A stretch of 64,000 nt of DNA from an uncultured delta proteobacterium. GTDB lineage: Bacteria; Desulfobacterota; Syntrophia; Syntrophales; Smithellaceae. Shown here piece by piece: positions 1-64,000 of this stretch. Numbering within the stretch: position 1 is the stretch's first letter; each line of letters opens with the position of its first letter. The notes under the pieces were generated by a model, which saw nothing but the letters and a program-made list of their open reading frames with translations, made no database searches and was not told the DNA's origin. The stretch spans positions 2,725-66,724 of the forward strand of contig CAIVQG010000055.1 in assembly GCA_903907985.1 (NCBI GenBank). Reading direction: 5' to 3'. A program made the translations under genes and the position numbers.

Positions 1-278
1 AATATCATTCCAGTTGAGAAGGCAACCGCATGGGCAAATGTTCCGACACCTAGCATTTAAGATTCGTTATTTCGAATGGTAACATTAGGTCTTACGGGTA
101 ACCGACCCTAAGTATTTGTACTCAGCCTTTCCGCTGGTTCAGCTATTTTGAAAAATAATTATTTGGATTTCCGTCTAGTTCTTCCTTGAAATAAAGTATT
201 CTGCAATTTTGGCACACATGCTTCCCTTCAAACAGTATTCCTCAGAAGACCATGTCTAATTTGTCAGGATAATCCCGC

Positions 279-308
279 TTGACACAGTTATGGGCATATG
301 ATTATAAT
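279..308 (+). promoter_or_regulatory. sigma70-type promoter of the DUF134 gene (possibly giving a leaderless transcript)
   Basis: TTGACA at 279-284, an 18-nt spacer, then TATAAT at 303-308. The ATG at 315 lies 7 nt after the -10 hexamer and has no purine-rich SD in front of it. Confidence 0.5.
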
Positions 309-314
309 GTGCCT

Positions 315-611
315 ATGAGCAGACCAAAGAAATGCCGATTCGTCAGCTGCAACCCTCGCGCATTGTATTTTAAACCACGGGGGATCCCTCTTTTTCAGTT
401 GGAGGAAACCGGTCTCAACATGGACGAGTTGGAGGCGATTCGCCTTGCCGACTGTGAAGGCATGTATCACGAAGATGCCGCAGAGAGGATGAACATTTCC
501 AGAGCAACATTTGGCAGAATTCTAAAATATGCTCGGCGTAAAGTGGCTGATGCCATTGTCAATGGCAAGGCTCTCAAGATAGAACAATCATCTGTAAAAG
601 AGGAGGAGTAA
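315..611 (+). CDS. DUF134 (UPF0251) family putative DNA-binding protein
   Basis: This lies in ORF-track frame 279..611. The N-terminus MSRPKKCRFV and the HTH-like segment EDAAERMNISRATFGRIL fit DUF134 as I recall it. I chose ATG 315 over the TTG at 279. Confidence 0.75.
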   Translation: MSRPKKCRFVSCNPRALYFKPRGIPLFQLEETGLNMDELEAIRLADCEGMYHEDAAERMNISRATFGRILKYARRKVADAIVNGKALKIEQSSVKEEE

Positions 612-612
612 C

Positions 613-987
613 ATGAAGGTGTGTTTTGCAGTTCAAAAGGATGAAGGTATGGACAGCGCCGTATATGGCCATTTTGGATCAGCGCCCGCCTTTGTGGTTG
701 TTGATACAGAGCATCAAAGCATAGATACGGTCAGCAATAAGGATATGATCCATACACATGGGGCATGCAATCCGATTATGGCTTTGGGCGGTCAGAACGT
801 AGACGCTGTCATAGTAGGAGGTATCGGTGGCGGTGCCCTCATGAAGCTGAATGCTGCCGGTATAAAGGTATATGGGTCTATGGCTGGCACAATAAAAGGG
901 AATCTAGATTTACTAATGACGAAAAGATTACCCGAGCTTTCCATGGAGAATACCTGTGCAGGTCATCAAGGGGGATGCGGTCATTAG
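613..987 (+). CDS. NifX/NifB-C-terminal-like (dinitrogenase FeMo-cofactor-binding domain) protein
   Basis: The pattern GHFGSAPAFVVVD...VDAVIVGGIGGGA...GIKVY is present. An AGGAGG SD sits at 601-606. The gene starts 1 nt after the upstream stop, and a DUF134 gene is its typical neighbour. Confidence 0.75.
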   Translation: MKVCFAVQKDEGMDSAVYGHFGSAPAFVVVDTEHQSIDTVSNKDMIHTHGACNPIMALGGQNVDAVIVGGIGGGALMKLNAAGIKVYGSMAGTIKGNLDLLMTKRLPELSMENTCAGHQGGCGH

Positions 988-1042
988 GAACGGCAGCGTG
1001 CCGCAAAAACGAATAGATATATAATACATCAGGATAGAAACA

Positions 1043-1270
1043 ATGCCGATTTACGAATACCGCTGTAAGATATGCGGAGAAGTGAGTGAATTCCTTGTGC
1101 TGAGGGACAATGACCCCATAACGTGCAGAAAATGCGGCGGAGACAACCTGGGAAAACTGATGTCTGCTCACAGTTCGCTGACGACTTCCCCAAGCAGTGA
1201 GGCACCTCTTCCCGGCGAATGCTGCGGCGCTCCCAACACCTGTGGGAGACCGGGAAGCTGCTGTTCGTAA
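1043..1270 (+). CDS. FmdB-family zinc-ribbon protein (CxxC_CxxC_SSSS) with Cys-rich tail
   Basis: It starts MPIYEYRCKICG and carries a second CRKCGG pair. The C-terminus is GECCGAPNTCGRPGSCCS. Confidence 0.75.
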   Translation: MPIYEYRCKICGEVSEFLVLRDNDPITCRKCGGDNLGKLMSAHSSLTTSPSSEAPLPGECCGAPNTCGRPGSCCS

Positions 1271-1314
1271 TACGGATACAATTCATTCTACGGAATAAAA
1301 TACTGGAGGCAGTC

Positions 1315-2340
1315 ATGTTTTATGAGGAAAAGTGCGATTTTTGCGGTGAGTGTTTAGCGAAGTGCCATTACCTCGATTTCAATGCAGAAAATGGCGGTGA
1401 GGCCTTCCGGATGCTGGTCCAGGGGGAAAAGGTCGACTGGCTCTACGATTGCGTGACCTGTATTGCCTGTAACGAATTCTGTCCCAAGAACGCCCGGCCA
1501 TTTGACCTGATCCTTAGCAAGATGGAGGAGGCGGGAGATTTCACCGACGTGGCCCTGAGAAACCAAATGGCCGACCGGTTCAAGGCGGAGGGGGAACCGA
1601 AAGCCCTAGAGCCGAAGGACCGGGTCATGTCCATTTGCGTTATGGATGGGAGCATGCCCTGGGCGATCCAGGGAAGTCTCTTCCAGGAACTGCCGCTGCT
1701 CAAGGGTCGCCATTATTTCTGCAACGTACTGTTTGCCCACATGGGGGATGAATCCATCATGAGGGACCGTCTTCAAGGACTCGTGGACAACCTGGCCAAA
1801 TCAGGGGCGAAAGAAATTGTCTTTGTTCATGACGATTGCTACGCCCTCCTCAAAGGCATGGCCCCGGAATTCGGGATCATCCTGCCCTTTCGCCCCGTCT
1901 CCATTCTCGAATACCTGGCAGATTACCTGAAGGAGCATCCGGAGCGGATCAATAAGCTCAACATGAAGGTCGCCTATCAGCGCCCCTGCGCCTCCCGCTA
2001 CACGCCGGAGAAGGATCATTACTTAGATGAGATATTCAACCTTATCGGCGTAGAGCGCGTCGCCCGCCAGTACGATGGAATCAACGCCATCTGCTGCGGC
2101 GTGGAACTGGCCGGACCGAACCTTAAACTCTTTCCCCGGGGAAAGAACTTCGAGCCCTTCCGGGACAAAAACATTCAGGACGCCAAAGACAACGGCGCGG
2201 AGGCAATGGTCTATTTATGCCCCATGTGCTACCGGACTCTGGGCAAGAAGACAAAAGGCGCGGGAATGGTCAACTACATGATCAGCGACATTTGCCGCCT
2301 GGCCATCGGTGAAACCCTGCCGGAAGACAAACCGGCATAA
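1315..2340 (+). CDS. (Fe-S)-binding protein, HdrD/GlpC/LutA-like (2x[4Fe-4S] ferredoxin domain plus CCG Cys-rich domains)
   Basis: It has the ferredoxin motifs CDFCGECLAKC and CVTCIACNEFCP, followed by CCG-type motifs (QRPCASR, AICCG, LCPMCY). ATG 1315 is preceded by GGAGG at 1305-1309. The upstream part of the track ORF (from 1219) overlaps the FmdB gene. Confidence 0.8.
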   Translation: MFYEEKCDFCGECLAKCHYLDFNAENGGEAFRMLVQGEKVDWLYDCVTCIACNEFCPKNARPFDLILSKMEEAGDFTDVALRNQMADRFKAEGEPKALEPKDRVMSICVMDGSMPWAIQGSLFQELPLLKGRHYFCNVLFAHMGDESIMRDRLQGLVDNLAKSGAKEIVFVHDDCYALLKGMAPEFGIILPFRPVSILEYLADYLKEHPERINKLNMKVAYQRPCASRYTPEKDHYLDEIFNLIGVERVARQYDGINAICCGVELAGPNLKLFPRGKNFEPFRDKNIQDAKDNGAEAMVYLCPMCYRTLGKKTKGAGMVNYMISDICRLAIGETLPEDKPA

Positions 2341-2531
2341 GGGCGGCAGCAGCTGATCAAAAGGGAACGGATTAAATCCACCCACCGATCTCAATTAACC
2401 GCAGTTCCCGAAGTTATCAAGAAGGCGGTCACGGAATGCGGACCAGGAAGAAAGGTTTGTAAGCAGCGAAGCGGAAAGGTACGTGCAAATCATGAGGCAG
2501 TAAAAGGCATCAATTTACGGAGGAAAAGCAA

Positions 2532-3491
2532 ATGATCGTGACAAATCTTAAAGCCGTCGAAAAAATTGAAATCCTCTCCTTGCAGGATAACTATATTGAG
2601 ATGACGGCCACGGACAACAGCGCAGTCGTAACCAGGGCCATCCCCTTGAAGGAGGGATATTTCCGCCAGTCGGTGCTCGCGGAGCACGGCTTTTCCGCTG
2701 TCGTGAAGACGGTTGTCAATGGAAAGACCAGCAGCCTCCTCTTCGATTTCGGTTTTTCCGAAGATGGCGCCGCCTTCAACGCCGGGATGTTGGGGGCCGA
2801 CTTATCCTCGGTGGAAGCGGTCGTCCTCTCCCATGGACATAACGATCATACCGGCGGCTTCGCCAAATTGACGGAGATGCTCGGGAAGAGAAGCATCCCC
2901 TTTGTAGTCCACCCCAAGGTCTTCTGTCATTCCCGTTACCTGAAAGTGCCCGTAAGGGATATGAAGATCCACTTCTCGCCCCTGAGCAGGAAGCAGATCG
3001 CCGCCGCAGGACTGAAACTGATCGAATCCACCTCTCCTGTCACCATCCTTGAAGATACTGTCCTCTTTCTCGGCGAGATCCCCCATAAAACCGCTTTTGA
3101 AAAAGGTTTCCCCATCGCCCATTATCAGGAGGGCGGCCAGGAAAAGTGGGATCCCATCGAAGACGACACCTCGATAGTCATGAATCTGAAAAACAGAGGG
3201 CTGGTAGTCCTCTCAGGCTGCGCCCATGCGGGGATCGTGAACACGGTAAATTACGCCCGGGAGATCACGGGAATAGACAAGGTCCACGCCGTTATGGGGG
3301 GATTTCATCTCTCGGGTATTTACTTAGAGGGTATCATCGGCGCTACAGTTGAAGAAATGAAAAAGATTAATCCCGACCACATAATTCCCTGTCACTGCAC
3401 GGGACGCAAGGCGATAATGGAATTTGAAAAGGTTATGCCGGATAAGTTCATCCTAAATATGTCCGGGACAAAGATGACCTTTGCCGCATGA
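2532..3491 (+). CDS. MBL-fold metallo-hydrolase
   Basis: It carries the HxHxDH motif (SHGHNDHTGG), with later His/Asp ligands (GCAHAG, GGFH). A GGAGG SD lies upstream. Confidence 0.8.
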   Translation: MIVTNLKAVEKIEILSLQDNYIEMTATDNSAVVTRAIPLKEGYFRQSVLAEHGFSAVVKTVVNGKTSSLLFDFGFSEDGAAFNAGMLGADLSSVEAVVLSHGHNDHTGGFAKLTEMLGKRSIPFVVHPKVFCHSRYLKVPVRDMKIHFSPLSRKQIAAAGLKLIESTSPVTILEDTVLFLGEIPHKTAFEKGFPIAHYQEGGQEKWDPIEDDTSIVMNLKNRGLVVLSGCAHAGIVNTVNYAREITGIDKVHAVMGGFHLSGIYLEGIIGATVEEMKKINPDHIIPCHCTGRKAIMEFEKVMPDKFILNMSGTKMTFAA

Positions 3492-3892
3492 TTGGCAAGG
3501 CCGATGGCTTTTGCTGATGATAAGGACGGAAGATTGCGTTAATATTGCGTAATTACAGGCATAATCGCTATAAAATACAACAATTGCTTAATTATTATAA
3601 CTACATATAATAAATATGTTTATATAGGCTATAACATAATAATCATGCAGCGGAAGATGGGTTAAAGGGAACCGGGGATTGTGAACTTGCACTAATGTGG
3701 CTGGTTGACTACATTTGCTTTCCTAAACAAAAACATTTACGCTGTATTCTTGAAATATCCCAATGGCTTTATTTTCATATATATCTTTAATATTTTATTT
3801 TAGCTGGTTGCCGGTATAGCAATTTCTTTATATCTAAAATTATTCATTGAATAAAAACAAAAGAGCTATCCCGTTCCAGGGTGTTAAATGAA

Positions 3893-3972
3893 CTACCCCG
3901 CAGCAAGCTACGGGGCATCCCAGGATCGATAATTTTTCTACGAAGCAAGCTTCGGGGAATTTGACCCTGAGA
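3893..3972. repeat. tandem pair of REP-like hairpin units in an AT-rich intergenic region
   Basis: Unit 1 is CTACCCCGCAGCAAGCTACGGGGCATCC. Unit 2 is CTACGAAGCAAGCTTCGGGGAATTT. Each contains a short stem around a conserved GCAAGC core. Confidence 0.5.
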
Positions 3973-4054
3973 TATTAATGTTATTCACTAAAATATCATG
4001 ATAAACTTATCTGCAACTCATCAAGATTAAGTTTTTTTAAAGAGGCGATTTTCA

Positions 4055-5764
4055 ATGATGAAGTCAATCAAAAGCCAGTTGCTGATACTGATATTTGCAG
4101 CCGTTCTTCCTGCCTTCGGAATTATTATTTATTCAAATTATGAGCGCCAAAGCCATGAAATAGATATGGCCAAAGATAATGCCCTGATTATGTTGCAAGG
4201 CTTGGCAAATGACCATGAAAATGACATTGAAGTCACGCGAAAATTTCTCATGACCCTTGCCAAATTACCCGCCTTGCGGAACCAGAACGCTGCCGCCTGC
4301 ACCGAACTTTTCAGGGAACTGCTCAAGGACAATACGCAATATGCCACCATATTTGCGGCAGATAGCAAGGGGATGCTTTTTGCCAACGCTTTGCCTTCCG
4401 GCAATATCAGCATAAAACAAAGGAAATACTTTCAGAATGTGCTTCGGACAAAAGATTTTTCCGCGGGAGAGTACATTATAGGACCTGTCTCCCGCAGGCC
4501 GGGGCTGCCCTTTGCCTATCCGGTAATGGATTACAGCGGTCGGGTTATCGGAGTAGTTGGCATTAGCCTTGATCTCGAAAAATATGGCAGGAATTTTACC
4601 GCCATAACACAATTCCCCAAAGGTTCTACGCTCAACCTTCTTGACCGGAACTTTATACGTCTTTACCGGTATCCTGAACAGGGAAAGTATGTAGGGGAAG
4701 CGGATTTGCCCGAGATCGCAAGGCAATTATTGTCAGGTCCGCAACAAGGATTATTTACCTCAATCGGGGTCGATGGGATCAAGCGCCTTTTCGCATATAA
4801 ACGGTTTTCCCTGAGAGATTGTTCGTCACCATATCTCTATATGCGTGTCGGCATTCCCGAGGAACATACACTCGCTCAAGCTAAAAAAACTTTTCTCCGT
4901 CACATAGTATTGCTCATCAGTTGTTTAATTGCCACCCTATTGGTAGCTTTGTTTTTGGGGAACGTTCTTATTGTCAAAAGGCTCAACAGACTCATCGATG
5001 CATTTCGGCATGTAGGGCACGGTGATTTCACAGTACGTACCGGCGTAGACCACAAGGGAGGTGAATTGGGCAAGCTCGCCCATTCCTTTGATGAGATGGC
5101 TGAAGCTTTAGAAACCAAGGAATTGGAACGCAAGCAGGCCGAAGAGGCGTTGCGTCAGAGTGAGGTTTTTTTGAATACGCTGCTCAATTCGATACCAATT
5201 CCTGTTTTCTATAAGGGCAGGGATGGACGATACACGGGGTTCAACAGAGCCTTCGAGACATTCTTCGGTGCAACTAAGGAGCAGATGATCGGTAAGACCG
5301 TATTTGACATTAATCCGCCGGAACTTGCAAAAATCTATCACACCAAAGATAATGAGCTCTTTGAGGGCGGAAGCGAGCAGCATTACGAAACTCAGGTAAA
5401 GAACTCGCTTGGTGTAACAAGGGATGTCATCTTTAACAAGGCTGTTTTCACTGACAGTCAGGGAACCGTCAGCGGGCTGATTGGTGCAATCCTTGACATC
5501 ACCGAGCGCAAACGGGCAGATGAAGAGCGTGAGAAGTATATTTCAGAACTTCAGCAAGCTATGTCGAAAATCAAGACATTAAGTGGTCTGCTTCCGATAT
5601 GTGCATCCTGTAAAAAAATTCGTGATGATAAAGGTTACTGGAATCAGATAGAATCATTTATAAGAGATCACTCGGAAGCTGAATTCAGCCATGGGATTTG
5701 TCCAGAATGCGCGAAGAAGTTGTATCCTGATATTTTTGAAAAAATTCAAAACAAAAAAGATTGA
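4055..5764 (+). CDS. membrane sensor protein: Cache-like periplasmic domain, HAMP, PAS, and a C-terminal Cys4 (CxxC...CxxC) module; no kinase, GGDEF or HD output
   Basis: Two TM segments flank about 250 aa of periplasmic sequence. A HAMP-like region (RLNRLIDAFRHVGHGDF...) follows, then a PAS domain (IPIPVFYKGRDGRYTGFNRAF...DITERKRA). The tail is LLPICASCKKIRDDKGYWNQIESFIRDHSEAEFSHGICPECAKKLYP. Confidence 0.8.
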   Translation: MMKSIKSQLLILIFAAVLPAFGIIIYSNYERQSHEIDMAKDNALIMLQGLANDHENDIEVTRKFLMTLAKLPALRNQNAAACTELFRELLKDNTQYATIFAADSKGMLFANALPSGNISIKQRKYFQNVLRTKDFSAGEYIIGPVSRRPGLPFAYPVMDYSGRVIGVVGISLDLEKYGRNFTAITQFPKGSTLNLLDRNFIRLYRYPEQGKYVGEADLPEIARQLLSGPQQGLFTSIGVDGIKRLFAYKRFSLRDCSSPYLYMRVGIPEEHTLAQAKKTFLRHIVLLISCLIATLLVALFLGNVLIVKRLNRLIDAFRHVGHGDFTVRTGVDHKGGELGKLAHSFDEMAEALETKELERKQAEEALRQSEVFLNTLLNSIPIPVFYKGRDGRYTGFNRAFETFFGATKEQMIGKTVFDINPPELAKIYHTKDNELFEGGSEQHYETQVKNSLGVTRDVIFNKAVFTDSQGTVSGLIGAILDITERKRADEEREKYISELQQAMSKIKTLSGLLPICASCKKIRDDKGYWNQIESFIRDHSEAEFSHGICPECAKKLYPDIFEKIQNKKD

Positions 5765-5847
5765 TCATTTCTAATAGTTATTGTTGTTATTCAGCGATGC
5801 AGCTTGGTGTGACTTTGTAGATGTTATGATTGTCAAATCAAGTATAG

Positions 5848-6108
5848 GTCAGGACATATTATGGCTTCCACGCAATCCGGCATTTCATTAGCAGCTACCT
5901 GCACAACGTAAAGAAGGTATCCACCAATTCGCTGATGCAACTTTTGGGACATCTGGATGAAAAGACAACTCGAATATACGTCCATTCGCTACCCTCAACT
6001 TTAAGGGATGTGGCCACCAGCATTGAGGGAGAATTTACACAAAAAAATGAAGATCCGCACAGCAAAGCCGCACAGCAAAAAGAAAAGGAGCTAACCGGAA
6101 ACGGCTAA
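5848..6108 (+). pseudogene. C-terminal remnant of a tyrosine recombinase/phage integrase (about 86 codons, no start codon or N-terminal domains)
   Basis: Frame-1 translation gives ...TYYGFHAIRHFISSYLHNVKKVSTNSLMQLLGHLDEKTTRIYVHS...*. This contains the HxxRH box and the LLGH...Y catalytic-Tyr box. The frame is closed by TAG at 5845-5847. The remnant ends 15 nt from the tRNA-Pro 3' end. Confidence 0.65.
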
Positions 6109-6122
6109 CTCCTTGATTTAAC

Positions 6123-6199
<77 letters not shown>

Positions 6200-6211
6200 T
6201 TTTCAATATAT

Positions 6212-6802
6212 TTATCTGTTTAACAATAGACTGCTTTTAAATTTAGCAACTGCCTGCCCGCGATGACTTACTTTGTTCTTGATAGAGGCCGGTAATTCCG
6301 CGGCAGTCATTTCCAGTTCCGGAATCCAGAAAATCGGATCATAACCAAAGCCATTCGAACCGCGTTTTTCATCAATTATCTGCCCCTGCCATTTACCTTC
6401 GAAAGAGTCGAAAGTCCCGTCTTTTCGATAAAGAACTAAAACACAGTGAAAGGAAGCAGTTCGTTTATCCTGAGGTATATTTTTTAATTTAGTCAGGAGT
6501 TTGGCATTGTTTTCTTCATCCGTTGCCGCAGGTCCCGCATATCGCGCAGAATAGATACCCGGTTCTCCGTTTAAAATATTTACTATTAAACCGGAGTCAT
6601 CCGCCAATACTGTCTCACCGGTAAATTCGGATATAATTCTGGCTTTCTTTAGAGCGTTTTCCAGAAAACTCTGACCGTCTTCAATAATTTCCGGAACAGC
6701 AGAATAAGCGTTTAAAGAAAATAAATCAATCCCCGTTTCCGACAGCATTGACTTGACTTCTTTTACTTTCCCCCCATTTCCGGATGCAAAAACAATTTTC
6801 AT
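6212..6802 (-). CDS. rdgB: dITP/XTP pyrophosphatase (RdgB/HAM1 family)
   Basis: Motifs [22 protein letters not shown] and KNKVSHRG are present. ATG 6802 overlaps the rph stop (ATGA), so I preferred it to the TTG at 6811. Confidence 0.85.
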
Positions 6803-7527
6803 AACTGCCAATTCCCTGTAACCTCTTTTTGTTTGGCGGTTATTTTTTTTATGCTCCCGACAGCAAGTTTGGTCATTTTATCTAATTGCTCTTTATTGAA
6901 TGGCAGATGTTCAGCAGTGCCCTGAACTTCGATAAACAGGCCGGAACCGGTCATGACAAAATTCATATCAACTTCTGCCTTCGAATCTTCTTCATATTCC
7001 AGATCAATTATAACTTCATTATCCACTATACCTACACTTATTGCCGACACATAATCGCTTACGGGAATTTTTTCAACGATACCATCTTGTTTCATCTTTT
7101 TGAATAAATCCACAAGCGCTACAAATGCTCCGGTAATTGATGCTGTCCTCGTTCCCCCGTCAGCTTGAATAACGTCGCAATCGATATAAATCGTTTTTTC
7201 ACCAAAGACAGTTAAATCAGTTACTGCCCGGAGAGATCTTCCGATCAGCCGCTGGATTTCGTGAGTCCGGCCACCCTGGCGGCCGCGCGAAGCTTCCCGT
7301 GCTGTTCTTGTCTGCGTGGCCATCGGCAACATCGAGTATTCAGCCGTTAACCAGCCTTTACCGGTATTCCTCAAGAAGGGCGCCGTTTTCTCATCGAGCG
7401 CCGCTGTGCAAATAACTTTCGTATTGCCGAATTCAACAAGAACAGAAGCTGTATGTTGCAAATAGTTATTAGTAATTTTAATGGGCCTCAGTTCATCCCA
7501 CGCTCGATCATGATTTCTTTTAATCAC
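6799..7527 (-). CDS. rph: ribonuclease PH
   Basis: Motifs RPIKIT..., [33 protein letters not shown] and [19 protein letters not shown] are present. Confidence 0.9.
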
Positions 7528-7535
7528 CGCACCAC

Positions 7536-8228
7536 CTAAAAAAATATTTTAATGCCTCGGGCCAGAGTTTTGGCAATTTCGGATTGACCACTTGTGGAAA
7601 GTAGCTTCTTTCTTTCCTCAGGATTTGTGCCAAAGCCAATCTCCACGACTACCGCCGGAATATTTATTCCTTCTAGAATCGGAGTTTCGGCTTCCCTTAA
7701 TCCCCGTCCTTTCCGGGGAAATAAAGAATCAAGATTTTTCTGGATAATCTGAGCAAGCCGTACAGAATCGTTGAGATATTTATTCCTTGCATCTTTCTGT
7801 CCATCTTTGACCTGCTTTTTTTGATCAGTTATGTCCTTAAAACCAGGGTAATAGATTTCAAATCCTGTTGAACTCTTGCCAAAACCGGCATTAATGTGGA
7901 GACTTAAAAACACATCCGGCTTGATTTTAGAAATATTTTTTCTGCGTTCTTCAAAACTTATTTCTTTATCCGCATTGCGCGTTAAAACAATTTCCAGATG
8001 GCCCTCTTTTGCCAGTTCTTTTTGCAAGGCCAGCGCGATAGCCAGAGTAATATCCTTTTCTCCAACTTTATCGGTAATTTTTACACCGGTGTCCTGGCCG
8101 CCGTGGGCCGGATCGATCATCACCAGATGTTTCTTTTCCGCCGCCGATAAATACGGAACCCCAAAGACGATGACAAAAAGGAGCAGTAATCCAGAAATAA
8201 GAAATAGTTTTCTTGTTTTACGGAGCAT
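7536..8228 (-). CDS. N-acetylmuramoyl-L-alanine amidase (Amidase_3), secreted
   Basis: It has an N-terminal signal/TM segment, followed by [17 protein letters not shown] and [10 protein letters not shown]. Confidence 0.8.
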
Positions 8229-8427
8229 TATTTCACCTGATTTAAGTTTGCGCTTGCTTAGGAGCCGTTACGAAACAACCATTACATTTCTAACCACCCC
8301 TGCGGGTCTTGTGACCTTCAGGTTATGGCAAGACCATTTCGTTACGGATCCTTATGCCTTTCTCAGCATTTATTTGGCTAAGCGATTTTTGCTAAACGGC
8401 TTATAGCAAACTGTCTATGTTTGTCAA
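8229..8427 (-). promoter_or_regulatory. candidate promoter plus structured 5' leader of the amidase gene
   Basis: On the minus strand, TTGACA (8427-8422) is followed by a 16-nt spacer and TATAAG (8405-8400). Downstream there are nested helices: 8265-8275 pairs with 8337-8347 (10 of 11 bp), and 8305-8311 pairs with 8329-8335 (7 of 7 bp). A closing GCTTAG/CTAAGC pairing also exists. Confidence 0.3.
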
Positions 8428-8454
8428 CATCCAAATAATTATAATGATTAATTT

Positions 8455-10599
8455 TCAGGATTTGCGCATTCTCTCGATTGTTTTGACTGCTTTCAATTGC
8501 TTAATCGCCAGCACTATTTGATTAAGTTGCTTTAAATTATTTACATCGATCACAAAATTACAGGTAGCGATCAGATCATTTGTTTCCACCTGCGCGTAAC
8601 TGATATTTACATCAAATGAGGAGATCATCGAACTGACTTCAGTTAAAATACCTTTGCGGTCATTGCAGACAACTTTGATACGAACAGGATAAGTTTGCTT
8701 CTCCCGAACATTCCAGTCGACATCGACAATCCTGTCCAGATCAAGATTTTTAAGATGCGCACAATTTCGAGTATGTACAGCCATGCCACGACCACGTGAT
8801 ATATAACCTGCGATATCATCTCCCGGGATAGGATTGCAACATCGGGCAAACTTGACCATTACATTGTCAATGCCGGTTAATGATATGCCCATCGATGGCT
8901 TTGATTCCGGCTTTTTCTTAATTTTTTCCAGTTCCGGCACCGGAATTTTAGCCAATTCTTCTAACAGAAAATGATTGACAATTTGTTTAGGGGAAATACG
9001 GCCATAACCGACCTGCGATATCAGATCATCCAGAGAATTTACGCCGTGTTCAACAAATATTTTTTTAATTTCTTCCGATTTAACGTAGGTGGTAAATTTT
9101 AAATTATGCCGTTTAAATTCTTTATCCAGTAAATCGCGCCCCAACTCCAGAGAGCTCTTCTTTTCCTCCAGGTTAATCCAATTTCTAATTTTGGAGATTG
9201 CTCTTGTCGTGACAACATATTTCAACCAATCCTTAGTGGGATGATGCCCGGCTTGCGTCGTAATCTCTACCCGGTCACCATTTTGCAGTTCATATTTTAG
9301 CGGAACAATGTTGCGGTTAACTTTAGCGCCAATGCACTTGTTTCCGACATCCGTATGAATGCTGTAAGCAAAATCGATTGGCGTTGCTCCCTTGGGAAAA
9401 GCTTTAACATCTCCTTTGGGTGTAAATACATATACTTCCTCCGGAAACAGTGCCAGCTTCAAATTAGACATAAACTCTTTGGGATCTTTTATCTCTTGCT
9501 GAATTTCCAGCATTTCGCGCAGTTTCTTTATTTGACTGTCTTCATCGTTCTTAAAGGTTCGACCTTCTTTATATTTCCAGTGAGCGGCAATACCCTTTTC
9601 CGCCCATTCCTGCATCGCTTTTGTCCGAATCTGGATTTCCAGCCTTTCTCCATATGGACCAACTACTGTAGTATGCAACGATTGATAATTATTGGCTTTG
9701 GGCATGGCAATATAATCTTTAAATCTGCCCGGAACAGGCTTCCATAAAGCATGAACGGCACTGAGCGCCTCATAACACATTTTTACATTGTCAGAATCCA
9801 GGATCAGACGAAAGGCCATGAGATCATATACTTCATCAAAATCGAGATGTTGTTGCAGCATTTTTTTATAAATACCGTATAAATGTTTCGCCCGCCCTTC
9901 TACCTCACCTTTAATGGAAAATTTTTCCAGTTCACGCCGGATAATACTTTTCACTTCTTCAGTATAAAGGTCGCGTGATTCCTTGGTCCTAACTACACGC
10001 CGGGATAATTCATTATATTCGTCCGGATGCAAATATTTAAAGGAAAGGTCTTCCAGTAATATTTTCATCCAGTTAATCCCCAGACGATTAGCCAGAGGAG
10101 CGTATATATCCATGGTTTCTTTAGCAATATATGCCCGTCTCTCCGTGGTCTGATACTGCAATGTCTGCATATTGTGAATACGGTCGGCGAGTCGAACCAG
10201 AAGAATACGGATATCCGTGGACATAGCTAATATCATTTTGCGGAAATTTTCGGCCAGCCTCTCTTCTTGAGAACCAAAAGAAATGCGGCTTAACTTTGTC
10301 AAGCCGCCGACCAGAAAGGCCACATCTTTACCGAATTCTTCTTCTATTTGTTCCTGGGTGGTTAATGTGTCTTCTATCGTATCGTGTAAAAGACCACTGA
10401 TAATAGTTGCCGCATCGAGCTTCATATCAACGAGAATGCCCGCAACTTCCATCGGGTGAGTAAGGTATGGTTCTCCGGAAAGTCTCACCTGCCCTTGATG
10501 TACCGTTGCCGAATAGATATAAGCCTTCTCGATCATTCCCAATTCTTCGGCTGGCAGGTAAGATTGAGCTTTGTCGAGAATATCAGTAATTCGTAGCAT
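8455..10599 (-). CDS. rel: bifunctional (p)ppGpp synthetase/hydrolase (RelA/SpoT homologue, HD domain intact)
   Basis: The HD region (HQGQVRLSGEPYLTHPMEVA...LHDTIEDT) is present. The synthetase region (YIAMPKANNYQSLHTTV) follows, then TGS and ACT-like C-terminal domains. Length is 714 aa. Confidence 0.9.
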   Translation of the reverse strand: MLRITDILDKAQSYLPAEELGMIEKAYIYSATVHQGQVRLSGEPYLTHPMEVAGILVDMKLDAATIISGLLHDTIEDTLTTQEQIEEEFGKDVAFLVGGLTKLSRISFGSQEERLAENFRKMILAMSTDIRILLVRLADRIHNMQTLQYQTTERRAYIAKETMDIYAPLANRLGINWMKILLEDLSFKYLHPDEYNELSRRVVRTKESRDLYTEEVKSIIRRELEKFSIKGEVEGRAKHLYGIYKKMLQQHLDFDEVYDLMAFRLILDSDNVKMCYEALSAVHALWKPVPGRFKDYIAMPKANNYQSLHTTVVGPYGERLEIQIRTKAMQEWAEKGIAAHWKYKEGRTFKNDEDSQIKKLREMLEIQQEIKDPKEFMSNLKLALFPEEVYVFTPKGDVKAFPKGATPIDFAYSIHTDVGNKCIGAKVNRNIVPLKYELQNGDRVEITTQAGHHPTKDWLKYVVTTRAISKIRNWINLEEKKSSLELGRDLLDKEFKRHNLKFTTYVKSEEIKKIFVEHGVNSLDDLISQVGYGRISPKQIVNHFLLEELAKIPVPELEKIKKKPESKPSMGISLTGIDNVMVKFARCCNPIPGDDIAGYISRGRGMAVHTRNCAHLKNLDLDRIVDVDWNVREKQTYPVRIKVVCNDRKGILTEVSSMISSFDVNISYAQVETNDLIATCNFVIDVNNLKQLNQIVLAIKQLKAVKTIERMRKS

Positions 10600-10616
10600 G
10601 AAAGTTCCCAGCTAAT

Positions 10617-12359
10617 CTAAACTTCCGGTGGCTGCTTTGCAGGCGGATTTAAACCTTCGGCAATATTTTTTTTGATTTCGGATACTATTTCCGCTAGAGA
10701 ATATATCGTTGTCTGGCCGGACTTTCTATTTTTCAACTCGACGTTTCCCGAAACCAGATTTTTCTGACCAATCGTGACCCTCAAAGGAATGCCGATCAGA
10801 TCGGCATCTTTAAATTTCACTCCTGCCCTTTCATCGCGGTCATCGAAAATAACTTCGATTCCCTCGGCAAGCAAGTCACGGTATATTTTTTCGGCGGCTT
10901 GAAAAACATCTTCCTCATTTACATTTACCGGAGTTACAATAACATGATAAGGGGCGAGCGGCATGGGCCAGACTATACCGTTGGCATCATTATTCTGTTC
11001 AATGCAGGCAGCCACGGTTCTTCCTATCCCAATTCCGTAGCAGCCCATAATCATTATTTTTTCCTGACCATCTTTATCCAGGTATGACGCTTTCAGTGCT
11101 TTGCTGTATTTTGTTCCCAGTTTAAAAACATGCCCGACTTCAATGCCCCGGACAAACTGAATACTCCCGCCGCAGCGCGGGCATTTGTCATTTTTTTCCG
11201 CAACGCGCAGATCGGCGAACGCTTCTACCTTGAAATCTCGTCCGATATTAACGTTCTTTAAATGATAATCTTCTTTATTGGCGCCGGTCACAAAATTAAC
11301 CATGTTCATTACTGAATAATCGGCAATAATCCTGGTTTTAATTTTTACTGCCCCGGCAAATCCCCGCGGAGCACCGGTGGCCTTCATAATCATTTCATCG
11401 TCGGCAAGTTCCAGTTCATTGGCCCCTAAATAATTTTTTACTTTAATTTCGTTGACTTCCTGATCACCGCGAATCAATATGGCGCAGTGCTGGCCATCGG
11501 CGTTAAAAATTAACGTTTTTACAATATCGCGGGGGCTTACTTTTAAAAAATCACTGACTTCTTCGATTGTACGCACATTGGGCGTCTGCACACTCTCCTG
11601 CGGCAGCCAATCCTTTTCTGTAATATTAACTTTTGGGGGTACGCTCACTTCAGCCTTTTCCAGATTGGCAGCATAAACACATTTGTCGCAAACGACCATG
11701 GCATCTTCGCCGGATTCGGCCATGACCATAAATTCATGCGAATATTTACCGCCGATGCTGCCGGAATCGGCTTCTACAGGCCGGAATTTTAAACCACAAC
11801 GTCTGAATATCTTGTTATAAGCGGCAAACATTTTTTCATAGCTAATTTCTGCCCCGGCCTCATCGGCATCAAAGCTGTAGGCATCTTTCATCCCGAACTC
11901 GCGGCAGCGCATCACCCCAAAACGGGGACGGACTTCATCCCGAAATTTGGTCTGAATCTGATAAAGATTACGGGGCAACTGGCGATATGTTTTAATATCA
12001 TTGCGAACAAGGTCAGTAATAACTTCTTCATGAGTGGGTCCAAGGCAATATTGCCGTTCATGACGATCACGAAAGCGGAGCAATTCTTTGCCGTAATACT
12101 CCCAGCGGCCTGATTCCTGCCAAAGCTCAGCCGGCTGAACCATCGGCATAAATACTTCCTGCGCCGAGGCTTTGTTCATTTCTTCACGAACAATTTGTTC
12201 AACTTTGCGAATAACACGATAACCAATTGGTAAATAAGAATATATGCCACTGGTTAATTTCCTGATCATGCCTGCCCGAATCATCAACTGGTGGCTTATG
12301 ACTTCGGCGTCCGAAGGAACTTCCCTTCCGGTGGGCAGAAACATCTCTGAATAACGCAT
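10617..12359 (-). CDS. proS: proline--tRNA ligase (bacterial type with insertion domain)
   Basis: It starts MRYSEMFLPTGREVPSDAEVISHQLMIRAGMIRKL and contains RDEVRPRFGVMRCREF. The C-terminal anticodon-binding domain is present. Length is 580 aa. Confidence 0.9.
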   Translation of the reverse strand: MRYSEMFLPTGREVPSDAEVISHQLMIRAGMIRKLTSGIYSYLPIGYRVIRKVEQIVREEMNKASAQEVFMPMVQPAELWQESGRWEYYGKELLRFRDRHERQYCLGPTHEEVITDLVRNDIKTYRQLPRNLYQIQTKFRDEVRPRFGVMRCREFGMKDAYSFDADEAGAEISYEKMFAAYNKIFRRCGLKFRPVEADSGSIGGKYSHEFMVMAESGEDAMVVCDKCVYAANLEKAEVSVPPKVNITEKDWLPQESVQTPNVRTIEEVSDFLKVSPRDIVKTLIFNADGQHCAILIRGDQEVNEIKVKNYLGANELELADDEMIMKATGAPRGFAGAVKIKTRIIADYSVMNMVNFVTGANKEDYHLKNVNIGRDFKVEAFADLRVAEKNDKCPRCGGSIQFVRGIEVGHVFKLGTKYSKALKASYLDKDGQEKIMIMGCYGIGIGRTVAACIEQNNDANGIVWPMPLAPYHVIVTPVNVNEEDVFQAAEKIYRDLLAEGIEVIFDDRDERAGVKFKDADLIGIPLRVTIGQKNLVSGNVELKNRKSGQTTIYSLAEIVSEIKKNIAEGLNPPAKQPPEV

Positions 12360-12416
12360 TGAACCCCCTTCTATTCATGATGGACTCATAAAAAGTCGTA
12401 AAATTAACAATTTTCA

Positions 12417-12543
12417 GACGACCTCGTATAAAGGCCGCAGGCAAGGCGCGCGAATATCGAGGAATGAGGCGTACTTAGCGGTACGCCGCAGTGACGCGGC
12501 GATGAAGCGCAACACAGCATCCGGCGTTTATACGAGATCGTCA
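12417..12543. repeat. copy A of a 125-bp palindromic (TIR-bearing) intergenic element; its end includes the ispG stop codon
   Basis: The terminal arms gacgacctcgtataaaggccg and cggcgtttatacgagatcgtc are near-perfect inverted repeats. There is an internal hairpin ggcgtac-N6-gtacgcc. By eye the core is about 85-90% identical to the second copy at 42472-42596. Confidence 0.7.
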
Positions 12544-13614
12544 TTCATTGTCCAACGATTCTATCTCTTCGAGTAAAACCGGTACAAAATCTTTTTCCGC
12601 TACCCTTTTATAGGCAACTCCCTTTTTAAACATCATACCAAAACCAGTGCCTCCCGCGATGCCTATGTCGGCATCTGCAGCCTCCCCCGGTCCATTAACG
12701 ACACAACCCATCAGCGCCACTTTTACATATTTTTTTCTACCGGCCAGAGCTTTTTCAATTTTTTCCGTCAATCCTAAAAGATCGATTTGGCAGCGGCCGC
12801 AAGTGGGACAGGAAACTATTTCAGGGCCAACTCTTCTTATTTTTAAAGAACGTAAAATTCCATAAGCAATCGGAATTTCCAGAAGAGGATTGCCGGTTAC
12901 AGAAACTCTAATTGTGTCACCGATTCCCTGATAGAGTAACGTTCCGATACCCAGCGATGATTTTATCGCGGCATCAACCAGAGTTCCCGCTTCCGTCACT
13001 CCCAGATGCAACGGATAATCAGTTTTCTCGGCAATGGACCGATAGGCTTCGATCATAATCGGCACGTCGGATGATTTCAGGGACAACTTTAAGTTACCGA
13101 AACCTTCCTCTTCAAAAAGCTCAATATTTTTCAATGCGCTGGCGACCAGAGCTTCTGCCGTAACACCGCCGTATTCCAGCACTAAATCTTTTTGCAATGA
13201 TCCTGCATTAACCCCAAGCCTGATTACAACTTCCCGTTCTTTCGCTACTTTGATTATCTCCCGGATTTTGTCCCTGGCAATATTGCCTGGATTAATGCGA
13301 ATGCCGTCAACTCCCTGCTTCATCGCATCAATTGCCAACTGATAATGGAAGTGAATATCGGCTATCAGGGGAATTCTGATTCTTTTCTTAATTTCGGCAA
13401 TTGCATCAACCGCTTCCTGATCAGGTACGGCGATGCGGATAATTTCGCAACCTGCGTCTACCAGTTCTTCAATCTGAGCAACTGTAGCCTTTACATCGGA
13501 AGTATTCGTGTTGGTCATAGATTGCACTGTTATCAGTGCATCTCCCCCGATAGGTACGCCGCCTAAATTGATCGTTCTTGTTTTCTTTCTTTTTATTCCA
13601 GACAAATCTTCCAT
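12541..13614 (-). CDS. ispG: 4-hydroxy-3-methylbut-2-en-1-yl diphosphate synthase (flavodoxin)
   Basis: Motifs PITVQSMTNT, ADIHF and SCPTCGRC, plus the GCVVNGPGE Fe-S ligand region, are present. Confidence 0.9.
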   Translation of the reverse strand: MEDLSGIKRKKTRTINLGGVPIGGDALITVQSMTNTNTSDVKATVAQIEELVDAGCEIIRIAVPDQEAVDAIAEIKKRIRIPLIADIHFHYQLAIDAMKQGVDGIRINPGNIARDKIREIIKVAKEREVVIRLGVNAGSLQKDLVLEYGGVTAEALVASALKNIELFEEEGFGNLKLSLKSSDVPIMIEAYRSIAEKTDYPLHLGVTEAGTLVDAAIKSSLGIGTLLYQGIGDTIRVSVTGNPLLEIPIAYGILRSLKIRRVGPEIVSCPTCGRCQIDLLGLTEKIEKALAGRKKYVKVALMGCVVNGPGEAADADIGIAGGTGFGMMFKKGVAYKRVAEKDFVPVLLEEIESLDNE

Positions 13615-13722
13615 AGCCCCCGGCTTTCACTAATGTAGTTTTAAAAATTTATAACACGGCGCTGATTCTCTGGCAACGAATAATTGTAGATAAAAAAAGT
13701 AGTGATATGAAAATTATGATTT

Positions 13723-15129
13723 CTACTTGCCCTGCCAGCAATGCAGGCAGAGTTGATCTGCCGGAAGACCAATCGCTGCGATCATATCTTCAATTTCCAG
13801 ATACTTCAGGGAAGTGACATTGAGATCGTGCCGAATCCAGTCAATCATTTTGGCGTGTTTCGTTCCCGACCGGTCAAGATACTCTTCCGGATTTTCCAGC
13901 TCTTTTCCTTCCAGAGTTCTAATTGCTTTGCGGCAGGCCAGTTCTGCTGACGATCGCGTAGAAGATGCGTATATGCAGGGAAACATCAAAGGCGGACAGG
14001 CAGGACGAATGTGTATTTCCTTCGCCCCGTTATCCCACAATTTCTTTATTGTAAAATTTTTCAGCTGTGTGCCCCGGACAATGGAATCATCACAGATGAT
14101 CATACGACTTCCATTAATAACGTCATGAACTGCACTCAGTTTCATTGTGGCGACCAAATCCCTTATATCCTGCGATGGTGGCGTGTAGCTGCGTCCATAA
14201 CCCGGAGTATATTTAACGAGAGGCCGACGAAAAGGTATGCCCGATTCCATCGCATAGCCAATAGCATGACCGACTCCGGAATCGGGTATGCCGGCCACAA
14301 AATCCGCTTCCACATTGTTATCGCGCTTGGCTAAATAGCTCCCGCAGCGTTCCCTTGTCCGCTCTACACCAATGCCATCATAGGTTGAAGACGGGTAACC
14401 GGTATATATCCATAAAAATGAGCATATTTTCTTTTCGCTCCCTTCTGGTTTCATCTGCCTGATCCCTTCCGGAGAAATTAATGAAATCTCACCGGGACCC
14501 AGAAACTTAACCGCTTCATAACCCAGATTTTCGAAAGAACTGGCTTCCGTGGCTACAACATATGATTTTTCATTGCGGTCTTTCTTTTTACCGATGGACA
14601 GAGGAAAACGCCCAAACTTATCCCGCGCTGCATAAATGCCATCCCGGGTCAAGACCAATGCACAGATTGATCCTTCAATAGCGCCACGCATGGAGGCAAT
14701 TCCTTCCACAATGTTGTCCCCGCGGTTAATCAGTCGGGCAACAATTTCTACATTGTTGATGCCGCCGCCGGCCATTTCACTAAATGATACACCTTCGTTA
14801 AGAAGTTCGCTGATTAATTTTTCTTTATTGGTAATGAGACCGGTAGCCACAACAGCATAAGCACCAAATTTAGAACGGATAATCAAAGGCTGAGGAGATT
14901 CATCATCGATTGCCCCGATTCCGAAGCAACCTTCCATTTTCCGGTAGTCGTCAATAAACCTCGATTTGAATTGCGCCTGAGAAATGCTATGTATTGCATT
15001 GTGGAATCCTTTAGCTCCCAACACTGCCATACCGCCATTTTCCGTACCCAGATGGGAATGATAATCAGTTCCGTAAAACAGTGTTTGGACACAATTTTCC
15101 TGTGATACTACTCCGAAAATACCTCCCAT
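13723..15129 (-). CDS. amidophosphoribosyltransferase-like protein (class-II GATase-like domain without the Cys nucleophile, plus an intact PRTase domain)
   Basis: The N-terminus is MGGIFGVV, where PurF has (M)CGI/VxG. The PRPP loop ICDDSIVRGTQ is present. An AGGAAGGA SD precedes ATG 15129. Confidence 0.75.
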   Translation of the reverse strand: MGGIFGVVSQENCVQTLFYGTDYHSHLGTENGGMAVLGAKGFHNAIHSISQAQFKSRFIDDYRKMEGCFGIGAIDDESPQPLIIRSKFGAYAVVATGLITNKEKLISELLNEGVSFSEMAGGGINNVEIVARLINRGDNIVEGIASMRGAIEGSICALVLTRDGIYAARDKFGRFPLSIGKKKDRNEKSYVVATEASSFENLGYEAVKFLGPGEISLISPEGIRQMKPEGSEKKICSFLWIYTGYPSSTYDGIGVERTRERCGSYLAKRDNNVEADFVAGIPDSGVGHAIGYAMESGIPFRRPLVKYTPGYGRSYTPPSQDIRDLVATMKLSAVHDVINGSRMIICDDSIVRGTQLKNFTIKKLWDNGAKEIHIRPACPPLMFPCIYASSTRSSAELACRKAIRTLEGKELENPEEYLDRSGTKHAKMIDWIRHDLNVTSLKYLEIEDMIAAIGLPADQLCLHCWQGK

Positions 15130-15141
15130 TTGTTTTCCTTC

Positions 15142-16338
15142 CTATAAAGACAATTTAGCGATCGCGTTCTTTATTCTCTTCAAACCTTCTTCAATATTTA
15201 TTAAAGACGTTGCATAAGACAAACGGATATGACTGTCACTGCCGAAAGCAGCACCGGGGACAGTGGCAACATTGGCTTCATCCAAAAGATAATCAATTAA
15301 TTGAGTAGAATCAGTTATCTTTTTACCCTGGAAGGAACGGCCATATATTGCAGAAACATTAGGGAAAACATAAAATGCACCTTCCGGCGATAGACATTTT
15401 ATGCCATCAATTTCATTGAGCAATTGCACGATAACATCTCTTCTTTTTCTAAATTCGACAACCATTTGACCGACCACATCCTGATACCCGTTGAGTGCTT
15501 CTACAGCAGCTTTCTGCGAAATAGAAGCCGGATTGGATGTGTTTTGACTTTGAATTTTATTAATAGCAGCAATTATCTGTTCCGGGCCTGCTGCATAACC
15601 AATGCGCCAGCCGGTCATGGCATACGCTTTGGAAACACCGTTAACAACAATCGTCCGATCTTTCAATCTTGGTTCTACCGATGCAATATTGGCAAAAGGG
15701 AAATCTGCATAAATTATTTTTTCATAAATATCGTCGGAAATAACAAGGATTTCTGTATCCAGAAGAACCGCCGCCAGAGCTTTAAGCTCGGAGGGCGAAT
15801 AGGCAGCACCAGTCGGATTGGAAGGACTATTGATCACAACAGCCCGCGTACACCCTGTTATTGCAGCTTTCAGCTGTTCCGGCTTCATTTTAAAACCATC
15901 TTTTTCCTGCGTTTCGACAATCACCGGCTTACCGCCCGCTAGAACGACAATATCGGGATAAGAAACCCAGTAAGGTGCGGGGATAATGACTTCATCGCCT
16001 TCTTCAAAAAGTGCCTGCGCCAGATTGTATAAGGTATGTTTAGCCCCGCAGGAAACCACAACCTGCGAACGTTTATATTCCAGCGCATTATCACGCCTTA
16101 ACTTGCCGATAACGGCATCCTTTAATTCATCCGTGCCACCTACAGGAGTGTATTTTGTAAAGCCGGCTTCAATGGCTTTGATCGCCGCAGTTTTAATATT
16201 TGCCGGTGTATCAAAATCCGGCTCGCCGGCGCCAAAGCCAATCACATCCCTGCCTTCTGCTTTCAAGGCATTGGCTTTTGCCGTAATAGCCAAAGTTTCT
16301 GATGGTTTTATTTGCGCTACTCTGGTTGCTAATTTCAC
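15142..16338 (-). CDS. aspartate aminotransferase (class I PLP aminotransferase)
   Basis: Motifs GAGEPDFDTP and NSPSNPTG are present, along with the PLP-Lys motif GVSKAYAMTGWRIGY. Confidence 0.85.
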   Translation of the reverse strand: MKLATRVAQIKPSETLAITAKANALKAEGRDVIGFGAGEPDFDTPANIKTAAIKAIEAGFTKYTPVGGTDELKDAVIGKLRRDNALEYKRSQVVVSCGAKHTLYNLAQALFEEGDEVIIPAPYWVSYPDIVVLAGGKPVIVETQEKDGFKMKPEQLKAAITGCTRAVVINSPSNPTGAAYSPSELKALAAVLLDTEILVISDDIYEKIIYADFPFANIASVEPRLKDRTIVVNGVSKAYAMTGWRIGYAAGPEQIIAAINKIQSQNTSNPASISQKAAVEALNGYQDVVGQMVVEFRKRRDVIVQLLNEIDGIKCLSPEGAFYVFPNVSAIYGRSFQGKKITDSTQLIDYLLDEANVATVPGAAFGSDSHIRLSYATSLINIEEGLKRIKNAIAKLSL

Positions 16339-16341
16339 AAA

Positions 16342-16851
16342 CTACTTCCTCCCATTATTAAATTTTGCCAGAAGTTTTTTATGGACTTTATCCGGCAACA
16401 AACCTTTTACCGAGCCACCGATGCTGGCGACCTGTTTGATAATCTGGGAACCTGTATAGAACCACTTGAAACCACTCATGAGAAACACTGTCTCGACTTC
16501 TCGGGACTGTCTGCGGTTCATCAGGGTCATCTGGAATTCATACTCGAAATCGGAAAGAGCACGCATCCCTCTCATAATTACATTGACACCTTCTTTTTTA
16601 AGATAATCAACCAGCAACCCGGAATAACTGTCGACCCGAACACCTTCAATGTCTTTAACTTCTTCCCTGATCATTGCCACTCGTTCTTCCACTGTAAACA
16701 AAGAAGACTTGCTGGAATTGTAGGCTACAAGTATGATAATTTCATCAAATATGCGAATTCCCCTTTTGATAATATCCACATGGCCATTCGTGATGGGATC
16801 AAAGGAACCGGGATAAACTGCAGTTTTAGTAGCAAACTTGTCTTGTGTCAT
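16342..16851 (-). CDS. coaD: phosphopantetheine adenylyltransferase
   Basis: Motifs AVYPGSFDPITNGHVDII and RGMRALSDFEYE are present. Confidence 0.9.
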   Translation of the reverse strand: MTQDKFATKTAVYPGSFDPITNGHVDIIKRGIRIFDEIIILVAYNSSKSSLFTVEERVAMIREEVKDIEGVRVDSYSGLLVDYLKKEGVNVIMRGMRALSDFEYEFQMTLMNRRQSREVETVFLMSGFKWFYTGSQIIKQVASIGGSVKGLLPDKVHKKLLAKFNNGRK

Positions 16852-17405
16852 GGTCGCTCCATTTGTAGAAAGGTCAGGGCGTTGTCGCCGTATTTTCTCT
16901 GATCTTTGATAATAATTTTTGCATCCAAAAGAGCCTCTATATCTTCTCTTGTCGAATGCTGGATCACAACTAGCGCTTCTTTCGTGAAAACCGGATTTTC
17001 ATTTAATAATTTTAATGTAATTCCCACTAAGCCCCGGTTATAGGGGGGATCAGCAAAAACAAAATCAAACTCATATTCATTTTTCAACAGATCGCTCAGT
17101 CCGGCACTGATATCCCTGGCGACAATCCGGCAACTTTTATCAAGATTGCAAGCCATAATATTTTCTTGGGCAACAGCAGCAATTTTCTTATCTTTTTCAA
17201 TAAAAATGATTTCTTTTGCCCCCCGACTGGCGGCCTCTATTCCCACACTCCCCGAACCGGCAAAAAGATCGAGAAACGTTTTTTCCTCAAGGGGACCAAG
17301 TATATTAAAAAGAGCTTCACGCAGAAAATCGGAAGTCGGCCTTTCTTTTGATGAGGGAGGAAACTGCAATTTCCTGCCCTTGGCTTTACCTCCGATAATG
17401 CGCAT
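16848..17405 (-). CDS. rsmD: 16S rRNA (guanine966-N2)-methyltransferase
   Basis: Motifs MRIIGGKAKGRKL..PTSD..REALFNIL, DLFAGSGSVGIEA and FADPPY are present. There is a 4-nt overlap with coaD. Confidence 0.85.
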   Translation of the reverse strand: MRIIGGKAKGRKLQFPPSSKERPTSDFLREALFNILGPLEEKTFLDLFAGSGSVGIEAASRGAKEIIFIEKDKKIAAVAQENIMACNLDKSCRIVARDISAGLSDLLKNEYEFDFVFADPPYNRGLVGITLKLLNENPVFTKEALVVIQHSTREDIEALLDAKIIIKDQRKYGDNALTFLQMERP

Positions 17406-17457
17406 AATCTTTACACAATATTTTCACAGACCGATAATTTATCTCTATCTAAATCAA

Positions 17458-18231
17458 CTATCCCTGTCTATTTCTTTTCTTTTCCCGGGACTTTTGCGCC
17501 AGCTGCCTGCTGAATTTAGTCGCCCACCAAAGCGGTCCGGAGATCGCATAGCCCAATGCCGCCACAAAAATCATAATTTCGGTAAACGCCACAAAAACAA
17601 TTAAAATAATAACCAATAATAAAAAAGACATGAAGGGTTTACGGGCAAAAATATTCATGTCCTTACCGCTGTAATACTTTACATTACTGACCATCAATAA
17701 AGAAAGAACAATAACAAAGAAGAGTAGGTAAGGATTATGAAATTGCCCCTCCACTCCTGCATAGTCAAAAAAAAGCACCGTTGTGGCAACAACTGCTGCC
17801 GCCGCCGGAATAGGTAAACCATTAAATACTTTGCTTTCAATAAGGCCAATCTGGATGTTATAACGCGCCAGTCTTAATGCACCGCAAACGACAAACAAAA
17901 ATGCTGCAATCCATCCCCACTTACCGTAAAAAAACATTGTCCAATTATATGCCAGGAGAGAGGGAGCTACACCAAAGGCCACCAAATCGGACAAGGAATC
18001 ATATTCCGCGCCAAATTTACTTGTAGTGTTGGTCATACGGGCAATTCGTCCATCAAGGGCGTCCAGAACCGAAGCAGCCAAAACAGTAATTGCAGCAATT
18101 ATAAACTTTTCCTGGATAGAAGCGATAATCGAATAAAAACCGCAAAAAAGGCTGCCCGTGGTTATGAGATTAGGTAAAATATAAATGCCTTTTTTTATAC
18201 GGATTTTTTTAAGTGATGTTTCTTTATTCAT
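17458..18231 (-). CDS. pssA: CDP-diacylglycerol--serine O-phosphatidyltransferase
   Basis: The CDP-alcohol transferase motif DALDGRIARMTNTTSKFGAEYDSLSDLVAFG is present, and the protein is multi-TM. Confidence 0.85.
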   Translation of the reverse strand: MNKETSLKKIRIKKGIYILPNLITTGSLFCGFYSIIASIQEKFIIAAITVLAASVLDALDGRIARMTNTTSKFGAEYDSLSDLVAFGVAPSLLAYNWTMFFYGKWGWIAAFLFVVCGALRLARYNIQIGLIESKVFNGLPIPAAAAVVATTVLFFDYAGVEGQFHNPYLLFFVIVLSLLMVSNVKYYSGKDMNIFARKPFMSFLLLVIILIVFVAFTEIMIFVAALGYAISGPLWWATKFSRQLAQKSREKKRNRQG

Positions 18232-18265
18232 GTATAGTCTCTTGAAAAAGTCATTTATTATATTA

Positions 18266-18904
18266 CTATAAATATCCTAAGAGTGTCTCACCTGCCCTGA
18301 CCTTCTGCCCTATTTTAACAGCAATGCGAGAATCTGGCGGCAAATAAACATCGACTCGGGAACCAAAGCGAATCAACCCGAATCTTTCCCCTTTTTTAAC
18401 TGGATCGCCAACCTTAACCCAACAAACAATCCTGCGTGCGATAAGACCGGCAATTTGCACTGCCCAGATCGAAGAACCATTTTCCGTGCGAATCTGTATT
18501 GCATTACGTTCATTGTCACTGGAGGCCTTATCCAGATTGGCAGAAACGAATTTACCCTTGTGATAATTGATTGCCTCTATTTTCCCACTATAGGGAACGC
18601 GGTTGACGTGCACGTTGAAAACATTCATAAAAATGCTTATTTTTTTGAATTTGCCCGTGATAGTATCATTCATCTCTATATCTTCCACCTTAATTACTTT
18701 ACCATCAGCAGGAGAAACGACAACTCCTACTCCTTCGCGGAAATACCGCTCCGGATTACGGAAAAACCAGATGATAAAAAAGGAGATTAAAGCCGACAAA
18801 ACAAGCAGCCAGCAGATTCCTAAAAAGGCAATAAAAACAGTAACAATAAGGGATAAGAGAACAAAGGGATAACCTTCTTGAGCAATAATGCTGTCATGTT
18901 TCAT
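18266..18904 (-). CDS. psd: phosphatidylserine decarboxylase proenzyme (short, Asd-type)
   Basis: The self-cleavage region RFGSRVDV is present. It has an N-terminal TM pair and sits next to pssA. Confidence 0.8.
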   Translation of the reverse strand: MKHDSIIAQEGYPFVLLSLIVTVFIAFLGICWLLVLSALISFFIIWFFRNPERYFREGVGVVVSPADGKVIKVEDIEMNDTITGKFKKISIFMNVFNVHVNRVPYSGKIEAINYHKGKFVSANLDKASSDNERNAIQIRTENGSSIWAVQIAGLIARRIVCWVKVGDPVKKGERFGLIRFGSRVDVYLPPDSRIAVKIGQKVRAGETLLGYL

Positions 18905-19023
18905 AAAGTAATTATCTCTCCTGAAATGAAGGACTCGTTGATATTATAATTAGGTAAGCTTGTCAATATATCTTTAATCTTCTTTAATCTTCATCAATTT
19001 CTCTTCCCACCAATCGGTACTAT

Positions 19024-19052
19024 TTGACTCTTGCCTGCCCAGTCTATATAAT
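19024..19052 (+). promoter_or_regulatory. sigma70-type promoter of the transglutaminase/ABC operon
   Basis: TTGACT at 19024-19029, a 17-nt spacer, then TATAAT at 19047-19052. This lies 37 nt upstream of ATG 19089. Confidence 0.5.
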
Positions 19053-19088
19053 GCTCTCTATCAAATTTATCCCACAGGTGTTCCGCCC

Positions 19089-20561
19089 ATGTCAAAAATC
19101 AAATTGTCATTTGTATGGGGAATTTTCATCACATTCACCTTCTTTACTCTTTTGGCTATTCATCTGGAATTTTTCCGGGACAATCAGGAGCCGTTACCAA
19201 TTGACCAGTCAGCAACTTCAAAGCGTCCGGCCGACACATGGATGAACATTTATCAAAACAACAAAAAGATCGGTGTCGTCCACCGGACTTTTACCGACCG
19301 GGATAAAGGTTTTCACTTTGGCGAAAATGTATCCATGCAGATCAATACTATGGGAGTAACACAGGCGCTCAACATCTCCACAAGAGGCGATCTTAATCCC
19401 GACATGACTGTTTCCTCATTCAATTTTGATCTTACTTCCAGCCTGTTTAGCTTCAATGCCCATGGTTTTGTGGTTAAAAACAAACTAGTCCTTTTTACCG
19501 GCCTGCCCGGCGCCCAGCAGAAAAGCGAAATTCCCCTCAAAGATATACCTCATATAAGCGGCAGCATTTACGACGCCGCTTTTCGCGCTAATCTGGAAAA
19601 AAATACAAGCCGTAGCTTTAACATCTTCGATCCTTCCACTCTGGCAATGCGATCTATAAAAGTCACCCGTAATGCAGATGAAATTATATCTGTCATGGGA
19701 AAACGTATTTTGACACAAAAATACTGTGCTGATTTTATGGGTGCCCAAAATTGCTCCTGGCTGGGTAAAGATGGAGACACTTTAAAAGAAACCAGTATTC
19801 TGGGTCTTTCATTGGAAAAGGTCAGTTCTGAAAAAGCGCAGGAAGGAATAGCGCCGGATGGCAGTATTGATTTTACGCAAATCGCATCGATACCGGCCAA
19901 TATCCAAATTAACGCGCCGGAAATATTAAGCCGTCTTAAAATTAAGATCAGCGGTACTGGCGGCCTTTTATTTCATATGAGTGGTGGTCGGCAAAGCTTC
20001 AGTAAGGATGTTTTAACAATTACCAAGGAACAGATCTCTCCTTCTGTGCGGCAATCAACAGTCAATGACCTTCCGCCAGATATTGCCGTTTTCCTCAAGG
20101 CAACACCTCTGGTGCAAGCTAATCATCCTCAAATGAAAGCACAGGTAGATAAAATTGTTCAGCACAATGACTTGCCCGAACAAAAAGTAAGAAAAATTGT
20201 TAATTGGGTCTATCGTCATGTCAAAAAAAAGCCGGTTTTATCAGTACCGAATGCGCTGGAAGTTTTGCAGAATAAAGTTGGCGATTGTAATGAGCACGCT
20301 GTCCTTATTGCAGCTTTATTGAGAACTGCCGGTATTCCTGCACAAATAGAAACCGGACTTGTATATCTCTCCGGCCGGTTTTATTTCCACGCCTGGAACA
20401 TTGCATATACAGGAAACTGGATTACCGCTGATGCTGTTTTTAATCAATTCCCTGCCGATGTAACTCACATCCGGCTGGTCCGGGGTGAAGGCAGTGAGCA
20501 ATTGGATTTAATCGGCGTGATGGGGAAAATTAAACTGGAAGTTCTGGAGCAGACAAAATGA
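19089..20561 (+). CDS. membrane-anchored transglutaminase-like (Cys-His-Asp) domain protein
   Basis: It has an N-terminal TM segment. The C-terminal core is GDCNEHAVLIAALLRTAGIPA...YFHAWN...DA. Confidence 0.75.
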   Translation: MSKIKLSFVWGIFITFTFFTLLAIHLEFFRDNQEPLPIDQSATSKRPADTWMNIYQNNKKIGVVHRTFTDRDKGFHFGENVSMQINTMGVTQALNISTRGDLNPDMTVSSFNFDLTSSLFSFNAHGFVVKNKLVLFTGLPGAQQKSEIPLKDIPHISGSIYDAAFRANLEKNTSRSFNIFDPSTLAMRSIKVTRNADEIISVMGKRILTQKYCADFMGAQNCSWLGKDGDTLKETSILGLSLEKVSSEKAQEGIAPDGSIDFTQIASIPANIQINAPEILSRLKIKISGTGGLLFHMSGGRQSFSKDVLTITKEQISPSVRQSTVNDLPPDIAVFLKATPLVQANHPQMKAQVDKIVQHNDLPEQKVRKIVNWVYRHVKKKPVLSVPNALEVLQNKVGDCNEHAVLIAALLRTAGIPAQIETGLVYLSGRFYFHAWNIAYTGNWITADAVFNQFPADVTHIRLVRGEGSEQLDLIGVMGKIKLEVLEQTK

Positions 20562-21292
20562 TTCAAGTAAGGGAACTAACCAAGGATTATGGTACTACCT
20601 TAGCTGTAAACAAGCTCAACCTGAATGTTTCTGCCGGCGAAATTTATGGTTTTATCGGCCCCAACGGCGCAGGCAAAACCACGACCATCCGGATGATGGG
20701 TGGCATTCTGGCCCCGACCTCAGGCAGTATTGTCATCGGTGGCCGGGACATGGCCAGAGATCCCGTAGCGGCTAAAAAAATGATCGGCTTCGTGCCCGAC
20801 AGGCCATTTCTCTATGAAAAGCTCACCGGCAGGGAGTTTCTTCATTTCACTGCTGATTTATATGATGTCAGCCCGGAGACTTTTCCAGCCAAAGCGGAAA
20901 CATTGCTGCGACAGTTTGCCCTCTGGGACTGGGCTGATGAACTCATCGAGGCATATTCCCACGGAATGAAACAAAGGCTCATCATTGCATCCGCCCTGCT
21001 CCATGATCCTCAAATATTGATAATTGATGAACCGATGGTTGGCCTTGATCCGGCGGCTGTACATATGGTTAAAGATATTTTTCAGGAACTGGCACGAAAA
21101 CAAATAACCATCTTTGTCTCTACACACACTTTGAGCATCGCGGAAGAATTATGCCAGAGAATTGGTGTAATTCATAAGGGCATGCTGCTGGCGCAGGGTA
21201 CCGTTAATGAATTGCGGCAAATTGCTAAACTTGGTACAGCCCGACTCGAAGAGGTCTTTCTGACAATAACAAAAGAAGATACTTTTTTATGA
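20558..21292 (+). CDS. ABC transporter ATP-binding protein
   Basis: It has Walker A (GPNGAGKTT), the signature (YSHGMKQRL) and Walker B (ILIIDEP). There is an ATGA overlap with the upstream gene. Confidence 0.9.
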   Translation: MIQVRELTKDYGTTLAVNKLNLNVSAGEIYGFIGPNGAGKTTTIRMMGGILAPTSGSIVIGGRDMARDPVAAKKMIGFVPDRPFLYEKLTGREFLHFTADLYDVSPETFPAKAETLLRQFALWDWADELIEAYSHGMKQRLIIASALLHDPQILIIDEPMVGLDPAAVHMVKDIFQELARKQITIFVSTHTLSIAEELCQRIGVIHKGMLLAQGTVNELRQIAKLGTARLEEVFLTITKEDTFL

Positions 21293-22983
21293 AAACAGCA
21301 ATCGCATTAGTAAGACCACGCATTCTATCTGCTATTAATAACTTGCGGCCGGGCAATAATAAAAACGTCTGGATAAGACTCGTTATCTTTGGTTTAATCG
21401 GCCTTCTTTTCTGGGCCGGCACATTTTTCATGTGCTACCGTATTCTGCTTTATTTCCAGGGCGTACAGGACTTCGGCAATATCCTGGCCATGAAACTTCT
21501 TTCCATGATAGTAATGACTTTTTTCGCCCTGCTGATCTTCAGCAATATTATCAACTGCCTTTCCCATCTTTACTTGAGTCGGGACTTGCAGCTGTTACAT
21601 TCCTTGCCTGTTTCCGCCAAAGACATTTTCTTCTCGCGCTGGCTCATCAGTACTTTTGATAGTTCCTGGATGGTCGTTCTCTTCAGCCTTCCCGTTTTTC
21701 TGTCTTACGGCATCATTTACCAGGCGGGTATATTTTTTTACCTGATTGTTTTACTGGCAACAATATTCATGTGCCTGATTACTTCCGCTCTCAGCAGCAT
21801 TTTGGTATTGCTGGGAGCAAAAATCCTACCGGCGGGACGGATTCGAACAATTTTAATTATTCTTGGCGTCATATTAGTTTTGATACTTGTTCTGGTTTTG
21901 CGTTTAACAAGGCCAGAACAACTTGTTAATCCGGATAGCTTCGCTTCGGCTGTTCTTTATTTAAGTTCCCTGCAGACTCCCAGCTCTCCGCTATTACCCA
22001 CCACCTGGATTACCGAGACAATTCAAGCCGCCCTCAACAGTAAATATACAAGCTCGTTATTTAATCTTGCCTTGACCTGCAGCTGCGCCTTTATGTTTAT
22101 TTTCTTTGCCGAGATCATAGCTCAAGCAACCTATTTTACTGGTTTTTCCAAATCACAGACAACTCCCCGACGCCTTTTCGACCCGGTAAAACTCAAAGGT
22201 CTGCACTGGGAAAATCTACTTAATTTTCTCCCCCGAACAGCCAAGGCCTTTGCAATTAAAGAAACTCGGACTTTTTTCCGGGATTCGACACAATGGCCGC
22301 AATTATTTCTAATGGGCGCCTTAATCGTAATTTATCTTTATAATTTTTCGGTTTTGCCTCTGGATAAATCGCCGATAAAAACTATTTACCTGCAAAATTT
22401 ATTTGCCTTTTTAAATATGGGGCTGGCTGCTTTCGTCCTTTCGGCTATTGCCGCCCGGTTTGTATTTCCGGCGGTTAGTATGGAGGGAGCCGCTTTCTGG
22501 ATTGTCCAGGCAGCGCCGGTATCTTTGAAAACTTTTCTGTGGATTAAATATTTTCTTTATTATTTCCCAATGATTATAATGGCGGAGTTGCTTATAGTTG
22601 CCTCCAACTTGCTGCTGCAGGTTTCACCTTTCATGATGTTTTTGTCGATCACAACCATATTCTTTCTTGTACCGGCTGTGGTCGCTCTGGGAATTGGATT
22701 GGGCGCTGTTTATCCTAATTTCCAGTCCGAAAACCCGGCGCAGGTAGTAACGAGCTTTGGTGGTTTGCTTTTCATGATTCTCTGCTTTGCCTTGATTGCG
22801 GTAGTGGTAATTCTGGAAGCCGGACCTGTTTACTATATTTTTATGGCCGGCATCCGCAAACAAAGTCTCACACTATGGCAGGTTGCATGGTTTATTACTT
22901 CCTTCACCATCGCCCTCTTCCTCTGTATATTTGCCATTGTCTATCCCATGCGCCTGGGCGAAAGAAGCCTGCAAATAAAATAA
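21289..22983 (+). CDS. large polytopic membrane protein, putative ABC exporter permease component
   Basis: The 564-aa protein has at least 10 hydrophobic segments. It overlaps the ATPase gene by ATGA. I recognised no other motif. Confidence 0.65.
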   Translation: MKTAIALVRPRILSAINNLRPGNNKNVWIRLVIFGLIGLLFWAGTFFMCYRILLYFQGVQDFGNILAMKLLSMIVMTFFALLIFSNIINCLSHLYLSRDLQLLHSLPVSAKDIFFSRWLISTFDSSWMVVLFSLPVFLSYGIIYQAGIFFYLIVLLATIFMCLITSALSSILVLLGAKILPAGRIRTILIILGVILVLILVLVLRLTRPEQLVNPDSFASAVLYLSSLQTPSSPLLPTTWITETIQAALNSKYTSSLFNLALTCSCAFMFIFFAEIIAQATYFTGFSKSQTTPRRLFDPVKLKGLHWENLLNFLPRTAKAFAIKETRTFFRDSTQWPQLFLMGALIVIYLYNFSVLPLDKSPIKTIYLQNLFAFLNMGLAAFVLSAIAARFVFPAVSMEGAAFWIVQAAPVSLKTFLWIKYFLYYFPMIIMAELLIVASNLLLQVSPFMMFLSITTIFFLVPAVVALGIGLGAVYPNFQSENPAQVVTSFGGLLFMILCFALIAVVVILEAGPVYYIFMAGIRKQSLTLWQVAWFITSFTIALFLCIFAIVYPMRLGERSLQIK

Positions 22984-23059
22984 TTTTCCGGCTGTTTTCA
23001 TTGATTCTGTCGTCTTCTCTATAAAAGCCCCTCCCTCGGAAGTTGATGGCAACAGAAAT

Positions 23060-24415
23060 TTACGGCGGAGCGGCGACCTGAACAGAATGGGGACGGCGGC
23101 GCCGTCTCTTTCTTCTTCGCTTTGCCGGGGCTACATTGTTTGGCTGTTCCGGGCAAACTACTGAAGGGACATTAGAAAGGAAAGCGTCCCACCATTCCAG
23201 AGCGGGTCGATGCTCCCCTCTCGTCACTGCCGATATACGCAGATAGGCTAAAGCATCTGCAAATTCAGGCCTGTTTACCAGGACAGCGGGACGTCGTGGC
23301 GGCATTCTGTGGAGTGAGGGCTGAAAGGCTATGATACGGCGCAGTCGGTCGCCGACCCTTGCCGGCATGCACACAGTCTTGCAGAACTCGTCCCTGAATA
23401 TGGCGCTGGCGTTATCCAGTGCCTGCTGGCGTGGGATACCATCCCGGTGACGGACAAGGGTCTCCTCTTCCAGGCTGGGACCGAAGAGAACCGCAAGAAA
23501 AAGCGCTGGCGAGGAAGGCATTCCACTGTGATATAGATCATCGAGGCATTCAAGGTTTGTCTGCACCAATGTCAAGTGATTACTTTTTTCGTGCATCCAC
23601 TGACTGAACCTGGGGAAAAGGGCGGCAAGGAGTCCGCTGCCGTCCATGAGGCTCAAGACCGGTCGAGCAGATCCAAACTGGAAGAGTTTCAGCAGTTCTT
23701 CGTAAAGTCTCGCCGGTGCAGCGCGGAAAATGTTAGGGGATAGGACGCAGAGGGTCTCCCAGGTGACAGGCTCGATGACGAAATTATGAGACGCGGCAAA
23801 ACGAATCGCACGAAGCATTCGTACCGGGTCTTCCGTGAAACGGACAAAGGGGTCGCCGATGAGACGAATGATCCGCTCCTCGAGATCGCTCAGCCCTGTA
23901 CTGTAGTCAATAACCGAAAAATCTACGATATTGTAAGCCAGGGCGTTGATGGTAAAGTCACGGCGGAGAGCATCCTCCTCCGGGGTGCCAAAGATGTTAT
24001 CCCGGAGAACCATTCCCTCATCGTCCGTTAGGTGACGAGGCAGTTTTTTCCCGAGACCGGTCCCTTCCGTATCCGTATCTGGATCCACTTCATCGGCAGG
24101 GGCAGCAGCACGGAATGTGGAGACTTCAATAATATCGTCCTTAAAGTGGAGATGGGCTAACCTGAAGCGGCGGCCTACGAGACGGCAGTTACGAAAAAGC
24201 CGCTTAATCTGAGCGGGAGTGGCGTTTGTGGCTACGTCGAAGTCCGTGGGGGTTCGCTTCAGGAGCAGGTCGCGTACGCATCCCCCTACGAGGTAGGCGA
24301 TAAAGCCATAGTCGCGGAGTCGGTAGAGAGTGCGCAGGGCATTCGGGTTCACCTGCTTGCGGGATATACTGTGTCCCTTCCGGGAAATGATCAGTGGTTG
24401 CATTGTCTTCACCAT
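23060..24415 (-). CDS. pcnB: poly(A) polymerase I / tRNA nucleotidyltransferase family
   Basis: The segment LYRLRDYGFIAYLVGGCVRDLLLKRTPTDFDVATNATPAQI..LFRNCRLVGRRFRLAHLHF matches the PcnB head domain. The tail is Arg-rich (KRRRKRRRRRP). The gene is clearly GC-richer than its neighbours. Confidence 0.85.
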   Translation of the reverse strand: MVKTMQPLIISRKGHSISRKQVNPNALRTLYRLRDYGFIAYLVGGCVRDLLLKRTPTDFDVATNATPAQIKRLFRNCRLVGRRFRLAHLHFKDDIIEVSTFRAAAPADEVDPDTDTEGTGLGKKLPRHLTDDEGMVLRDNIFGTPEEDALRRDFTINALAYNIVDFSVIDYSTGLSDLEERIIRLIGDPFVRFTEDPVRMLRAIRFAASHNFVIEPVTWETLCVLSPNIFRAAPARLYEELLKLFQFGSARPVLSLMDGSGLLAALFPRFSQWMHEKSNHLTLVQTNLECLDDLYHSGMPSSPALFLAVLFGPSLEEETLVRHRDGIPRQQALDNASAIFRDEFCKTVCMPARVGDRLRRIIAFQPSLHRMPPRRPAVLVNRPEFADALAYLRISAVTRGEHRPALEWWDAFLSNVPSVVCPEQPNNVAPAKRRRKRRRRRPHSVQVAAPP

Positions 24416-24673
24416 AGCACACCCGGTCGAAAAAGCAAATCTTCGGCCACAGGGTCAATTATGAAACACCTTTTGTTTAGCATCCAAAATTATTGGATTA
24501 GAGAGCTAGCACAACATTTCAATTTTGACTTTACAGTTTTCAACTTTTCATTGACGTAAAAGTTCGGTTTCCCTATACTTGCCGCTATAGAAAACAATTT
24601 TTATCAAAGCTAGGCACATGATCCACTCAACCATATAGTTACGGATAAATTCAAATAGCAGGGGGGCAAATCG

Positions 24674-25057
24674 ATGGTTCATCCTTTCGCCGATCTTATC
24701 GGTCTTGTTTTTGAAACGCAGGAACTGGGAATGAGCCTTTGCCGCGTTGACGTCCATGAAAAGTTCTATAATACGCAGTGCGTCGTTCACGGCGCCATTC
24801 TTTACGCCCTGGCCGATACGGGCATGGGCGGTGCCCTGTACCCCCTTCTCGACCCTGGTGAGTACTGTGCCACCGTCGAAATCAAGATCAGTTATTTCCA
24901 GGCGGTGCGTAGAGGCAGCATCGAATGCGCCACCCGACTCATCCATAAAGGTAAGACCATTGCCCATCTCGAATCGGATATTCGGAACGAGGGCCATCTG
25001 GCGGCCAAGGCAAACGGCAGCTTTTCTATTTTCCGGCCCAATCAGGACAGAAAATAA
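24674..25057 (+). CDS. PaaI-family hotdog-fold thioesterase
   Basis: The segment NTQCVVHGAILYALADTGMGGAL...ATVEIKISYF...GKTIAHLESDIRNE is present. I preferred this ORF over the antisense 175-aa ORF. Confidence 0.75.
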   Translation: MVHPFADLIGLVFETQELGMSLCRVDVHEKFYNTQCVVHGAILYALADTGMGGALYPLLDPGEYCATVEIKISYFQAVRRGSIECATRLIHKGKTIAHLESDIRNEGHLAAKANGSFSIFRPNQDRK

Positions 25058-25292
25058 GGAAAGATGACTTTTCAATTATAAAACAATAACATTTTATTTT
25101 TATCTTAAGTATTTCTTAAATATTTTTTTTGAATATTCTCTGGACAATCTAACGATCAGGCAAAGATCAACACGCATATCCGTTGATAATCGCTATAATT
25201 ATGATAAAGAATAATTAATCAATGCTGATGATCACCATAAAAAGAAAAGATTTCTGCGCGTTATATTATATTGAAAGGATAAAAGTGTTTTT

Positions 25293-26276
25293 ATGAAAGT
25301 CCAAAAGCGAAAAGAACGGGTAGCGCTGTTGTCGGTTATTTCTAACAGCGCCCTCGTATCCATGAAACTTATCATTGGCTTGATTATTGGCTCCGTATCC
25401 ATCATTTCCGAAGCGATTCACTCCGGAGTTGATCTGGTGGCCTCGATCATAGCTCTTTTTGCAGTGAAAACATCCAGCAAGCCTGCCGATAAAAATCATT
25501 CTTTTGGTCATGGTAAAATTGAAAACATTTCCGGAACTATTGAAGCACTGCTCATTTTTATTGCCGCCGGATGGATTATCTACGAGGCATTCCAGAAAAT
25601 CAACAAACCGGAACCTCTCGACAATCTGGGGTGGGGCATCGGTGTAATGCTGATCTCCAGTGTGGTTAACATTATTGTTTCCCAGAGACTCTTTAAAATC
25701 GGGCGCGAAACCGATTCGGTGGCGCTGCAAGCTGATGCCTGGCATTTACGCACAGATGTGTATACATCGGCCGGAGTAATGGTTGGCCTTATTTTGATGT
25801 TGTGCGGTCAATGGTTTTTCCCAAACATTAATTTTTACTGGCTGGATTCGGTAGCGGCAATTGTTGTTGCTCTGCTGATTATTAAGGCTGCTTATGATTT
25901 AACCATTCAATCCGCAGGCGACCTGCTCGACGCCAATCTACCGCCAGAGGAAGAAGAATGGATCCACGGGGAAATACTGAAATATGGAGATATCTTTCAC
26001 GGTTATCACCGCCTGCGTACACGCAAAGCCGGACACTTCCGATTTGTAGATTTTCACTTGAAAGTGGAACCACAGATGACGGTTGTTGATTCTCACATAA
26101 TAACGGAAGAAATTGCCAAAAATATTGAAAACAAGTATCCGCATACCAGTGTGACTATTCACGTGGAGCCATGTGATGGAGATTGTGATGAGGATTGTCT
26201 TTCCGGATGTCTGCTCTCGGAAAAGGAACGGTGTGAAATCCAGAATCCTATCAAGGTGGCCCCTCCTGCCATTTAG
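25293..26276 (+). CDS. cation diffusion facilitator (CDF) family metal efflux transporter
   Basis: Motifs SEAIHSGVDLVAS, HSFGHGKIE and ADAWHLRTD are present. The cytoplasmic C-terminal domain has a Cys/Asp-rich tail (EPCDGDCDEDCLSGC). Confidence 0.85.
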   Translation: MKVQKRKERVALLSVISNSALVSMKLIIGLIIGSVSIISEAIHSGVDLVASIIALFAVKTSSKPADKNHSFGHGKIENISGTIEALLIFIAAGWIIYEAFQKINKPEPLDNLGWGIGVMLISSVVNIIVSQRLFKIGRETDSVALQADAWHLRTDVYTSAGVMVGLILMLCGQWFFPNINFYWLDSVAAIVVALLIIKAAYDLTIQSAGDLLDANLPPEEEEWIHGEILKYGDIFHGYHRLRTRKAGHFRFVDFHLKVEPQMTVVDSHIITEEIAKNIENKYPHTSVTIHVEPCDGDCDEDCLSGCLLSEKERCEIQNPIKVAPPAI

Positions 26277-26399
26277 TTTTACTGACATGGGTAAAACAAC
26301 TAAATTTGTCTTGATTTTGCCGGGCGGATGAGTTAAGAAAGCGCGCATTTAAATCAAGCTGCTTTATTGTGATATTATCGGATATTGAAAGGAGCTTTC

Positions 26400-28484
26400 A
26401 TGGCTAAGTACGAATCCAAAACCCTGAGAAATCTGGCAGTTGTCGGTCACGGCGGCACAGGTAAAACATCTCTTTGTGAATCCCTCTTATTTGTCTCCGG
26501 AAAAAGCGAACGGTTGGGTCGAGTCGATGATGCCACCTCGGTTATGGATTATGACCCGGAAGAACAAAAACGGCGCATTTCCATCAGCTCCGCAGTAAAT
26601 TTTATCGAATGGAACAAACATAAAATCACCTTTATCGACACCCCGGGTGATTCCAATTTCGCCTTTGATATAAAATGTTCACTGAGCGTTGTGGATAATG
26701 CAGCTATTGTTATTGACGCTGTCGGTGGTGTGGAATTTCAGACACAAAAAGCTTGGGAATTGGCTGATGAATTCAACCTCCCCCGTATAATTTTCGTGAA
26801 CAGAATGGATCGTGAACGAGCCAACTTCAACAACGTTCTGGATAGTATTAAAGACAAATTTAAGAAAAAGGTGACCCCTGTTTGCCTGCCTATCGGTGCA
26901 GAAAATAAATTTAGCGGCATTATAGATTTGATCGCTTTTAAAGCTTATTTATTCAGCGACAATAAAGGAACCGGTAAAGCAACAGATATCCCTGCCGAAT
27001 TAATGGAAGAAGCTAAAATGTACCGCGATACAATGGTTGAGGATATTGCGGAAGCTGACGATGCCCTAATGAATAAATATCTGGAACAAGGTGAGCTTTC
27101 TCCCGAAGAACTCTATGCCGGATTGAAAAAGGGCGTTGCTTCCGGCAACCTGATTCCACTAATTTGCGGTTCAGCAACAAAAGGGATTGGCGTTTCTTTT
27201 CTGCTTGATCTCGCCGTAAGTTCTTTTCGTTCTCCGGCCGATTGTTTGCCGATGAAAGGTAAAAAACCGGGTACCGATACCATTGAAGAAAGAAAACCGG
27301 AAGAAGATGCTCCCTTCTCCGCAATCGTTTTTAAAACTATCGCTGATCCCTATGCCGGCCGGTTGACGCTGTTCCGCGTATATTCCGGAAAGCTGTCGCC
27401 TGATTCCAGCATTTACAACTCCACAAGGAAAATCACGGAAAAGTTCGGCCATGTATTCTTTCCGGAAGGTAAAAATCAAAAACAAACCGATATTTTGATT
27501 CCCGGCGACATAGCCGGCGTGGCCAAACTCAAGGAAACAGTCACCGGCGATACTCTATGCGCCGAAAAAGCCCCGATAATATTTACCAAGGTGGAAATAC
27601 CCCATCCTATTATGTCGTTTGCCATTGAGCCCAAGACACGCGGGGATGAGGATAAGATTGCTTCTTCCATCCATCGTTTAACGGAAGAAGACCCGGCGAT
27701 TGTTTTTTCCCGCAATGTTCAGACCAAGGAAATGATTCTCTCCGGAATGGGCCAGGTGCACATAGAAGTCAACATCGAAAAGATGAAGAGAAAATTCGGT
27801 GTCGAAGTCAACTTGAATACGCCAAAAGTTCCTTATTTGGAAACCATTAAGGGAAAGACCTCCGGCGTTCAAGGTAAACACAAGAAACAGTCCGGTGGAC
27901 ACGGCCAATTCGGTGATTGTACAATCGACATTGAGCCGCTGCCACGAGGTGCAGGATTTGAATTCGCCGATAAAATCGTCGGCGGGGTTATTCCAGGCCA
28001 ATATCGCCCGGCTGTCGAAAAAGGCATCGTCGAAGCTGCTGCCAGAGGCGTACTGGCCGGTTATCCGGTTGTGGATTTCAAAGTATCATTAGTTTTCGGT
28101 TCCTATCACGCAGTTGATTCATCCGAAATGGCTTTCAAAATTGCCGGATCCCTGGCCTTTCAGAAAGGCATTATGGAATGTCAGCCGATACTGCTGGAAC
28201 CAATCGTCAATATCGATATCGAAGTACCCGACGAATACATGGGAGATGTTATCGGCGATTTGAACAGCCGTCGCGGCCGTGTTCTCGGTATGGACACTAA
28301 TGGTTCTAATCAGGTCATTAAAGGACAGGTACCACTTGCCGAAATCTTAAAGTACGCTCCGGATTTACGTTCCATGACCAGCGGCAGGGGGAATTTCACT
28401 TATACCGAGTCCCACTACGAAGAAGTGCCCGCATATACTGCGGAGAAGATTATTGCTGAATCGAAAAAAGATAAAGAAGAATAG
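26400..28484 (+). CDS. elongation factor G paralogue (EF-G2-like)
   Basis: The G1 motif is VVGHGGTGKTSL, where canonical EF-G has AHIDAGKTT. DTPG and NRMD motifs and all five EF-G domains are present. ATG 26400 follows an AAGGAG SD. Confidence 0.85.
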   Translation: MAKYESKTLRNLAVVGHGGTGKTSLCESLLFVSGKSERLGRVDDATSVMDYDPEEQKRRISISSAVNFIEWNKHKITFIDTPGDSNFAFDIKCSLSVVDNAAIVIDAVGGVEFQTQKAWELADEFNLPRIIFVNRMDRERANFNNVLDSIKDKFKKKVTPVCLPIGAENKFSGIIDLIAFKAYLFSDNKGTGKATDIPAELMEEAKMYRDTMVEDIAEADDALMNKYLEQGELSPEELYAGLKKGVASGNLIPLICGSATKGIGVSFLLDLAVSSFRSPADCLPMKGKKPGTDTIEERKPEEDAPFSAIVFKTIADPYAGRLTLFRVYSGKLSPDSSIYNSTRKITEKFGHVFFPEGKNQKQTDILIPGDIAGVAKLKETVTGDTLCAEKAPIIFTKVEIPHPIMSFAIEPKTRGDEDKIASSIHRLTEEDPAIVFSRNVQTKEMILSGMGQVHIEVNIEKMKRKFGVEVNLNTPKVPYLETIKGKTSGVQGKHKKQSGGHGQFGDCTIDIEPLPRGAGFEFADKIVGGVIPGQYRPAVEKGIVEAAARGVLAGYPVVDFKVSLVFGSYHAVDSSEMAFKIAGSLAFQKGIMECQPILLEPIVNIDIEVPDEYMGDVIGDLNSRRGRVLGMDTNGSNQVIKGQVPLAEILKYAPDLRSMTSGRGNFTYTESHYEEVPAYTAEKIIAESKKDKEE

Positions 28485-28618
28485 AACAGTTTATAGCGCC
28501 GGTGGCATAACGATTAGCGGTCGAGATTTATCTTTGATGTAGAATCGGACTAATACCAATGTTACCGGTATTGTTTTTATTTACTCCGGCTGCTTTTTAG
28601 ATGAAATTAATATTTTCT

Positions 28619-29068
28619 TCAAGAATTGCTGAGCATTGTGTTGATGAGTCCCGCTCCAATAAATACTCTGACAGCGGGGCATTTATTATATTCACTGCAG
28701 TTGGCAAAAACATATGACGGCACTAAGTCATACACATCTTCCTTCCTTACGGGAAACAACCTTTCATTACACTTAAGACAGATCCTGAATATTTTTTTCT
28801 GGTCTATTGTTAAAGAGAATTTAGCAATCACTTCCGCAAGCTGGCTTTCAATATCAATACCCGCCACAAAATATAATTCTCCGGAAAATTGACGATCCAG
28901 CATATCTCGTCTTCTGGTCAGAGCAATCCTTTTTTCAGTGCAAGCCAAATTAAGCAAATCCCTACCGGCTGTGCGGGGAAAAACAATCGTGTCATAACCC
29001 AGCAGCCGCAACCATTTGGCCAATTTTGCTAAAGAGGCATCGGTAAGAAATTTTTTATTTTCAGACAT
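28619..29068 (-). CDS. Mut7-C RNase domain (DUF82) protein, apparently frameshifted near the 3' end
   Basis: The N-terminus is FLTDASLAKLAKWLRLLGYDT and the first zinc knuckle is CLKCNERL. The conserved second knuckle (RCQSIYWSGTH) is only readable in another frame, after a C4 run (plus-strand G-run at 28676-28679). Confidence 0.7.
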   Translation of the reverse strand: MSENKKFLTDASLAKLAKWLRLLGYDTIVFPRTAGRDLLNLACTEKRIALTRRRDMLDRQFSGELYFVAGIDIESQLAEVIAKFSLTIDQKKIFRICLKCNERLFPVRKEDVYDLVPSYVFANCSEYNKCPAVRVFIGAGLINTMLSNS

Positions 29069-29070
29069 GA

Positions 29071-29379
29071 TTATTGAGTTGGTGTTTTTGGTTCTTCAAT
29101 AATTGGTGGCGGCTCATGGGCGCGAAGTTCTTTGCGCAGATCACGAATGGTTTTATTAGAACGGCTGATAGCACGGTTTAAACGAAATCTTTCAATTATC
29201 CCCAGGAAGCCGGTAATAACTATTCCCACCAGAAGAGAAATGAAGAGCAACATATACATGGGAACAATCATATCAATAAAATTATAATATTTAAGATGAA
29301 CCGGTGCTGCATTTTCCAGAGAAAATGTAACGATAAAAAAGGCAAAAACTATAAGTAAAATTAAAGATAGTATTTTCAT
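29071..29379 (-). CDS. LapA-family (DUF1049) small inner-membrane protein
   Basis: It has two TM segments and a basic, coiled C-terminal half (RFRLNRAISRSNKTIRDLRKELR). Confidence 0.65.
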   Translation of the reverse strand: MKILSLILLIVFAFFIVTFSLENAAPVHLKYYNFIDMIVPMYMLLFISLLVGIVITGFLGIIERFRLNRAISRSNKTIRDLRKELRAHEPPPIIEEPKTPTQ

Positions 29380-29383
29380 CTAA

Positions 29384-29869
29384 TTAATCCTCCCGATGAT
29401 ATTTCTGAAAAAGAGGAGCAAGCTTAGTTGCCGTTTTATGCATATCCTCCGGTATAATCCGTATATTATTTACAGCACTCATAAAATTTGTATCGCCTTC
29501 CCAGCGCGGAATTACATGTACATGAATATGTTCTTCAATACCTGCTCCGGCTGCTTTACCGATGTTCATGCCAATATTAAAACCATCCGGATTCATTGCC
29601 TCTTTGAGCACTCTCACCGTCGTATCTAATAAGGCAAATATTTCACTTCTTTCTTCGCTGGTTAAATCTTCAATATTACCAATATGCCTCACGGGAATAA
29701 TCATTAAATGGCCACTCACGTAGGGGTATCTGTTCATCATTACAAAACAGGATTTGCCCTCGCATATTACATAATCGTCGCATCTGATCGAACATTTACA
29801 GAATACGCAGCCTTCGGGCTTTTCACCTTTAATATATTCCATGCGCCATGGTGCAAAAATTGTATCCAT
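29384..29869 (-). CDS. HIT-family nucleotide hydrolase/transferase
   Basis: The histidine triad EEHIHVHVIPR is present, along with an N-terminal Cys cluster (CVFCKC). The sequence has a GalT/Ap4A-phosphorylase-like flavour. Confidence 0.8.
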   Translation of the reverse strand: MDTIFAPWRMEYIKGEKPEGCVFCKCSIRCDDYVICEGKSCFVMMNRYPYVSGHLMIIPVRHIGNIEDLTSEERSEIFALLDTTVRVLKEAMNPDGFNIGMNIGKAAGAGIEEHIHVHVIPRWEGDTNFMSAVNNIRIIPEDMHKTATKLAPLFQKYHRED

Positions 29870-29877
29870 ATTTTTAC

Positions 29878-30375
29878 CTAGAGGTTAATTATCCTACCTG
29901 ATACCTCTTTGTCAATTTCTAATATGCCTATTGATCTATGAGCTGCAAAACGCTTGTCTGTGGGCGATCCCGGATTGAAAAAAAGCACACCGTCACTCTT
30001 GTGGTACACCGGCTTATGTGTATGTCCATAAACAATACAATCCAAGTTACCTGTTTTCGCTGATATTCTTTCCTCAATGCCCGCAGGCGCACCCCAGCCG
30101 TGAACAACTCCAAACTTAAATCCCTGTATTTCGAAAAGCAATTGCTCGGGTAATTTTTCTTTGACCGACGGATAATCCATATTGCCGCAGACTGCTTTGA
30201 TTTCTTTACCTGCAAATATATCCAAAACACGCAGATCAACCAAATCTCCGGCATGAATAATTATATCCACGTCGCCAAAATAATCAGCGACGATTTTTTT
30301 TAATTCTTCGTCATAACCTGGCAGATGGGTATCAGAAATGACACCAATTTTGATTTTTTTCTGTTCCATAATCAT
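29878..30375 (-). CDS. YfcE/MJ0936-family metallophosphoesterase
   Basis: Motifs GVISDTH, HAGD and GNMD, and the pair GHTH with FNPGS, are present. The start is uncertain (ATG at 30375 or 30369; the track start is 30411). Confidence 0.75.
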   Translation of the reverse strand: MIMEQKKIKIGVISDTHLPGYDEELKKIVADYFGDVDIIIHAGDLVDLRVLDIFAGKEIKAVCGNMDYPSVKEKLPEQLLFEIQGFKFGVVHGWGAPAGIEERISAKTGNLDCIVYGHTHKPVYHKSDGVLFFNPGSPTDKRFAAHRSIGILEIDKEVSGRIINL

Positions 30376-30489
30376 TTTTAATTTATTAGCGGCAGGAAAT
30401 AAAAAAAACAAGTTTTATTTCTGTATTTTACCACCATGCAAAAAGCTTTTAATTTGACTTTCTAATAAAGTAAAGCTACTATCCACATC

Positions 30490-32780
<2,291 letters not shown>

Positions 32781-32852
32781 GGAAGCCGTCCCCGGCCTGC
32801 TCCGGGACAGGCTCTGCCAACAAAGTCCGCCATAGAAATTGAAAGGGGCGTT

Positions 32853-33128
32853 ATGAAAAGAATACGCGTTTATATCAGCGGTGTAGTGCAGGGTGTTTTC
32901 TTCCGGGCGGCAACAAGACGAGCCGCCGCCGACTTAAACCTTACCGGCTGGGTACGTAATACGGAAGATGGCCGCGTAGAAGCAGTTTTTGAGGGCGAGG
33001 ATGGGGAAATAGATAAAATGCTTGCCTGGTGCAAAATCGGCCCGCCCGCTGCCAAAGTGGAAAATATTACAACGGCAGAAGAACACTATACCGGCGGCTT
33101 TCACGGCTTCAGTATTAAACATATATAA
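32853..33128 (+). CDS. acyP: acylphosphatase
   Basis: Motifs VSGVVQGVFFR and LTGWVRNTEDGRVEAVFEG are present. Length is 91 aa. Confidence 0.85.
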   Translation: MKRIRVYISGVVQGVFFRAATRRAAADLNLTGWVRNTEDGRVEAVFEGEDGEIDKMLAWCKIGPPAAKVENITTAEEHYTGGFHGFSIKHI

Positions 33129-33326
33129 ATACGCTTGCCATTGCCGGACCTGATCCGATAATCACGATTGCCTAAAGAGAACATCACCATGAAATTGTTT
33201 TCCTTTAGACCTCTTCTTGCATTTTATTTGCCTTAATACTTATCAAGTCATTATATGATAATCCTGTTTTTGCCGAAACAAAAACATTTATCCGGTAATA
33301 TAAATTCCCGTCTTGCAGCATAGTGG

Positions 33327-33349
33327 ATTGCCCGGCCAAGCCGGGCAAT
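33327..33349. terminator. GC-rich hairpin between convergent genes (REP-like, possible bidirectional terminator)
   Basis: ATTGCCCGG-ccaag-CCGGGCAAT forms a 9-bp perfect stem. It lies between the acyP and enoyl-CoA hydratase 3' ends. There is no clear U-tract. Confidence 0.35.
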
Positions 33350-33414
33350 GACAGAAATAAACCTATTTGCATCCTTTACCTTTCGCAGAAAACACTGCGT
33401 TGCGAATCCGGCGA

Positions 33415-34224
33415 TTATTTGCCTTTGAAAACCGGTGGGCGCTTTTCCAAAAATGCCGTGGCGGCCTCGATCATGTCATCCGAGGGGATGGCGGCGGCAT
33501 TCTTCTGGGCAACGTACTCCAGACCCGGATAAATCCCTTTATCCCGGCTGTACATGATAACATCCTTTGTTCCCTGAACGGCCAGGGGCGAACAGGCGGC
33601 AATCTCCTGCGCCAGTTTTCTTGCTTCCGCGATTAAGGCATCCCTGTCCGCGCAGATTCGGGTGATAAACCCTATTTTCAGGGCTTCCTCAGCGCCAAAA
33701 TCCCGTCCGGTAAGCGCCAATTCTCTAAACCACCCATGACCGATAATGTGCGGAAGCCGTTGCAATGTTCCAACATCAGCAATAAAGGCCACCCGGACCT
33801 CCCGGACACCAAAAATCGCATCCGCAGTGGCGATACGAATATCGCAGGCGGACAGGAGATCGACTCCTCCCCCCAGACAATGACTGTGGACAGCGGCAAT
33901 AACCGGTTTGCGGCATTTCTCAATCTGATTTATGCCGCCCTGCGCCTTCAGAATCATCAGACGCATTCTTTCCCGGGTACCGGCATCCATCTGGTTGTAT
34001 AAAGACCCCAGTTCGGCAAGATCCGTCCCGGTGGTAAAGGATTTCCCTTCAGCCCGCAGGACAACGACCCGTATTTCCGGATCCTCATCAAAAGCGGCAA
34101 AATGTTCTGCCAGCCCTTTATAAAAGTCAAAGCCCATGGCATTGCGCTTTTCCGGCCGATCCAAAATCAACCAGGCGATATGCCCTTCTATTTCTACTTT
34201 GAAAGGATCCTTCAACTCCACCAT
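33415..34224 (-). CDS. enoyl-CoA hydratase/isomerase (crotonase) family protein
   Basis: Motifs AWLILDRPEKRNAM, AEGKSFTTGTDL and VHSHCLGGGVDL are present. ATG 34224 follows an AGGAGG SD. The longer track ORF would overlap the upstream gene. Confidence 0.85.
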   Translation of the reverse strand: MVELKDPFKVEIEGHIAWLILDRPEKRNAMGFDFYKGLAEHFAAFDEDPEIRVVVLRAEGKSFTTGTDLAELGSLYNQMDAGTRERMRLMILKAQGGINQIEKCRKPVIAAVHSHCLGGGVDLLSACDIRIATADAIFGVREVRVAFIADVGTLQRLPHIIGHGWFRELALTGRDFGAEEALKIGFITRICADRDALIAEARKLAQEIAACSPLAVQGTKDVIMYSRDKGIYPGLEYVAQKNAAAIPSDDMIEAATAFLEKRPPVFKGK

Positions 34225-34261
34225 GACTAACCTCCTTGGATAATATAATTTTTGACAATTC

Positions 34262-35443
34262 CTAACGGCATTCCTTGATCGCTTCGGCAAATCCATCCAG
34301 GGAATTGCCGATAGTCGCGTCGTCAACGCAAAAGGCAATCCGGAAATAGCCGGGACTGCCGAAGCCGCTGCCGGGAACAACAAGGATATTTCTTTTTAAA
34401 AGCATCTGGACAAAAGCTGCGTCATCGGGAATCGGACTTTGGGGGAATAAATAAAACGCGCCTTGCGGTTTTTCAAATTTATATCCGGCCTTCGTAAGCC
34501 CGGCACAAAGCAGATCACGCTTTCTTTTATAAACATCAACATCAACTGTAACATCCTGCAGCCGGGCAACAATCCTCTGCATCAATGCCGGAGCATTCAC
34601 AAAACCGGAAATCCGCGTACATAAAATCAAGGCATTGAGCAACTCGGCGGCTTCTTCAATTTCCGGGTTGACGGCAATATAACCGATTCTCTCTCCGGGC
34701 AATGATAATGTTTTCGAATAGGAATAGGCAATAATGCTGTTTGAGTAAACGGAAAATATATTGGGCACGGTAACATTGTCATAGACTATTTCACTGTATG
34801 GCTCATCGGAAACAAGATAGATTGTTTTTTTAATCTCCTTACTTTTCTTATCCAGCATCCTTGCCAAATCGGCAATGCTTTGTTCGCTGTATACTTTTCC
34901 CGTGGGATTATTGGGCGAATTAATTAATACTGCTTTGGTCTTACCATTGACAGCCGAAGCAATGGCAGTTACATCGAGCGAGAAGTCGTTCTGAGTTTTC
35001 ACCTTTCGGAGGACACCGCCGTAATTATCAACATAGGCTGCATATTCCATAAAGAAAGGTACCGGCACGATGACTTCGTCTTGCGGATCAAGCAGAGCCT
35101 TAAAAATTACATTGAGGGCACCACCGGCGCCGCAGGACATGATTACATGATCGCCATTGAGCTTGAGGCCGTGCATTTTGTTTATTTTGGCAGCAATAAC
35201 CTGCCTGGTTTCCGCATAGCCGGCATTGGGCATATAACCATGCTTATTGGAAATAATTTCTTGTGCTAACATTATCAGTTCTTTTTTAAAATTCTCCGGT
35301 GGTTCCACATTGGGATTACCCAGACTGAAATCATACACCTTATCAGCCCCGAATTTCTTTTTCAGGATAGCACCCTCCTCAAACATTTTCCGAATCATCG
35401 ATGACTGTGAAATGGAAGCTTTTATTTTTTGGGAAATGGACAT
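34262..35443 (-). CDS. class I/II PLP-dependent aminotransferase (AspC/AlaT-like)
   Basis: Motifs LGNPNVEPP and NSPNNPTG are present, along with the PLP-Lys motif YSYSKTLSLPGERIGY. Confidence 0.85.
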   Translation of the reverse strand: MSISQKIKASISQSSMIRKMFEEGAILKKKFGADKVYDFSLGNPNVEPPENFKKELIMLAQEIISNKHGYMPNAGYAETRQVIAAKINKMHGLKLNGDHVIMSCGAGGALNVIFKALLDPQDEVIVPVPFFMEYAAYVDNYGGVLRKVKTQNDFSLDVTAIASAVNGKTKAVLINSPNNPTGKVYSEQSIADLARMLDKKSKEIKKTIYLVSDEPYSEIVYDNVTVPNIFSVYSNSIIAYSYSKTLSLPGERIGYIAVNPEIEEAAELLNALILCTRISGFVNAPALMQRIVARLQDVTVDVDVYKRKRDLLCAGLTKAGYKFEKPQGAFYLFPQSPIPDDAAFVQMLLKRNILVVPGSGFGSPGYFRIAFCVDDATIGNSLDGFAEAIKECR

Positions 35444-35463
35444 AAAAATACCTCTTATATTAT

Positions 35464-36123
35464 TTAATAATTTTTCTTTAGATAATTATTGATCTCACTG
35501 AAATCGTCAAAGAGCATACAGGGTGTACCTTCCTGTTCGCATCGCTGATAGAGAATTTTCTTGGCAAACACGACATCCGCATGCCTTGAAGGACAAAAAT
35601 CGGAATAACCGTCTCCGATATAAATAATTTTATCATAACTCAGGCGATAAGAATTCAGAATTCTGCTCTTGCAAGTTCCACAACGCCCGCAGAAATCATT
35701 CCTGCTGGGAAATTCGATGGAAAAAGAACTATCCGCACCAAAGATGGCCTCATTAGAATAATATTCAATTCCGGCAAGGTTGTATTTGTTCAGAACTGCT
35801 TCGATATAAAAATCCAACCCATCGGATACTATCTTTATATCTATATTTTTATCCCTGCTCAAAGAACAAAATTCGGGGAAATACGGATCAAGCTTCTCGA
35901 TTGCCAGAACGTGTTCGAGCATTTTTTCGCGGCAGCCTTTAAGTCTTTGGGCAATCCGCTCATAAGCAAGGCGGGAGCCGATTTTCCCCTGAACATAGGC
36001 TCTCTCAATATCACCTAAGCTGGACGTGGCAAACTTATTTATAAGCTGATTGCCCAGGTCAACTGTGGATATTGTTCCGTCAAAATCGGTAAGTATAAGA
36101 ATCTTCTTGGATGGGGAAGACAT
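35464..36123 (-). CDS. HAD-IB phosphatase, MtnX-like subfamily
   Basis: Motifs LTDFDGTIS, VSDGLDFY and IGDGYSD are present, plus the internal Cys motif CGRCGTCK. Confidence 0.7.
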   Translation of the reverse strand: MSSPSKKILILTDFDGTISTVDLGNQLINKFATSSLGDIERAYVQGKIGSRLAYERIAQRLKGCREKMLEHVLAIEKLDPYFPEFCSLSRDKNIDIKIVSDGLDFYIEAVLNKYNLAGIEYYSNEAIFGADSSFSIEFPSRNDFCGRCGTCKSRILNSYRLSYDKIIYIGDGYSDFCPSRHADVVFAKKILYQRCEQEGTPCMLFDDFSEINNYLKKNY

Positions 36124-36277
36124 AACCAGACAATTTCAGCTTTCTATATTTACTAGTGTAGTGTAAAAAGCGTTTTTACAACATGTTGTCACAAAACGCC
36201 GCACACCAGGCTTCACACTCCGCAGTAAATCTTCCTAATCTTTAAAGAATGTGTCATCTTTTCACCTAGATATAACA

Positions 36278-36592
36278 CTAGTTGTGTTTGCGGCGCCTGA
36301 GCAAGACAAATATCCCCAGCAAAATCAGCACTGCCGGCAATATATATTGGGAATATTTGGAAAGCTCGATACCGAAAAATTCATTGGCCAGAAAAACTCC
36401 GCCTGCCACGGTTATAAACCAGCCCCCGAAATCTTTAATTCTTTGAATAATAGCACATATTCCGATGACAATAATCAGTACCGGCCACGTTTGTCCGAAG
36501 GAGTAAACTCCTGCCTTGCTTAGATAAATCAATACTCCCAGTGTAATTAAAATCATGCCGCCGGTAAGAATGTTGCGTTTTTCATTTGGCAT
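36278..36592 (-). CDS. small integral membrane protein (3-4 TM), function unknown
   Basis: The 104-aa ORF has hydrophobic segments and a basic C-terminus (LLRRRKHN). Confidence 0.55.
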   Translation of the reverse strand: MPNEKRNILTGGMILITLGVLIYLSKAGVYSFGQTWPVLIIVIGICAIIQRIKDFGGWFITVAGGVFLANEFFGIELSKYSQYILPAVLILLGIFVLLRRRKHN

Positions 36593-36651
36593 AAAACCTT
36601 CTCCTCTTAAAATATATTTGGCGGCAGATTTCCATCTGCTGCCTTTAATTA

Positions 36652-37416
36652 TTATGCTTTTTCCGCCATTTTTAAAAATGGTTTAAATAAATCAATCGGT
36701 ATCGGGAATAATATTGTCGAGTTATTCTCCGCGGCAATCTGATTCAAAGTCTGCAGGTACCTTAATTGCAAAGACATTGGTTGTGTTTCCATCAGTTGAG
36801 CCGCGTCGATCAGCTTCTGAGCTGCCTGGAATTCGCCTTCGGCATTGATTACTTTAGCTCTTCTTTCTCTTTCCGCTTCGGCCTGTTTGGCCATCGAACG
36901 CTTCATTTCTTCCGGCAAATCAATGTGCTTTACTTCGACCAAAGATATTTTAATACCCCAGGGCTCGGTACTGCGATCCAATATTGCCTGCAAATGCAGA
37001 TTAATCTTTTCCCGCTCCGAAAGAATTTCATCCAATTCCATCTGTCCGCAGACGCTTCTGAGCGTGGTTTGGGCTAATTGGGATGTGGCATAAAGATAAT
37101 TTTCGACATTAGTCACTGCCGCATTAGCATCCATTACGCGGAAGTAAACAACGGCGCTTACTTTGATGGATACGTTATCTTTAGTGATAACATCCTGAGG
37201 GGGAACGTCTAAAGTGATTGTGCGCATATCCACTTTTACCACTTTATCAATACCGGGAATGATTATGATCAAACCGGGTCCCTTGACATCCCGTATTCTT
37301 CCCAAACGAAAAACAACCGCCCTTTCGTATTCATTTAAAATACGAATGGCAGAAGTCAAAAACATGACCACCAGCACAATCACAACAATTGCAGGCAATG
37401 ATAACGCTCCAACCAT
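36652..37416 (-). CDS. SPFH/band-7 (stomatin-like) protein
   Basis: It has an N-terminal TM segment followed by [15 protein letters not shown]...GPGLIIIIP and a coiled AEAERERRA region. It is paired with an NfeD gene. Confidence 0.85.
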
Positions 37417-37443
37417 TTTATCTTCCTCCTTATTATTAATAAA

Positions 37444-38748
37444 TTATTGTTCTTTCTTAATTTCTTCCACGCTCAAGTTAAGGCCCTCAATTTTAAGAAT
37501 TCGTACTTTTGCTCCCTTCTTGATCGGTTCTTCACTTGTCGCCTTCCAATATTCTCCTTTTAAAAACACTTCTCCTTCATTGGCTATGTCTGTCACAGCT
37601 TCCGCCTCAACATTAATCATTGCTTCCGCACCGGAAAAATGTTTCCGTAATTGGGCCTTTATTGCCAGCCAGATAACTACTATAAAGAAAGCTGAAGCCA
37701 CTACGACCGCCGGAATTAATACTTGCAACGAAATCCGCAAAGCCGGGTCAGTTGTATCAAATAAAAGCAGTGATCCCATGATTAATGAAATTACACCTCC
37801 CACAGAAAGTATTCCGTGACTCATAACTTTTATCTCCGCAATAAACAAAATTACACCGAATATTATCAGCAATATTCCTGTGTAATTAACGGGCAGAGTG
37901 GACAAACCGAAAAATGCCAGCAAGAGAGATATCCCGCCAATAACTCCCGGCAGTATAGCACCCGGTGTAGATAGTTCAAAATACAATCCCGCCAGACCGA
38001 TCAGCAAAAGGATATACGAAATATTGGGATCAGAAATCGCCGCGAGTATTCCTTGACGCGTTCCCATTTTTTTATTGTTAATTGCTGCATTTTTTGTTGA
38101 TATTTTCTTTTTCCCGCCGGACAATTTTATTTCTTTTTGATCAATTGCTTCTAAAAGCTTTTCAACATCGGGGACGACATAATCAATAACATTCAATTTC
38201 AGTGCTTCTTCCGCAGTAATTGATTCACTTTTACGCACTGCCTTTTCAACCCATTCTTCAGAGCGCCCTTTGGATTTAGCAATACTGCGGACATAAGCTG
38301 CTGCATCATTTTCCACCTTCTTCGACATCGTTTTATCCATCCCCCCACCGCCAATACCTATGGCTACAGGATGAGCTGCTCCGATATTGGTCCCGGGAGC
38401 CATTGCCGCTATGTGCGCCGCCGTAGCAACAATAACTCCGGCGGATGCTGCACGGGCACCGGAAGGATAAACAAAAACAATTACCGGCAGAGGAGCATTG
38501 AGAATGCTTTTGGCGATATCTCGCATGGCGGTATCCATCCCCCCTGGCGTATCTAGCAAAATAATAAGCCCTTCTGCCCCTTCTTTATTGGCCTCCTCAA
38601 TACTCGTTGCTATGTATTTTGCGGTGGGTGATGTTATGACTCCCTCAAGACTGATCATATTGAATACCGGTTTTTTTTCTCCGGCAGAAGCACCAACACT
38701 GGTTATTGATAAAAGTAACATCAAGATGGAGATAATTTTTCTAAACAT
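37444..38748 (-). CDS. NfeD-family membrane-bound serine protease (ClpP-class)
   Basis: It has a signal peptide, a ClpP-like domain (LDTPGG...SAG...HPV), four or more TM segments and a C-terminal OB (NfeD) domain. I chose ATG 38748 to avoid overlapping the UDG gene. Confidence 0.8.
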   Translation of the reverse strand: MFRKIISILMLLLSITSVGASAGEKKPVFNMISLEGVITSPTAKYIATSIEEANKEGAEGLIILLDTPGGMDTAMRDIAKSILNAPLPVIVFVYPSGARAASAGVIVATAAHIAAMAPGTNIGAAHPVAIGIGGGGMDKTMSKKVENDAAAYVRSIAKSKGRSEEWVEKAVRKSESITAEEALKLNVIDYVVPDVEKLLEAIDQKEIKLSGGKKKISTKNAAINNKKMGTRQGILAAISDPNISYILLLIGLAGLYFELSTPGAILPGVIGGISLLLAFFGLSTLPVNYTGILLIIFGVILFIAEIKVMSHGILSVGGVISLIMGSLLLFDTTDPALRISLQVLIPAVVVASAFFIVVIWLAIKAQLRKHFSGAEAMINVEAEAVTDIANEGEVFLKGEYWKATSEEPIKKGAKVRILKIEGLNLSVEEIKKEQ

Positions 38749-38780
38749 TTTTTTACCTCTTCTTTTGACTGCAAGAAATA

Positions 38781-39500
38781 TTAATTTTGCAGCTCTTTCA
38801 TAATCAGTTGCACATCTTCCCACACGGTCTTCTTGGCACTCGGATTCCGCAATAAATAGGCAGGATGATATGTCGGCATTAACTTTATTCCCTCATAGGA
38901 GTGAAAACGGCCGCGTAAGACGCTTATCGGCACTTCAGTTTTCAGCAGAGTTTTTGCGGCAAAAGTTCCCAAAGCACAGATTATCTGTGGAGAAATACTT
39001 CTTAGCTGTTGTTTTAAAAAAGGCTCACATGCGGCAATCTCTGCGGGCAGTGGATTGCGATTTTGCGGAGGACGGCATTTGAGAATGTTGCAAATATAAA
39101 CGTCTTTACGGCCTAAGCCCATTGCTTCAATTATTTTCGTCAATAGCTGGCCCGCCCGTCCGACAAACGGCAACCCTTGTTCATCCTCGTCTGCACCCGG
39201 AGCTTCTCCAACAAAAACAATCTTTGCCTGTGGATTGCCATCACCGAAAACTAGATTCTGCCTCGTTATACCCAACGGGCAAAGCCGGCAGCCTGCCATA
39301 TCTGTGCAAATCTTATTCAAGTCGAATTCATTATTTCGGGCATCAACAATAAGGTTCTTCTGCACTCTGTCCACTTTTTTCCATTCCATGCCCACAGCAT
39401 ATTTCTCTTGATTAATTACATGACTCTTGAGTGCTTTCACTGCTGCAAGCAATTCTGCACGCAATTGCCTTTGTGATGACTCGGTAATAATTTCAGCCAT
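38781..39500 (-). CDS. uracil-DNA glycosylase, family 4 (Fe-S type)
   Basis: Motifs CRLCPL, GEAPGADED and HPAYLLRNP are present. The N-terminal extension is about 60 aa. Confidence 0.85.
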   Translation of the reverse strand: MAEIITESSQRQLRAELLAAVKALKSHVINQEKYAVGMEWKKVDRVQKNLIVDARNNEFDLNKICTDMAGCRLCPLGITRQNLVFGDGNPQAKIVFVGEAPGADEDEQGLPFVGRAGQLLTKIIEAMGLGRKDVYICNILKCRPPQNRNPLPAEIAACEPFLKQQLRSISPQIICALGTFAAKTLLKTEVPISVLRGRFHSYEGIKLMPTYHPAYLLRNPSAKKTVWEDVQLIMKELQN

Positions 39501-40711
39501 TACTTTTTTCTTTTGCCTTTCCGGCGAGTTGTATCTTTAATGCGGTCCAGAATCTTAACAGCTGCATCAATTTTTGTCATTTTCGGTAGTGCTTCCACAT
39601 TTCCGCTACTGTCAATTATCGTAATTATATTAGTATCAGTCTGGAAACCGGCACCTTCCTCACGCAAATTGTTCGCCACTATGAAATCCATTTTCTTTCT
39701 TTTGAGTTTGTCCTGGGCATTGGCCAGCAGATTCTGTGTCTCCATCGCAAAACCAACCAGAATGCGGTTTCCTTTGTTCTTGCTGATTTCCGAAATTATG
39801 TCCGGATTTCTCTCCAGCATTAACGAAAAGGATTGATTACTTTTCTTTATTTTTTCTTTCGCCAAAGAGGCAGGCCGAAAGTCGGCAACCGCAGCAGCTT
39901 TGATTATGATCGTCGATTTCTTAAAATGTTCCAATACCGCTTCATACATTTCCTGCGCCGTACGAATTTGCACAACTTCAATTCCGGGCGGCAGGGACAG
40001 ATCAGTGGGTCCGGTAATTAAAGTAACCTGAGCGCCACGCCATCTGGCAACTCTGGCCAGAGCATAACCCATTTTCCCTGATGATAAATTAGTAATAAAC
40101 CGCACCGGGTCCAACGGTTCTTCTGTTGGTCCGGCAGTAACCAGAATTCGCTCGCCGGTTAAATCTTTGGGAGTCAACAGCGCGGCAATTTCTTCGACGA
40201 TAGCGGAGGCTTCGGGCAGCCGGCCTGAGCCGGAAGTCTTGCAGGCCAATTCGCCGAAAGTGCTATCCATCACTGCATAGCCGTATTTCTTCAGTTTATC
40301 GATATTATCCTGAACAACAGGATTGGCCAGCATTTTGTCATTCATTGCCGGACAAATAAGAGTAGGCTTGTCGGTAGCCATGATCGTGGTCGAGAGCAAA
40401 TCGTCGGCAACGCCCGATGCAATCTTGCCAATGATATTTCCTGTTGCCGGCGCAATAACAAAGACATCCGCAAATTCGGCAAGAGTTATGTGCGCCATAT
40501 CATATTTGGCAGTGGGAACAAACATGTCCGTATATACCATATCGCCCGAAAGAGTCTGAAAAGTCAGAGGAGAAATAAATTCCCCGGCACTTTTAGTCAT
40601 GATGACTTTTACTTGCGCTCCTTCTTTGATTAACGCACGGGTTAATTCTGCCGCTTTATAAGCAGCAATCCCACCGGTCACTCCTAAGACAATTTTTTTA
40701 CCATTGAGCAT
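39500..40711 (-). CDS. coaBC: bifunctional phosphopantothenoylcysteine decarboxylase / phosphopantothenate--cysteine ligase
   Basis: Motifs GVTGGIAAYKA and PAMN are present, and the C-terminal CoaB half has ITNLSSGKMG. Length is 403 aa. Confidence 0.9.
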   Translation of the reverse strand: MLNGKKIVLGVTGGIAAYKAAELTRALIKEGAQVKVIMTKSAGEFISPLTFQTLSGDMVYTDMFVPTAKYDMAHITLAEFADVFVIAPATGNIIGKIASGVADDLLSTTIMATDKPTLICPAMNDKMLANPVVQDNIDKLKKYGYAVMDSTFGELACKTSGSGRLPEASAIVEEIAALLTPKDLTGERILVTAGPTEEPLDPVRFITNLSSGKMGYALARVARWRGAQVTLITGPTDLSLPPGIEVVQIRTAQEMYEAVLEHFKKSTIIIKAAAVADFRPASLAKEKIKKSNQSFSLMLERNPDIISEISKNKGNRILVGFAMETQNLLANAQDKLKRKKMDFIVANNLREEGAGFQTDTNIITIIDSSGNVEALPKMTKIDAAVKILDRIKDTTRRKGKRKK

Positions 40712-41120
40712 ATTTATTCATCACTTTTTCAAGAACACAGCAGTATATAAACGTTCGATCAAGGCATAAAATACTTAATATTATTTAAGTTTTATACCTT
40801 ATCCTTTAATGATCACGGCCCGGGAGAATCCTTTCCTCTGAGCAAATGCTATCTATCAATTAAGATTGAGGTATAATAGTATATCCCTTTATAATATCAT
40901 CCAAGAAATAGTAAGTATTCGCAGAAAACCTATTTTCCCGCGAACTGATCATAACCTCTGGCCCAATTGATGTCAACGTGAAACTAGGGTAAAAAATACC
41001 GGCCTTTTCTATTGCACCAATCATTCCCCTCCGGACAGCTTACGGAAATTTGTCTTGCAAAAGGCATGGAAAGAAATTATAAAACCGCGCACCTTACATC
41101 TCACAGATCCGGAGGCAATT

Positions 41121-42458
41121 ATGAAAAAAGTTAACTCATCCGTCACAATTATAGTTATGATTACTGTCGGTATCATAATAATCGCCGGACTGGGCTGGCT
41201 TTATTGGGGAAATTATCTGGAAAGGGAAACTCCGTCCATTAAATCCAGTCAGGATATCAGCATGATTGGAAAACAAAAGAAACTGGAGGTAACATTTGCC
41301 GATCAAAAAAGCGGACTGTCTCAAATATATGCGGAAATAATTCAGGATAACAAGGGCCGGATTCTCGCTGCCGAAAACATTACTTCCCGAGGAAACAAAC
41401 AAAAAACAATATCCTTAACCATAGACACCGTCGCTCTGAAGTTACACGATGGCCCGGCTCAAATTAAATTTACGGCCACTGACCATTCTTTGTTTAAGAA
41501 TCAGACCATTTTATCTCAGCCGGTCAAAATAGATATCATACCGCCACAAATATATCTGCTCAACCCCATCAATCATGCCAATCAAGGCGGCACCTGTTTT
41601 ATTGCTTACCGGATATCAAAACCGGCCGCTTTAACCGGTGTTTATGTTAATGACTACTTTACTTCCGGTTATACGATGATGGTTGAAAACAAGCCCACGT
41701 CGCTCGTTTACTTTGCCATACCAATTGACGCTTCAAAAACAAAAACAACAATCAAAGTATTTGCGCGTGATACCGCCGGCAATGAATCCAGTATTGCCAT
41801 TCCCTGCCTGATTAAGGAAAAGAAATTTCGAGCAGATAAAATGAATTTGAGTGAAACTTTCCTGCAGCAGAAAATGCCGGAATTTCAGGCAATGATTCCT
41901 GCGTTACAAGGGAAAACACCACTGGAAATATTCACCTACGTAAACGGACAAATGCGTGACGATAATTTCCGCACACTACAGACAATCTGTCAAAAAGCTT
42001 CGCCTCAAAGACATTGGGAGGGAACATTCCTGCGCATGAAGGGAGGCCAACCGATGGCTCTGTTCGGCGACAAAAGAACATATATGGTCGGAAATAAACC
42101 AATAGGTAATTCCCTGCACGTCGGCGTTGACCTGGCATCGAATGCCCATGCCGCTATTGAAGCCGCCAATAATGGTATCGTCGTTTATGCCGGTGCCCTG
42201 GGAATTTACGGCAATGCCGTTATTATAGATCACGGCCAGGGTTTATTCAGTCTCTATGGGCATTTATCTGTAATCAATACTACAGTAGGAAAAGCAGTGA
42301 AAAAAGAAGAAGTAATCGGCCATTCCGGCATCTCCGGTCTTGCCGGAGGTGATCATTTACATTTCAGTATTCTTGCCGGCGGACAATTTGTCAACCCGCA
42401 GGAATGGTGGGATCCGCACTGGATTAACGACAATGTCAGCAAAAAAATGTTTTTCTGA
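41121..42458 (+). CDS. M23-family (LytM-type) peptidoglycan metalloendopeptidase with N-terminal TM anchor
   Basis: The C-terminal motifs HVGVDLA, IIDHGQGLFSLYGHLS and GDHLHFS are present. ATG 41121 follows a GGAGG SD; the track starts at TTG 41055. Confidence 0.8.
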   Translation: MKKVNSSVTIIVMITVGIIIIAGLGWLYWGNYLERETPSIKSSQDISMIGKQKKLEVTFADQKSGLSQIYAEIIQDNKGRILAAENITSRGNKQKTISLTIDTVALKLHDGPAQIKFTATDHSLFKNQTILSQPVKIDIIPPQIYLLNPINHANQGGTCFIAYRISKPAALTGVYVNDYFTSGYTMMVENKPTSLVYFAIPIDASKTKTTIKVFARDTAGNESSIAIPCLIKEKKFRADKMNLSETFLQQKMPEFQAMIPALQGKTPLEIFTYVNGQMRDDNFRTLQTICQKASPQRHWEGTFLRMKGGQPMALFGDKRTYMVGNKPIGNSLHVGVDLASNAHAAIEAANNGIVVYAGALGIYGNAVIIDHGQGLFSLYGHLSVINTTVGKAVKKEEVIGHSGISGLAGGDHLHFSILAGGQFVNPQEWWDPHWINDNVSKKMFF

Positions 42459-42471
42459 TAACACTAACTTT

Positions 42472-42596
42472 GATGGCCTCGCAAAAAGGTTGCAGGCAAG
42501 GCGCGCGAATACCGAGGAATGAGGCGTACTTGTCGTACGCCGCAGTGACGAGGGATGAAGCGCAACGCAGCATCCAGCCTTTTTACGAGGTCGTCA
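42472..42596. repeat. copy B of the 125-bp palindromic element; its end includes the rapZ stop codon
   Basis: The sequence is gatggcctcgcaaaaaggttgcaggcaaggcgcgcgaataccgaggaatgaggcgtac-ttgtc-gtacgcc...cagcctttttacgaggtcgtca. It has the same orientation and architecture as copy A. Confidence 0.7.
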
Positions 42597-43460
42597 GCTT
42601 TTGTTGATGTCGCGGTGTGTAACGTTGACAATATATTTCATTTCCGAAAAATGTGCACCTAACTGATTGGACATAACTACGGAACGGTGCTTTCCGCCTG
42701 TGCAGCCTAAAGCAACATTTAAGCGTACCTTGCCTTCCTTATCATATAAGGGGATTACAAAAGTCATCAAGTCAAAAAACTTTTTTAGAAATATTTTACT
42801 TCGTTCATTCTTCAAAACAAATTCACGAACAGCATCATTCTGCCCGTCAAACTCCTTTAATTCTTCAATAAAATACGGATTAGGTAGAAATCTTACATCA
42901 AATACAAGATCGGCATCAGCCGGCAGGCCAAAACGGTATCCAAAGGAAATAACATTCACTATTAATTTCTTATGAACTGAGGCCGGCAGAAATTGCCGTT
43001 GAACTATATCTTTAAGTTGATGAACATTTGTCGATGTTGTATCAATAACATGATCGGCCATCTGCTTGAGCGAGGATAATTTTTCTCTTTCCAGGCGAAT
43101 GCCGTCGATAATCGAACCTTTTGCGGAAAGTGGATGTGTACGTCTGGTTTCACTGAAACGATGCAACAGTGAATCTTCGGTCGAATCCAGAAAGAGAATT
43201 TCAATTTTATCGCCCTTTCCTTTTATTAAGTCGAAAATGCGCTTGTACTTTTCCAAAAATCCTCTTTCGCGCAGATCCATAACCAGGGCAACACGTTTTA
43301 TTTCGGGAGATGATTGGGCAGTTATGGCTAAAAATTTCGGCAGCAAAACGACCGGCAGATTATCGACGCAAAAAAAGCCGATATCTTCCAGTGCGCGGAG
43401 TGCCGTACTTTTACCGGAACCGGAAAGACCAGTAATGATTACAACGCGAAGATTTTTCAT
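42594..43460 (-). CDS. rapZ: RNase adapter protein RapZ (YhbJ/YvcJ P-loop NTPase)
   Basis: The P-loop [12 protein letters not shown] is present, along with VDNLP and [10 protein letters not shown]. Confidence 0.9.
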
Positions 43461-44323
43461 AAATCATCCTTGAATAGTTGTCTTACAGATTTTTTTAACA
43501 GATTTTCATCAAAAAAGCTAGTAGACGGGATATTGATCGATAAACAAACTAATTTAATCCCGAGAATATTTTTTTCACCTTTAGTTATTCTAATATCTCT
43601 TGTCCTTTTTTTTTCAATTTTTATAATGGCAACAAGTTTCGTCTGCTCTTTTATCCTGTCCGTTTCAAGCAAGTTATCGACATGGATAATTCCCGTAGAT
43701 TCGGTATGAAGGAAACGATTAATTTTTTTATGCCCCCGGGTAATTAATTCTCCTTTCCTGTTTCTTATAATCACGGCAACATCGTCTGCCACCCAATAGC
43801 AATAACTTGCTGCCGCTTTTAAAACTGCTGTTGTTTTTCCAATGCCGCTGTCTCCGGTAATTAAGATACCTCTTCCCTCTACTTCCAGAATAACTCCATG
43901 AACTAAAATAGTTCCTAGAAATTTTTCGCGGATCACTTCTCTCAAAATACTTTTCAGATAATGCTCGTCATATTTCGATGCGGCAATCGGAAGATTATTA
44001 TTTACAGCGGAGTTTTTCAGAAAATCAGGAATGGATAAAGAATTGGATAAAATAACAAAAACAATATTTTTTTTCAGAAGATGGTTCCGTATTGGAAGGC
44101 TAAGTTTTTCTTTGATAGCAAATAATTGACTTAAGGCCAGTGGAGTTATTATTGCAATGGCTGGAATATTATTTGTTTTTGAAGGAATATTTATTCGATT
44201 GATAACATGAACATTGACCCTGGAAACTTGTTTTCCCACTGCAGCTGCATAAAAGATTTCTTTTATACCCAGCTTGACGATCTTTCCCCGAAATATTTCT
44301 TTTACCGACAATTTCTTTTTCAT
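43457..44323 (-). CDS. hprK: HPr kinase/phosphorylase homologue (divergent)
   Basis: Motifs [24 protein letters not shown] and WVADDV are present. The start is uncertain (44323, 44359 or 44389). There is an ATGA overlap with rapZ. Confidence 0.7.
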
Positions 44324-44339
44324 GGATGTATGATTTATA

Positions 44340-44807
44340 TTAAAGAAGACATGTTTCATCCTGTTCAATAATTGTTTTATATAAATCACTATTAGATTTT
44401 GCGTCCATAAGTTTTTTGCGGAAACCGCCAGCTTTCAACATTTTGGAAATCTTTGCTAAGGCTTTCAGGTGCTGCCCGGTACAATTTTCCGGAGCCAAAA
44501 GCAGAAAAAAAAGGTGCACGGGTTTGCCGTCAATCGAATCAAAAGCAACGCCATTCCTGCTCCGGCCAAAGGCCACAATAAGCTCCTCCAGATTTCCTAT
44601 CTTTCCATGAGGAATGGCAACGCCATCACCAATTCCGGTAGAGCCAAGTTTTTCTCTTTGCTGCAAAACATCAAATATTTGCAGCTTATCGAGCTTCAAC
44701 GGGCCTTTTATTACCATTTCCGACAATTCGGCTAATGCTTCGGTTTTATTCTTCGCCTGCAAATTATCTTCAATATATTCCCGTTTTAGGATTTGCTCCA
44801 AACGCAT
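44340..44807 (-). CDS. ptsN: PTS IIA-Ntr (nitrogen regulatory IIA protein)
   Basis: The phosphorylation-site motif GIGDGVAIPHGK is present. The 155-aa gene lies downstream of rpoN-hpf. Confidence 0.85.
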   Translation of the reverse strand: MRLEQILKREYIEDNLQAKNKTEALAELSEMVIKGPLKLDKLQIFDVLQQREKLGSTGIGDGVAIPHGKIGNLEELIVAFGRSRNGVAFDSIDGKPVHLFFLLLAPENCTGQHLKALAKISKMLKAGGFRKKLMDAKSNSDLYKTIIEQDETCLL

Positions 44808-44923
44808 TTAACTCACCTGATTAAAAAGCACACATTACTTATTACTATATCTTGCGGTAATAAATTTGCATAGATATCCGCTTCGCAAGCAGCTTATGGG
44901 AACTGAGAAGACAATTTCTTGTT

Positions 44924-45457
44924 TTAACTATTCGTCTCAATGAGGGCGTAATTTCCGTCATCACGACGGTATACCAAACTTACATTTTCGGAAGAAGAAT
45001 CCCGATAGATGATAAAATGTGTTTTACTTCCTTCTATTTCCATTATTGCTTCATCAAGGGACATAGGTTTTAAAACGATTTTCCTGGTTTCCACTATTTT
45101 GTTTGTTGCTAATTCTTCCTCTTCTTCACCTTCGCCAGTTTTTTCTTCGGCATGGCGAATACTGCGGGGTTTATGCTCCCTGACTTTTTCTTTTTGTTTT
45201 TTGAGTTGTTTTTCAATTTTTTCGATGCAACTATCTATTGCCAGATGCATATCTTTTGCTTCTTCTTTGGCATTTACGTTCGAGCCGTTGGCACTCAGAT
45301 TGATTTCTGCAAAGCTCCTGAATTTTTCCGTGGAAAGGATAATGTGGGCTTCGGCGGGCATATCTAAGTATCTTTTAAGTTTAACAATTCTCTCTTCAGC
45401 GTAAACTTTTTGCCAGTTTTCACCTTCACCATTTCTGAAAGTAACCGAAATCTTCAT
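44924..45457 (-). CDS. hpf: ribosome hibernation promoting factor (long HPF)
   Basis: An N-terminal S30AE domain (MKISVTFRN...) is followed by an acidic linker and a C-terminal dimerisation domain (KPMSLDEAIMEIE...FIIYRD). Confidence 0.85.
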   Translation of the reverse strand: MKISVTFRNGEGENWQKVYAEERIVKLKRYLDMPAEAHIILSTEKFRSFAEINLSANGSNVNAKEEAKDMHLAIDSCIEKIEKQLKKQKEKVREHKPRSIRHAEEKTGEGEEEEELATNKIVETRKIVLKPMSLDEAIMEIEGSKTHFIIYRDSSSENVSLVYRRDDGNYALIETNS

Positions 45458-45626
45458 TATTATTCCTCCCTGATTAGTTTAAGCTCATCAAAAGCTTATT
45501 ACTACTTCACTTCTTGCATACAACGCTTGGCAAATAAAGGCCAGTCATATAGTGATGTTAAAACCAAAAGTCAATCAATATTTTACACCGTCTATTATAT
45601 ATAATCGCCACTGGAAGCTAATCACT

Positions 45627-47105
45627 TTAAAAATATTTCTTCCTTTTCGACGAAGGCAAAACACCCATCATTTCTCGATATTTGGCCACAGTACGCCTGG
45701 CGATATTAATTCCTTTTTGTTTTAACAAATCTACTATCTCGCAATCACTATATGGTTTTTTGGGATCTTCCTGGTTGACCAGATTCTTAATCTCTTCTTT
45801 GACGCTCTTGGAGGCAATTGTTTCACCGGAAGTTGTTCTCTGGATTGAACTGCCAAAGAAATATTTCATTTCAAAAATTCCCCGGGGAGAGTGCATATAC
45901 TTATTCGTCACAACACGGCTGATGGTAGATTCGTGCATTTCCACATCATCGGCTACATCTCTGAGAATTAAGGGTTTTAGAAAGCTAATGCCCCGGTCAA
46001 AAAAATCTTTTTGAAATTTGACAATACTTTCGGCAACCTTGTAAATCGTCTTTTGACGCTGTTGAATGCTCTTAATTAACCATGTCGCCGATTGAACCTT
46101 GTCCCGGATATATTTTTTCCCGTTTTCTTCCTCATTATGGTCACCATGACCGCCCACTCCAGCCATAACTTCCCGGTAAAAATTGCTTATGCGCAGGCGC
46201 GGCATACCGTCATCATTGAGTATTATTTTATATTCGTCCCCAGATTTAACAACATAAACATCAGGGATTATTGATTGCACTTTTTCTTCGGAAAACATGC
46301 TTCCCGGCTTTGGTTCCATGTTGCTGATTAACAGCACTGCATTTTCCACTTCACGCAATGGAATTTTTAATTTACGGGCAATGTGCACATAATTTTTCAG
46401 TTCTAAATCTTTAAGATGTTCTTTGATTATTACTTCAATAACCGGATTTTTAACTCCCAGCATTCTTGCCTGAATTAAAAGACACTCCTGTAAATCGCGC
46501 GCCGCAACGCCTGCCGGATCAAACTCCTGCACTTTCTTCAATACAGCTTCCACAAATTCTTCTGTTACATTTTCTAATTGGGAAATTTCCTGAACCGTAG
46601 CACATAAATAGCCGTTGTTATCAAGATTGCCAACTATTTGTGAACCTACCTGCACCTCTTCTTCTGTAAAAGGAGAAAGCTTCATTTGCCACATCAAATG
46701 TTCGGTAAGTGATTGGCTTTCAGTTATGATATTATCCCAAGCTGGAGCTTCTGCATCCTTACGGTCATAAGTTACACCGACCGGCCCATAATCTTCCAGA
46801 TAATTACTCCAATCAAATTCTTCACGGCCATCTCCTTCACCGGTGAGCTCCTCCGTGCGTTCAATTACTTTGACATCTTGCTTTTCAATTGATTGGACAT
46901 CATCTTCACAGGCTAAATGAATTTCATCTTCACCCCCCTCGTCAGGCAGTGTTTCCTCCAGGAGAGGGTTTTCTTCCATTTCCTGATTAATCGTATCGAC
47001 AAGTTCCAGGCGTGATAACTGCAAAAGCTTTATTGCCTGTTGCAGTTGCGGAGTCATAATTAATTGCTGAGAAAGTCTAAGATTTTGTTTTAATTCAAAG
47101 GCCAT
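45627..47105 (-). CDS. rpoN: RNA polymerase sigma-54 factor
   Basis: Region I (LKQNLRLSQQLIMTPQLQQAIKLLQL) and the RpoN box (ARRTVAKYRE) are present. Confidence 0.95.
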   Translation of the reverse strand: MAFELKQNLRLSQQLIMTPQLQQAIKLLQLSRLELVDTINQEMEENPLLEETLPDEGGEDEIHLACEDDVQSIEKQDVKVIERTEELTGEGDGREEFDWSNYLEDYGPVGVTYDRKDAEAPAWDNIITESQSLTEHLMWQMKLSPFTEEEVQVGSQIVGNLDNNGYLCATVQEISQLENVTEEFVEAVLKKVQEFDPAGVAARDLQECLLIQARMLGVKNPVIEVIIKEHLKDLELKNYVHIARKLKIPLREVENAVLLISNMEPKPGSMFSEEKVQSIIPDVYVVKSGDEYKIILNDDGMPRLRISNFYREVMAGVGGHGDHNEEENGKKYIRDKVQSATWLIKSIQQRQKTIYKVAESIVKFQKDFFDRGISFLKPLILRDVADDVEMHESTISRVVTNKYMHSPRGIFEMKYFFGSSIQRTTSGETIASKSVKEEIKNLVNQEDPKKPYSDCEIVDLLKQKGINIARRTVAKYREMMGVLPSSKRKKYF

Positions 47106-47131
47106 ATTTATTCATCTTCATCTTTTCGACA

Positions 47132-47854
47132 TTATAAGCTGAAATCTTCACCAAAATAAAACTTCCGGGCCAATTCGCTGCTGGCAATTGCTTCCGGCTC
47201 ACCTTCGACAAGGATTGCTCCTTCATTAACAATATAGGCACGGTCGCAACAGGAAAGAGTTTCCCGTACATTATGATCAGAAATAATAATACCGATTCCC
47301 TTTGCTTTTAATTTAGCAATTATTTTCTGAATATCTGCAACGGCCAGTGGATCGATGCCGGCAAAAGGTTCGTCTAAAAGAATATACTTCGGCGATGTAA
47401 CTAATGCCCGGGTAATCTCCACTCTTCTTCTTTCTCCGCCGGAAAGAGAATAAGCATGATTGTTAGCCAGTCCTGTCAGATCCAATTCTCCCAGCAGGTC
47501 TTTGAGCTTTTCTCTTTTTTCATCTTCCTGTAAATCAAGTGTTTCCAGAATGGCCAGAATATTTTCTTCCACAGTCAACTTGCGAAATATTGAGGGCTCC
47601 TGAGGCAAATAATTCAGCCCCCTTCGTGCTCTTTTATACATCGGATATCTGCCTATATCTTCGCCATCGAGAAATATTTCCCCATCATCAGGCTTAACCA
47701 AGCCGACAATCATATAAAAGGTTGTTGTTTTACCGGCGCCATTAGGACCAAGCAAACCCACTACTTCACCCGGCGAAATCGACAAATCTATATTATTGAC
47801 AACTTTTCTCTTGTTGTAAATTTTAGTTAACCCTTTTGCCAACAAATTACTCAT
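47132..47854 (-). CDS. lptB: LPS export ABC transporter ATP-binding protein
   Basis: Motifs GLLGPNGAGKTTTFYM, LSGGERRRVEI and ILLDEPFAGIDP are present. Confidence 0.9.
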   Translation of the reverse strand: MSNLLAKGLTKIYNKRKVVNNIDLSISPGEVVGLLGPNGAGKTTTFYMIVGLVKPDDGEIFLDGEDIGRYPMYKRARRGLNYLPQEPSIFRKLTVEENILAILETLDLQEDEKREKLKDLLGELDLTGLANNHAYSLSGGERRRVEITRALVTSPKYILLDEPFAGIDPLAVADIQKIIAKLKAKGIGIIISDHNVRETLSCCDRAYIVNEGAILVEGEPEAIASSELARKFYFGEDFSL

Positions 47855-47866
47855 ATTTTTCGATCA

Positions 47867-48427
47867 TTAATTGATTTTTTTATTTTCATTCTTTTCTTGC
47901 GGGTAGATAACTGCCTTCACTCTCTTTTTCGGATCGCTTTCCACTACCCCGCGATCTTCATTGACATAAACAATTACCTTATCCCCTTTTATCAGGTTTT
48001 TTCCATCACGGAGCGTGGGATTCCCGGTCATAATAATTTGCCCGCTGTCCTGAAAGTATACAGCTTCATCTCCTGTGGCAACCCGCGCTTTTTGCGTAAC
48101 GATAACATTTCCCTTAGCTTCAATTTTTTCCAGATCGCCTGTCCCTTCAATCTCTTTAGCGCCGACTTTATCTTTTTTACCAGTTTCTTTTTTATAGTAC
48201 AAAAGCAAACGATCGGACTTTATCTCTTTATCACCTTGTGTGGCCACAGCATTTCCCGAAAATATTACCAGTTTTTTTTCATTGAACGCATCCATGCGGT
48301 CCGAAACAATTTCAATCGGCTCTTTGGAACTGAGTTTATTGATTCTGGCCGGATTATCTTTGGCCTGTAAGGTGGAAACAATCAACAACATAAGCAATAC
48401 ATAGAAGGTAATTATTTTTTTAATCAT
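47867..48427 (-). CDS. lptA: LPS transport periplasmic protein LptA (OstA-like)
   Basis: It has a signal peptide and repetitive OstA_N beta-jellyroll sequence. It sits between lptC and lptB. Confidence 0.8.
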   Translation of the reverse strand: MIKKIITFYVLLMLLIVSTLQAKDNPARINKLSSKEPIEIVSDRMDAFNEKKLVIFSGNAVATQGDKEIKSDRLLLYYKKETGKKDKVGAKEIEGTGDLEKIEAKGNVIVTQKARVATGDEAVYFQDSGQIIMTGNPTLRDGKNLIKGDKVIVYVNEDRGVVESDPKKRVKAVIYPQEKNENKKIN

Positions 48428-48439
48428 CTTGTTTCCTGA

Positions 48440-48994
48440 CTAATTTATTTTCGCTTTTACTGCAGAGGACAGATTTAATTCTCCAGTATTCATGAAAAGC
48501 GTAAGTCCCGTACCTTTTATTTTCATCTTTTTATTCTCCATAAAGACCTGCGCATCGGTATAAAATTTCTTTTCTGCATCGGAATATTTAAGATAATCAG
48601 TGGTAAAACGATCGCCCGACTCGGTAACAATGGCAACATTACCTTTAATTTCAATATCCTTTTTGTCTGTCAGCATATGCCCTTTATCACCGGTCATCAC
48701 ATACACTTTTTTTTCCGCAGTAGTCAATTTTATTTGAACCCGATCAAATACGGCAAAATTCTGTTTTTTGTTATATTGGGCAGTTTGAGCCTTTACTTCC
48801 CATTTGGAGTTTGCTTCACCTACTTCCGTATAAACGAAATCTTTTATTTGCAGATCAACATGATCAGGCATATTCTTCAATATGTTCTTGGGCTTATCAC
48901 TGATATTGCGAATAACGTAACCGATAACAAACACTGACGCCAATACAATAACTAAAATCGATAAGAGTATTACTTTTTTTTTATTTAATTTCAT
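48440..48994 (-). CDS. lptC: LPS export system protein LptC
   Basis: It has an N-terminal TM anchor and a periplasmic beta-rich domain. It sits directly upstream of lptA. Confidence 0.75.
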   Translation of the reverse strand: MKLNKKKVILLSILVIVLASVFVIGYVIRNISDKPKNILKNMPDHVDLQIKDFVYTEVGEANSKWEVKAQTAQYNKKQNFAVFDRVQIKLTTAEKKVYVMTGDKGHMLTDKKDIEIKGNVAIVTESGDRFTTDYLKYSDAEKKFYTDAQVFMENKKMKIKGTGLTLFMNTGELNLSSAVKAKIN

Positions 48995-49431
48995 TTCGTA
49001 TTAAATTCTGCCGCTTTTTTTTGCTTCGTTTCTTCGCCTGATTCTTTTATATCACTCAGTATCAGACATGTAAAGATTTAAGGTTGGCAGGAAATATCCC
49101 CCGGGAGTTGCGTTTACATGATAATACATTCCTGGAAGAAAATTATTGATAGCCTCATTATCTGTAATAAATTCTCTCCTGATGTATAGCTGCGGGGAAA
49201 TTCAAGTTTCCGTGTTTTTCTGTTTTACCGGCGGCCAGCATAGACAAATTCGTTTGTTGACAACATTGTTTTTTTCGTTTATTTATTTGACACACTTCAG
49301 CAATAAAATCTATGCGTAACAATTAATTTTAGCTTAAGTGGCGCCATTCAATCAATAGGGTGACAGCCCAATTTAACCGGAGCTTTTACCCCCCCTATAT
49401 ATACCTTTTTCGGTATAAGGCTAGTGTACAT

Positions 49432-50928
49432 ATGCTTAATAAAAACACCGTTGAACTGCTGCAAAAGAAAATCCGGAAACTAGAAATAGATATCGCCCTT
49501 CACAAATCTGTTGCCAAAGAACTGAAAGAATCCGAAAAAAGATATACTCACATTTTTGAACATTCTCCTGTTATGGTTTACCGCACGGATTTTAGCGGCA
49601 AGCTCCTGGACATCAATAAATCCGGCCTTGATCTTTTAGGTTACAACAGTCGTGATGAAATTATCGGCATGGAAGCCAACCTTATTTACGCCGATCCTGC
49701 TGACCGGGTTCGTTTTTTGCGTAAAATTGATAAATGTGGCTTTATCCCGGAATTCGAAACCCGCCTTCGACGGAAAGATGGCACTATCATTGATGTTCAG
49801 ACATCAACCGCACGTCGCAATATAAATGGAAGCATGGATGGTTACGAAGGATTTGTTATTGACATCACCGGCCGCAAAAAGGCCGAACGGGCCCTGATCG
49901 AATCCGAAGAAAAATATCGAACAGTAGCCGAAAATTCTTTGGCTGCAATTTATATTCATCAGAAAACACGATTTTGCTACGTCAATCAGCGTTTTGCCGA
50001 ATTGCTCGGATATGATTCTCCAACAGAATTTATCGGCAAAGCTTTCTGGGGAGTTGTTCATCCGGAAGATAGACCGCTGGTTAAGGAAAGAGGCCTGAGA
50101 AGAACAAAAAAAGACTTTTTCCCGCATCAATATCTCTTCCGTGCTCTGAAAAAGGATGGATCTTCCATCTGGGTGGAATTAAGAGCAGCACATGCCTCAT
50201 ATATGGGGCAACCTTCAGTTATAGGGAATTTTATCGATATAACACAAAGCAAGCGGGCAGAAGATGAAATCCGGCTCTTAACACACCGGCTCATTGAGGC
50301 TGCTGAAAAAGAGAGAAAAAATATTGCCGCCGATATTCATGACGAGTTCGGTCAAGCCTTGACAGCATTGCACTTTGACCTCGAAGCGATGCAACGTTCA
50401 TTATCGCCGGAGGCCGGGGAGCAAATAAATAAGTTTAACAATCTTATCATTAATGTTGAAAAACTTGCCGATGTAGTAAGAAAAACCACTTCATATATTC
50501 GCCCCGATGTATTGGATCATCTAGGTTTAATTCCTGCTATGGAATGGTATATAAAAGAATTTATCCAACGGCATACGGATATCAAAATCAAACTGGAAGT
50601 TACCGGCTTTAAAAAAAGACTGAACCCCGAGACAGAAACTGTTCTATATAGGTTTTGTCAGGAATGCCTGACCAATGTTCGAAAGCATGCGAAAGCAACT
50701 TCCGTCATAATTATGTTAACTAATAGTTATCCTTGGGTAATATTTATTATCAAGGACAACGGTAGCGGTTTTAAGCAGTCAGATAACGGTTTACCAAAGA
50801 ACGTAAATAAACAGGGGATAGGTCTGCAAAGCATGAAAGAAAGGGTAGCTGCCTTGCGGGGCAATATTGATATCACATCGGCTCCCCGGAAGGGAACAAC
50901 TATTCGAATTGAGCTACCTTTAACTTGA
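49432..50928 (+). CDS. PAS-PAS sensor histidine kinase (HisKA_3 / NarX-DegS type), cytoplasmic
   Basis: Two PAS domains each end in ...DIT.RK.AE. The H-box is ADIHDEFGQAL and the HATPase_c region contains NGSGF...GIGLQSMKERV. I chose ATG 49432 over the track GTG start at 49360. Confidence 0.85.
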   Translation: MLNKNTVELLQKKIRKLEIDIALHKSVAKELKESEKRYTHIFEHSPVMVYRTDFSGKLLDINKSGLDLLGYNSRDEIIGMEANLIYADPADRVRFLRKIDKCGFIPEFETRLRRKDGTIIDVQTSTARRNINGSMDGYEGFVIDITGRKKAERALIESEEKYRTVAENSLAAIYIHQKTRFCYVNQRFAELLGYDSPTEFIGKAFWGVVHPEDRPLVKERGLRRTKKDFFPHQYLFRALKKDGSSIWVELRAAHASYMGQPSVIGNFIDITQSKRAEDEIRLLTHRLIEAAEKERKNIAADIHDEFGQALTALHFDLEAMQRSLSPEAGEQINKFNNLIINVEKLADVVRKTTSYIRPDVLDHLGLIPAMEWYIKEFIQRHTDIKIKLEVTGFKKRLNPETETVLYRFCQECLTNVRKHAKATSVIIMLTNSYPWVIFIIKDNGSGFKQSDNGLPKNVNKQGIGLQSMKERVAALRGNIDITSAPRKGTTIRIELPLT

Positions 50929-50935
50929 GAAGAAG

Positions 50936-51604
50936 ATGAATAAAATAAGAATTCTAATCACTGATGATCATGCTATCGTACGGGATGGTTTGAGACAACT
51001 CCTATGCGGGCAGACCGATATGGAAGTCGTTGGAGAGGCCGAAGACGGAAAACAATGTTTGGAGAAAGTAAAAACACTTCATCCGAATGTAACGCTCCTC
51101 GACATAGCCATGCCGCACTTAACAGGACTGGAAGCAATCAGTCTGATTAAAGAATCAGTGCCCAAAACACAAATAGTTGTTCTTTCCATGCATTCGAAAG
51201 AAACATATGTCCGACAGGTGCTCGCTGCTGGAGCACTGGGTTATGTACTGAAGGCCTCACCCAGTTCCGATATTCTGGAAGCTATTCGAGCCGCTCATCG
51301 CGGAGAATATTTTCTCAGTTCCAAGCTGCGTACTGAAGTTATTGGCTCCTATGCGAAGCGAGGTTCAAGTAATCCGGCAGCAAGCGGATATGATCTCCTG
51401 TCGGAAAGAGAACAGCAGGTTTTTCGCCTGGTAGCGCAGGGATTCTCCACAAGTAAAATTGGAGACCTTCTCTGTGTAAGTCCCAAGACCGTGGAAAAGC
51501 ACCGCACCAGTATTATGAGCAAATTAGGTGTGCATGATCGCCTCGGTTTAATGAAGTATGCCATCAAAATCGGGGTAGTTGATCCCGACCTCTGGGAAGA
51601 TTAA
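50936..51604 (+). CDS. NarL/FixJ (LuxR-type) response regulator
   Basis: The receiver domain (ILITDDH...LLDIAMP...K) is followed by a LuxR HTH (LSEREQQVFRLVAQGFSTSKIGDLLCVSPKTVEKHRTSIMSKLG). Confidence 0.9.
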   Translation: MNKIRILITDDHAIVRDGLRQLLCGQTDMEVVGEAEDGKQCLEKVKTLHPNVTLLDIAMPHLTGLEAISLIKESVPKTQIVVLSMHSKETYVRQVLAAGALGYVLKASPSSDILEAIRAAHRGEYFLSSKLRTEVIGSYAKRGSSNPAASGYDLLSEREQQVFRLVAQGFSTSKIGDLLCVSPKTVEKHRTSIMSKLGVHDRLGLMKYAIKIGVVDPDLWED

Positions 51605-51728
51605 CCACTTCCACCCACCGATAAAAAAGTAGATAAATCTCCCTGCTTAAATAGGGCTACCCCCCATTGATTATTTTGTTATCCTTCTCTAAAAGTGAAT
51701 CATAATTCAAACAGGAGGAGGTTTTATT

Positions 51729-53039
51729 ATGGATGTAAGCACTATCAGTATCATTGGTATCGTCTTATCGCTGGTATTCATCATCGTTCTTGCTCTGAGA
51801 GGGTGGCACATCATTTTAATTGCGCCCCTGGCAGCAATCATTGTTGCCTTATTTTCCAGCATGAATGTTGTACAAACTCTTTATGGGCCTTACATGAAGG
51901 GTTTCGTCAATTATGCCGGCAAATTTTATTTGCTATTTCTGGCCGGTTCTCTCTTCGGCAAGTTTATGGAAGACAGCGGTGCCGCGCGGTCTATCGCCGA
52001 AGGGCTGCTGAAGGTAATAGGACGCAAGAGCGCCATTGCCGCTATCTGGGCTGCCGGCGTCATCGCAATTGCCTTGACTTACGGCGGTGTCAGCTTGTTC
52101 GTGGTCGTCTTCGTTATGATCCCCATTTCCCGTCCCATGTTCAAGGATTTGAATATCCCGTGGCATCTCTTCGCTATTTCTTTTGCCCTGGGTATCGGTT
52201 CTGTAACCATGACCATGATGCCCGGCTCACCCCAGGTGTTGAATATCATGCCCACAAAATATATGGCTTCCACTCCGATGGCGGCTCCGGCGCTGGGCAT
52301 AATTGCTTCAATTATTGTTCTTATTTTCACCTATCTGTATACATTGTATGCCGTAAAACAATATAAAAAGAAGGGTGAAGGTTATGTCGCTCCTGCCGGT
52401 GTCGGTTTAGTAAGCGTCGCCGATGTTTCTCTGGAAAAACTGCCCAATGTCTGGCTGAGCATAATTCCCCTGATCGTGGTTATAGTCTTGTTAAACTATT
52501 TCAAACTGGATGCCGTAATCGCACTGTCTGCCGGTGCTCTGGTTTCTTATGTATTCTTCTTCAAAAATTTCACGAACATTTTGGACACACTCAGTAAAGG
52601 TGCAGTCAACACAGTTATCCCTATTGTCAATACATGCGCTGACGTCGGTTATGGAATGGCAGTTGCAGCCACGGCCGGTTTTAAAGTTATCACCGCCTGG
52701 ATGTTAACCCTGCCCATGCATCCGATTGTTTCCTTAGCCATTGCCACGAATGTCATGGCCGCAATTACCGGTTCGGCTTCCGGCGGTTTGGGAATTATTC
52801 TGGAAACATTATCGGCGAAATATCTGGCTTTAGGTCTCAGCCCCGAACTAATTCACCGAGTTTCCACCATGTCGGCTGGATGTTTTGATGCCATGCCGCA
52901 CAACGGGGTTGTAATAACATTCCTGGCCATCGCCGGATTGACGCACATGACTGCTTATAAACACATATTTTTCGCCCATATCATTGCAACGCTATTAACA
53001 CTGATAATCGTTATTCCTCTGGGAATCATGATGTACTAA
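51729..53039 (+). CDS. GntP-family (TC 2.A.8-like) organic-acid:H+ symporter
   Basis: The 436-aa polytopic protein contains LFGKFMEDSGAARSIAEGLLKVIG and ITGSASGGLGI...GLSPELIHRV, which are collinear with GntP by eye. Confidence 0.7.
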   Translation: MDVSTISIIGIVLSLVFIIVLALRGWHIILIAPLAAIIVALFSSMNVVQTLYGPYMKGFVNYAGKFYLLFLAGSLFGKFMEDSGAARSIAEGLLKVIGRKSAIAAIWAAGVIAIALTYGGVSLFVVVFVMIPISRPMFKDLNIPWHLFAISFALGIGSVTMTMMPGSPQVLNIMPTKYMASTPMAAPALGIIASIIVLIFTYLYTLYAVKQYKKKGEGYVAPAGVGLVSVADVSLEKLPNVWLSIIPLIVVIVLLNYFKLDAVIALSAGALVSYVFFFKNFTNILDTLSKGAVNTVIPIVNTCADVGYGMAVAATAGFKVITAWMLTLPMHPIVSLAIATNVMAAITGSASGGLGIILETLSAKYLALGLSPELIHRVSTMSAGCFDAMPHNGVVITFLAIAGLTHMTAYKHIFFAHIIATLLTLIIVIPLGIMMY

Positions 53040-53049
53040 GAAGTAAAAT

Positions 53050-53084
53050 CTCTTCCTCCTGATCACCTCGATCAGCAGGAAGAG
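53050..53084 (+). other. strong intercistronic stem-loop immediately after the permease stop
   Basis: CTCTTCCTCCTGATC-acctc-GATCAGCAGGAAGAG pairs at 14 of 15 positions. No U-tract follows. Confidence 0.4.
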
Positions 53085-53127
53085 CTTCGATATTCAGATT
53101 ATTGTTAGATGAAGAAAAGGAGTCATT

Positions 53128-54036
53128 ATGAACAATCCATTTGAAAAAGTCACAATTGTCGGGGCGGGCTTTCTCGGTACCCAGATAGCACTGCTTTCAG
53201 CACATTCCGGTTACAAAGTCATTATCTATGACACTAAAGAGAGCGCTTTTGATGAAACTTATAACCGATTAACCACCGATTTTAAAAACAAAAAAATCAC
53301 TCCGGCTATCCCCTGGGAAAAATGGGATGAGTTAAAGAAGAGCATCAAATTTTCCACCGACCCTGCTGTTGCTTTAAAAGATGTAGATTTTGTTGTCGAG
53401 GCAGTATTTGAAGATCTGGAAATAAAACGCAAAGTATTTAAAATGATGGGTGAAAACGCACCCGCCAGGGCAATATTTGCTTCCAATAGTTCATCCATGC
53501 CCATTTCCCGAATGGAAGATGCGAGCGGCCGGCCGGAAAAGTGCATTAATACTCACTTTTATCTTCCCCTGCAAGGCATGTACATGACTGATCTGGCCCC
53601 CGGCAGCAAGACTCTGCCCGAAGTTATGGAGAAGGGTGATGCCTGGATTCGTTCGCTGGGCTGTGTTCCGCTGCTGGTAAACAAAGAGATATTGGGGTTC
53701 TGCTTCAATAGTGTCTGGCGCGCAATTAAAAAACAATCGCTCTATATGTGGGGCAATGGTTTTGTTGATTTCCGGGATATCGATCGCGCATGGCGCATTT
53801 TCAGCAAAATGCCCATCGGACCTTTCGGTTTTATGGATACAGTCGGCTTGGACGTCGTTTATGACATTGAAATAGTTTATTACAATGACTCGAAAGACCC
53901 GAAGGATAAACCACCGGAAGCACTGATGGAAAAGATTAAAAAAGGCGAACTGGGAGTAAAGACAGGGAAAGGATTCTACTCTTACCCCAATCCCGAGTTT
54001 CTTGGTCCTGATTTTCTGGATCCCAAAAAGAAATAA
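53128..54036 (+). CDS. 3-hydroxyacyl-CoA/3-hydroxybutyryl-CoA dehydrogenase family protein
   Basis: It has a Rossmann N-terminus (VTIVGAGFLGTQIA), the motif SNSSS, and the 3HCDH C-terminal domain (GELGVKTGKGFY). Confidence 0.8.
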   Translation: MNNPFEKVTIVGAGFLGTQIALLSAHSGYKVIIYDTKESAFDETYNRLTTDFKNKKITPAIPWEKWDELKKSIKFSTDPAVALKDVDFVVEAVFEDLEIKRKVFKMMGENAPARAIFASNSSSMPISRMEDASGRPEKCINTHFYLPLQGMYMTDLAPGSKTLPEVMEKGDAWIRSLGCVPLLVNKEILGFCFNSVWRAIKKQSLYMWGNGFVDFRDIDRAWRIFSKMPIGPFGFMDTVGLDVVYDIEIVYYNDSKDPKDKPPEALMEKIKKGELGVKTGKGFYSYPNPEFLGPDFLDPKKK

Positions 54037-54115
54037 TGAGTTTTCTTTAAATCTTGCACTTCCGGGCCAGAAAATAATATAAGGATAAAAAACGTAAGGA
54101 GGAATAAGTATTTCT

Positions 54116-55039
54116 ATGAAGAACAAAACCATAATCACATCAGCTGTCACGGGAAGCATTCACACCCCCACTATGTCGGAATATCTGCCCATCACACCGC
54201 AGCAAATTGCCGATGACGCCGTCCGTTCGTACGAAGCGGGGGCGGCGGTTGTTCACGTCCACGCCCGCAATCCGGAGAATGGCATGCCCTCTTCCGATCT
54301 GGGATTGATCAAAGAGATCATTACGAATATCAAGAGCCGCTGTCCCGCTGTCATCTGCATCACTACAGGCGGAGGGATGGGCATGACCATCACCGAACGC
54401 CTTGCTCCGGTAACACAATACAAGCCGGAACTGGCCTCCTGCAACGGTGGTTCCATAAACTGGGGTCTTTTCCCGGCATTGGACCGTTACAAGGAATGGA
54501 AGTATGATTGGGAAAAGATGATGCTGGGCATGTCGGAGGATTTTATATTCCCCAACACCTTTAAGACCCTGAGGGAATACTGCGCCCAATTCGCTGAGTC
54601 GCAGACCAAACCGGAGTTTGAGGTATATGATTCCGCTCATGTGAACAACCTGGCCTTTCTCATTCAGGCCGGCTATATCAAGACGCCTATCTACCTTCAG
54701 TTCGTTCTGGGCATTCTGGGCGGGTTGGCTGCCACAGTGGAGAATCTAATGTTCCTGGTCGAGCATGCCAAGCGCAATATCCCTGAATTTGAGTTTTCTG
54801 TCTGCGCTGCGGGAAGGGCAGAGTTCCCCATTTGTACGCAGGGCCTCTTGCTGGGCGGCAATGTCCGGGTCGGCCTGGAGGACAACCTTTATCTCGATCG
54901 TGGCACCCTCGCCAAGAGCAGCGCGGAACAAGTTTCCAAGATAGCCCGCATCGCCAAAGAACTCGGTGTGGAACCGGCTACTCCGGATGAGGCACGAAAA
55001 ATTCTTGGTTTGAAAGGTATCGACAAGGTTAATTATTAA
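54116..55039 (+). CDS. beta-keto acid cleavage enzyme (BKACE / 3-keto-5-aminohexanoate cleavage, DUF849) family
   Basis: The N-terminus is IITSAVTGSIHTPTMSEYLPITPQQIADDAVRSYEAGAAVVHVHARNPENG. It has TIM-barrel length (307 aa). Confidence 0.8.
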   Translation: MKNKTIITSAVTGSIHTPTMSEYLPITPQQIADDAVRSYEAGAAVVHVHARNPENGMPSSDLGLIKEIITNIKSRCPAVICITTGGGMGMTITERLAPVTQYKPELASCNGGSINWGLFPALDRYKEWKYDWEKMMLGMSEDFIFPNTFKTLREYCAQFAESQTKPEFEVYDSAHVNNLAFLIQAGYIKTPIYLQFVLGILGGLAATVENLMFLVEHAKRNIPEFEFSVCAAGRAEFPICTQGLLLGGNVRVGLEDNLYLDRGTLAKSSAEQVSKIARIAKELGVEPATPDEARKILGLKGIDKVNY

Positions 55040-55105
55040 TATTGCTTATGGCCCTTCGGCGGTAAAGAACGAAGGACTAATGGCAACAGAATATTTTTCC
55101 TATAA

Positions 55106-55185
55106 GGGTCACTCATTAAAGAATAGTGTGAGCATCACTTACTCATTGCCCCCTTCCTGATAATTAATGAGTGGCCCATTTTTTT
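55106..55185 (+). terminator. long-range hairpin followed by a U7 tract (terminator or attenuator) upstream of the second dehydrogenase
   Basis: GGGTCACTCATTAA (55106-55119) pairs with TTAATGAGTGGCCC (55164-55177) over 14 bp including one G-U, and is followed by ATTTTTTT. An alternative partner, CTTACTCATT (55138-55147), exists. Confidence 0.45.
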
Positions 55186-55204
55186 AAATATTAAAGGTGA
55201 TATT

Positions 55205-56173
55205 ATGAAAGCAGCAGATATCAAGAAAATTTCCGTTCTTGGCGGTAGTGGTCTTATCGGTTCAGGGTGGGTAACTTTTTTCCTGTGGAAAGGTTATGAT
55301 GTAAATGTTTATGATATTAATGATGCTTTATTGCAGACGGCGCAGGAGCGCATCAGTGGGAACTTATCCTATCTGACCGATAAAGGTATTATAACTAATG
55401 AGGCCAAATACAAAGCGTTACGGAAAGTTTTTTATGCAAAAGAGCTTAAGGATGCCCTTTGTGATGTTCAGTTTGTTCAGGAGTGTGCACCGGAAAAATA
55501 TGAACCTAAGCAAGCGCTTTTAGCCGCTCTGGACCAGTATGGATCAAAAGATGCCATCTTCGCCAGCAGCACTTCGGGACTGCTGATTACTGAAATAGCG
55601 AAGAATTCTCAGAACCCGGAACGCTGCATCGGCGCCCATCCCTATAACCCACCCCACTTAATTCCTCTGGTGGAAATCAGTAAAGGAGAACTCACCAGTG
55701 ACGCCGTACTGCAAGCGGCATTTGATTTTTTCCAGGTCACTGGCAAGGAACCGGTTATTCTGCAAAAAGAAGCCCCCGGATTCATCGCTAATCGCTTACA
55801 GATAGCTGTTTATCGCGAAGCTGTTGATCTGGTTCTGCGCGGTGTCTGCACCGTCGAAGATGTGGATAAGGCTCTCTGCTATGGTCCGGGCTTGCGTTAT
55901 GCCCTGATGGGACAGAATCTGATTTTTCAGCTCGGTGGCGGCAAATTCGGACTGAAGGGAATTATGACGCATATTGGGTCAACTGCGGAAGTGTGGATGG
56001 ATGACATGGCCGACTGGAAAAAATGGCCTACTGGATATATTGATATAATGCAGGACGGCGTTGATAAAGAAATGGCCAACCGGCGCGCGGAGGACGGAAA
56101 AACAAATGAGGATATTTGCCGCTGGCGCGATGATAAATTACTGTCTTTGTTAAAACTGATCAATAAAGTCTGA
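55205..56173 (+). CDS. 3-hydroxyacyl dehydrogenase family protein of the L-carnitine dehydrogenase / lambda-crystallin (L-gulonate 3-dehydrogenase) type
   Basis: The Rossmann N-terminus is ISVLGGSGLIGSGWVTFFLWKGYDVNVYD. Motifs AHPYNPPHLIPLVE and GFIANRLQ are present. Length is 322 aa. Confidence 0.75.
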   Translation: MKAADIKKISVLGGSGLIGSGWVTFFLWKGYDVNVYDINDALLQTAQERISGNLSYLTDKGIITNEAKYKALRKVFYAKELKDALCDVQFVQECAPEKYEPKQALLAALDQYGSKDAIFASSTSGLLITEIAKNSQNPERCIGAHPYNPPHLIPLVEISKGELTSDAVLQAAFDFFQVTGKEPVILQKEAPGFIANRLQIAVYREAVDLVLRGVCTVEDVDKALCYGPGLRYALMGQNLIFQLGGGKFGLKGIMTHIGSTAEVWMDDMADWKKWPTGYIDIMQDGVDKEMANRRAEDGKTNEDICRWRDDKLLSLLKLINKV

Positions 56174-56650
56174 TTATGAATGCCCGGCATTCTCTGCTGT
56201 TCGAATTCGATCCGGGGGCATAACGCTTGTTTGTTTATCAAGGTGTTGTGCCCCCTCGAACAATCACCAAATCATTTTCAATTCCCGGAAACAACTAACA
56301 TTTACAGCATTGCAAAGTTAAAGTAACACTAGAGATATTTGGCAAATTATTTATGCTACCGGGATTGGAATAGCAATTATTTTAATCCACTTATGATTGA
56401 TCGGATGCTTTTTCCGGGTCTTTTTTATTGTTTTCCCGTAGAAATAATGATATAAAATAACTAAGTAAAAAAACTGCAATACCAGTTCCAAACCCTTTAC
56501 ATCTTTGAGGTCCATGTAGACTTGATGAAGAAAATTCCGTTACTTAAAAGAGTGCGGGTTTTATTCGTGACTCCCGGCAAGTAATTATTCCATAATTCAC
56601 AAGACAGGCAATTTCCAGCAGAGATAGAAATCGATAGTTATAAATAGAAA

Positions 56651-59600
56651 ATGATCATGTCTGGAGAAAGCAGTATGGCCGACATTTTTCGAAATCTCCG
56701 ATTAAACATTAAAGTAGCTCTGCTCGGGATAGGCAGCGTCCTGATCACGGCAATTGCCCTTCTGTCTCTGGCCGTATGGCAGAGCGGTCAGTACAACACG
56801 CTGGCCCAAAGCGAAGTGGATGCGTTGATCGATGCCGATCTGGATCATATCACGCAAGGTGTCTACAACCTCGTCCGAACGGAGAACGAAGCAGTCCAGC
56901 AACAGGTCAATTACAACCTGAACGTCGCACGGCACATCCTTGACAACACCGGCAGTGTGAGTATGTCGGAAGAAACCATCATCTGGACGGCAACGAACCA
57001 GTTTACGAATGCACAAAAGAGAATTCAACTGCCCAGGATGCTAATTGGCGGCAATTGGCTGGGTCAGAATATCAACCCCGATGTCGATTCTGCCGTGGTT
57101 GACGAAGTAACAAGACTAGTCGGCGAAACAGCAACTATTTTCCAGCGCATGAATGAGCAAGGCGACATGATCCGTGTAGCTACCACCGTCAAGGACATGG
57201 CCGGCAGACGGGCTATCGGCACCTACATCCCTGCTTTCGACGCGAGCGGCAAACCCAATCCCGTAACGGCTGCCATCCTGAAGGGTAAAACCTATCACGG
57301 GCGCGCCTTTGTCGTTAATACGTGGTATCTTACCGCGTATGAGCCGATCAAGGACAACGCGGGCAACCTCGTGGGCATGTTGTATGTCGGCGTCAAACAG
57401 AAAGCGGTCGAAATGCGGGTGCGACAGGCGATCCTGCAAACAACCGTCGGCAAGACCGGCTATGTCTATGTTCTGGGCGGCAAGGGTGAAGACCGGGGCC
57501 ACTACATCATATCCCAAAGAGGCGAACGCGACGGCGAAGACATCTGGGAGAACAAAGACAGCGACGGCCGCTACGTTATTCAGGCTATCATCGCTAAAGC
57601 GATTACCCTGCATCCCGGAGAACTCACCACCATACGCTATCGCTGGCAGAACCCGGGCGAATCATCACCCCGTTGGAAAGTTGCCCGCCTCACCTATTAC
57701 GAACCCTGGGACTGGGTGATCGGCACCAGCGTTTACGAGGATGAACTCCTGAAGTACCGGACCGTCTTAAGTGGCGGGCGGACCAGGATGACGACCGTCA
57801 TGGGTATGGCCGGACTAACAATTACCCTGCTCATCGGTTTGGCTGGCATCTTCATAGCCTGGACGATTGCGCGTCCTGTCCGACAATTGACGGAGGCCGC
57901 GGAGACCATCTCAGCTGGCAACCTAAATCATATTGTTGATGCCCAATCCCGGGACGAGATCGGCCTGCTGGCGCAAACCTTCAATATTATGACTGAAAGG
58001 CTCAGGCAAACGATGGAGGGATTGCGCAAAAGCGAAGAGAAATACCGTACTCTTATTGAAACAACGCGCGATCTGATTTTCATCATTGACATCGAGGGCA
58101 TGTTTACCTTTGTCAATCCCCGAGTAGAGAAATTGACAGGTTTTTCTTCTTATGAACTTATGGGTAGGCCTTTTACGGACATATTGCCACACGAATTCAG
58201 AGAAGCAGAGATCGACTATTTCACTATAGGAATTAAGGGGGAAATAATACATCCCTTTGAAGTGGAGATCATGCACAAGACAGGGGGGAAAACCCCTGTG
58301 GAGTTTCTCATATCATTATTATTTGATGTCAACGGCAAACCTGTCGGCAGATTCGGCGTAGGGCGTGATATGACAGAGCGCAAATTGTCTGAGGAAGCGC
58401 TTCGACAAGCTTATCTTAATCTGCAGGAGTTTAGCTTTATTGTCAATAAGAGCCCGGCCGTGGCGTTTTTATGGCGTGCTACGGAAAACTGGCCTGTGGA
58501 GTTCGTCTCGGAAAATATTGACCAATTCGGTTACACACCGAATGATCTCACGAGTGGTATGATACCTTATGCCAGTATCGTTCATCCGGATGATAGGGGA
58601 AGAGTTGCCGCCGAGGTTGTGCGATATACTGAAGAAGGACACACGGAATTCACCCAGGAATATCGCATTCTTACGAAATCCGGTGAAGTACGCTGGACCG
58701 ATGACCGAACATGGGTTCGCAGGGATGAACTTGGCATGGTAACCCATTACCAGGGTATTATAATTGATATTACAGCACGTAAGAAGGCAGAGGATGCATT
58801 GCAAACCTCGCAACAGCAGATCAGCAGTCAGTTGCTTTTCCTGGAAGCATTACTTTCGGCAATGCCGATTCCTGTATTTTACAAGGATGCCGATTTCCGT
58901 TACCTCGGATGCAACACTGCCTACGTCGAGTATATGGGAATAGAACCAAAAGAACTCAAGGGGAAAACCGTCTATGATCTCTGGCCATATGACTTGGCGG
59001 AAGCATATGATCGCAAAGATCGGGAACTATTTCAACGGCGAGAGGCACAGACCTATGAGTCTCATGTAAAAGACAAGAACGGCGAGATAAGGGACGTTAT
59101 TTTCAGGAAGAGTGTCTTTCTTAATAATGACGGGAGTGTGGGCGGCATCGTCGGTACTCACTTCGATTTTACAGAGCGCAAACGGGCCGAGGAATCCCTT
59201 AAAATCTCCGAACAACGTCTGGCTGCTTTCATCGACTTCCTCCCCGATGCGACCCTGGCTATCGATCAAGACAAAAGGATCATCATCTGGAACCGGGCGA
59301 TTGAATTGATGACGGGCATACCTGCCTCCGAGATGATCGGCAAGGGAGACTATGCCTATACCGTCCCCTTTTACGGTGTCGCACGGCCGCAACTCATGGA
59401 CATTTTCTGGGAACCTGAGCACGAAATTTCCACGAAGTACCCCATTTTTCAAAAAGAGGGTGAAAATCTGGTTATTGAGGCGTTTTGTCCGGCCCTCTAC
59501 TCCGGCAAAGGGGCGTTCGTCTGGGCCAAGGCCTCGCCGCTGCGCGATTCCGCCGGACAGCTGATCGGTGCCATAGAGTGCATAAGGGATATCAGTGAAC

Positions 59601-61156
59601 GCAAACAGGCGGAGGAGTTGCTCAGACGGAGCGAGGCCAATTATCGCAGTGTTATTGAGAATATTCAAGACGTTTTCTACCGCACTGATGACCAGGGGAA
59701 TCTCATCATGGCCAGCCCCAGTTTTGTAACGCTGCTGCGGTATAATTCCCTCGATGACTGCCTTGGCAGATCCATAGCCGGGACATTTTATTATGAGCCG
59801 GAGAAACGTACAGAATTTCTCAGAGAACTCCAAGATAAAGAAAGTGTTACAGGCTATGAAGTTGTTCTAAAAAGAAAGGATGGCACACCGGTCACTGTGG
59901 AAACAAGCAGTCACCTTTATTTCGACGATACCGGTAACGTCGCCGGGGTTGAGGGGGTATTCCGGGACGTTAGCGAGCGCCAGCAAGCTCAAGATGCTCG
60001 CAAACAGCTTGAAGATCAACTCCTCCAAGCCCAGAAGATGGAGGCCATCGGCACCTTGGCCGGCGGTATCGCCCATGATTTCAACAACATTCTAACGGGA
60101 ATTATTGGCTATACAGAATTATACAAGGATGCCGTGCTCGACCGGCCAAAAGTATATCATAGCATGGAAGAGGTGCTCAGAGCCGCCGAGCGGGCGAGAG
60201 ACCTGGTGAAGCATATCCTGACGTTTGGCCGCAAGACCGAGCATGACAAAAAGCCCGTCCTGCTCTCCCCTATCGTTAAAGAGGTGGTCAAATTCATGCG
60301 GGCCTCCCTACCGGCTACTATAGAGATCATCGAGACTATCGATGTCACATCCGATGCCATCATGGCTGATCCCTCGCAGATACATCAGGTGTTGATGAAC
60401 CTGTGCACAAATGCCGGGTATGCCATGAAGGATAGCGGTGGCATTCTGGAGATCGGCTTAAAAAGAGTCCTTGTCGGCACAGAAGACTTTCTGCCGCTTC
60501 CTTTGATAAGCCGACACGGTCATTACCTGAAATTGACTGTCAGGGATTCGGGAGCGGGGATTCCTGAGGATGATCTCGGGAGAATCTTTGAACCCTACTT
60601 TACGACGAAGGAAAAGGGCGAGGGTACGGGCTTGGGACTGGCAGTCGTCCACGGGATTGTCAAGGACCATGGCGGAGAGATCAGTGTTTACAGCAAGGAG
60701 AGCAAGGGAACCATCTTCAGTGTGTATCTGCCAGTGATGGAAAAGCATATGGATGATGAGAAAGATACTGAAGCAGACGTCTTGCCGGGGAAAGGTGAAA
60801 CGATCCTGTTTATTGATGATGAAGAGATGATTGTCGATGTAAGCAGGGAGATGCTGGAGAGACTCGGTTATAAAGTATTTACTGAAACAGATCCCGTTAA
60901 AGCTATTGAGATGTTCAAGGAAGGTCCCGATAAATTTGATCTGGTGATTACAGACAAAACTATGCCTCATATGACTGGTTTTGATGTGGTCAGGGCAATA
61001 AAAAATATCCGTGCGGATGTTCCTGTATTAATCTGTTCAGGATATCAGGAAATCGGGGATATGGAAAAACTCACGGCTCTCGGCATCAGCCAGTTAATTA
61101 CCAAACCGATCAGGATAAGCTCATTGTCCAAGGCCATTCGTGATGCGCTGGATTAA
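56651..61156 (+). CDS. 1501-aa hybrid sensor histidine kinase (double-Cache periplasmic domain, HAMP, about 5-6 PAS, HisKA, HATPase_c, receiver)
   Basis: Two TM segments flank about 340 aa of periplasmic sequence. There are repeated PAS...TERK/SERK boundaries. The H-box is [11 protein letters not shown], the G-boxes are GTGLGLAVV, and the C-terminal REC domain contains [14 protein letters not shown]. Confidence 0.9.
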
Positions 61157-61263
61157 AAAATATTTTTTTGATTGTATGCATTTTCCGGAAAAATCCAATA
61201 GCATTTTTATATTCGCAAGAAAGCCGTCCGTTCTTCTCAGGATAACATCACCTTGACATAACA

Positions 61264-61803
61264 CTAAAGATATTCGGTAAATTCATATTTAGCTGCAATC
61301 TCCGGCCATTGCCCCTGCGCCTGCAAGAGCATATCGCAGACTTCACGCACGGCCCCGCGCCCGCCCTTATTTTGCGTTATATAATCCACCGTTTTTTTGA
61401 CTACATCCAGCGCATCGGCTACCGCAGCGGAAAAGCCGACTGCTCTTAATACCGGGATATCGATAACATCGTCACCGATAAATGCTGCTTCGGCGGCAGT
61501 TATTTTATTTTTTTTCAATATCTTCACCAGGACTTCTTTTTTGTTGAATACTTTCTGATAGACCTCTTTAATATCCAGATCGCGCGCCCGGTGCAAGACT
61601 ACTTCCGATTTACGCCCGGTAAGCAGCACCACATCAATCCCATAGCGTTGAATGAGTTTGATGCCATGACCATCGCGGACATCGAAATTTTTTATTTCCC
61701 GGCCACTGTCATCCATAATTATCCGGCCATCGGTCATTACGCCGTCAACGTCCAGAATCAGTATTTTTATTTTCTTGAGTTTTTCTTGAAGATTTCTTTT
61801 CAT
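61264..61803 (-). CDS. kdsC: 3-deoxy-D-manno-octulosonate 8-phosphate phosphatase
   Basis: Motifs LILDVDGVMTDG, VLLTGR and FIGDDVIDIP are present. Confidence 0.9.
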   Translation of the reverse strand: MKRNLQEKLKKIKILILDVDGVMTDGRIIMDDSGREIKNFDVRDGHGIKLIQRYGIDVVLLTGRKSEVVLHRARDLDIKEVYQKVFNKKEVLVKILKKNKITAAEAAFIGDDVIDIPVLRAVGFSAAVADALDVVKKTVDYITQNKGGRGAVREVCDMLLQAQGQWPEIAAKYEFTEYL

Positions 61804-61811
61804 CTGTGAAA

Positions 61812-62642
61812 TTATCCTTTATTTTTTTTCTTCACCAATTCATCAATTTGTTTTAATGTTGTGAGCAATTCTTCCAGAGATTCGAGATAAAGCGAGTTAG
61901 GCCCGTCGCACAAAGCCATTTCCGGATTACGGTGCACTTCGAGAAATATTCCGTCCACACCGGCTGCCACGGCTGCCCGGGCGAGATATTCCACCATTGT
62001 CCGCTCGCCGCCGGAGGCAGTACCGGCACCACCAGGTAGCTGCACGGCGTGCGTGGCGTCAAATATTACCGGATATCCCATATCCCTAATAATGGGTAGC
62101 GCACGGACATCAAAAACAAGATTATTATAACCAAAGGACGTCCCTCTTTCCGTTATCATAATGTTATCATTACCCGCTGACTGCGCTTTGGTAATGATAT
62201 TAGCAACGTCTCCCGGCGCGAGAAATTGTCCTTTTTTTACATTGATTACCCTGGCTTTTTTCGCCATCTCCACAATAAAATCCGTCTGCCGGCAAAGAAA
62301 AGCCGGGACTTGCATTATATCCAGGACCTGTGCCGCCTGATCTATTTCCTCAAAGCGATGGACATCGGAGAGGAGGGGAACTCCCAGTTGCTCTTTTATT
62401 CTGCGGAGAATAGCTAATCCCTCTTTTGCCCCCGGACCCCGGTAAGAATTGATCGATGTGCGATTAGCTTTATCGTAGGAGGCCTTAAAGATGAAGGGAA
62501 TTTTCAGCCTGGCGGTTAGCTTTTTCAGATACTCGGCGATATCCATAGCTGTTTCTTCATTTTCCAGTACGCAAGGACCGGCAATGAGAACAAACCCCTT
62601 TTGATCACCTATTGTAAAATTACCCATATCAATCTGCTTCAT
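61812..62642 (-). CDS. kdsA: 3-deoxy-8-phosphooctulonate (KDO8P) synthase
   Basis: Motifs IAGPCVLE, FKASYDKANRTS, VPAFLCRQTD and DATHAVQLPGG are present. Confidence 0.95.
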   Translation of the reverse strand: MKQIDMGNFTIGDQKGFVLIAGPCVLENEETAMDIAEYLKKLTARLKIPFIFKASYDKANRTSINSYRGPGAKEGLAILRRIKEQLGVPLLSDVHRFEEIDQAAQVLDIMQVPAFLCRQTDFIVEMAKKARVINVKKGQFLAPGDVANIITKAQSAGNDNIMITERGTSFGYNNLVFDVRALPIIRDMGYPVIFDATHAVQLPGGAGTASGGERTMVEYLARAAVAAGVDGIFLEVHRNPEMALCDGPNSLYLESLEELLTTLKQIDELVKKKNKG

Positions 62643-62649
62643 ACTTTTC

Positions 62650-64000
62650 TTACTCCTGGTTTGTTTTCTGCATTTTTTTCTGCAACAGTAATATTTTCAG
62701 CTTTGGTATTTTTTTCTCCGCTCGTGTTGACTCGGGATTCAACTCATAGGCATTGGTATAAGCCTTCAGCGCATCCTGATAGAGCCCTTTCTTTTCATAA
62801 GCCTCTCCCAAGTTAGCATAAAGCTCATCATCTTCCCGATCATGCTTCAAAGCAAGAATATAATTTTCAATTGCCCTATCCGCATCACCACGCACTGCAT
62901 AGGCATATCCTAAACTGGCATATGATGCAGCTTTCTTGGGCTCTAATACGGCTATTTTTTTGTAGTACTTTATGGCCTGATCAATTTTTTTGTCTTTCAA
63001 ATAGTAATGGGCGAGAATACTCAACACTTCTTTCGTGGGAGGCGACATTTTTTCATACTCAGCTATTGCCTCTTTTTCCCGTCCCAGTTTCCCCAGGGCA
63101 TAAGCAAGATTATAATGCAAGTTCGGGCTTTTTGAACCGAGTTTAATTGCTTTTTTATAGTTTTCCACCGATCCGGCGAAATTCTTTAATTCGCCATAGG
63201 CATAACCAAGGTTAGAAAAGATTGCTGATCTTCGGGGATGCATCCTGGACAGCTGCTCATAACACTTAACAGCCTGAGCATAGTTATTGTTTTTGAAAAA
63301 CAAATCCGCCAACCGCTCTGTTGCATCGGAATCATCCGGTTTAATTTTTAAGACATGCTCATATTCCTTGACGGCATCGGAATCAAGCTTCCGTTTTTCA
63401 TAAGCAACACCAAGATTAAAACGGATTACCGGCTCGGAAGGCGCAAGCGCTACCGCTTTTTTTAAATGATCCAGTTCTTCCTGCTGCTTTCCTTTTCCGG
63501 CATAAGCGGCAGCTAAATTGGCATAGGCAACGGCAAAACGCGGCTGATATTTAATCACTTCCTTGTAATAAATAATGGCCTCATCGTATCTTCTTATTTT
63601 TAAATAAGTATCGCCCAGGGCCAGCTTGGCCATATTCTTATCCGGCGCATGGGCGACAATATATTCATATTGTTCAATGGCCAGGTTCATCTTTTTCACT
63701 TGAACATAAGCATCTCCCAGCTTGAATCGAACGGCGTAATTTTCCGGATCATTTTTAACAGCAGCATTATAGTTTTCGATGGCCTGATCCCAAAGACCTT
63801 TTGCTTCAAGAGAAAAAGCAAGGCTGGCATAAGCTTCTGCATCCTGCGGGCTTATTTTAATGAGTTTTTTAGCTGTCGAGATGGCATGGTCATAATCTTT
63901 TTTCAGAATATGGCATCTGGTCAATTCCCGCAAAGCCACCTTATCATCCGGGGCTATATCCATTATATCCTGATATTGGACTATAGCATCATCGATCCTT
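62650..64000 (-). CDS. tetratricopeptide-repeat protein (5' end runs off the window)
   Basis: It contains at least 11 consecutive 34-aa TPR units (A..Y..A....P......LG.AY). The frame stays open upstream of the Met at 63963 to the window edge. Confidence 0.8.
   Translation of the reverse strand, partial: RIDDAIVQYQDIMDIAPDDKVALRELTRCHILKKDYDHAISTAKKLIKISPQDAEAYASLAFSLEAKGLWDQAIENYNAAVKNDPENYAVRFKLGDAYVQVKKMNLAIEQYEYIVAHAPDKNMAKLALGDTYLKIRRYDEAIIYYKEVIKYQPRFAVAYANLAAAYAGKGKQQEELDHLKKAVALAPSEPVIRFNLGVAYEKRKLDSDAVKEYEHVLKIKPDDSDATERLADLFFKNNNYAQAVKCYEQLSRMHPRRSAIFSNLGYAYGELKNFAGSVENYKKAIKLGSKSPNLHYNLAYALGKLGREKEAIAEYEKMSPPTKEVLSILAHYYLKDKKIDQAIKYYKKIAVLEPKKAASYASLGYAYAVRGDADRAIENYILALKHDREDDELYANLGEAYEKKGLYQDALKAYTNAYELNPESTRAEKKIPKLKILLLQKKMQKTNQE

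What the first reader, a model, noticed from the sequence alone, without database searches (positions are those of the whole stretch)
4055..5764. Cache-HAMP-PAS membrane sensor ending in a Cys4 LLPICxxCKKIRD...HGICPEC module instead of any known output domain
The protein has a complete input and transmission architecture: TM, Cache-like domain, TM, HAMP, coiled coil, PAS. Where a DHp/CA kinase core or a GGDEF domain would follow, it has only a 58-aa tail (nt 5588-5761): LLPICASCKKIRDDKGYWNQIESFIRDHSEAEFSHGICPECAKKLYPDIFEKIQNKKD. This tail has two CxxC pairs. The helix just before it (ISELQQAMSKIKTLSGLL) resembles the position of a kinase H-box helix but has no His. I have seen this tail on PAS/GAF proteins of Deltaproteobacteria and spirochaetes, but I know of no assigned function. 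It may be a zinc-ribbon output that signals by protein or nucleic-acid binding. No partner gene is adjacent.
Basis: partly seen in the sequence, partly recalled or inferred. Interest (0 to 1): 0.55.

Follow-up and report, generated by a model that had tools for sequence, protein, structure and literature searches.

The report
Unnamed Cys4 output domain on sensors
A membrane sensor protein ends not in a kinase or other known signalling enzyme but in a tiny, extremely conserved four-cysteine module that occurs on tens of thousands of bacterial sensors and response regulators, has no name or known function, and so probably marks an unstudied way of passing signals into the cell.

Summary
ORF 4055-5764 (+) encodes a 569-aa protein with the order TM, dCache_1, TM, HAMP, PAS, coiled coil, then a 58-aa tail with two CxxC pairs.

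The tail matches nothing in Pfam, NCBIfam, PADLOC, PHROGs or PDB sequences. Foldseek against PDB and motif searches of the paper library also found nothing.

The tail is a real and very large family. A profile search found 24,244 50%-identity clusters at E<=1e-3, spread over many phyla. In all 72 ORFs I could delimit it is C-terminal. The Cys-pair spacing is exactly 29 aa in 345 of 345 tails. The distance from the PAS 'DIT' motif to 'PIC' is 33 aa in 197 of 210.

Among 96 homologues the tail core is 73% identical on average, against 31% for the adjacent PAS domain.

In 188 proteins surveyed it accompanies only input or receiver domains (PAS, GAF, REC, HAMP, Cache, CHASE, MASE and others). It never accompanies another output domain. 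REC-coil-tail proteins lie directly downstream of histidine kinases. A 68%-identical PAS domain elsewhere carries a HisKA domain in its place.

I conclude it is an undescribed, probably metal-binding, coiled-coil-coupled output domain. It most likely docks on a conserved partner encoded elsewhere. That partner, the metal and the fold are all unproven.

The parts
4055..5764 (+). Whole gene: 569-aa membrane sensor (TM, dCache_1, TM, HAMP, helix, PAS, coiled coil, Cys4 tail), stop codon included
   Evidence: ORF list and translation. The identical protein is found on a second metagenome contig with the same right-hand neighbours.
4064..4141 (+). TM segment 1 (aa 4-29)
   Evidence: Kyte-Doolittle 19-aa window above 1.6.
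4172..4801 (+). Periplasmic dCache_1 ligand-binding domain (aa 40-249)
   Evidence: Pfam PF02743, E=5.9e-16, above the gathering score.
4886..4984 (+). TM segment 2 (aa 278-310)
   Evidence: Hydropathy scan.
4970..5113 (+). HAMP domain (aa 306-353)
   Evidence: Pfam PF00672, E=3e-11.
5183..5515 (+). Cytoplasmic PAS domain (aa 377-487), preceded by a long helix (aa 356-379)
   Evidence: Pfam PAS_4, E=2.5e-20. AF2 model pLDDT 93-98, helix at model residues 2-25.
5495..5593 (+). Fixed-length helical (heptad) linker from the PAS 'DIT' motif (D481) to L513. It is part of the conserved module (ERExxIxELQxAxxxxKTLSGLL).
   Evidence: The DIT-to-PIC distance is 33 aa here and in 197 of 210 homologues. 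AF2 helix 129-151, pLDDT 92-98. Mean pairwise identity is 57%.
5588..5728 (+). Cys4 tail core (aa 512-558): LLPICASCKKIRDDKGYWNQIESFIRDHSEAEFSHGICPECAKKLYP
   Evidence: Invariant or near-invariant columns. Mean pairwise identity is 73% against 31% for the PAS domain. No hit in any family library.
5600..5611 (+). First CxxC knuckle (C516, C519)
   Evidence: Six-frame regex scan. 100% conserved.
5699..5710 (+). Second knuckle, C-P-x-C (C549, C552), preceded by invariant H546
   Evidence: The spacing to the first knuckle is 29 aa in 345 of 345 tails.
5729..5761 (+). Variable C-terminal extension (aa 559-569), not conserved
   Evidence: Mean pairwise identity 15%. Homologues carry 7-39 aa after the last Cys.

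Best explanation
The protein is a one-component-type transmembrane sensor. A periplasmic dCache_1 domain binds a small ligand, and the signal passes through TM2, HAMP, a helix, a cytoplasmic PAS domain and a fixed-length parallel coiled coil. The coiled coil ends directly in a roughly 47-aa module, most likely a metal (Zn) centre held by four Cys. Together with its leading helix, this module is a self-contained output (effector) domain of a previously undescribed family. It is used interchangeably with kinase cores by sensors, and it also serves as the output of response regulators. Because it hangs on a dimeric coiled coil of invariant length, input signals should change the relative geometry of the two modules in the dimer. 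I propose that this gates docking onto one conserved partner encoded elsewhere in the genome, most probably a protein. Many different sensors would then converge on the same target, as chemoreceptor tips converge on CheA/CheW or PP2C sensors converge on one partner-switching protein. Shown here: the architecture, the family size, the strictly C-terminal position, exclusive pairing with input and receiver domains, placement downstream of kinases, the rigid spacing and the extreme conservation. Inferred, not shown: metal binding, the fold, dimerisation, and the existence and nature of the partner.
For: The architecture is complete and has no known output domain. The family holds 24,244 clusters at 50% identity with E<=1e-3, of which 20,080 reach E<=1e-10. 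A genome scan found at least 594 loci across many phyla. The tail is C-terminal in 72 of 72 ORFs. In Pfam censuses of 72 and 116 tail proteins, the partners are only PAS, GAF, REC, HAMP, Cache, CHASE, MASE3/6, PocR, MEDS, Tll0287, Reg_prop/Y_Y_Y and SBP_bac_3. HATPase_c, GGDEF, EAL, HD and HTH never appear. REC-coil-tail proteins of 212-328 aa lie immediately downstream of HisKA/HATPase_c or HisKA_2/HWE kinases in L048, L061 and L018. P0339 carries a 68%-identical PAS domain fused to HisKA, with the swap at the DIT junction. The spacing is rigid: Cys pairs 29 aa apart in 345 of 345, and DIT-to-PIC 33 aa in 197 of 210. The linker carries a heptad pattern up to the residue before P-I-C and is modelled as a helix at pLDDT 92-98. 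The tail core is 73% identical on average, against 31% for the PAS domain in the same 96 proteins, and polar surface residues (K520, R523, D524, D525, Q531, E533, H539, S540, H546) are conserved too. The core has a net charge of about 0 (mean -0.26), which is unlike a basic nucleic-acid-binding finger. No neighbouring gene is conserved in 80 loci, so any partner is encoded elsewhere.
Against: No partner has been identified, and none can be inferred from gene neighbourhood. The tail is modelled only at pLDDT 54-73, and the two models disagree on its beta elements, so even the fold class is uncertain. No metal was measured. Zn, Fe and no metal at all remain open. Copy number per genome could not be measured, so the idea that many sensors converge on one target is inferred. 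It rests on the diversity of architectures and on adjacent or tandem copies (L071, P0122, P0123, P0340). The sequences I could inspect are the best-scoring hits, so conservation is probably overestimated for the family as a whole. Most response-regulator outputs are DNA-binding, which favours the rival explanation a priori.
Confidence: 0.45

Rival explanations
1. The tail is a dimeric zinc-finger DNA-binding (or RNA-binding) domain. Tail proteins would then be one-component transcription factors and response regulators that bind a dyad-symmetric site when the coiled coil brings the two fingers into register.
For: About two thirds of response-regulator outputs are DNA-binding (established knowledge), and the tail is a response-regulator output. 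Cys4 knuckle domains often bind nucleic acids. Conserved basic residues follow both knuckles, as CKKIR and CAKK. The archaeal output domain HalOD2, which is helical with two CXXC motifs, was likewise predicted to bind DNA or RNA (PMC5847659). A dimeric coiled coil is an obvious way to present two half-site readers.
Against: The net charge of the core is about 0 (mean -0.26). The putative reading surface is nearly identical in proteins with unrelated inputs and from different phyla (73% identity). All of them would therefore read the same DNA sequence, unlike HTH outputs, whose recognition helices diverge between paralogues. No conserved adjacent target genes were found. No similarity to any DNA-binding family or structure was found.
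Confidence: 0.25
2. The tail is a second input rather than an output. It would be a redox- or metal-sensitive Cys4(His) centre, either a rubredoxin-like Fe(Cys)4 site or an oxidant-labile Zn site as in RsrA or Hsp33. Its oxidation or metal loss would change the oligomeric state of the protein.
For: The tail has four invariant Cys plus invariant H546 and near-invariant H539. The knuckles are C-x2-C and C-P-x-C, 29 aa apart, which by my recollection is the same spacing as in clostridial rubredoxin. The distribution leans towards anaerobes (Thermodesulfobacteriota, Nitrospirota, Chloroflexota). From my own knowledge, regulatory rubredoxin-like domains exist, for example in PknG.
Against: Under this reading the proteins would have no output at all, yet the tail occupies the output position in kinase/response-regulator operons and in kinase-swap paralogues. 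hhalign against rubredoxin aligns only the 7-residue CPxC knuckle, at 2% probability. Pfam Rubredoxin and zf-HC2 were not hit. Strong conservation of non-ligand surface residues is not needed for a simple thiol switch.
Confidence: 0.1
3. The tail is a miniature catalytic or small-ligand-binding domain, for example one that makes, degrades or binds a nucleotide messenger, with an active site formed at the dimer interface.
For: Conservation of many polar residues (K, R, D, D, Q, E, H, S, S, H) is more typical of active or ligand sites than of structural zinc ribbons. Other outputs that many different sensors share (GGDEF, EAL, cyclases) are enzymes. A weak, non-significant local resemblance exists between GYWNQIESYIR and an EXOG nuclease segment (E=0.45).
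Against: A 47-aa core is very small for catalysis. No similarity to any enzyme family was found, and HNH/His-Me families did not appear even below threshold. The distance from H539 to the second knuckle (9 aa) cannot hold the second strand and Asn of an HNH motif (sequence reasoning).
Confidence: 0.07
4. The tail is only a metal-stapled cap that stabilises the coiled-coil dimer. The proteins would signal by heterodimerising with, or titrating, bona fide kinases that share similar PAS/coiled-coil modules, acting as kinase-less decoys.
For: Close PAS paralogues carrying a HisKA core exist (P0339). The first knuckle starts immediately after the last heptad position, so a zinc-hook-like inter-subunit site is geometrically possible (inference). 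Rad50 hook entries appear as very weak PDB hits (E=1.7-1.8).
Against: A cap would not need 73% identity over 47 residues, including exposed polar positions. REC-tail response regulators paired with their own kinase do not fit a decoy role. P0339 comes from a different sample, so there is no evidence that the two proteins coexist.
Confidence: 0.08

Closest known systems
Sensor histidine kinases with dCache-HAMP-PAS inputs (HisKA/HATPase_c transmitters)
   Same: The input and transmission architecture is identical, and the PAS 'DITxRKxAEE' junction into a coiled coil is the same. A 68%-identical PAS domain is found fused to HisKA in P0339. NCBIfam kinase models align only over the HAMP/PAS part.
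   Different: There is no DHp His, no HATPase_c and no ATP-binding boxes. The transmitter is replaced by a 47-aa Cys4 module.
HalOD2, a predicted Zn-finger output domain of haloarchaeal response regulators (Galperin et al. 2018, PMC5847659)
   Same: Both are small response-regulator output domains with a helical N-terminal part followed by two conserved CXXC motifs, and both have unknown function.
   Different: HalOD2 is restricted to a few halobacteria and has a 20-25 aa spacing. The tail here has a fixed 29-aa spacing, is bacterial, spans many phyla and holds at least 24,000 clusters. No Pfam hit to any output-domain model was found.
Chemoreceptor (MCP) signalling tip: a functional analogy only
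   Same: Many different input domains connect through coiled coils of constrained length to a short, extremely conserved module. No partner gene is linked to it. In MCPs the tip docks on shared CheA/CheW (established knowledge).
   Different: There is no MCPsignal domain, no methylation helices and no hairpin. The module is a Cys4 knuckle domain, not a helical hairpin.
Cys4 knuckle folds: zinc ribbon, treble clef, rubredoxin-like
   Same: There are two CxxC-type knuckles, and the second is C-P-x-C at the start of a helix. AF2 places short strands around the first knuckle. Weak sub-threshold Pfam hits are all to zinc-ribbon-type families: DZR_2, Zn_ribbon_HMPTM, zf-C4pol and Fin.
   Different: No hit is significant. 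Foldseek against PDB gives nothing with E<1, and the profile search of PDB sequences gives nothing. hhalign against rubredoxin aligns only 7 columns. There is an extra conserved helix (YWNQIExYIRDH) between the knuckles.
ZAS anti-sigma domains (H-x3-C-x2-C) and Fin/DksA-type coiled-coil plus Zn-finger RNA-polymerase binders
   Same: A helical segment sits next to a His/Cys metal site. The H-x2-C-x2-C string resembles the ZAS motif. Fin appears as a sub-threshold Pfam hit in 7 of 87 members. All of these act by protein-protein docking.
   Different: The motif spacing differs. zf-HC2 and zf-dskA_traR were not hit. No sigma-factor gene is adjacent.

Membership tests
dCache_1 / HAMP / PAS modular sensor | Pfam domains above gathering score in the order TM, Cache, TM, HAMP, PAS | tested here: met
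   PF02743 59.2 bits (cut-off 45), PF00672 43.9 bits (cut-off 25), PF08448 73.2 bits (cut-off 23.1). TM segments at aa 4-29 and 278-310.
Sensor histidine kinase | DHp domain with phospho-acceptor His (HisKA, HisKA_2, HisKA_3 or HWE) | tested here: not met
   No HisKA-type hit. There is no His in aa 488-515. NCBIfam kinase models match only HAMP/PAS and fall far below their cut-offs.
Sensor histidine kinase | HATPase_c catalytic domain | tested here: not met
   Absent. Only 58 aa follow the coiled coil.
c-di-GMP enzymes, cyclases, MCPs | GGDEF, EAL, HD-GYP, Guanylate_cyc or MCPsignal domain | tested here: not met
   None found in the window protein, nor in 188 tail-bearing homologues.
HalOD2 (archaeal response-regulator Zn-finger output) | Match to the family model; two CXXC motifs 20-25 aa apart; haloarchaeal | tested here: not met
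   No Pfam hit at E<=1. The spacing is fixed at 29 aa. The hosts are bacterial.
Zinc ribbon / treble-clef / rubredoxin-like Cys4 fold | Two Cys knuckles conserved in all members | tested here: met
   C516, C519, C549 and C552 are invariant in A1, A2 and A4.
Zinc ribbon / treble-clef / rubredoxin-like Cys4 fold | Three-dimensional fold matches a known knuckle fold | tested here: inconclusive
   AF2 gives pLDDT 73 for the tail alone and 54-71 within the PAS-tail model, and the two models differ in their beta elements. The best Foldseek PDB hit has E=2.1. hhalign against rubredoxin gives 2% probability.
Zinc ribbon / treble-clef / rubredoxin-like Cys4 fold | Stoichiometric metal (Zn or Fe) bound by the four Cys | not testable with these tools
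   Requires ICP-MS, PAR assay or UV-vis on purified protein.
ZAS anti-sigma domain (zf-HC2) | H-x3-C-x2-C motif, family model match, adjacent sigma-factor gene | tested here: not met
   The motif is H-x2-C-x2-C. No zf-HC2 hit. The neighbours are an MBL-fold protein, Ham1, RNase PH and an amidase.
HNH / His-Me finger nuclease | Beta-beta-alpha-Me motif with catalytic His and Asn between two CxxC pairs; family model match | tested here: not met
   No HNH-family hit even at E<=1. Only 9 aa separate H539 from the second knuckle. The EXOG resemblance is non-significant (E=0.45).
DUF3039 | Full-length match above gathering score | tested here: not met
   The hits recur (67 of 87 members), but they cover only about 11 residues (LPICxxCKKIR) and the best E is 0.0019, below the 22.7-bit cut-off.
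Response-regulator output domain (functional class) | Occurs C-terminal to REC in proteins encoded next to a histidine kinase | tested here: met
   In L048 and L061 a kinase gene abuts or overlaps the start of a REC-tail gene, and L018 has the same arrangement. REC was found in 13 of 72 and 13 of 116 tail proteins.

The most novel reading that the evidence does not exclude
The coil-plus-Cys4 module defines a major, unrecognised class of bacterial signal transmitter. Thousands of chemically diverse sensors and kinase/response-regulator pairs, in at least a dozen phyla, would feed into one conserved and still unidentified cellular target through a metal-stapled docking domain. That would be a new convergent signalling pathway, comparable in logic to chemotaxis arrays or partner-switching cascades.
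Probability: 0.3. Interest if true: 0.85.

Novelty: new variant of a known kind. Interest (0 to 1): 0.65.

Why it matters
Bacterial signal transduction is usually catalogued by output domain: kinase, DNA-binding, c-di-GMP enzymes, chemotaxis, phosphatases. Here is an output-position module with more than 24,000 sequence clusters that no family library names, and public annotation calls its carriers only 'PAS domain-containing protein'. These proteins are therefore counted as sensors with no known output, and whatever they control is invisible to genome-based predictions. This gap is largest in sulfate reducers, syntrophs, Nitrospirota and spirochaetes. The module's small size, fixed geometry and extreme conservation make it an easy experimental target: a 75-aa construct, four Cys to mutate, one partner to fish for. 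Finding the partner would assign a function to thousands of orphan sensors at once. It would also provide a compact new output part for synthetic signalling circuits.

Tried and rejected
- **Family libraries.** Pfam, NCBIfam, PADLOC and PHROGs scans of the tail gave no family. Only sub-threshold zinc-ribbon-like noise and an 11-residue DUF3039 overlap appeared.
- **Solved structures.** A single-sequence search and a profile search of PDB sequences found nothing. Foldseek of the tail model against PDB gave a best E of 2.1.
- **Literature.** String searches for tail motifs (CKKIRD, LPICAS, SHGICP, GYWNQIE and others) returned 0 relevant papers. Keyword searches on zinc-ribbon or Cys-rich outputs, the S-helix paper and Galperin's censuses contained no description of it.
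- **Gene-neighbourhood search for a partner.** All-against-all clustering of 759 ORFs from 80 loci found no non-tail family in more than 5 loci.
- **Standalone small tail proteins.** Rejected. The short ORFs are mostly split or mis-started longer genes. In L084 a PAS gene ends at 4000 and the tail ORF starts at 4001; L042 and L034 are similar.
- **Internal tails.** Tails that are not C-terminal turned out to be tandem [sensor-tail][sensor-tail] fusions.
- **Plasmid-borne or mobile origin.** There is only one plasmid hit, an IS21-disrupted GAF...tail gene in Dongshaea marina.
- **Rubredoxin homology.** I suspected it from the equal 29-aa spacing, but hhalign gives 2% probability over 7 columns.
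- **HNH/His-Me nuclease idea.** It arose from the weak EXOG resemblance. I rejected it on motif geometry and the absence of hits.
- **Source organism.** Identification by exact look-up returned no names.
- **Upstream spacer.** No Rfam family matches in the spacer, and there is no excess of promoter-like sites.
Full report
**Observation.** The stated coordinates hold a single long ORF, 4055..5764 on the + strand.
- Pfam places dCache_1 at aa 40-249, HAMP at aa 306-353 and PAS at aa 377-487, all above gathering scores.
- Hydropathy gives two transmembrane segments, aa 4-29 and aa 278-310, which bracket the Cache domain. The Cache domain is therefore periplasmic and everything after aa 310 is cytoplasmic.
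- No kinase, cyclase, phosphodiesterase, MCP or DNA-binding domain is detected. NCBIfam kinase models align only with the HAMP/PAS part and fall far below their cut-offs.
- The last 58 aa read LLPICASCKKIRDDKGYWNQIESFIRDHSEAEFSHGICPECAKKLYPDIFEKIQNKKD, as reported.
- This tail holds four of the protein's seven Cys.
- It is the only CxxC...H..CxxC string of this kind in the six-frame translation of the window.

**The tail is a real, very large, unnamed family.**
- A search with the last 80 aa returned at least 2,558 proteins at 70-90% identity over the tail.
- A profile built from 87 of them, scored against 1.84 billion 50%-identity representatives, found 24,244 proteins at E<=1e-3, 20,080 at E<=1e-10 and 7,615 at E<=1e-30.
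- The hosts include Thermodesulfobacteriota, Nitrospirota, Spirochaetota, Chloroflexota, Acidobacteriota, Verrucomicrobiota, Myxococcota, Calditrichota, Ignavibacteriae, Hydrogenedentota, Nitrospinae and a Chromatiaceae genome. Planctomycetota and Elusimicrobia appear among named proteins.
- The tail matches nothing in Pfam (2025), NCBIfam (June 2026), PADLOC or PHROGs.
- It also matches nothing among PDB sequences, by single sequence or by profile.
- Public sources name its carriers only 'PAS domain(-containing/S-box) protein' or 'hypothetical protein'.
- Full-text searches for tail strings, and keyword searches on zinc or Cys-rich outputs, found no description.
- The nearest described thing is HalOD2, a haloarchaeal response-regulator output with a helical part and two CXXC motifs 20-25 aa apart, also of unknown function (PMC5847659). 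It is a different family: no model match, a different spacing and different hosts.

**Anatomy of the module.**
- The invariant or near-invariant positions are L, G, P-I-C-x-x-C-K-x-I-R-D-D-x-G-Y-W-x-Q-I-E-x-Y-I-x-x-H-S-x-A-x-F-S-H-x-x-C-P-x-C-x-x-x-L-Y-P.
- The two Cys pairs are exactly 29 aa apart in 345 of 345 tails.
- The distance from the 'DIT' motif that closes the PAS fold to the P of 'PIC' is exactly 33 aa in 197 of 210 cases, this protein included.
- The intervening sequence (ERExLIxELQxALxxVKTLSGLL) has hydrophobic residues at 4-3-4-3-4 spacing up to the residue before P-I-C. It is itself 57% identical on average. AF2 models it as one helix at pLDDT 92-98.
- The tail core is 73% identical on average among 96 homologues whose PAS domains are only 31% identical. 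The residues after Y-P are 15% identical.
- The net charge of the 47-aa core averages -0.26.
- AF2 gives only moderate to low confidence for the tail: pLDDT 73 alone, and 54-71 within the PAS-tail model. The two models agree on two helices, one over YWNQIESFIRDH and one starting at the C-P-x-C knuckle, but they disagree on the strands.
- Foldseek against PDB found nothing with E<1.
- The spacing equals my recollection of the rubredoxin spacing, but hhalign aligns only the 7-residue CPxC knuckle at 2% probability.
- The fold class (zinc ribbon, treble clef or rubredoxin-like) is therefore plausible but not established, and the metal is unknown.

**It behaves as an output domain.**
- In 72 ORFs delimited in 80 genomic loci the tail is always C-terminal, with 7-39 variable residues after the last Cys.
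- Apparent internal tails are tandem [sensor-tail][sensor-tail] proteins.
- Apparent standalone tails are split or mis-started genes.
- Pfam censuses of those 72 proteins and of 116 representatives found only input or receiver domains. These were PAS (most), REC (13 and 13), GAF, HAMP, Cache types, CHASE, MASE3, MASE6, PocR, MEDS, Tll0287-like, Reg_prop/Y_Y_Y, SBP_bac_3 and a 7TM region.
- No other output domain appeared in either census.
- The tail follows PAS, REC, GAF, HAMP or a bare membrane domain directly.
- REC-coil-tail proteins of 212-328 aa lie immediately downstream of HisKA/HATPase_c or HisKA_2/HWE kinases in L048, L061 and L018. They are therefore response regulators whose effector is the tail.
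- P0339 has a PAS domain 68% identical to the one here, up to 'DITDRKRAEE', and then continues into a HisKA H-box. The tail and a kinase core are thus alternative endings at the same junction.

**Context.**
- The gene stands alone. Upstream lies a 563-bp, 35-40% GC spacer. Downstream lie an 86-aa C-terminal remnant of a tyrosine recombinase (Pfam Phage_integrase, E=9.5e-6) and a tRNA-Pro gene.
- The neighbours are housekeeping or unrelated: an MBL-fold protein, Ham1/RdgB, RNase PH, an amidase and RelA/SpoT.
- Clustering of 759 ORFs from the 80 related loci found no non-tail family in more than 5 loci. The genome gives no positional clue to a partner.

**Mechanism.** The shown facts are a fixed-length coiled coil ending in the module, the output position, use by both one-component sensors and response regulators, near-total conservation including exposed polar residues, a neutral charge and no linked partner.
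- They fit best a metal-stapled docking domain presented as a dimer. Its geometry would be set by the upstream sensor, and it would engage one conserved partner encoded elsewhere. That is the same convergent logic as chemoreceptor tips or partner-switching phosphatases. I put this at about 0.45.
- The main rival is a dimeric zinc-finger nucleic-acid binder (about 0.25). It is favoured by precedent and by the basic residues after each knuckle. It is disfavoured by the neutral charge and by the fact that unrelated sensors would all read the same sequence.
- Lesser rivals are a redox or metal-sensing centre, a miniature enzyme or ligand site, and a mere dimer cap on decoy sensors.
- None of these can be excluded computationally here. 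Metal analysis, a dimer structure, partner fishing, DAP-seq and genome-wide phylogenetic profiling would decide between them.

**Verdict.** What is there is an undescribed, abundant, highly constrained output-domain family on an otherwise ordinary Cache-HAMP-PAS sensor.
- I rate it a new variant of a known kind: a modular bacterial signalling protein with a new effector module. It is not categorically new, because no new mechanism has been demonstrated.
- Two caveats apply. The sequences I could inspect are the best-scoring family members, so conservation is probably overestimated. A description in literature outside the searchable library cannot be ruled out.

Noticed in passing
window 5848-6105 (+) and 6123-6199 (-): An 86-aa C-terminal fragment of a tyrosine recombinase lies directly downstream of the sensor gene. 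It has the HxxRH and LGH...Y boxes (Pfam Phage_integrase, E=9.5e-6) but no N-terminal part. It abuts a tRNA-Pro(TGG) gene. This looks like the scar of an element integrated at tRNA-Pro, so the sensor gene may be leftover cargo.
   Followed up: partly
window 3492-4054: An unusually long (563 bp), AT-rich (GC 0.35-0.40) spacer lies upstream of the sensor gene. It carries two copies of a GC-rich hairpin motif, GCAAGCTNCGGGG, at 3903-3915 and 3945-3957. That is 2 matches against 0.31 expected, and 2 of 100 shuffles reach 2. No Rfam family matches, and there is no excess of promoter-like sites.
   Followed up: partly
P0122, P0123, P0124, P0126, P0129, P0340/P0342; L071:2244-4436 and 4618-6225: Tail-bearing modules occur as adjacent genes and as single proteins made of two complete [input-coil-tail] units. 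In the Elusimicrobia protein P0340 the first tail has a degenerate second knuckle (FSYGMCSDC: His to Tyr, Pro to Ser), while the second tail is intact.
   Followed up: partly
L084:3077-4330; L042:4336-6225: Short 'standalone' tail ORFs of 85-126 aa in long-read MAG contigs are preceded in the same orientation by a PAS gene that ends one base, or a few bases, before them. They are probably single genes split by a stop codon, a frameshift or an assembly error, not a distinct small-protein form.
   Followed up: yes
L082 (Dongshaea marina plasmid NZ_CP028898.1, 32154-40336): The only plasmid hit in PLSDB is a gammaproteobacterial GAF...tail gene interrupted by an IS21 element inside the first knuckle. 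The remnant (CCKSIRDPEGKWQQLESYISKHSETEFSHTFCPSCFEERYGEV) is unannotated and is a divergent tail of about 47% identity that keeps the key residues.
   Followed up: yes
P0339 (314 aa, metagenome): A protein whose PAS domain is 68% identical to the window's PAS domain continues after 'DITDRKRAEE' into a HisKA H-box (FLANMSHELRTPLN) instead of the tail. P0351 continues into another PAS domain. This shows recent shuffling of endings on the same sensor module.
   Followed up: yes
window aa 527-537 of the ORF (nt 5633-5665): The segment GYWNQIESFIR resembles 'SGYWNRIEMYCR' in the mitochondrial nuclease EXOG (PDB 5t3v and others). The profile E-value is only 0.45 and the stretch is short, so I treat it as chance.
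   Followed up: partly
window 613-3491: Upstream genes on the + strand encode a NifX/NifB-type FeMo-cofactor-binding-fold protein, a CCG plus 4Fe-4S (HdrD-like) protein and an MBL-fold hydrolase. Their GC content is higher (0.51-0.56) than that of the sensor gene and of the genes to its right (0.40-0.46).
   Followed up: no

Follow-up and report, generated by a model that had tools for sequence, protein, structure and literature searches.

The window, a stretch of 64,000 nucleotides of an uncultured delta proteobacterium of the Smithellaceae, holds two copies of one repeat. Copy A, first delimited as 12417-12543, has ispG (12541-13614) on one side and proS (10617-12359) on the other, both on the minus strand. 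Copy B, first delimited as 42472-42596, is flanked by an M23 peptidase gene on the plus strand (41055-42458) and by rapZ on the minus strand (42594-43460). The window ispG reaches at most 93% identity with Smithellaceae proteins; for the window rapZ, proteins of assembled genomes are 94% identical. The two segments are in the same orientation and about 88% identical; BLASTN gives 87.7% identity over 122 nt and pairwise alignment gives 87%, in agreement with the 85-90% that the preliminary description had estimated for the core. A 20-mer common to both copies occurs twice in the window, with 0.00 occurrences expected from 100 shuffles. The arms of copy A, GACGACCTCGTATAAAGGCCG (12417-12437) and CGGCGTTTATACGAGATCGTC (12522-12542), can pair with each other at 19 of their 21 positions. 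The central hairpin GGCGTAC/GTACGCC, described earlier as a conserved 7-bp stem with differing loops, is confirmed in both copies, with loop TTAGCG in copy A and TTGTC in copy B. The sequence also confirms the paired change in the terminal stem, where one pair is swapped between the copies (T:A versus A:T). Each copy is predicted to fold into a long imperfect hairpin from either strand, with z-scores of -3.4 to -5.4 relative to shuffles. The calculated free energies for the two copies are -58.5 and -59.8 kcal/mol on the plus strand and -56.7 and -48.9 kcal/mol on the minus strand. The coordinates of all features are collected in Table 1. Each of the two core blocks is conserved in the copy set that was collected with the other block as search pattern; the conservation of the core is no artefact of the search pattern.

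Table 1. Features of copies A and B in the window and of elements with the same arms in other loci. Positions are those of the window unless a locus is named.
Feature	Position	Strand	Basis or remark
Copy A left target-site duplication ATTCAT	12373..12378	.	Identical to 12543-12548; single in empty sites L245, L246
Copy A full long-form MITE, 164 bp	12379..12542	+	Duplication and filled/empty alignment with L245, L246; layout common to 71 members
Copy A outer left terminal inverted repeat GATGGACTCATAAAAAGTC	12379..12397	+	Left duplication immediately outside in 71 copies
Copy A spacer, outer to inner left arm	12398..12416	+	Conserved within subfamilies
Copy A inner left arm	12417..12437	+	Direct repeat of outer arm; pairs with right arm
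Copy A conserved core, with near-invariant AGGCAAGGCGCGCGAAT and GATGAAGCGCAACRCAGCATCC	12438..12521	+	Family alignments
Copy A central hairpin GGCGTAC-TTAGCG-GTACGCC	12468..12487	+	Two-sided changes at 5/7 pairs in family alignment
Copy A right terminal inverted repeat	12522..12542	+	Sequence and family alignment
Copy A right target-site duplication ATTCAT	12543..12548	.	Sequence and filled/empty alignment
ispG stop codon TGA	12541..12543	-	T from duplication, GA from element end; ancestral TAG replaced (empty sites)
proS ribosome-binding site AAGGGGG	12364..12370	-	Untouched by insertion; directly after TAG in empty sites
proS start codon	12357-12359	-	Sequence
Copy B left target-site duplication AACTTT	42466..42471	.	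5/6 match to 42596-42601
Copy B short-form MITE, 124 bp, without separate outer arm and spacer	42472..42595	+	Orthologous copies in L248, L249, L250
Copy B left arm GATGGCCTCGCAAAAAGGTTG	42472..42492	+	Sequence
Copy B central hairpin GGCGTAC-TTGTC-GTACGCC	42523..42541	+	Sequence and fold
Copy B right terminal inverted repeat	42575..42595	+	Sequence
Copy B right target-site duplication AGCTTT	42596..42601	.	Sequence
rapZ stop codon TGA	42594..42596	-	Created at element junction
45-bp mini-element	L028:3494-3538		Duplication AATATT
Two unlike elements in tandem	L126:5206-5429		AATCAT common, 3x
Further families with the same arms	L167, L232, L187
67-bp arm-only hairpin mini-element	L238

The arm GAYGRCYTCGTAAAAAG is found at both ends, inverted, in about 135 copies of the family. 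The hexamer next to the right arm is found again on the left side of the element. It lies there immediately beside the left arm or, in the majority of copies, another 37-40 nt away from it. The far-left hexamer lies just outside a third arm-like sequence, which is followed by a spacer of about 19 nt. Among 125 copies, a 6-bp duplication that lies at the expected offsets and matches at five or more of the six positions is found in 81, with 10.8 expected, and a perfect one in 53, with 1.5 expected; in the control, the duplications were swapped between copies. The 81 copies comprise 71 of the long form and 10 of the short form. Duplicated hexamers follow the pattern A-W-N-N-W-T: of 79 sites, 75 start with A and 65 finish with T. 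Copies that have no ORF or gene end close by show the same A....T preference. At sites with a base other than T at position 6, that base is identical on the two sides of the element in 13 cases and different in 3, which assigns it to the duplication instead of the element. The extent of about 125 bp given in the preliminary description holds for copy B (42472-42595, 124 bp), but copy A had been drawn too short and actually covers 12379-12542 (164 bp). The half-arm noted beside copy A at about 12385-12398 is indeed present; it is not a separate neighbour but part of the element, and forms the true outer left terminal repeat of copy A.

In the full unit of about 164 bp, the outer left terminal repeat GAYGRHCTCGTAAAAAGTC is followed by about 19 nt of spacer and then by a second, inner copy of the repeat in direct orientation. 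Next come a conserved core of about 84 nt, which contains the central hairpin, and a right terminal repeat inverted relative to the left ones. A putative transposase acting in trans on these ends would move the element. Its cut would be staggered by 6 bp at AT-rich A-N4-T targets, leaving the hexamer duplicated. Short forms of the copy B type have neither outer arm nor spacer, and recombination between the two left arms, which are direct repeats, is their probable origin. From these signatures in the sequence we infer that the element spreads by transposition.

Deletion of 12379-12548 from the window predicts the coding-strand junction GAC AAT GAA TAG AAGGGGG TTCA ATG. The ispG loci of four relatives were fetched and aligned. 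Two of them, both Smithellaceae with ispG 90-91% identical (L245, GCA_025361065.1; L246, GCA_053578255.1), have an empty ispG-proS site that matches the reconstruction base for base, with a spacer of 11 nt. This short spacer in the empty sites supports the earlier proposal that copy A sits within an ispG-proS co-transcript. The third relative (L244, GCA_017973855.1) has the long-form insertion of the window at the same site, while the fourth (L247) has a member of a different subfamily there and lacks one copy of the duplication. Syntenic loci provide another filled/empty pair, in which L146 is empty and L198 and L034 have a long-form copy. No empty allele was found at the rapZ site, which is occupied in all three relatives fetched (L248, L249 and L250). 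In L250 it is occupied by a long form without the core, suggesting that short and coreless forms are products of deletion after insertion. The duplication, the target preference and the filled and empty sites are seen directly in the data.

Loci were gathered with two independent core patterns, a left-half 16-mer for the genome collection and a right-half 22-mer for the metagenome collection. The 16-mer search gave 16 true loci, told apart by BLAST and nhmmer, among at least 120 matches listed, most of which are chance matches in G+C-rich genomes. The 22-mer matched at least 120 metagenome contigs. Among the copies recovered, all named source genomes are Smithella, Smithellaceae, Syntrophaceae or Syntrophales. 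The 16 true loci belong to MAGs of Smithella, Smithellaceae, Syntrophaceae or Syntrophales, or to unclassified deltaproteobacterial or proteobacterial MAGs. A profile search of the fetched loci gives at least 172 non-overlapping matches in at least 137 loci; 138 are near full length and 135 of these are non-redundant, and counting copies, as had been suggested, shows at least this number and not two loci only. About one further copy is found per 37 kb of fetched DNA when the bait copy of each locus is excluded. This is in line with the two copies per 64 kb of the window, so a copy number of the order of a hundred per genome may be expected. No DNA similar to the element was found in the plasmid and phage collections. 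The element is 122-164 bp long, and nested inserts raise its length to about 325 bp. It is non-coding; there is no conserved reading frame because the loop length varies. Short ATG-led frames are present, yet many copies have lost the start codon, and changes in loop length alter the frame.

Among the identities first proposed, that of a MITE finds strong support in the terminal inverted repeats, the 6-bp duplications, the filled and empty sites and the well over 100 dispersed copies. Both window segments are very probably copies of a non-autonomous DNA transposon (MITE) specific to Smithellaceae and related Syntrophales. Five of the six features that classically mark a MITE are found in the family: a size under about 500 bp with no transposase gene, terminal inverted repeats, a duplication of constant length, numerous copies dispersed over unrelated loci, and orthologous sites both filled and empty. 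The sixth is a parent IS with the same terminal repeats. The literature yielded no paper that ties MITEs or repeats to Smithella or Syntrophus, and none that describes the family. It is a new family, but of an ordinary and well-known kind of element.

The same terminal repeats and style of duplication also bound unrelated cores and mini-elements of 45-85 bp (Table 1). Because the terminal repeats are shared and the interiors differ, the arms can be read as the recognition ends of a transposase. One transposase that recognises the arms would be expected to give such shared ends. Among IS families, duplications of about 6 bp are made by IS481, IS1634, IS21 and the ISDol1 group, among others. An autonomous parent was looked for as an arm pair more than 325 bp apart with matching duplication, allowing up to 3-4 mismatches; the roughly 1.6 Mb of fetched DNA has none. 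There is no IS-size element bounded by these terminal repeats in the window. In viral contigs the hits were either further MITE copies or chance matches in coding sequence, and all-against-all BLAST of the loci gave only syntenic segments. Two candidates for the parent IS were rejected, one in L238, which is the arm-only mini-element, and one in L151, which is a deletion derivative between clpP and clpX. Spurious ORFs run through the element in L151.

The duplication also bears on a different mode of movement, in which the repeat would be a palindrome of the REP/BIME type or derived from IS200/IS605 and moved as single-stranded DNA by RAYT or TnpA (HUH). The element is palindromic, abundant in intergenic DNA and often located just past stop codons, and the strand asymmetry of its G.T pairs (see below) could fit a single-strand intermediate. 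However, its 6-bp duplication is far above chance, and to our knowledge REP/BIME and IS200/IS605 systems make no target-site duplication. The element also has true terminal inverted repeats and a length of 122-164 bp instead of 20-40 bp, and no conserved tetra- or pentanucleotide lies beside one end only. Size and duplications both contradict the REP-type identity considered at first, since REP/BIME elements are palindromes of 20-40 bp without duplication, associated with RAYT. We regard this reading as exceedingly improbable. Two other classes of structured element were rejected. For an attC site there is no GTTRRRY core site and no integrase context, for a retron RNA there is no reverse transcriptase context, and in both cases the copies lie among housekeeping genes.

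The consensus fold of 87 canonical copies is a single hairpin of six helices, with 95.8% of cells paired. The aligned copies were examined for covariation, as the preliminary description had called for, by comparison with shuffled and slid controls. Two-sided (compensatory) changes are found at 30 of 35 pairs, compared with 11.1 +/- 1.8 in shuffled alignments (0 of 500 reach 30) and 7-10 in slid controls. In 15 copies, ATGACGAAG is swapped for a module AGCCTGCCCC-NNN-loop-NNN-GGGG, the stem of which occurs in four fully compensatory versions. On the plus strand G.T pairs outnumber A.C pairs, 124 versus 36. Rare, presumably recent, G.T and A.C states are balanced, 13 versus 17, so the G.T excess rests on few inherited states.

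Such a fold could belong to an independent family of small-RNA genes with its own promoter in the outer arm and spacer. The plus strand folds better than the minus strand and has the G.T excess. The junction T with TGAYG is similar to a -35 hexamer and has a TAAAAK motif 16 nt downstream of it. Nevertheless, a consensus scan finds no sigma-70-type promoter in or beside copy A and none inside copy B; the consensus matches near copy B fall outside the element. The short forms do not contain the putative promoter region at all, and no terminator follows the hairpin. An intrinsic terminator, a G+C-rich stem followed by a T run, is found neither in nor beside either copy. The Rfam search for a related family, also suggested at first, gave no match: hits to the element at E <=10 reach at best 15.4 bits (threshold 33.2) and 13.1 bits (threshold 40), and the whole window gives tRNA only. 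The element lies in either orientation relative to its neighbours, and the duplications and empty sites indicate spread by DNA insertion. A small-RNA gene, one of the identities raised in the preliminary description, is therefore very improbable.

A MITE origin could also be combined with a later role in the host. Many copies would now be kept by the host as cis-acting RNA structures under purifying selection in read-through transcripts. With or without such a role, the element would form a hairpin of about 125 nt in the mRNA when read through. An RNA-level host function is possible on the basis of the fold and the alignments, and some features, namely the compensatory changes, the optional hairpin module and the conservation among orthologues, exceed the needs of a decaying selfish element. 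The covariation extends over the whole length (30 of 35 pairs), the stem of the extra module is compensatory in all four variants, and the G.T over A.C excess lies on the plus strand. The copies at the rapZ site are 90-96% identical between genomes, compared with 65-68% at four-fold sites of rapZ. In five of eight orthologous locus pairs the element, at 90-99% identity, stands above its flanks, which are mostly coding and 77-87% identical. Copy B shares 96% identity with its orthologue and 88% with its paralogue copy A, which argues against simple homogenisation within the genome. Gene 3' ends abut the right end (51 copies) more often than the left end (28 copies).

Other observations stand against this reading. 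Conservation of the element does not exceed that of its flanks in the closest-related pairs (88.9% versus 94.6%, and 94.5% versus 95.4%). Differences between orthologues are not depleted in paired columns, with 22 in 70 paired and 20 in 64 unpaired columns and only two compensated pairs, and thus give no sign of structure-specific selection between orthologues. The balance of the rare G.T and A.C states weighs in the same direction. Template switching within a palindrome can yield compensatory changes without selection, and is an alternative source of the covariation. The ispG site was hit by two subfamilies (L247), so repeated insertion at a hot spot could mimic conserved orthologues. All four gene-orientation contexts are occupied, with same-strand neighbours in 34 and 27 copies (the two orientations), convergent genes in 17 and divergent genes in 28. 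The element has no terminator-like motif, and copy A cannot be an efficient terminator at its site, because it lies upstream of the essential proS in a former 11-nt operon junction. Taken with these points, host-kept RNA structure is a somewhat unlikely explanation for many of the copies. The roles it would offer, put forward only tentatively, resemble those of ERIC and REP: a site of processing by RNase, protection from 3' exonucleases, or weak termination at gene ends.

For the MITE reading, the position of both copies exactly at a stop codon has a simple structural basis. The element starts with GA and ends with TC, while the duplication starts with A and ends with T. At both ends the junction is a T followed by GA, which reads as TGA inward. 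Joining GA...TC ends to an A....T target thus makes the stop-codon coincidence a property of the family as a whole, rather than of a 3'-UTR element. The last three bases of the segments as first drawn, tca, are the TGA of the minus-strand genes ispG and rapZ, as stated; however, only the tc belongs to the element and the a is base 1 of the duplication. The arm holds in addition a TAA (within CGTAAAAAG) in a second frame, ten bases further in. Stop codons within the reading frames of MITEs are a known feature (PMC2229807; PMC6382973). In the literature we found no account of a junction at which duplication and element end together restore a TGA.

The use of these stops was followed in 125 copies. 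Long inward ORFs at the right end terminate exactly at the junction in 36 copies and at the internal TAA (+10) in 15; the left-end counts are 10 for the junction, 8 for +10 and 10 for +48, which lies in the inner arm. Among 21 cases that can be reconstructed, the codon in the same register before insertion was already a stop in 12. In ispG the TAG was replaced by TGA and the protein is unchanged; in rapZ the window flank implies a change from AGT TAG to AGC TGA. The insertion at the ispG-proS site also spared the proS ribosome-binding site and the 14 nt upstream of it. By a position-weight scan of the window, 21 of 422 tolerable target-like sites (about 5%) are predicted to lie in the stop register, whereas the observed share is roughly 20-38%. 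Selection against insertions elsewhere probably accounts for part of this excess, and targeting may account for another part. If it straddles a stop codon, an insertion would leave the protein unchanged and the downstream ribosome-binding site intact, and would survive selection even within a tight operon. Survival of such insertions would explain why the element appears to start at a stop codon. A stronger version, in which the ends and the target choice are tuned to hit and regenerate stops, opening even 11-nt operon junctions to seamless insertion, and the core with its optional hairpin modules is kept by the host as an RNA processing or stability structure, we consider improbable.

Judged by analogy, the closest known element in form and genomic habit is ERIC (IRU), a 127-bp MITE of Enterobacteriaceae. 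Both are imperfect palindromes of about 125 bp over their whole length, occur in either orientation and have internal indel variants. Both lie in intergenic DNA, often just 3' of genes, that is transcribed in the case of ERIC and predicted to be so here, giving a long co-transcribed hairpin. ERIC was reported to alter mRNA stability via RNase E, and has TA dinucleotide flanks and an enterobacterial host (PMC3184786). The element described here differs in its 6-bp A....T duplication, its outer third arm and spacer and its hosts, which are Desulfobacterota of the class Syntrophia. There is no apparent sequence relationship between the two, and they are set apart by the described flanks and host of ERIC.

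Chunjie, a MITE of Geobacter uraniireducens Rf4, is similar in being 'deltaproteobacterial' and in having 21-bp terminal repeats and a very stable fold. It can enter an operon without disruption, and some copies overlap genes (PMC3184786; PMC10969869). However, Chunjie is 178-235 bp long and A+T-rich with 9-bp direct repeats (PMC3184786), while the Smithellaceae element is 122-164 bp long (more with inserts) and has a G+C-rich core and 6-bp duplications. The difference in duplication length implies a different transposase, and by the description of Chunjie the two are different families. The bcr1 repeat of the Bacillus cereus group is likewise a mobile repeat of about 155 bp with short flanking direct repeats, a patchy distribution among relatives and a compensatory hairpin (PMC3184786). 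It differs in its 5-bp direct repeats and Firmicutes host, and was shown to be transcribed, whereas for the element described here transcription is predicted. Correia (NEMIS) of Neisseria is a MITE with long and short forms and terminal repeats of about 26 bp, compared with 21 bp here; it is co-transcribed with its neighbours, as is predicted here, and the stop codons it contains restrict fusion with host ORFs, likewise as here (PMC2229807). A TA duplication, an IHF site and known processing by RNase III belong to Correia and were not seen in the Smithellaceae element. The MIRU of mycobacteria lie at operon junctions, where their ends overlap flanking stop and start signals and leave the polycistron intact (PMC3184786). 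Unlike the Smithellaceae element, which is non-coding and forms no single-unit tandem array, they are 40-100-bp units that contain small ORFs and are frequently arranged in tandem.

The family accounts for a recurrent repeat expected to break assemblies and confuse gene calling in MAGs of Smithella and Smithellaceae. Its hosts are key syntrophic degraders of alkanes and propionate in digesters and sediments, and presence or absence of copies at defined sites provides cheap markers of strains and lineages. The common terminal repeats point to an uncharacterised transposase that makes 6-bp duplications. The family is also a natural example of a transposon in essential operons at no cost, by means of a rebuilt stop codon and a spared ribosome-binding site of the next gene. 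If the core does act at the RNA level, it would be an ERIC-like system in a very different phylum. If, further, the ends are tuned and the core is kept by the host, the family would constitute a lineage-wide, MITE-borne layer of post-transcriptional control in uncultured syntrophs.

The terminal inverted repeats (arms) and 6-bp A....T target-site duplications of the MITE family are not confined to its canonical copies. In the fetched loci of related genomes they also bound small elements with unrelated interiors. These include a 45-bp mini-element and a tandem pair of unlike elements in which a single duplicated hexamer is present three times. These arm-sharing elements and the MITE family point to a superfamily, with one transposase mobilising all of its members.

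The interiors can themselves carry other repeats. One element with MITE terminal repeats contains an internal tandem array with units of ~38 bp (…CCGCCGGGGGAGGGGAAGTTAGAGAGGAGTCCC…), and another copy is packed with several G+C-rich GGGGAC…GTCCCC hairpins. MITE-type elements appear to be landing pads for other small repeats. In a sister lineage, copies at the ispG and rapZ sites share one set of extra small hairpins, e.g. TACCCTGAAGGGCACGCG within an arm. Since both sites share these inserts and window copies A (ispG stop codon, long form) and B (rapZ stop codon, short form) are without them, the inserts seem either to spread from copy to copy inside one genome or to be directed to one set position within the element. 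The core also varies. In 15 MITE copies ATGACGAAG is swapped for an optional hairpin module, AGCCTGCCCC-NNN-loop-NNN-GGGG, and its stem occurs in four variants, all fully compensatory (GGC/GCC, CGC/GCG, GTG/CAC and TGC/GCA). The module may have come from a nested mini-repeat or have arisen as an elaboration of the structure.

In the alignment of 87 canonical MITE copies, G.T and A.C pairs over all helices are asymmetric on the strand written + in the window, with 124 G.T pairs against 36 A.C pairs; among rare states the two kinds are about even, at 13 and 17. The opposite strand would be the one more often transcribed by read-through from neighbouring genes.

At the ispG stop codon of a further locus, L247, the occupant belongs to another subfamily and shares 77% identity with copy A. 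It has the short form plus an additional hairpin, and one duplication copy is absent. This suggests that a hot spot was hit again independently or that the earlier copy has been replaced. The clpP-clpX junction in locus L151 holds a deletion derivative that retains the outer arm, the spacer, the inner arm and the first part of the core, and its junction TGA is the clpP stop codon. This is a further essential operon junction tolerating the element.

Coordinates of the elements and related features (L-numbers, fetched loci of related genomes)
Feature	Location	Remark
MITE arms, unrelated interior	L126:5206-5429; L167:9023-9180; L232:6656-6790; L187:7234-7420; L028:3494-3538; L238:3494-3560	
Nested repeats	L167:4273-4470; L212:1-250	internal tandem array; GGGGAC…GTCCCC hairpins
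Extra small hairpins	L244:3565-3781; L248:2067-2239; L249:2067-2254	compared with window 12379-12542, 42472-42595
Optional hairpin module	L054, L091, L083, L052, L128, L133, L226 and others	between GTACGCCGCA and GATGAAGCGC
ispG-site subfamily	L247:3574-3755	
clpP-clpX derivative	L151:5106-5212	
ORFs through elements	L151:1730-2730	
tRNA gene	window 6126-6199	- strand

The tRNA gene (67.5 bits) is the window's only Rfam match and is unrelated to the MITE copies. Mechanical ORF lists pass through the elements, as in L151, and yield spurious peptides, among them ...AMTKDEAQRSIRAFYEAV... and MLRCASSFVIAAY.... Spurious element-derived peptide fragments are likely in automatic annotations of these Smithellaceae/Syntrophales MAGs.
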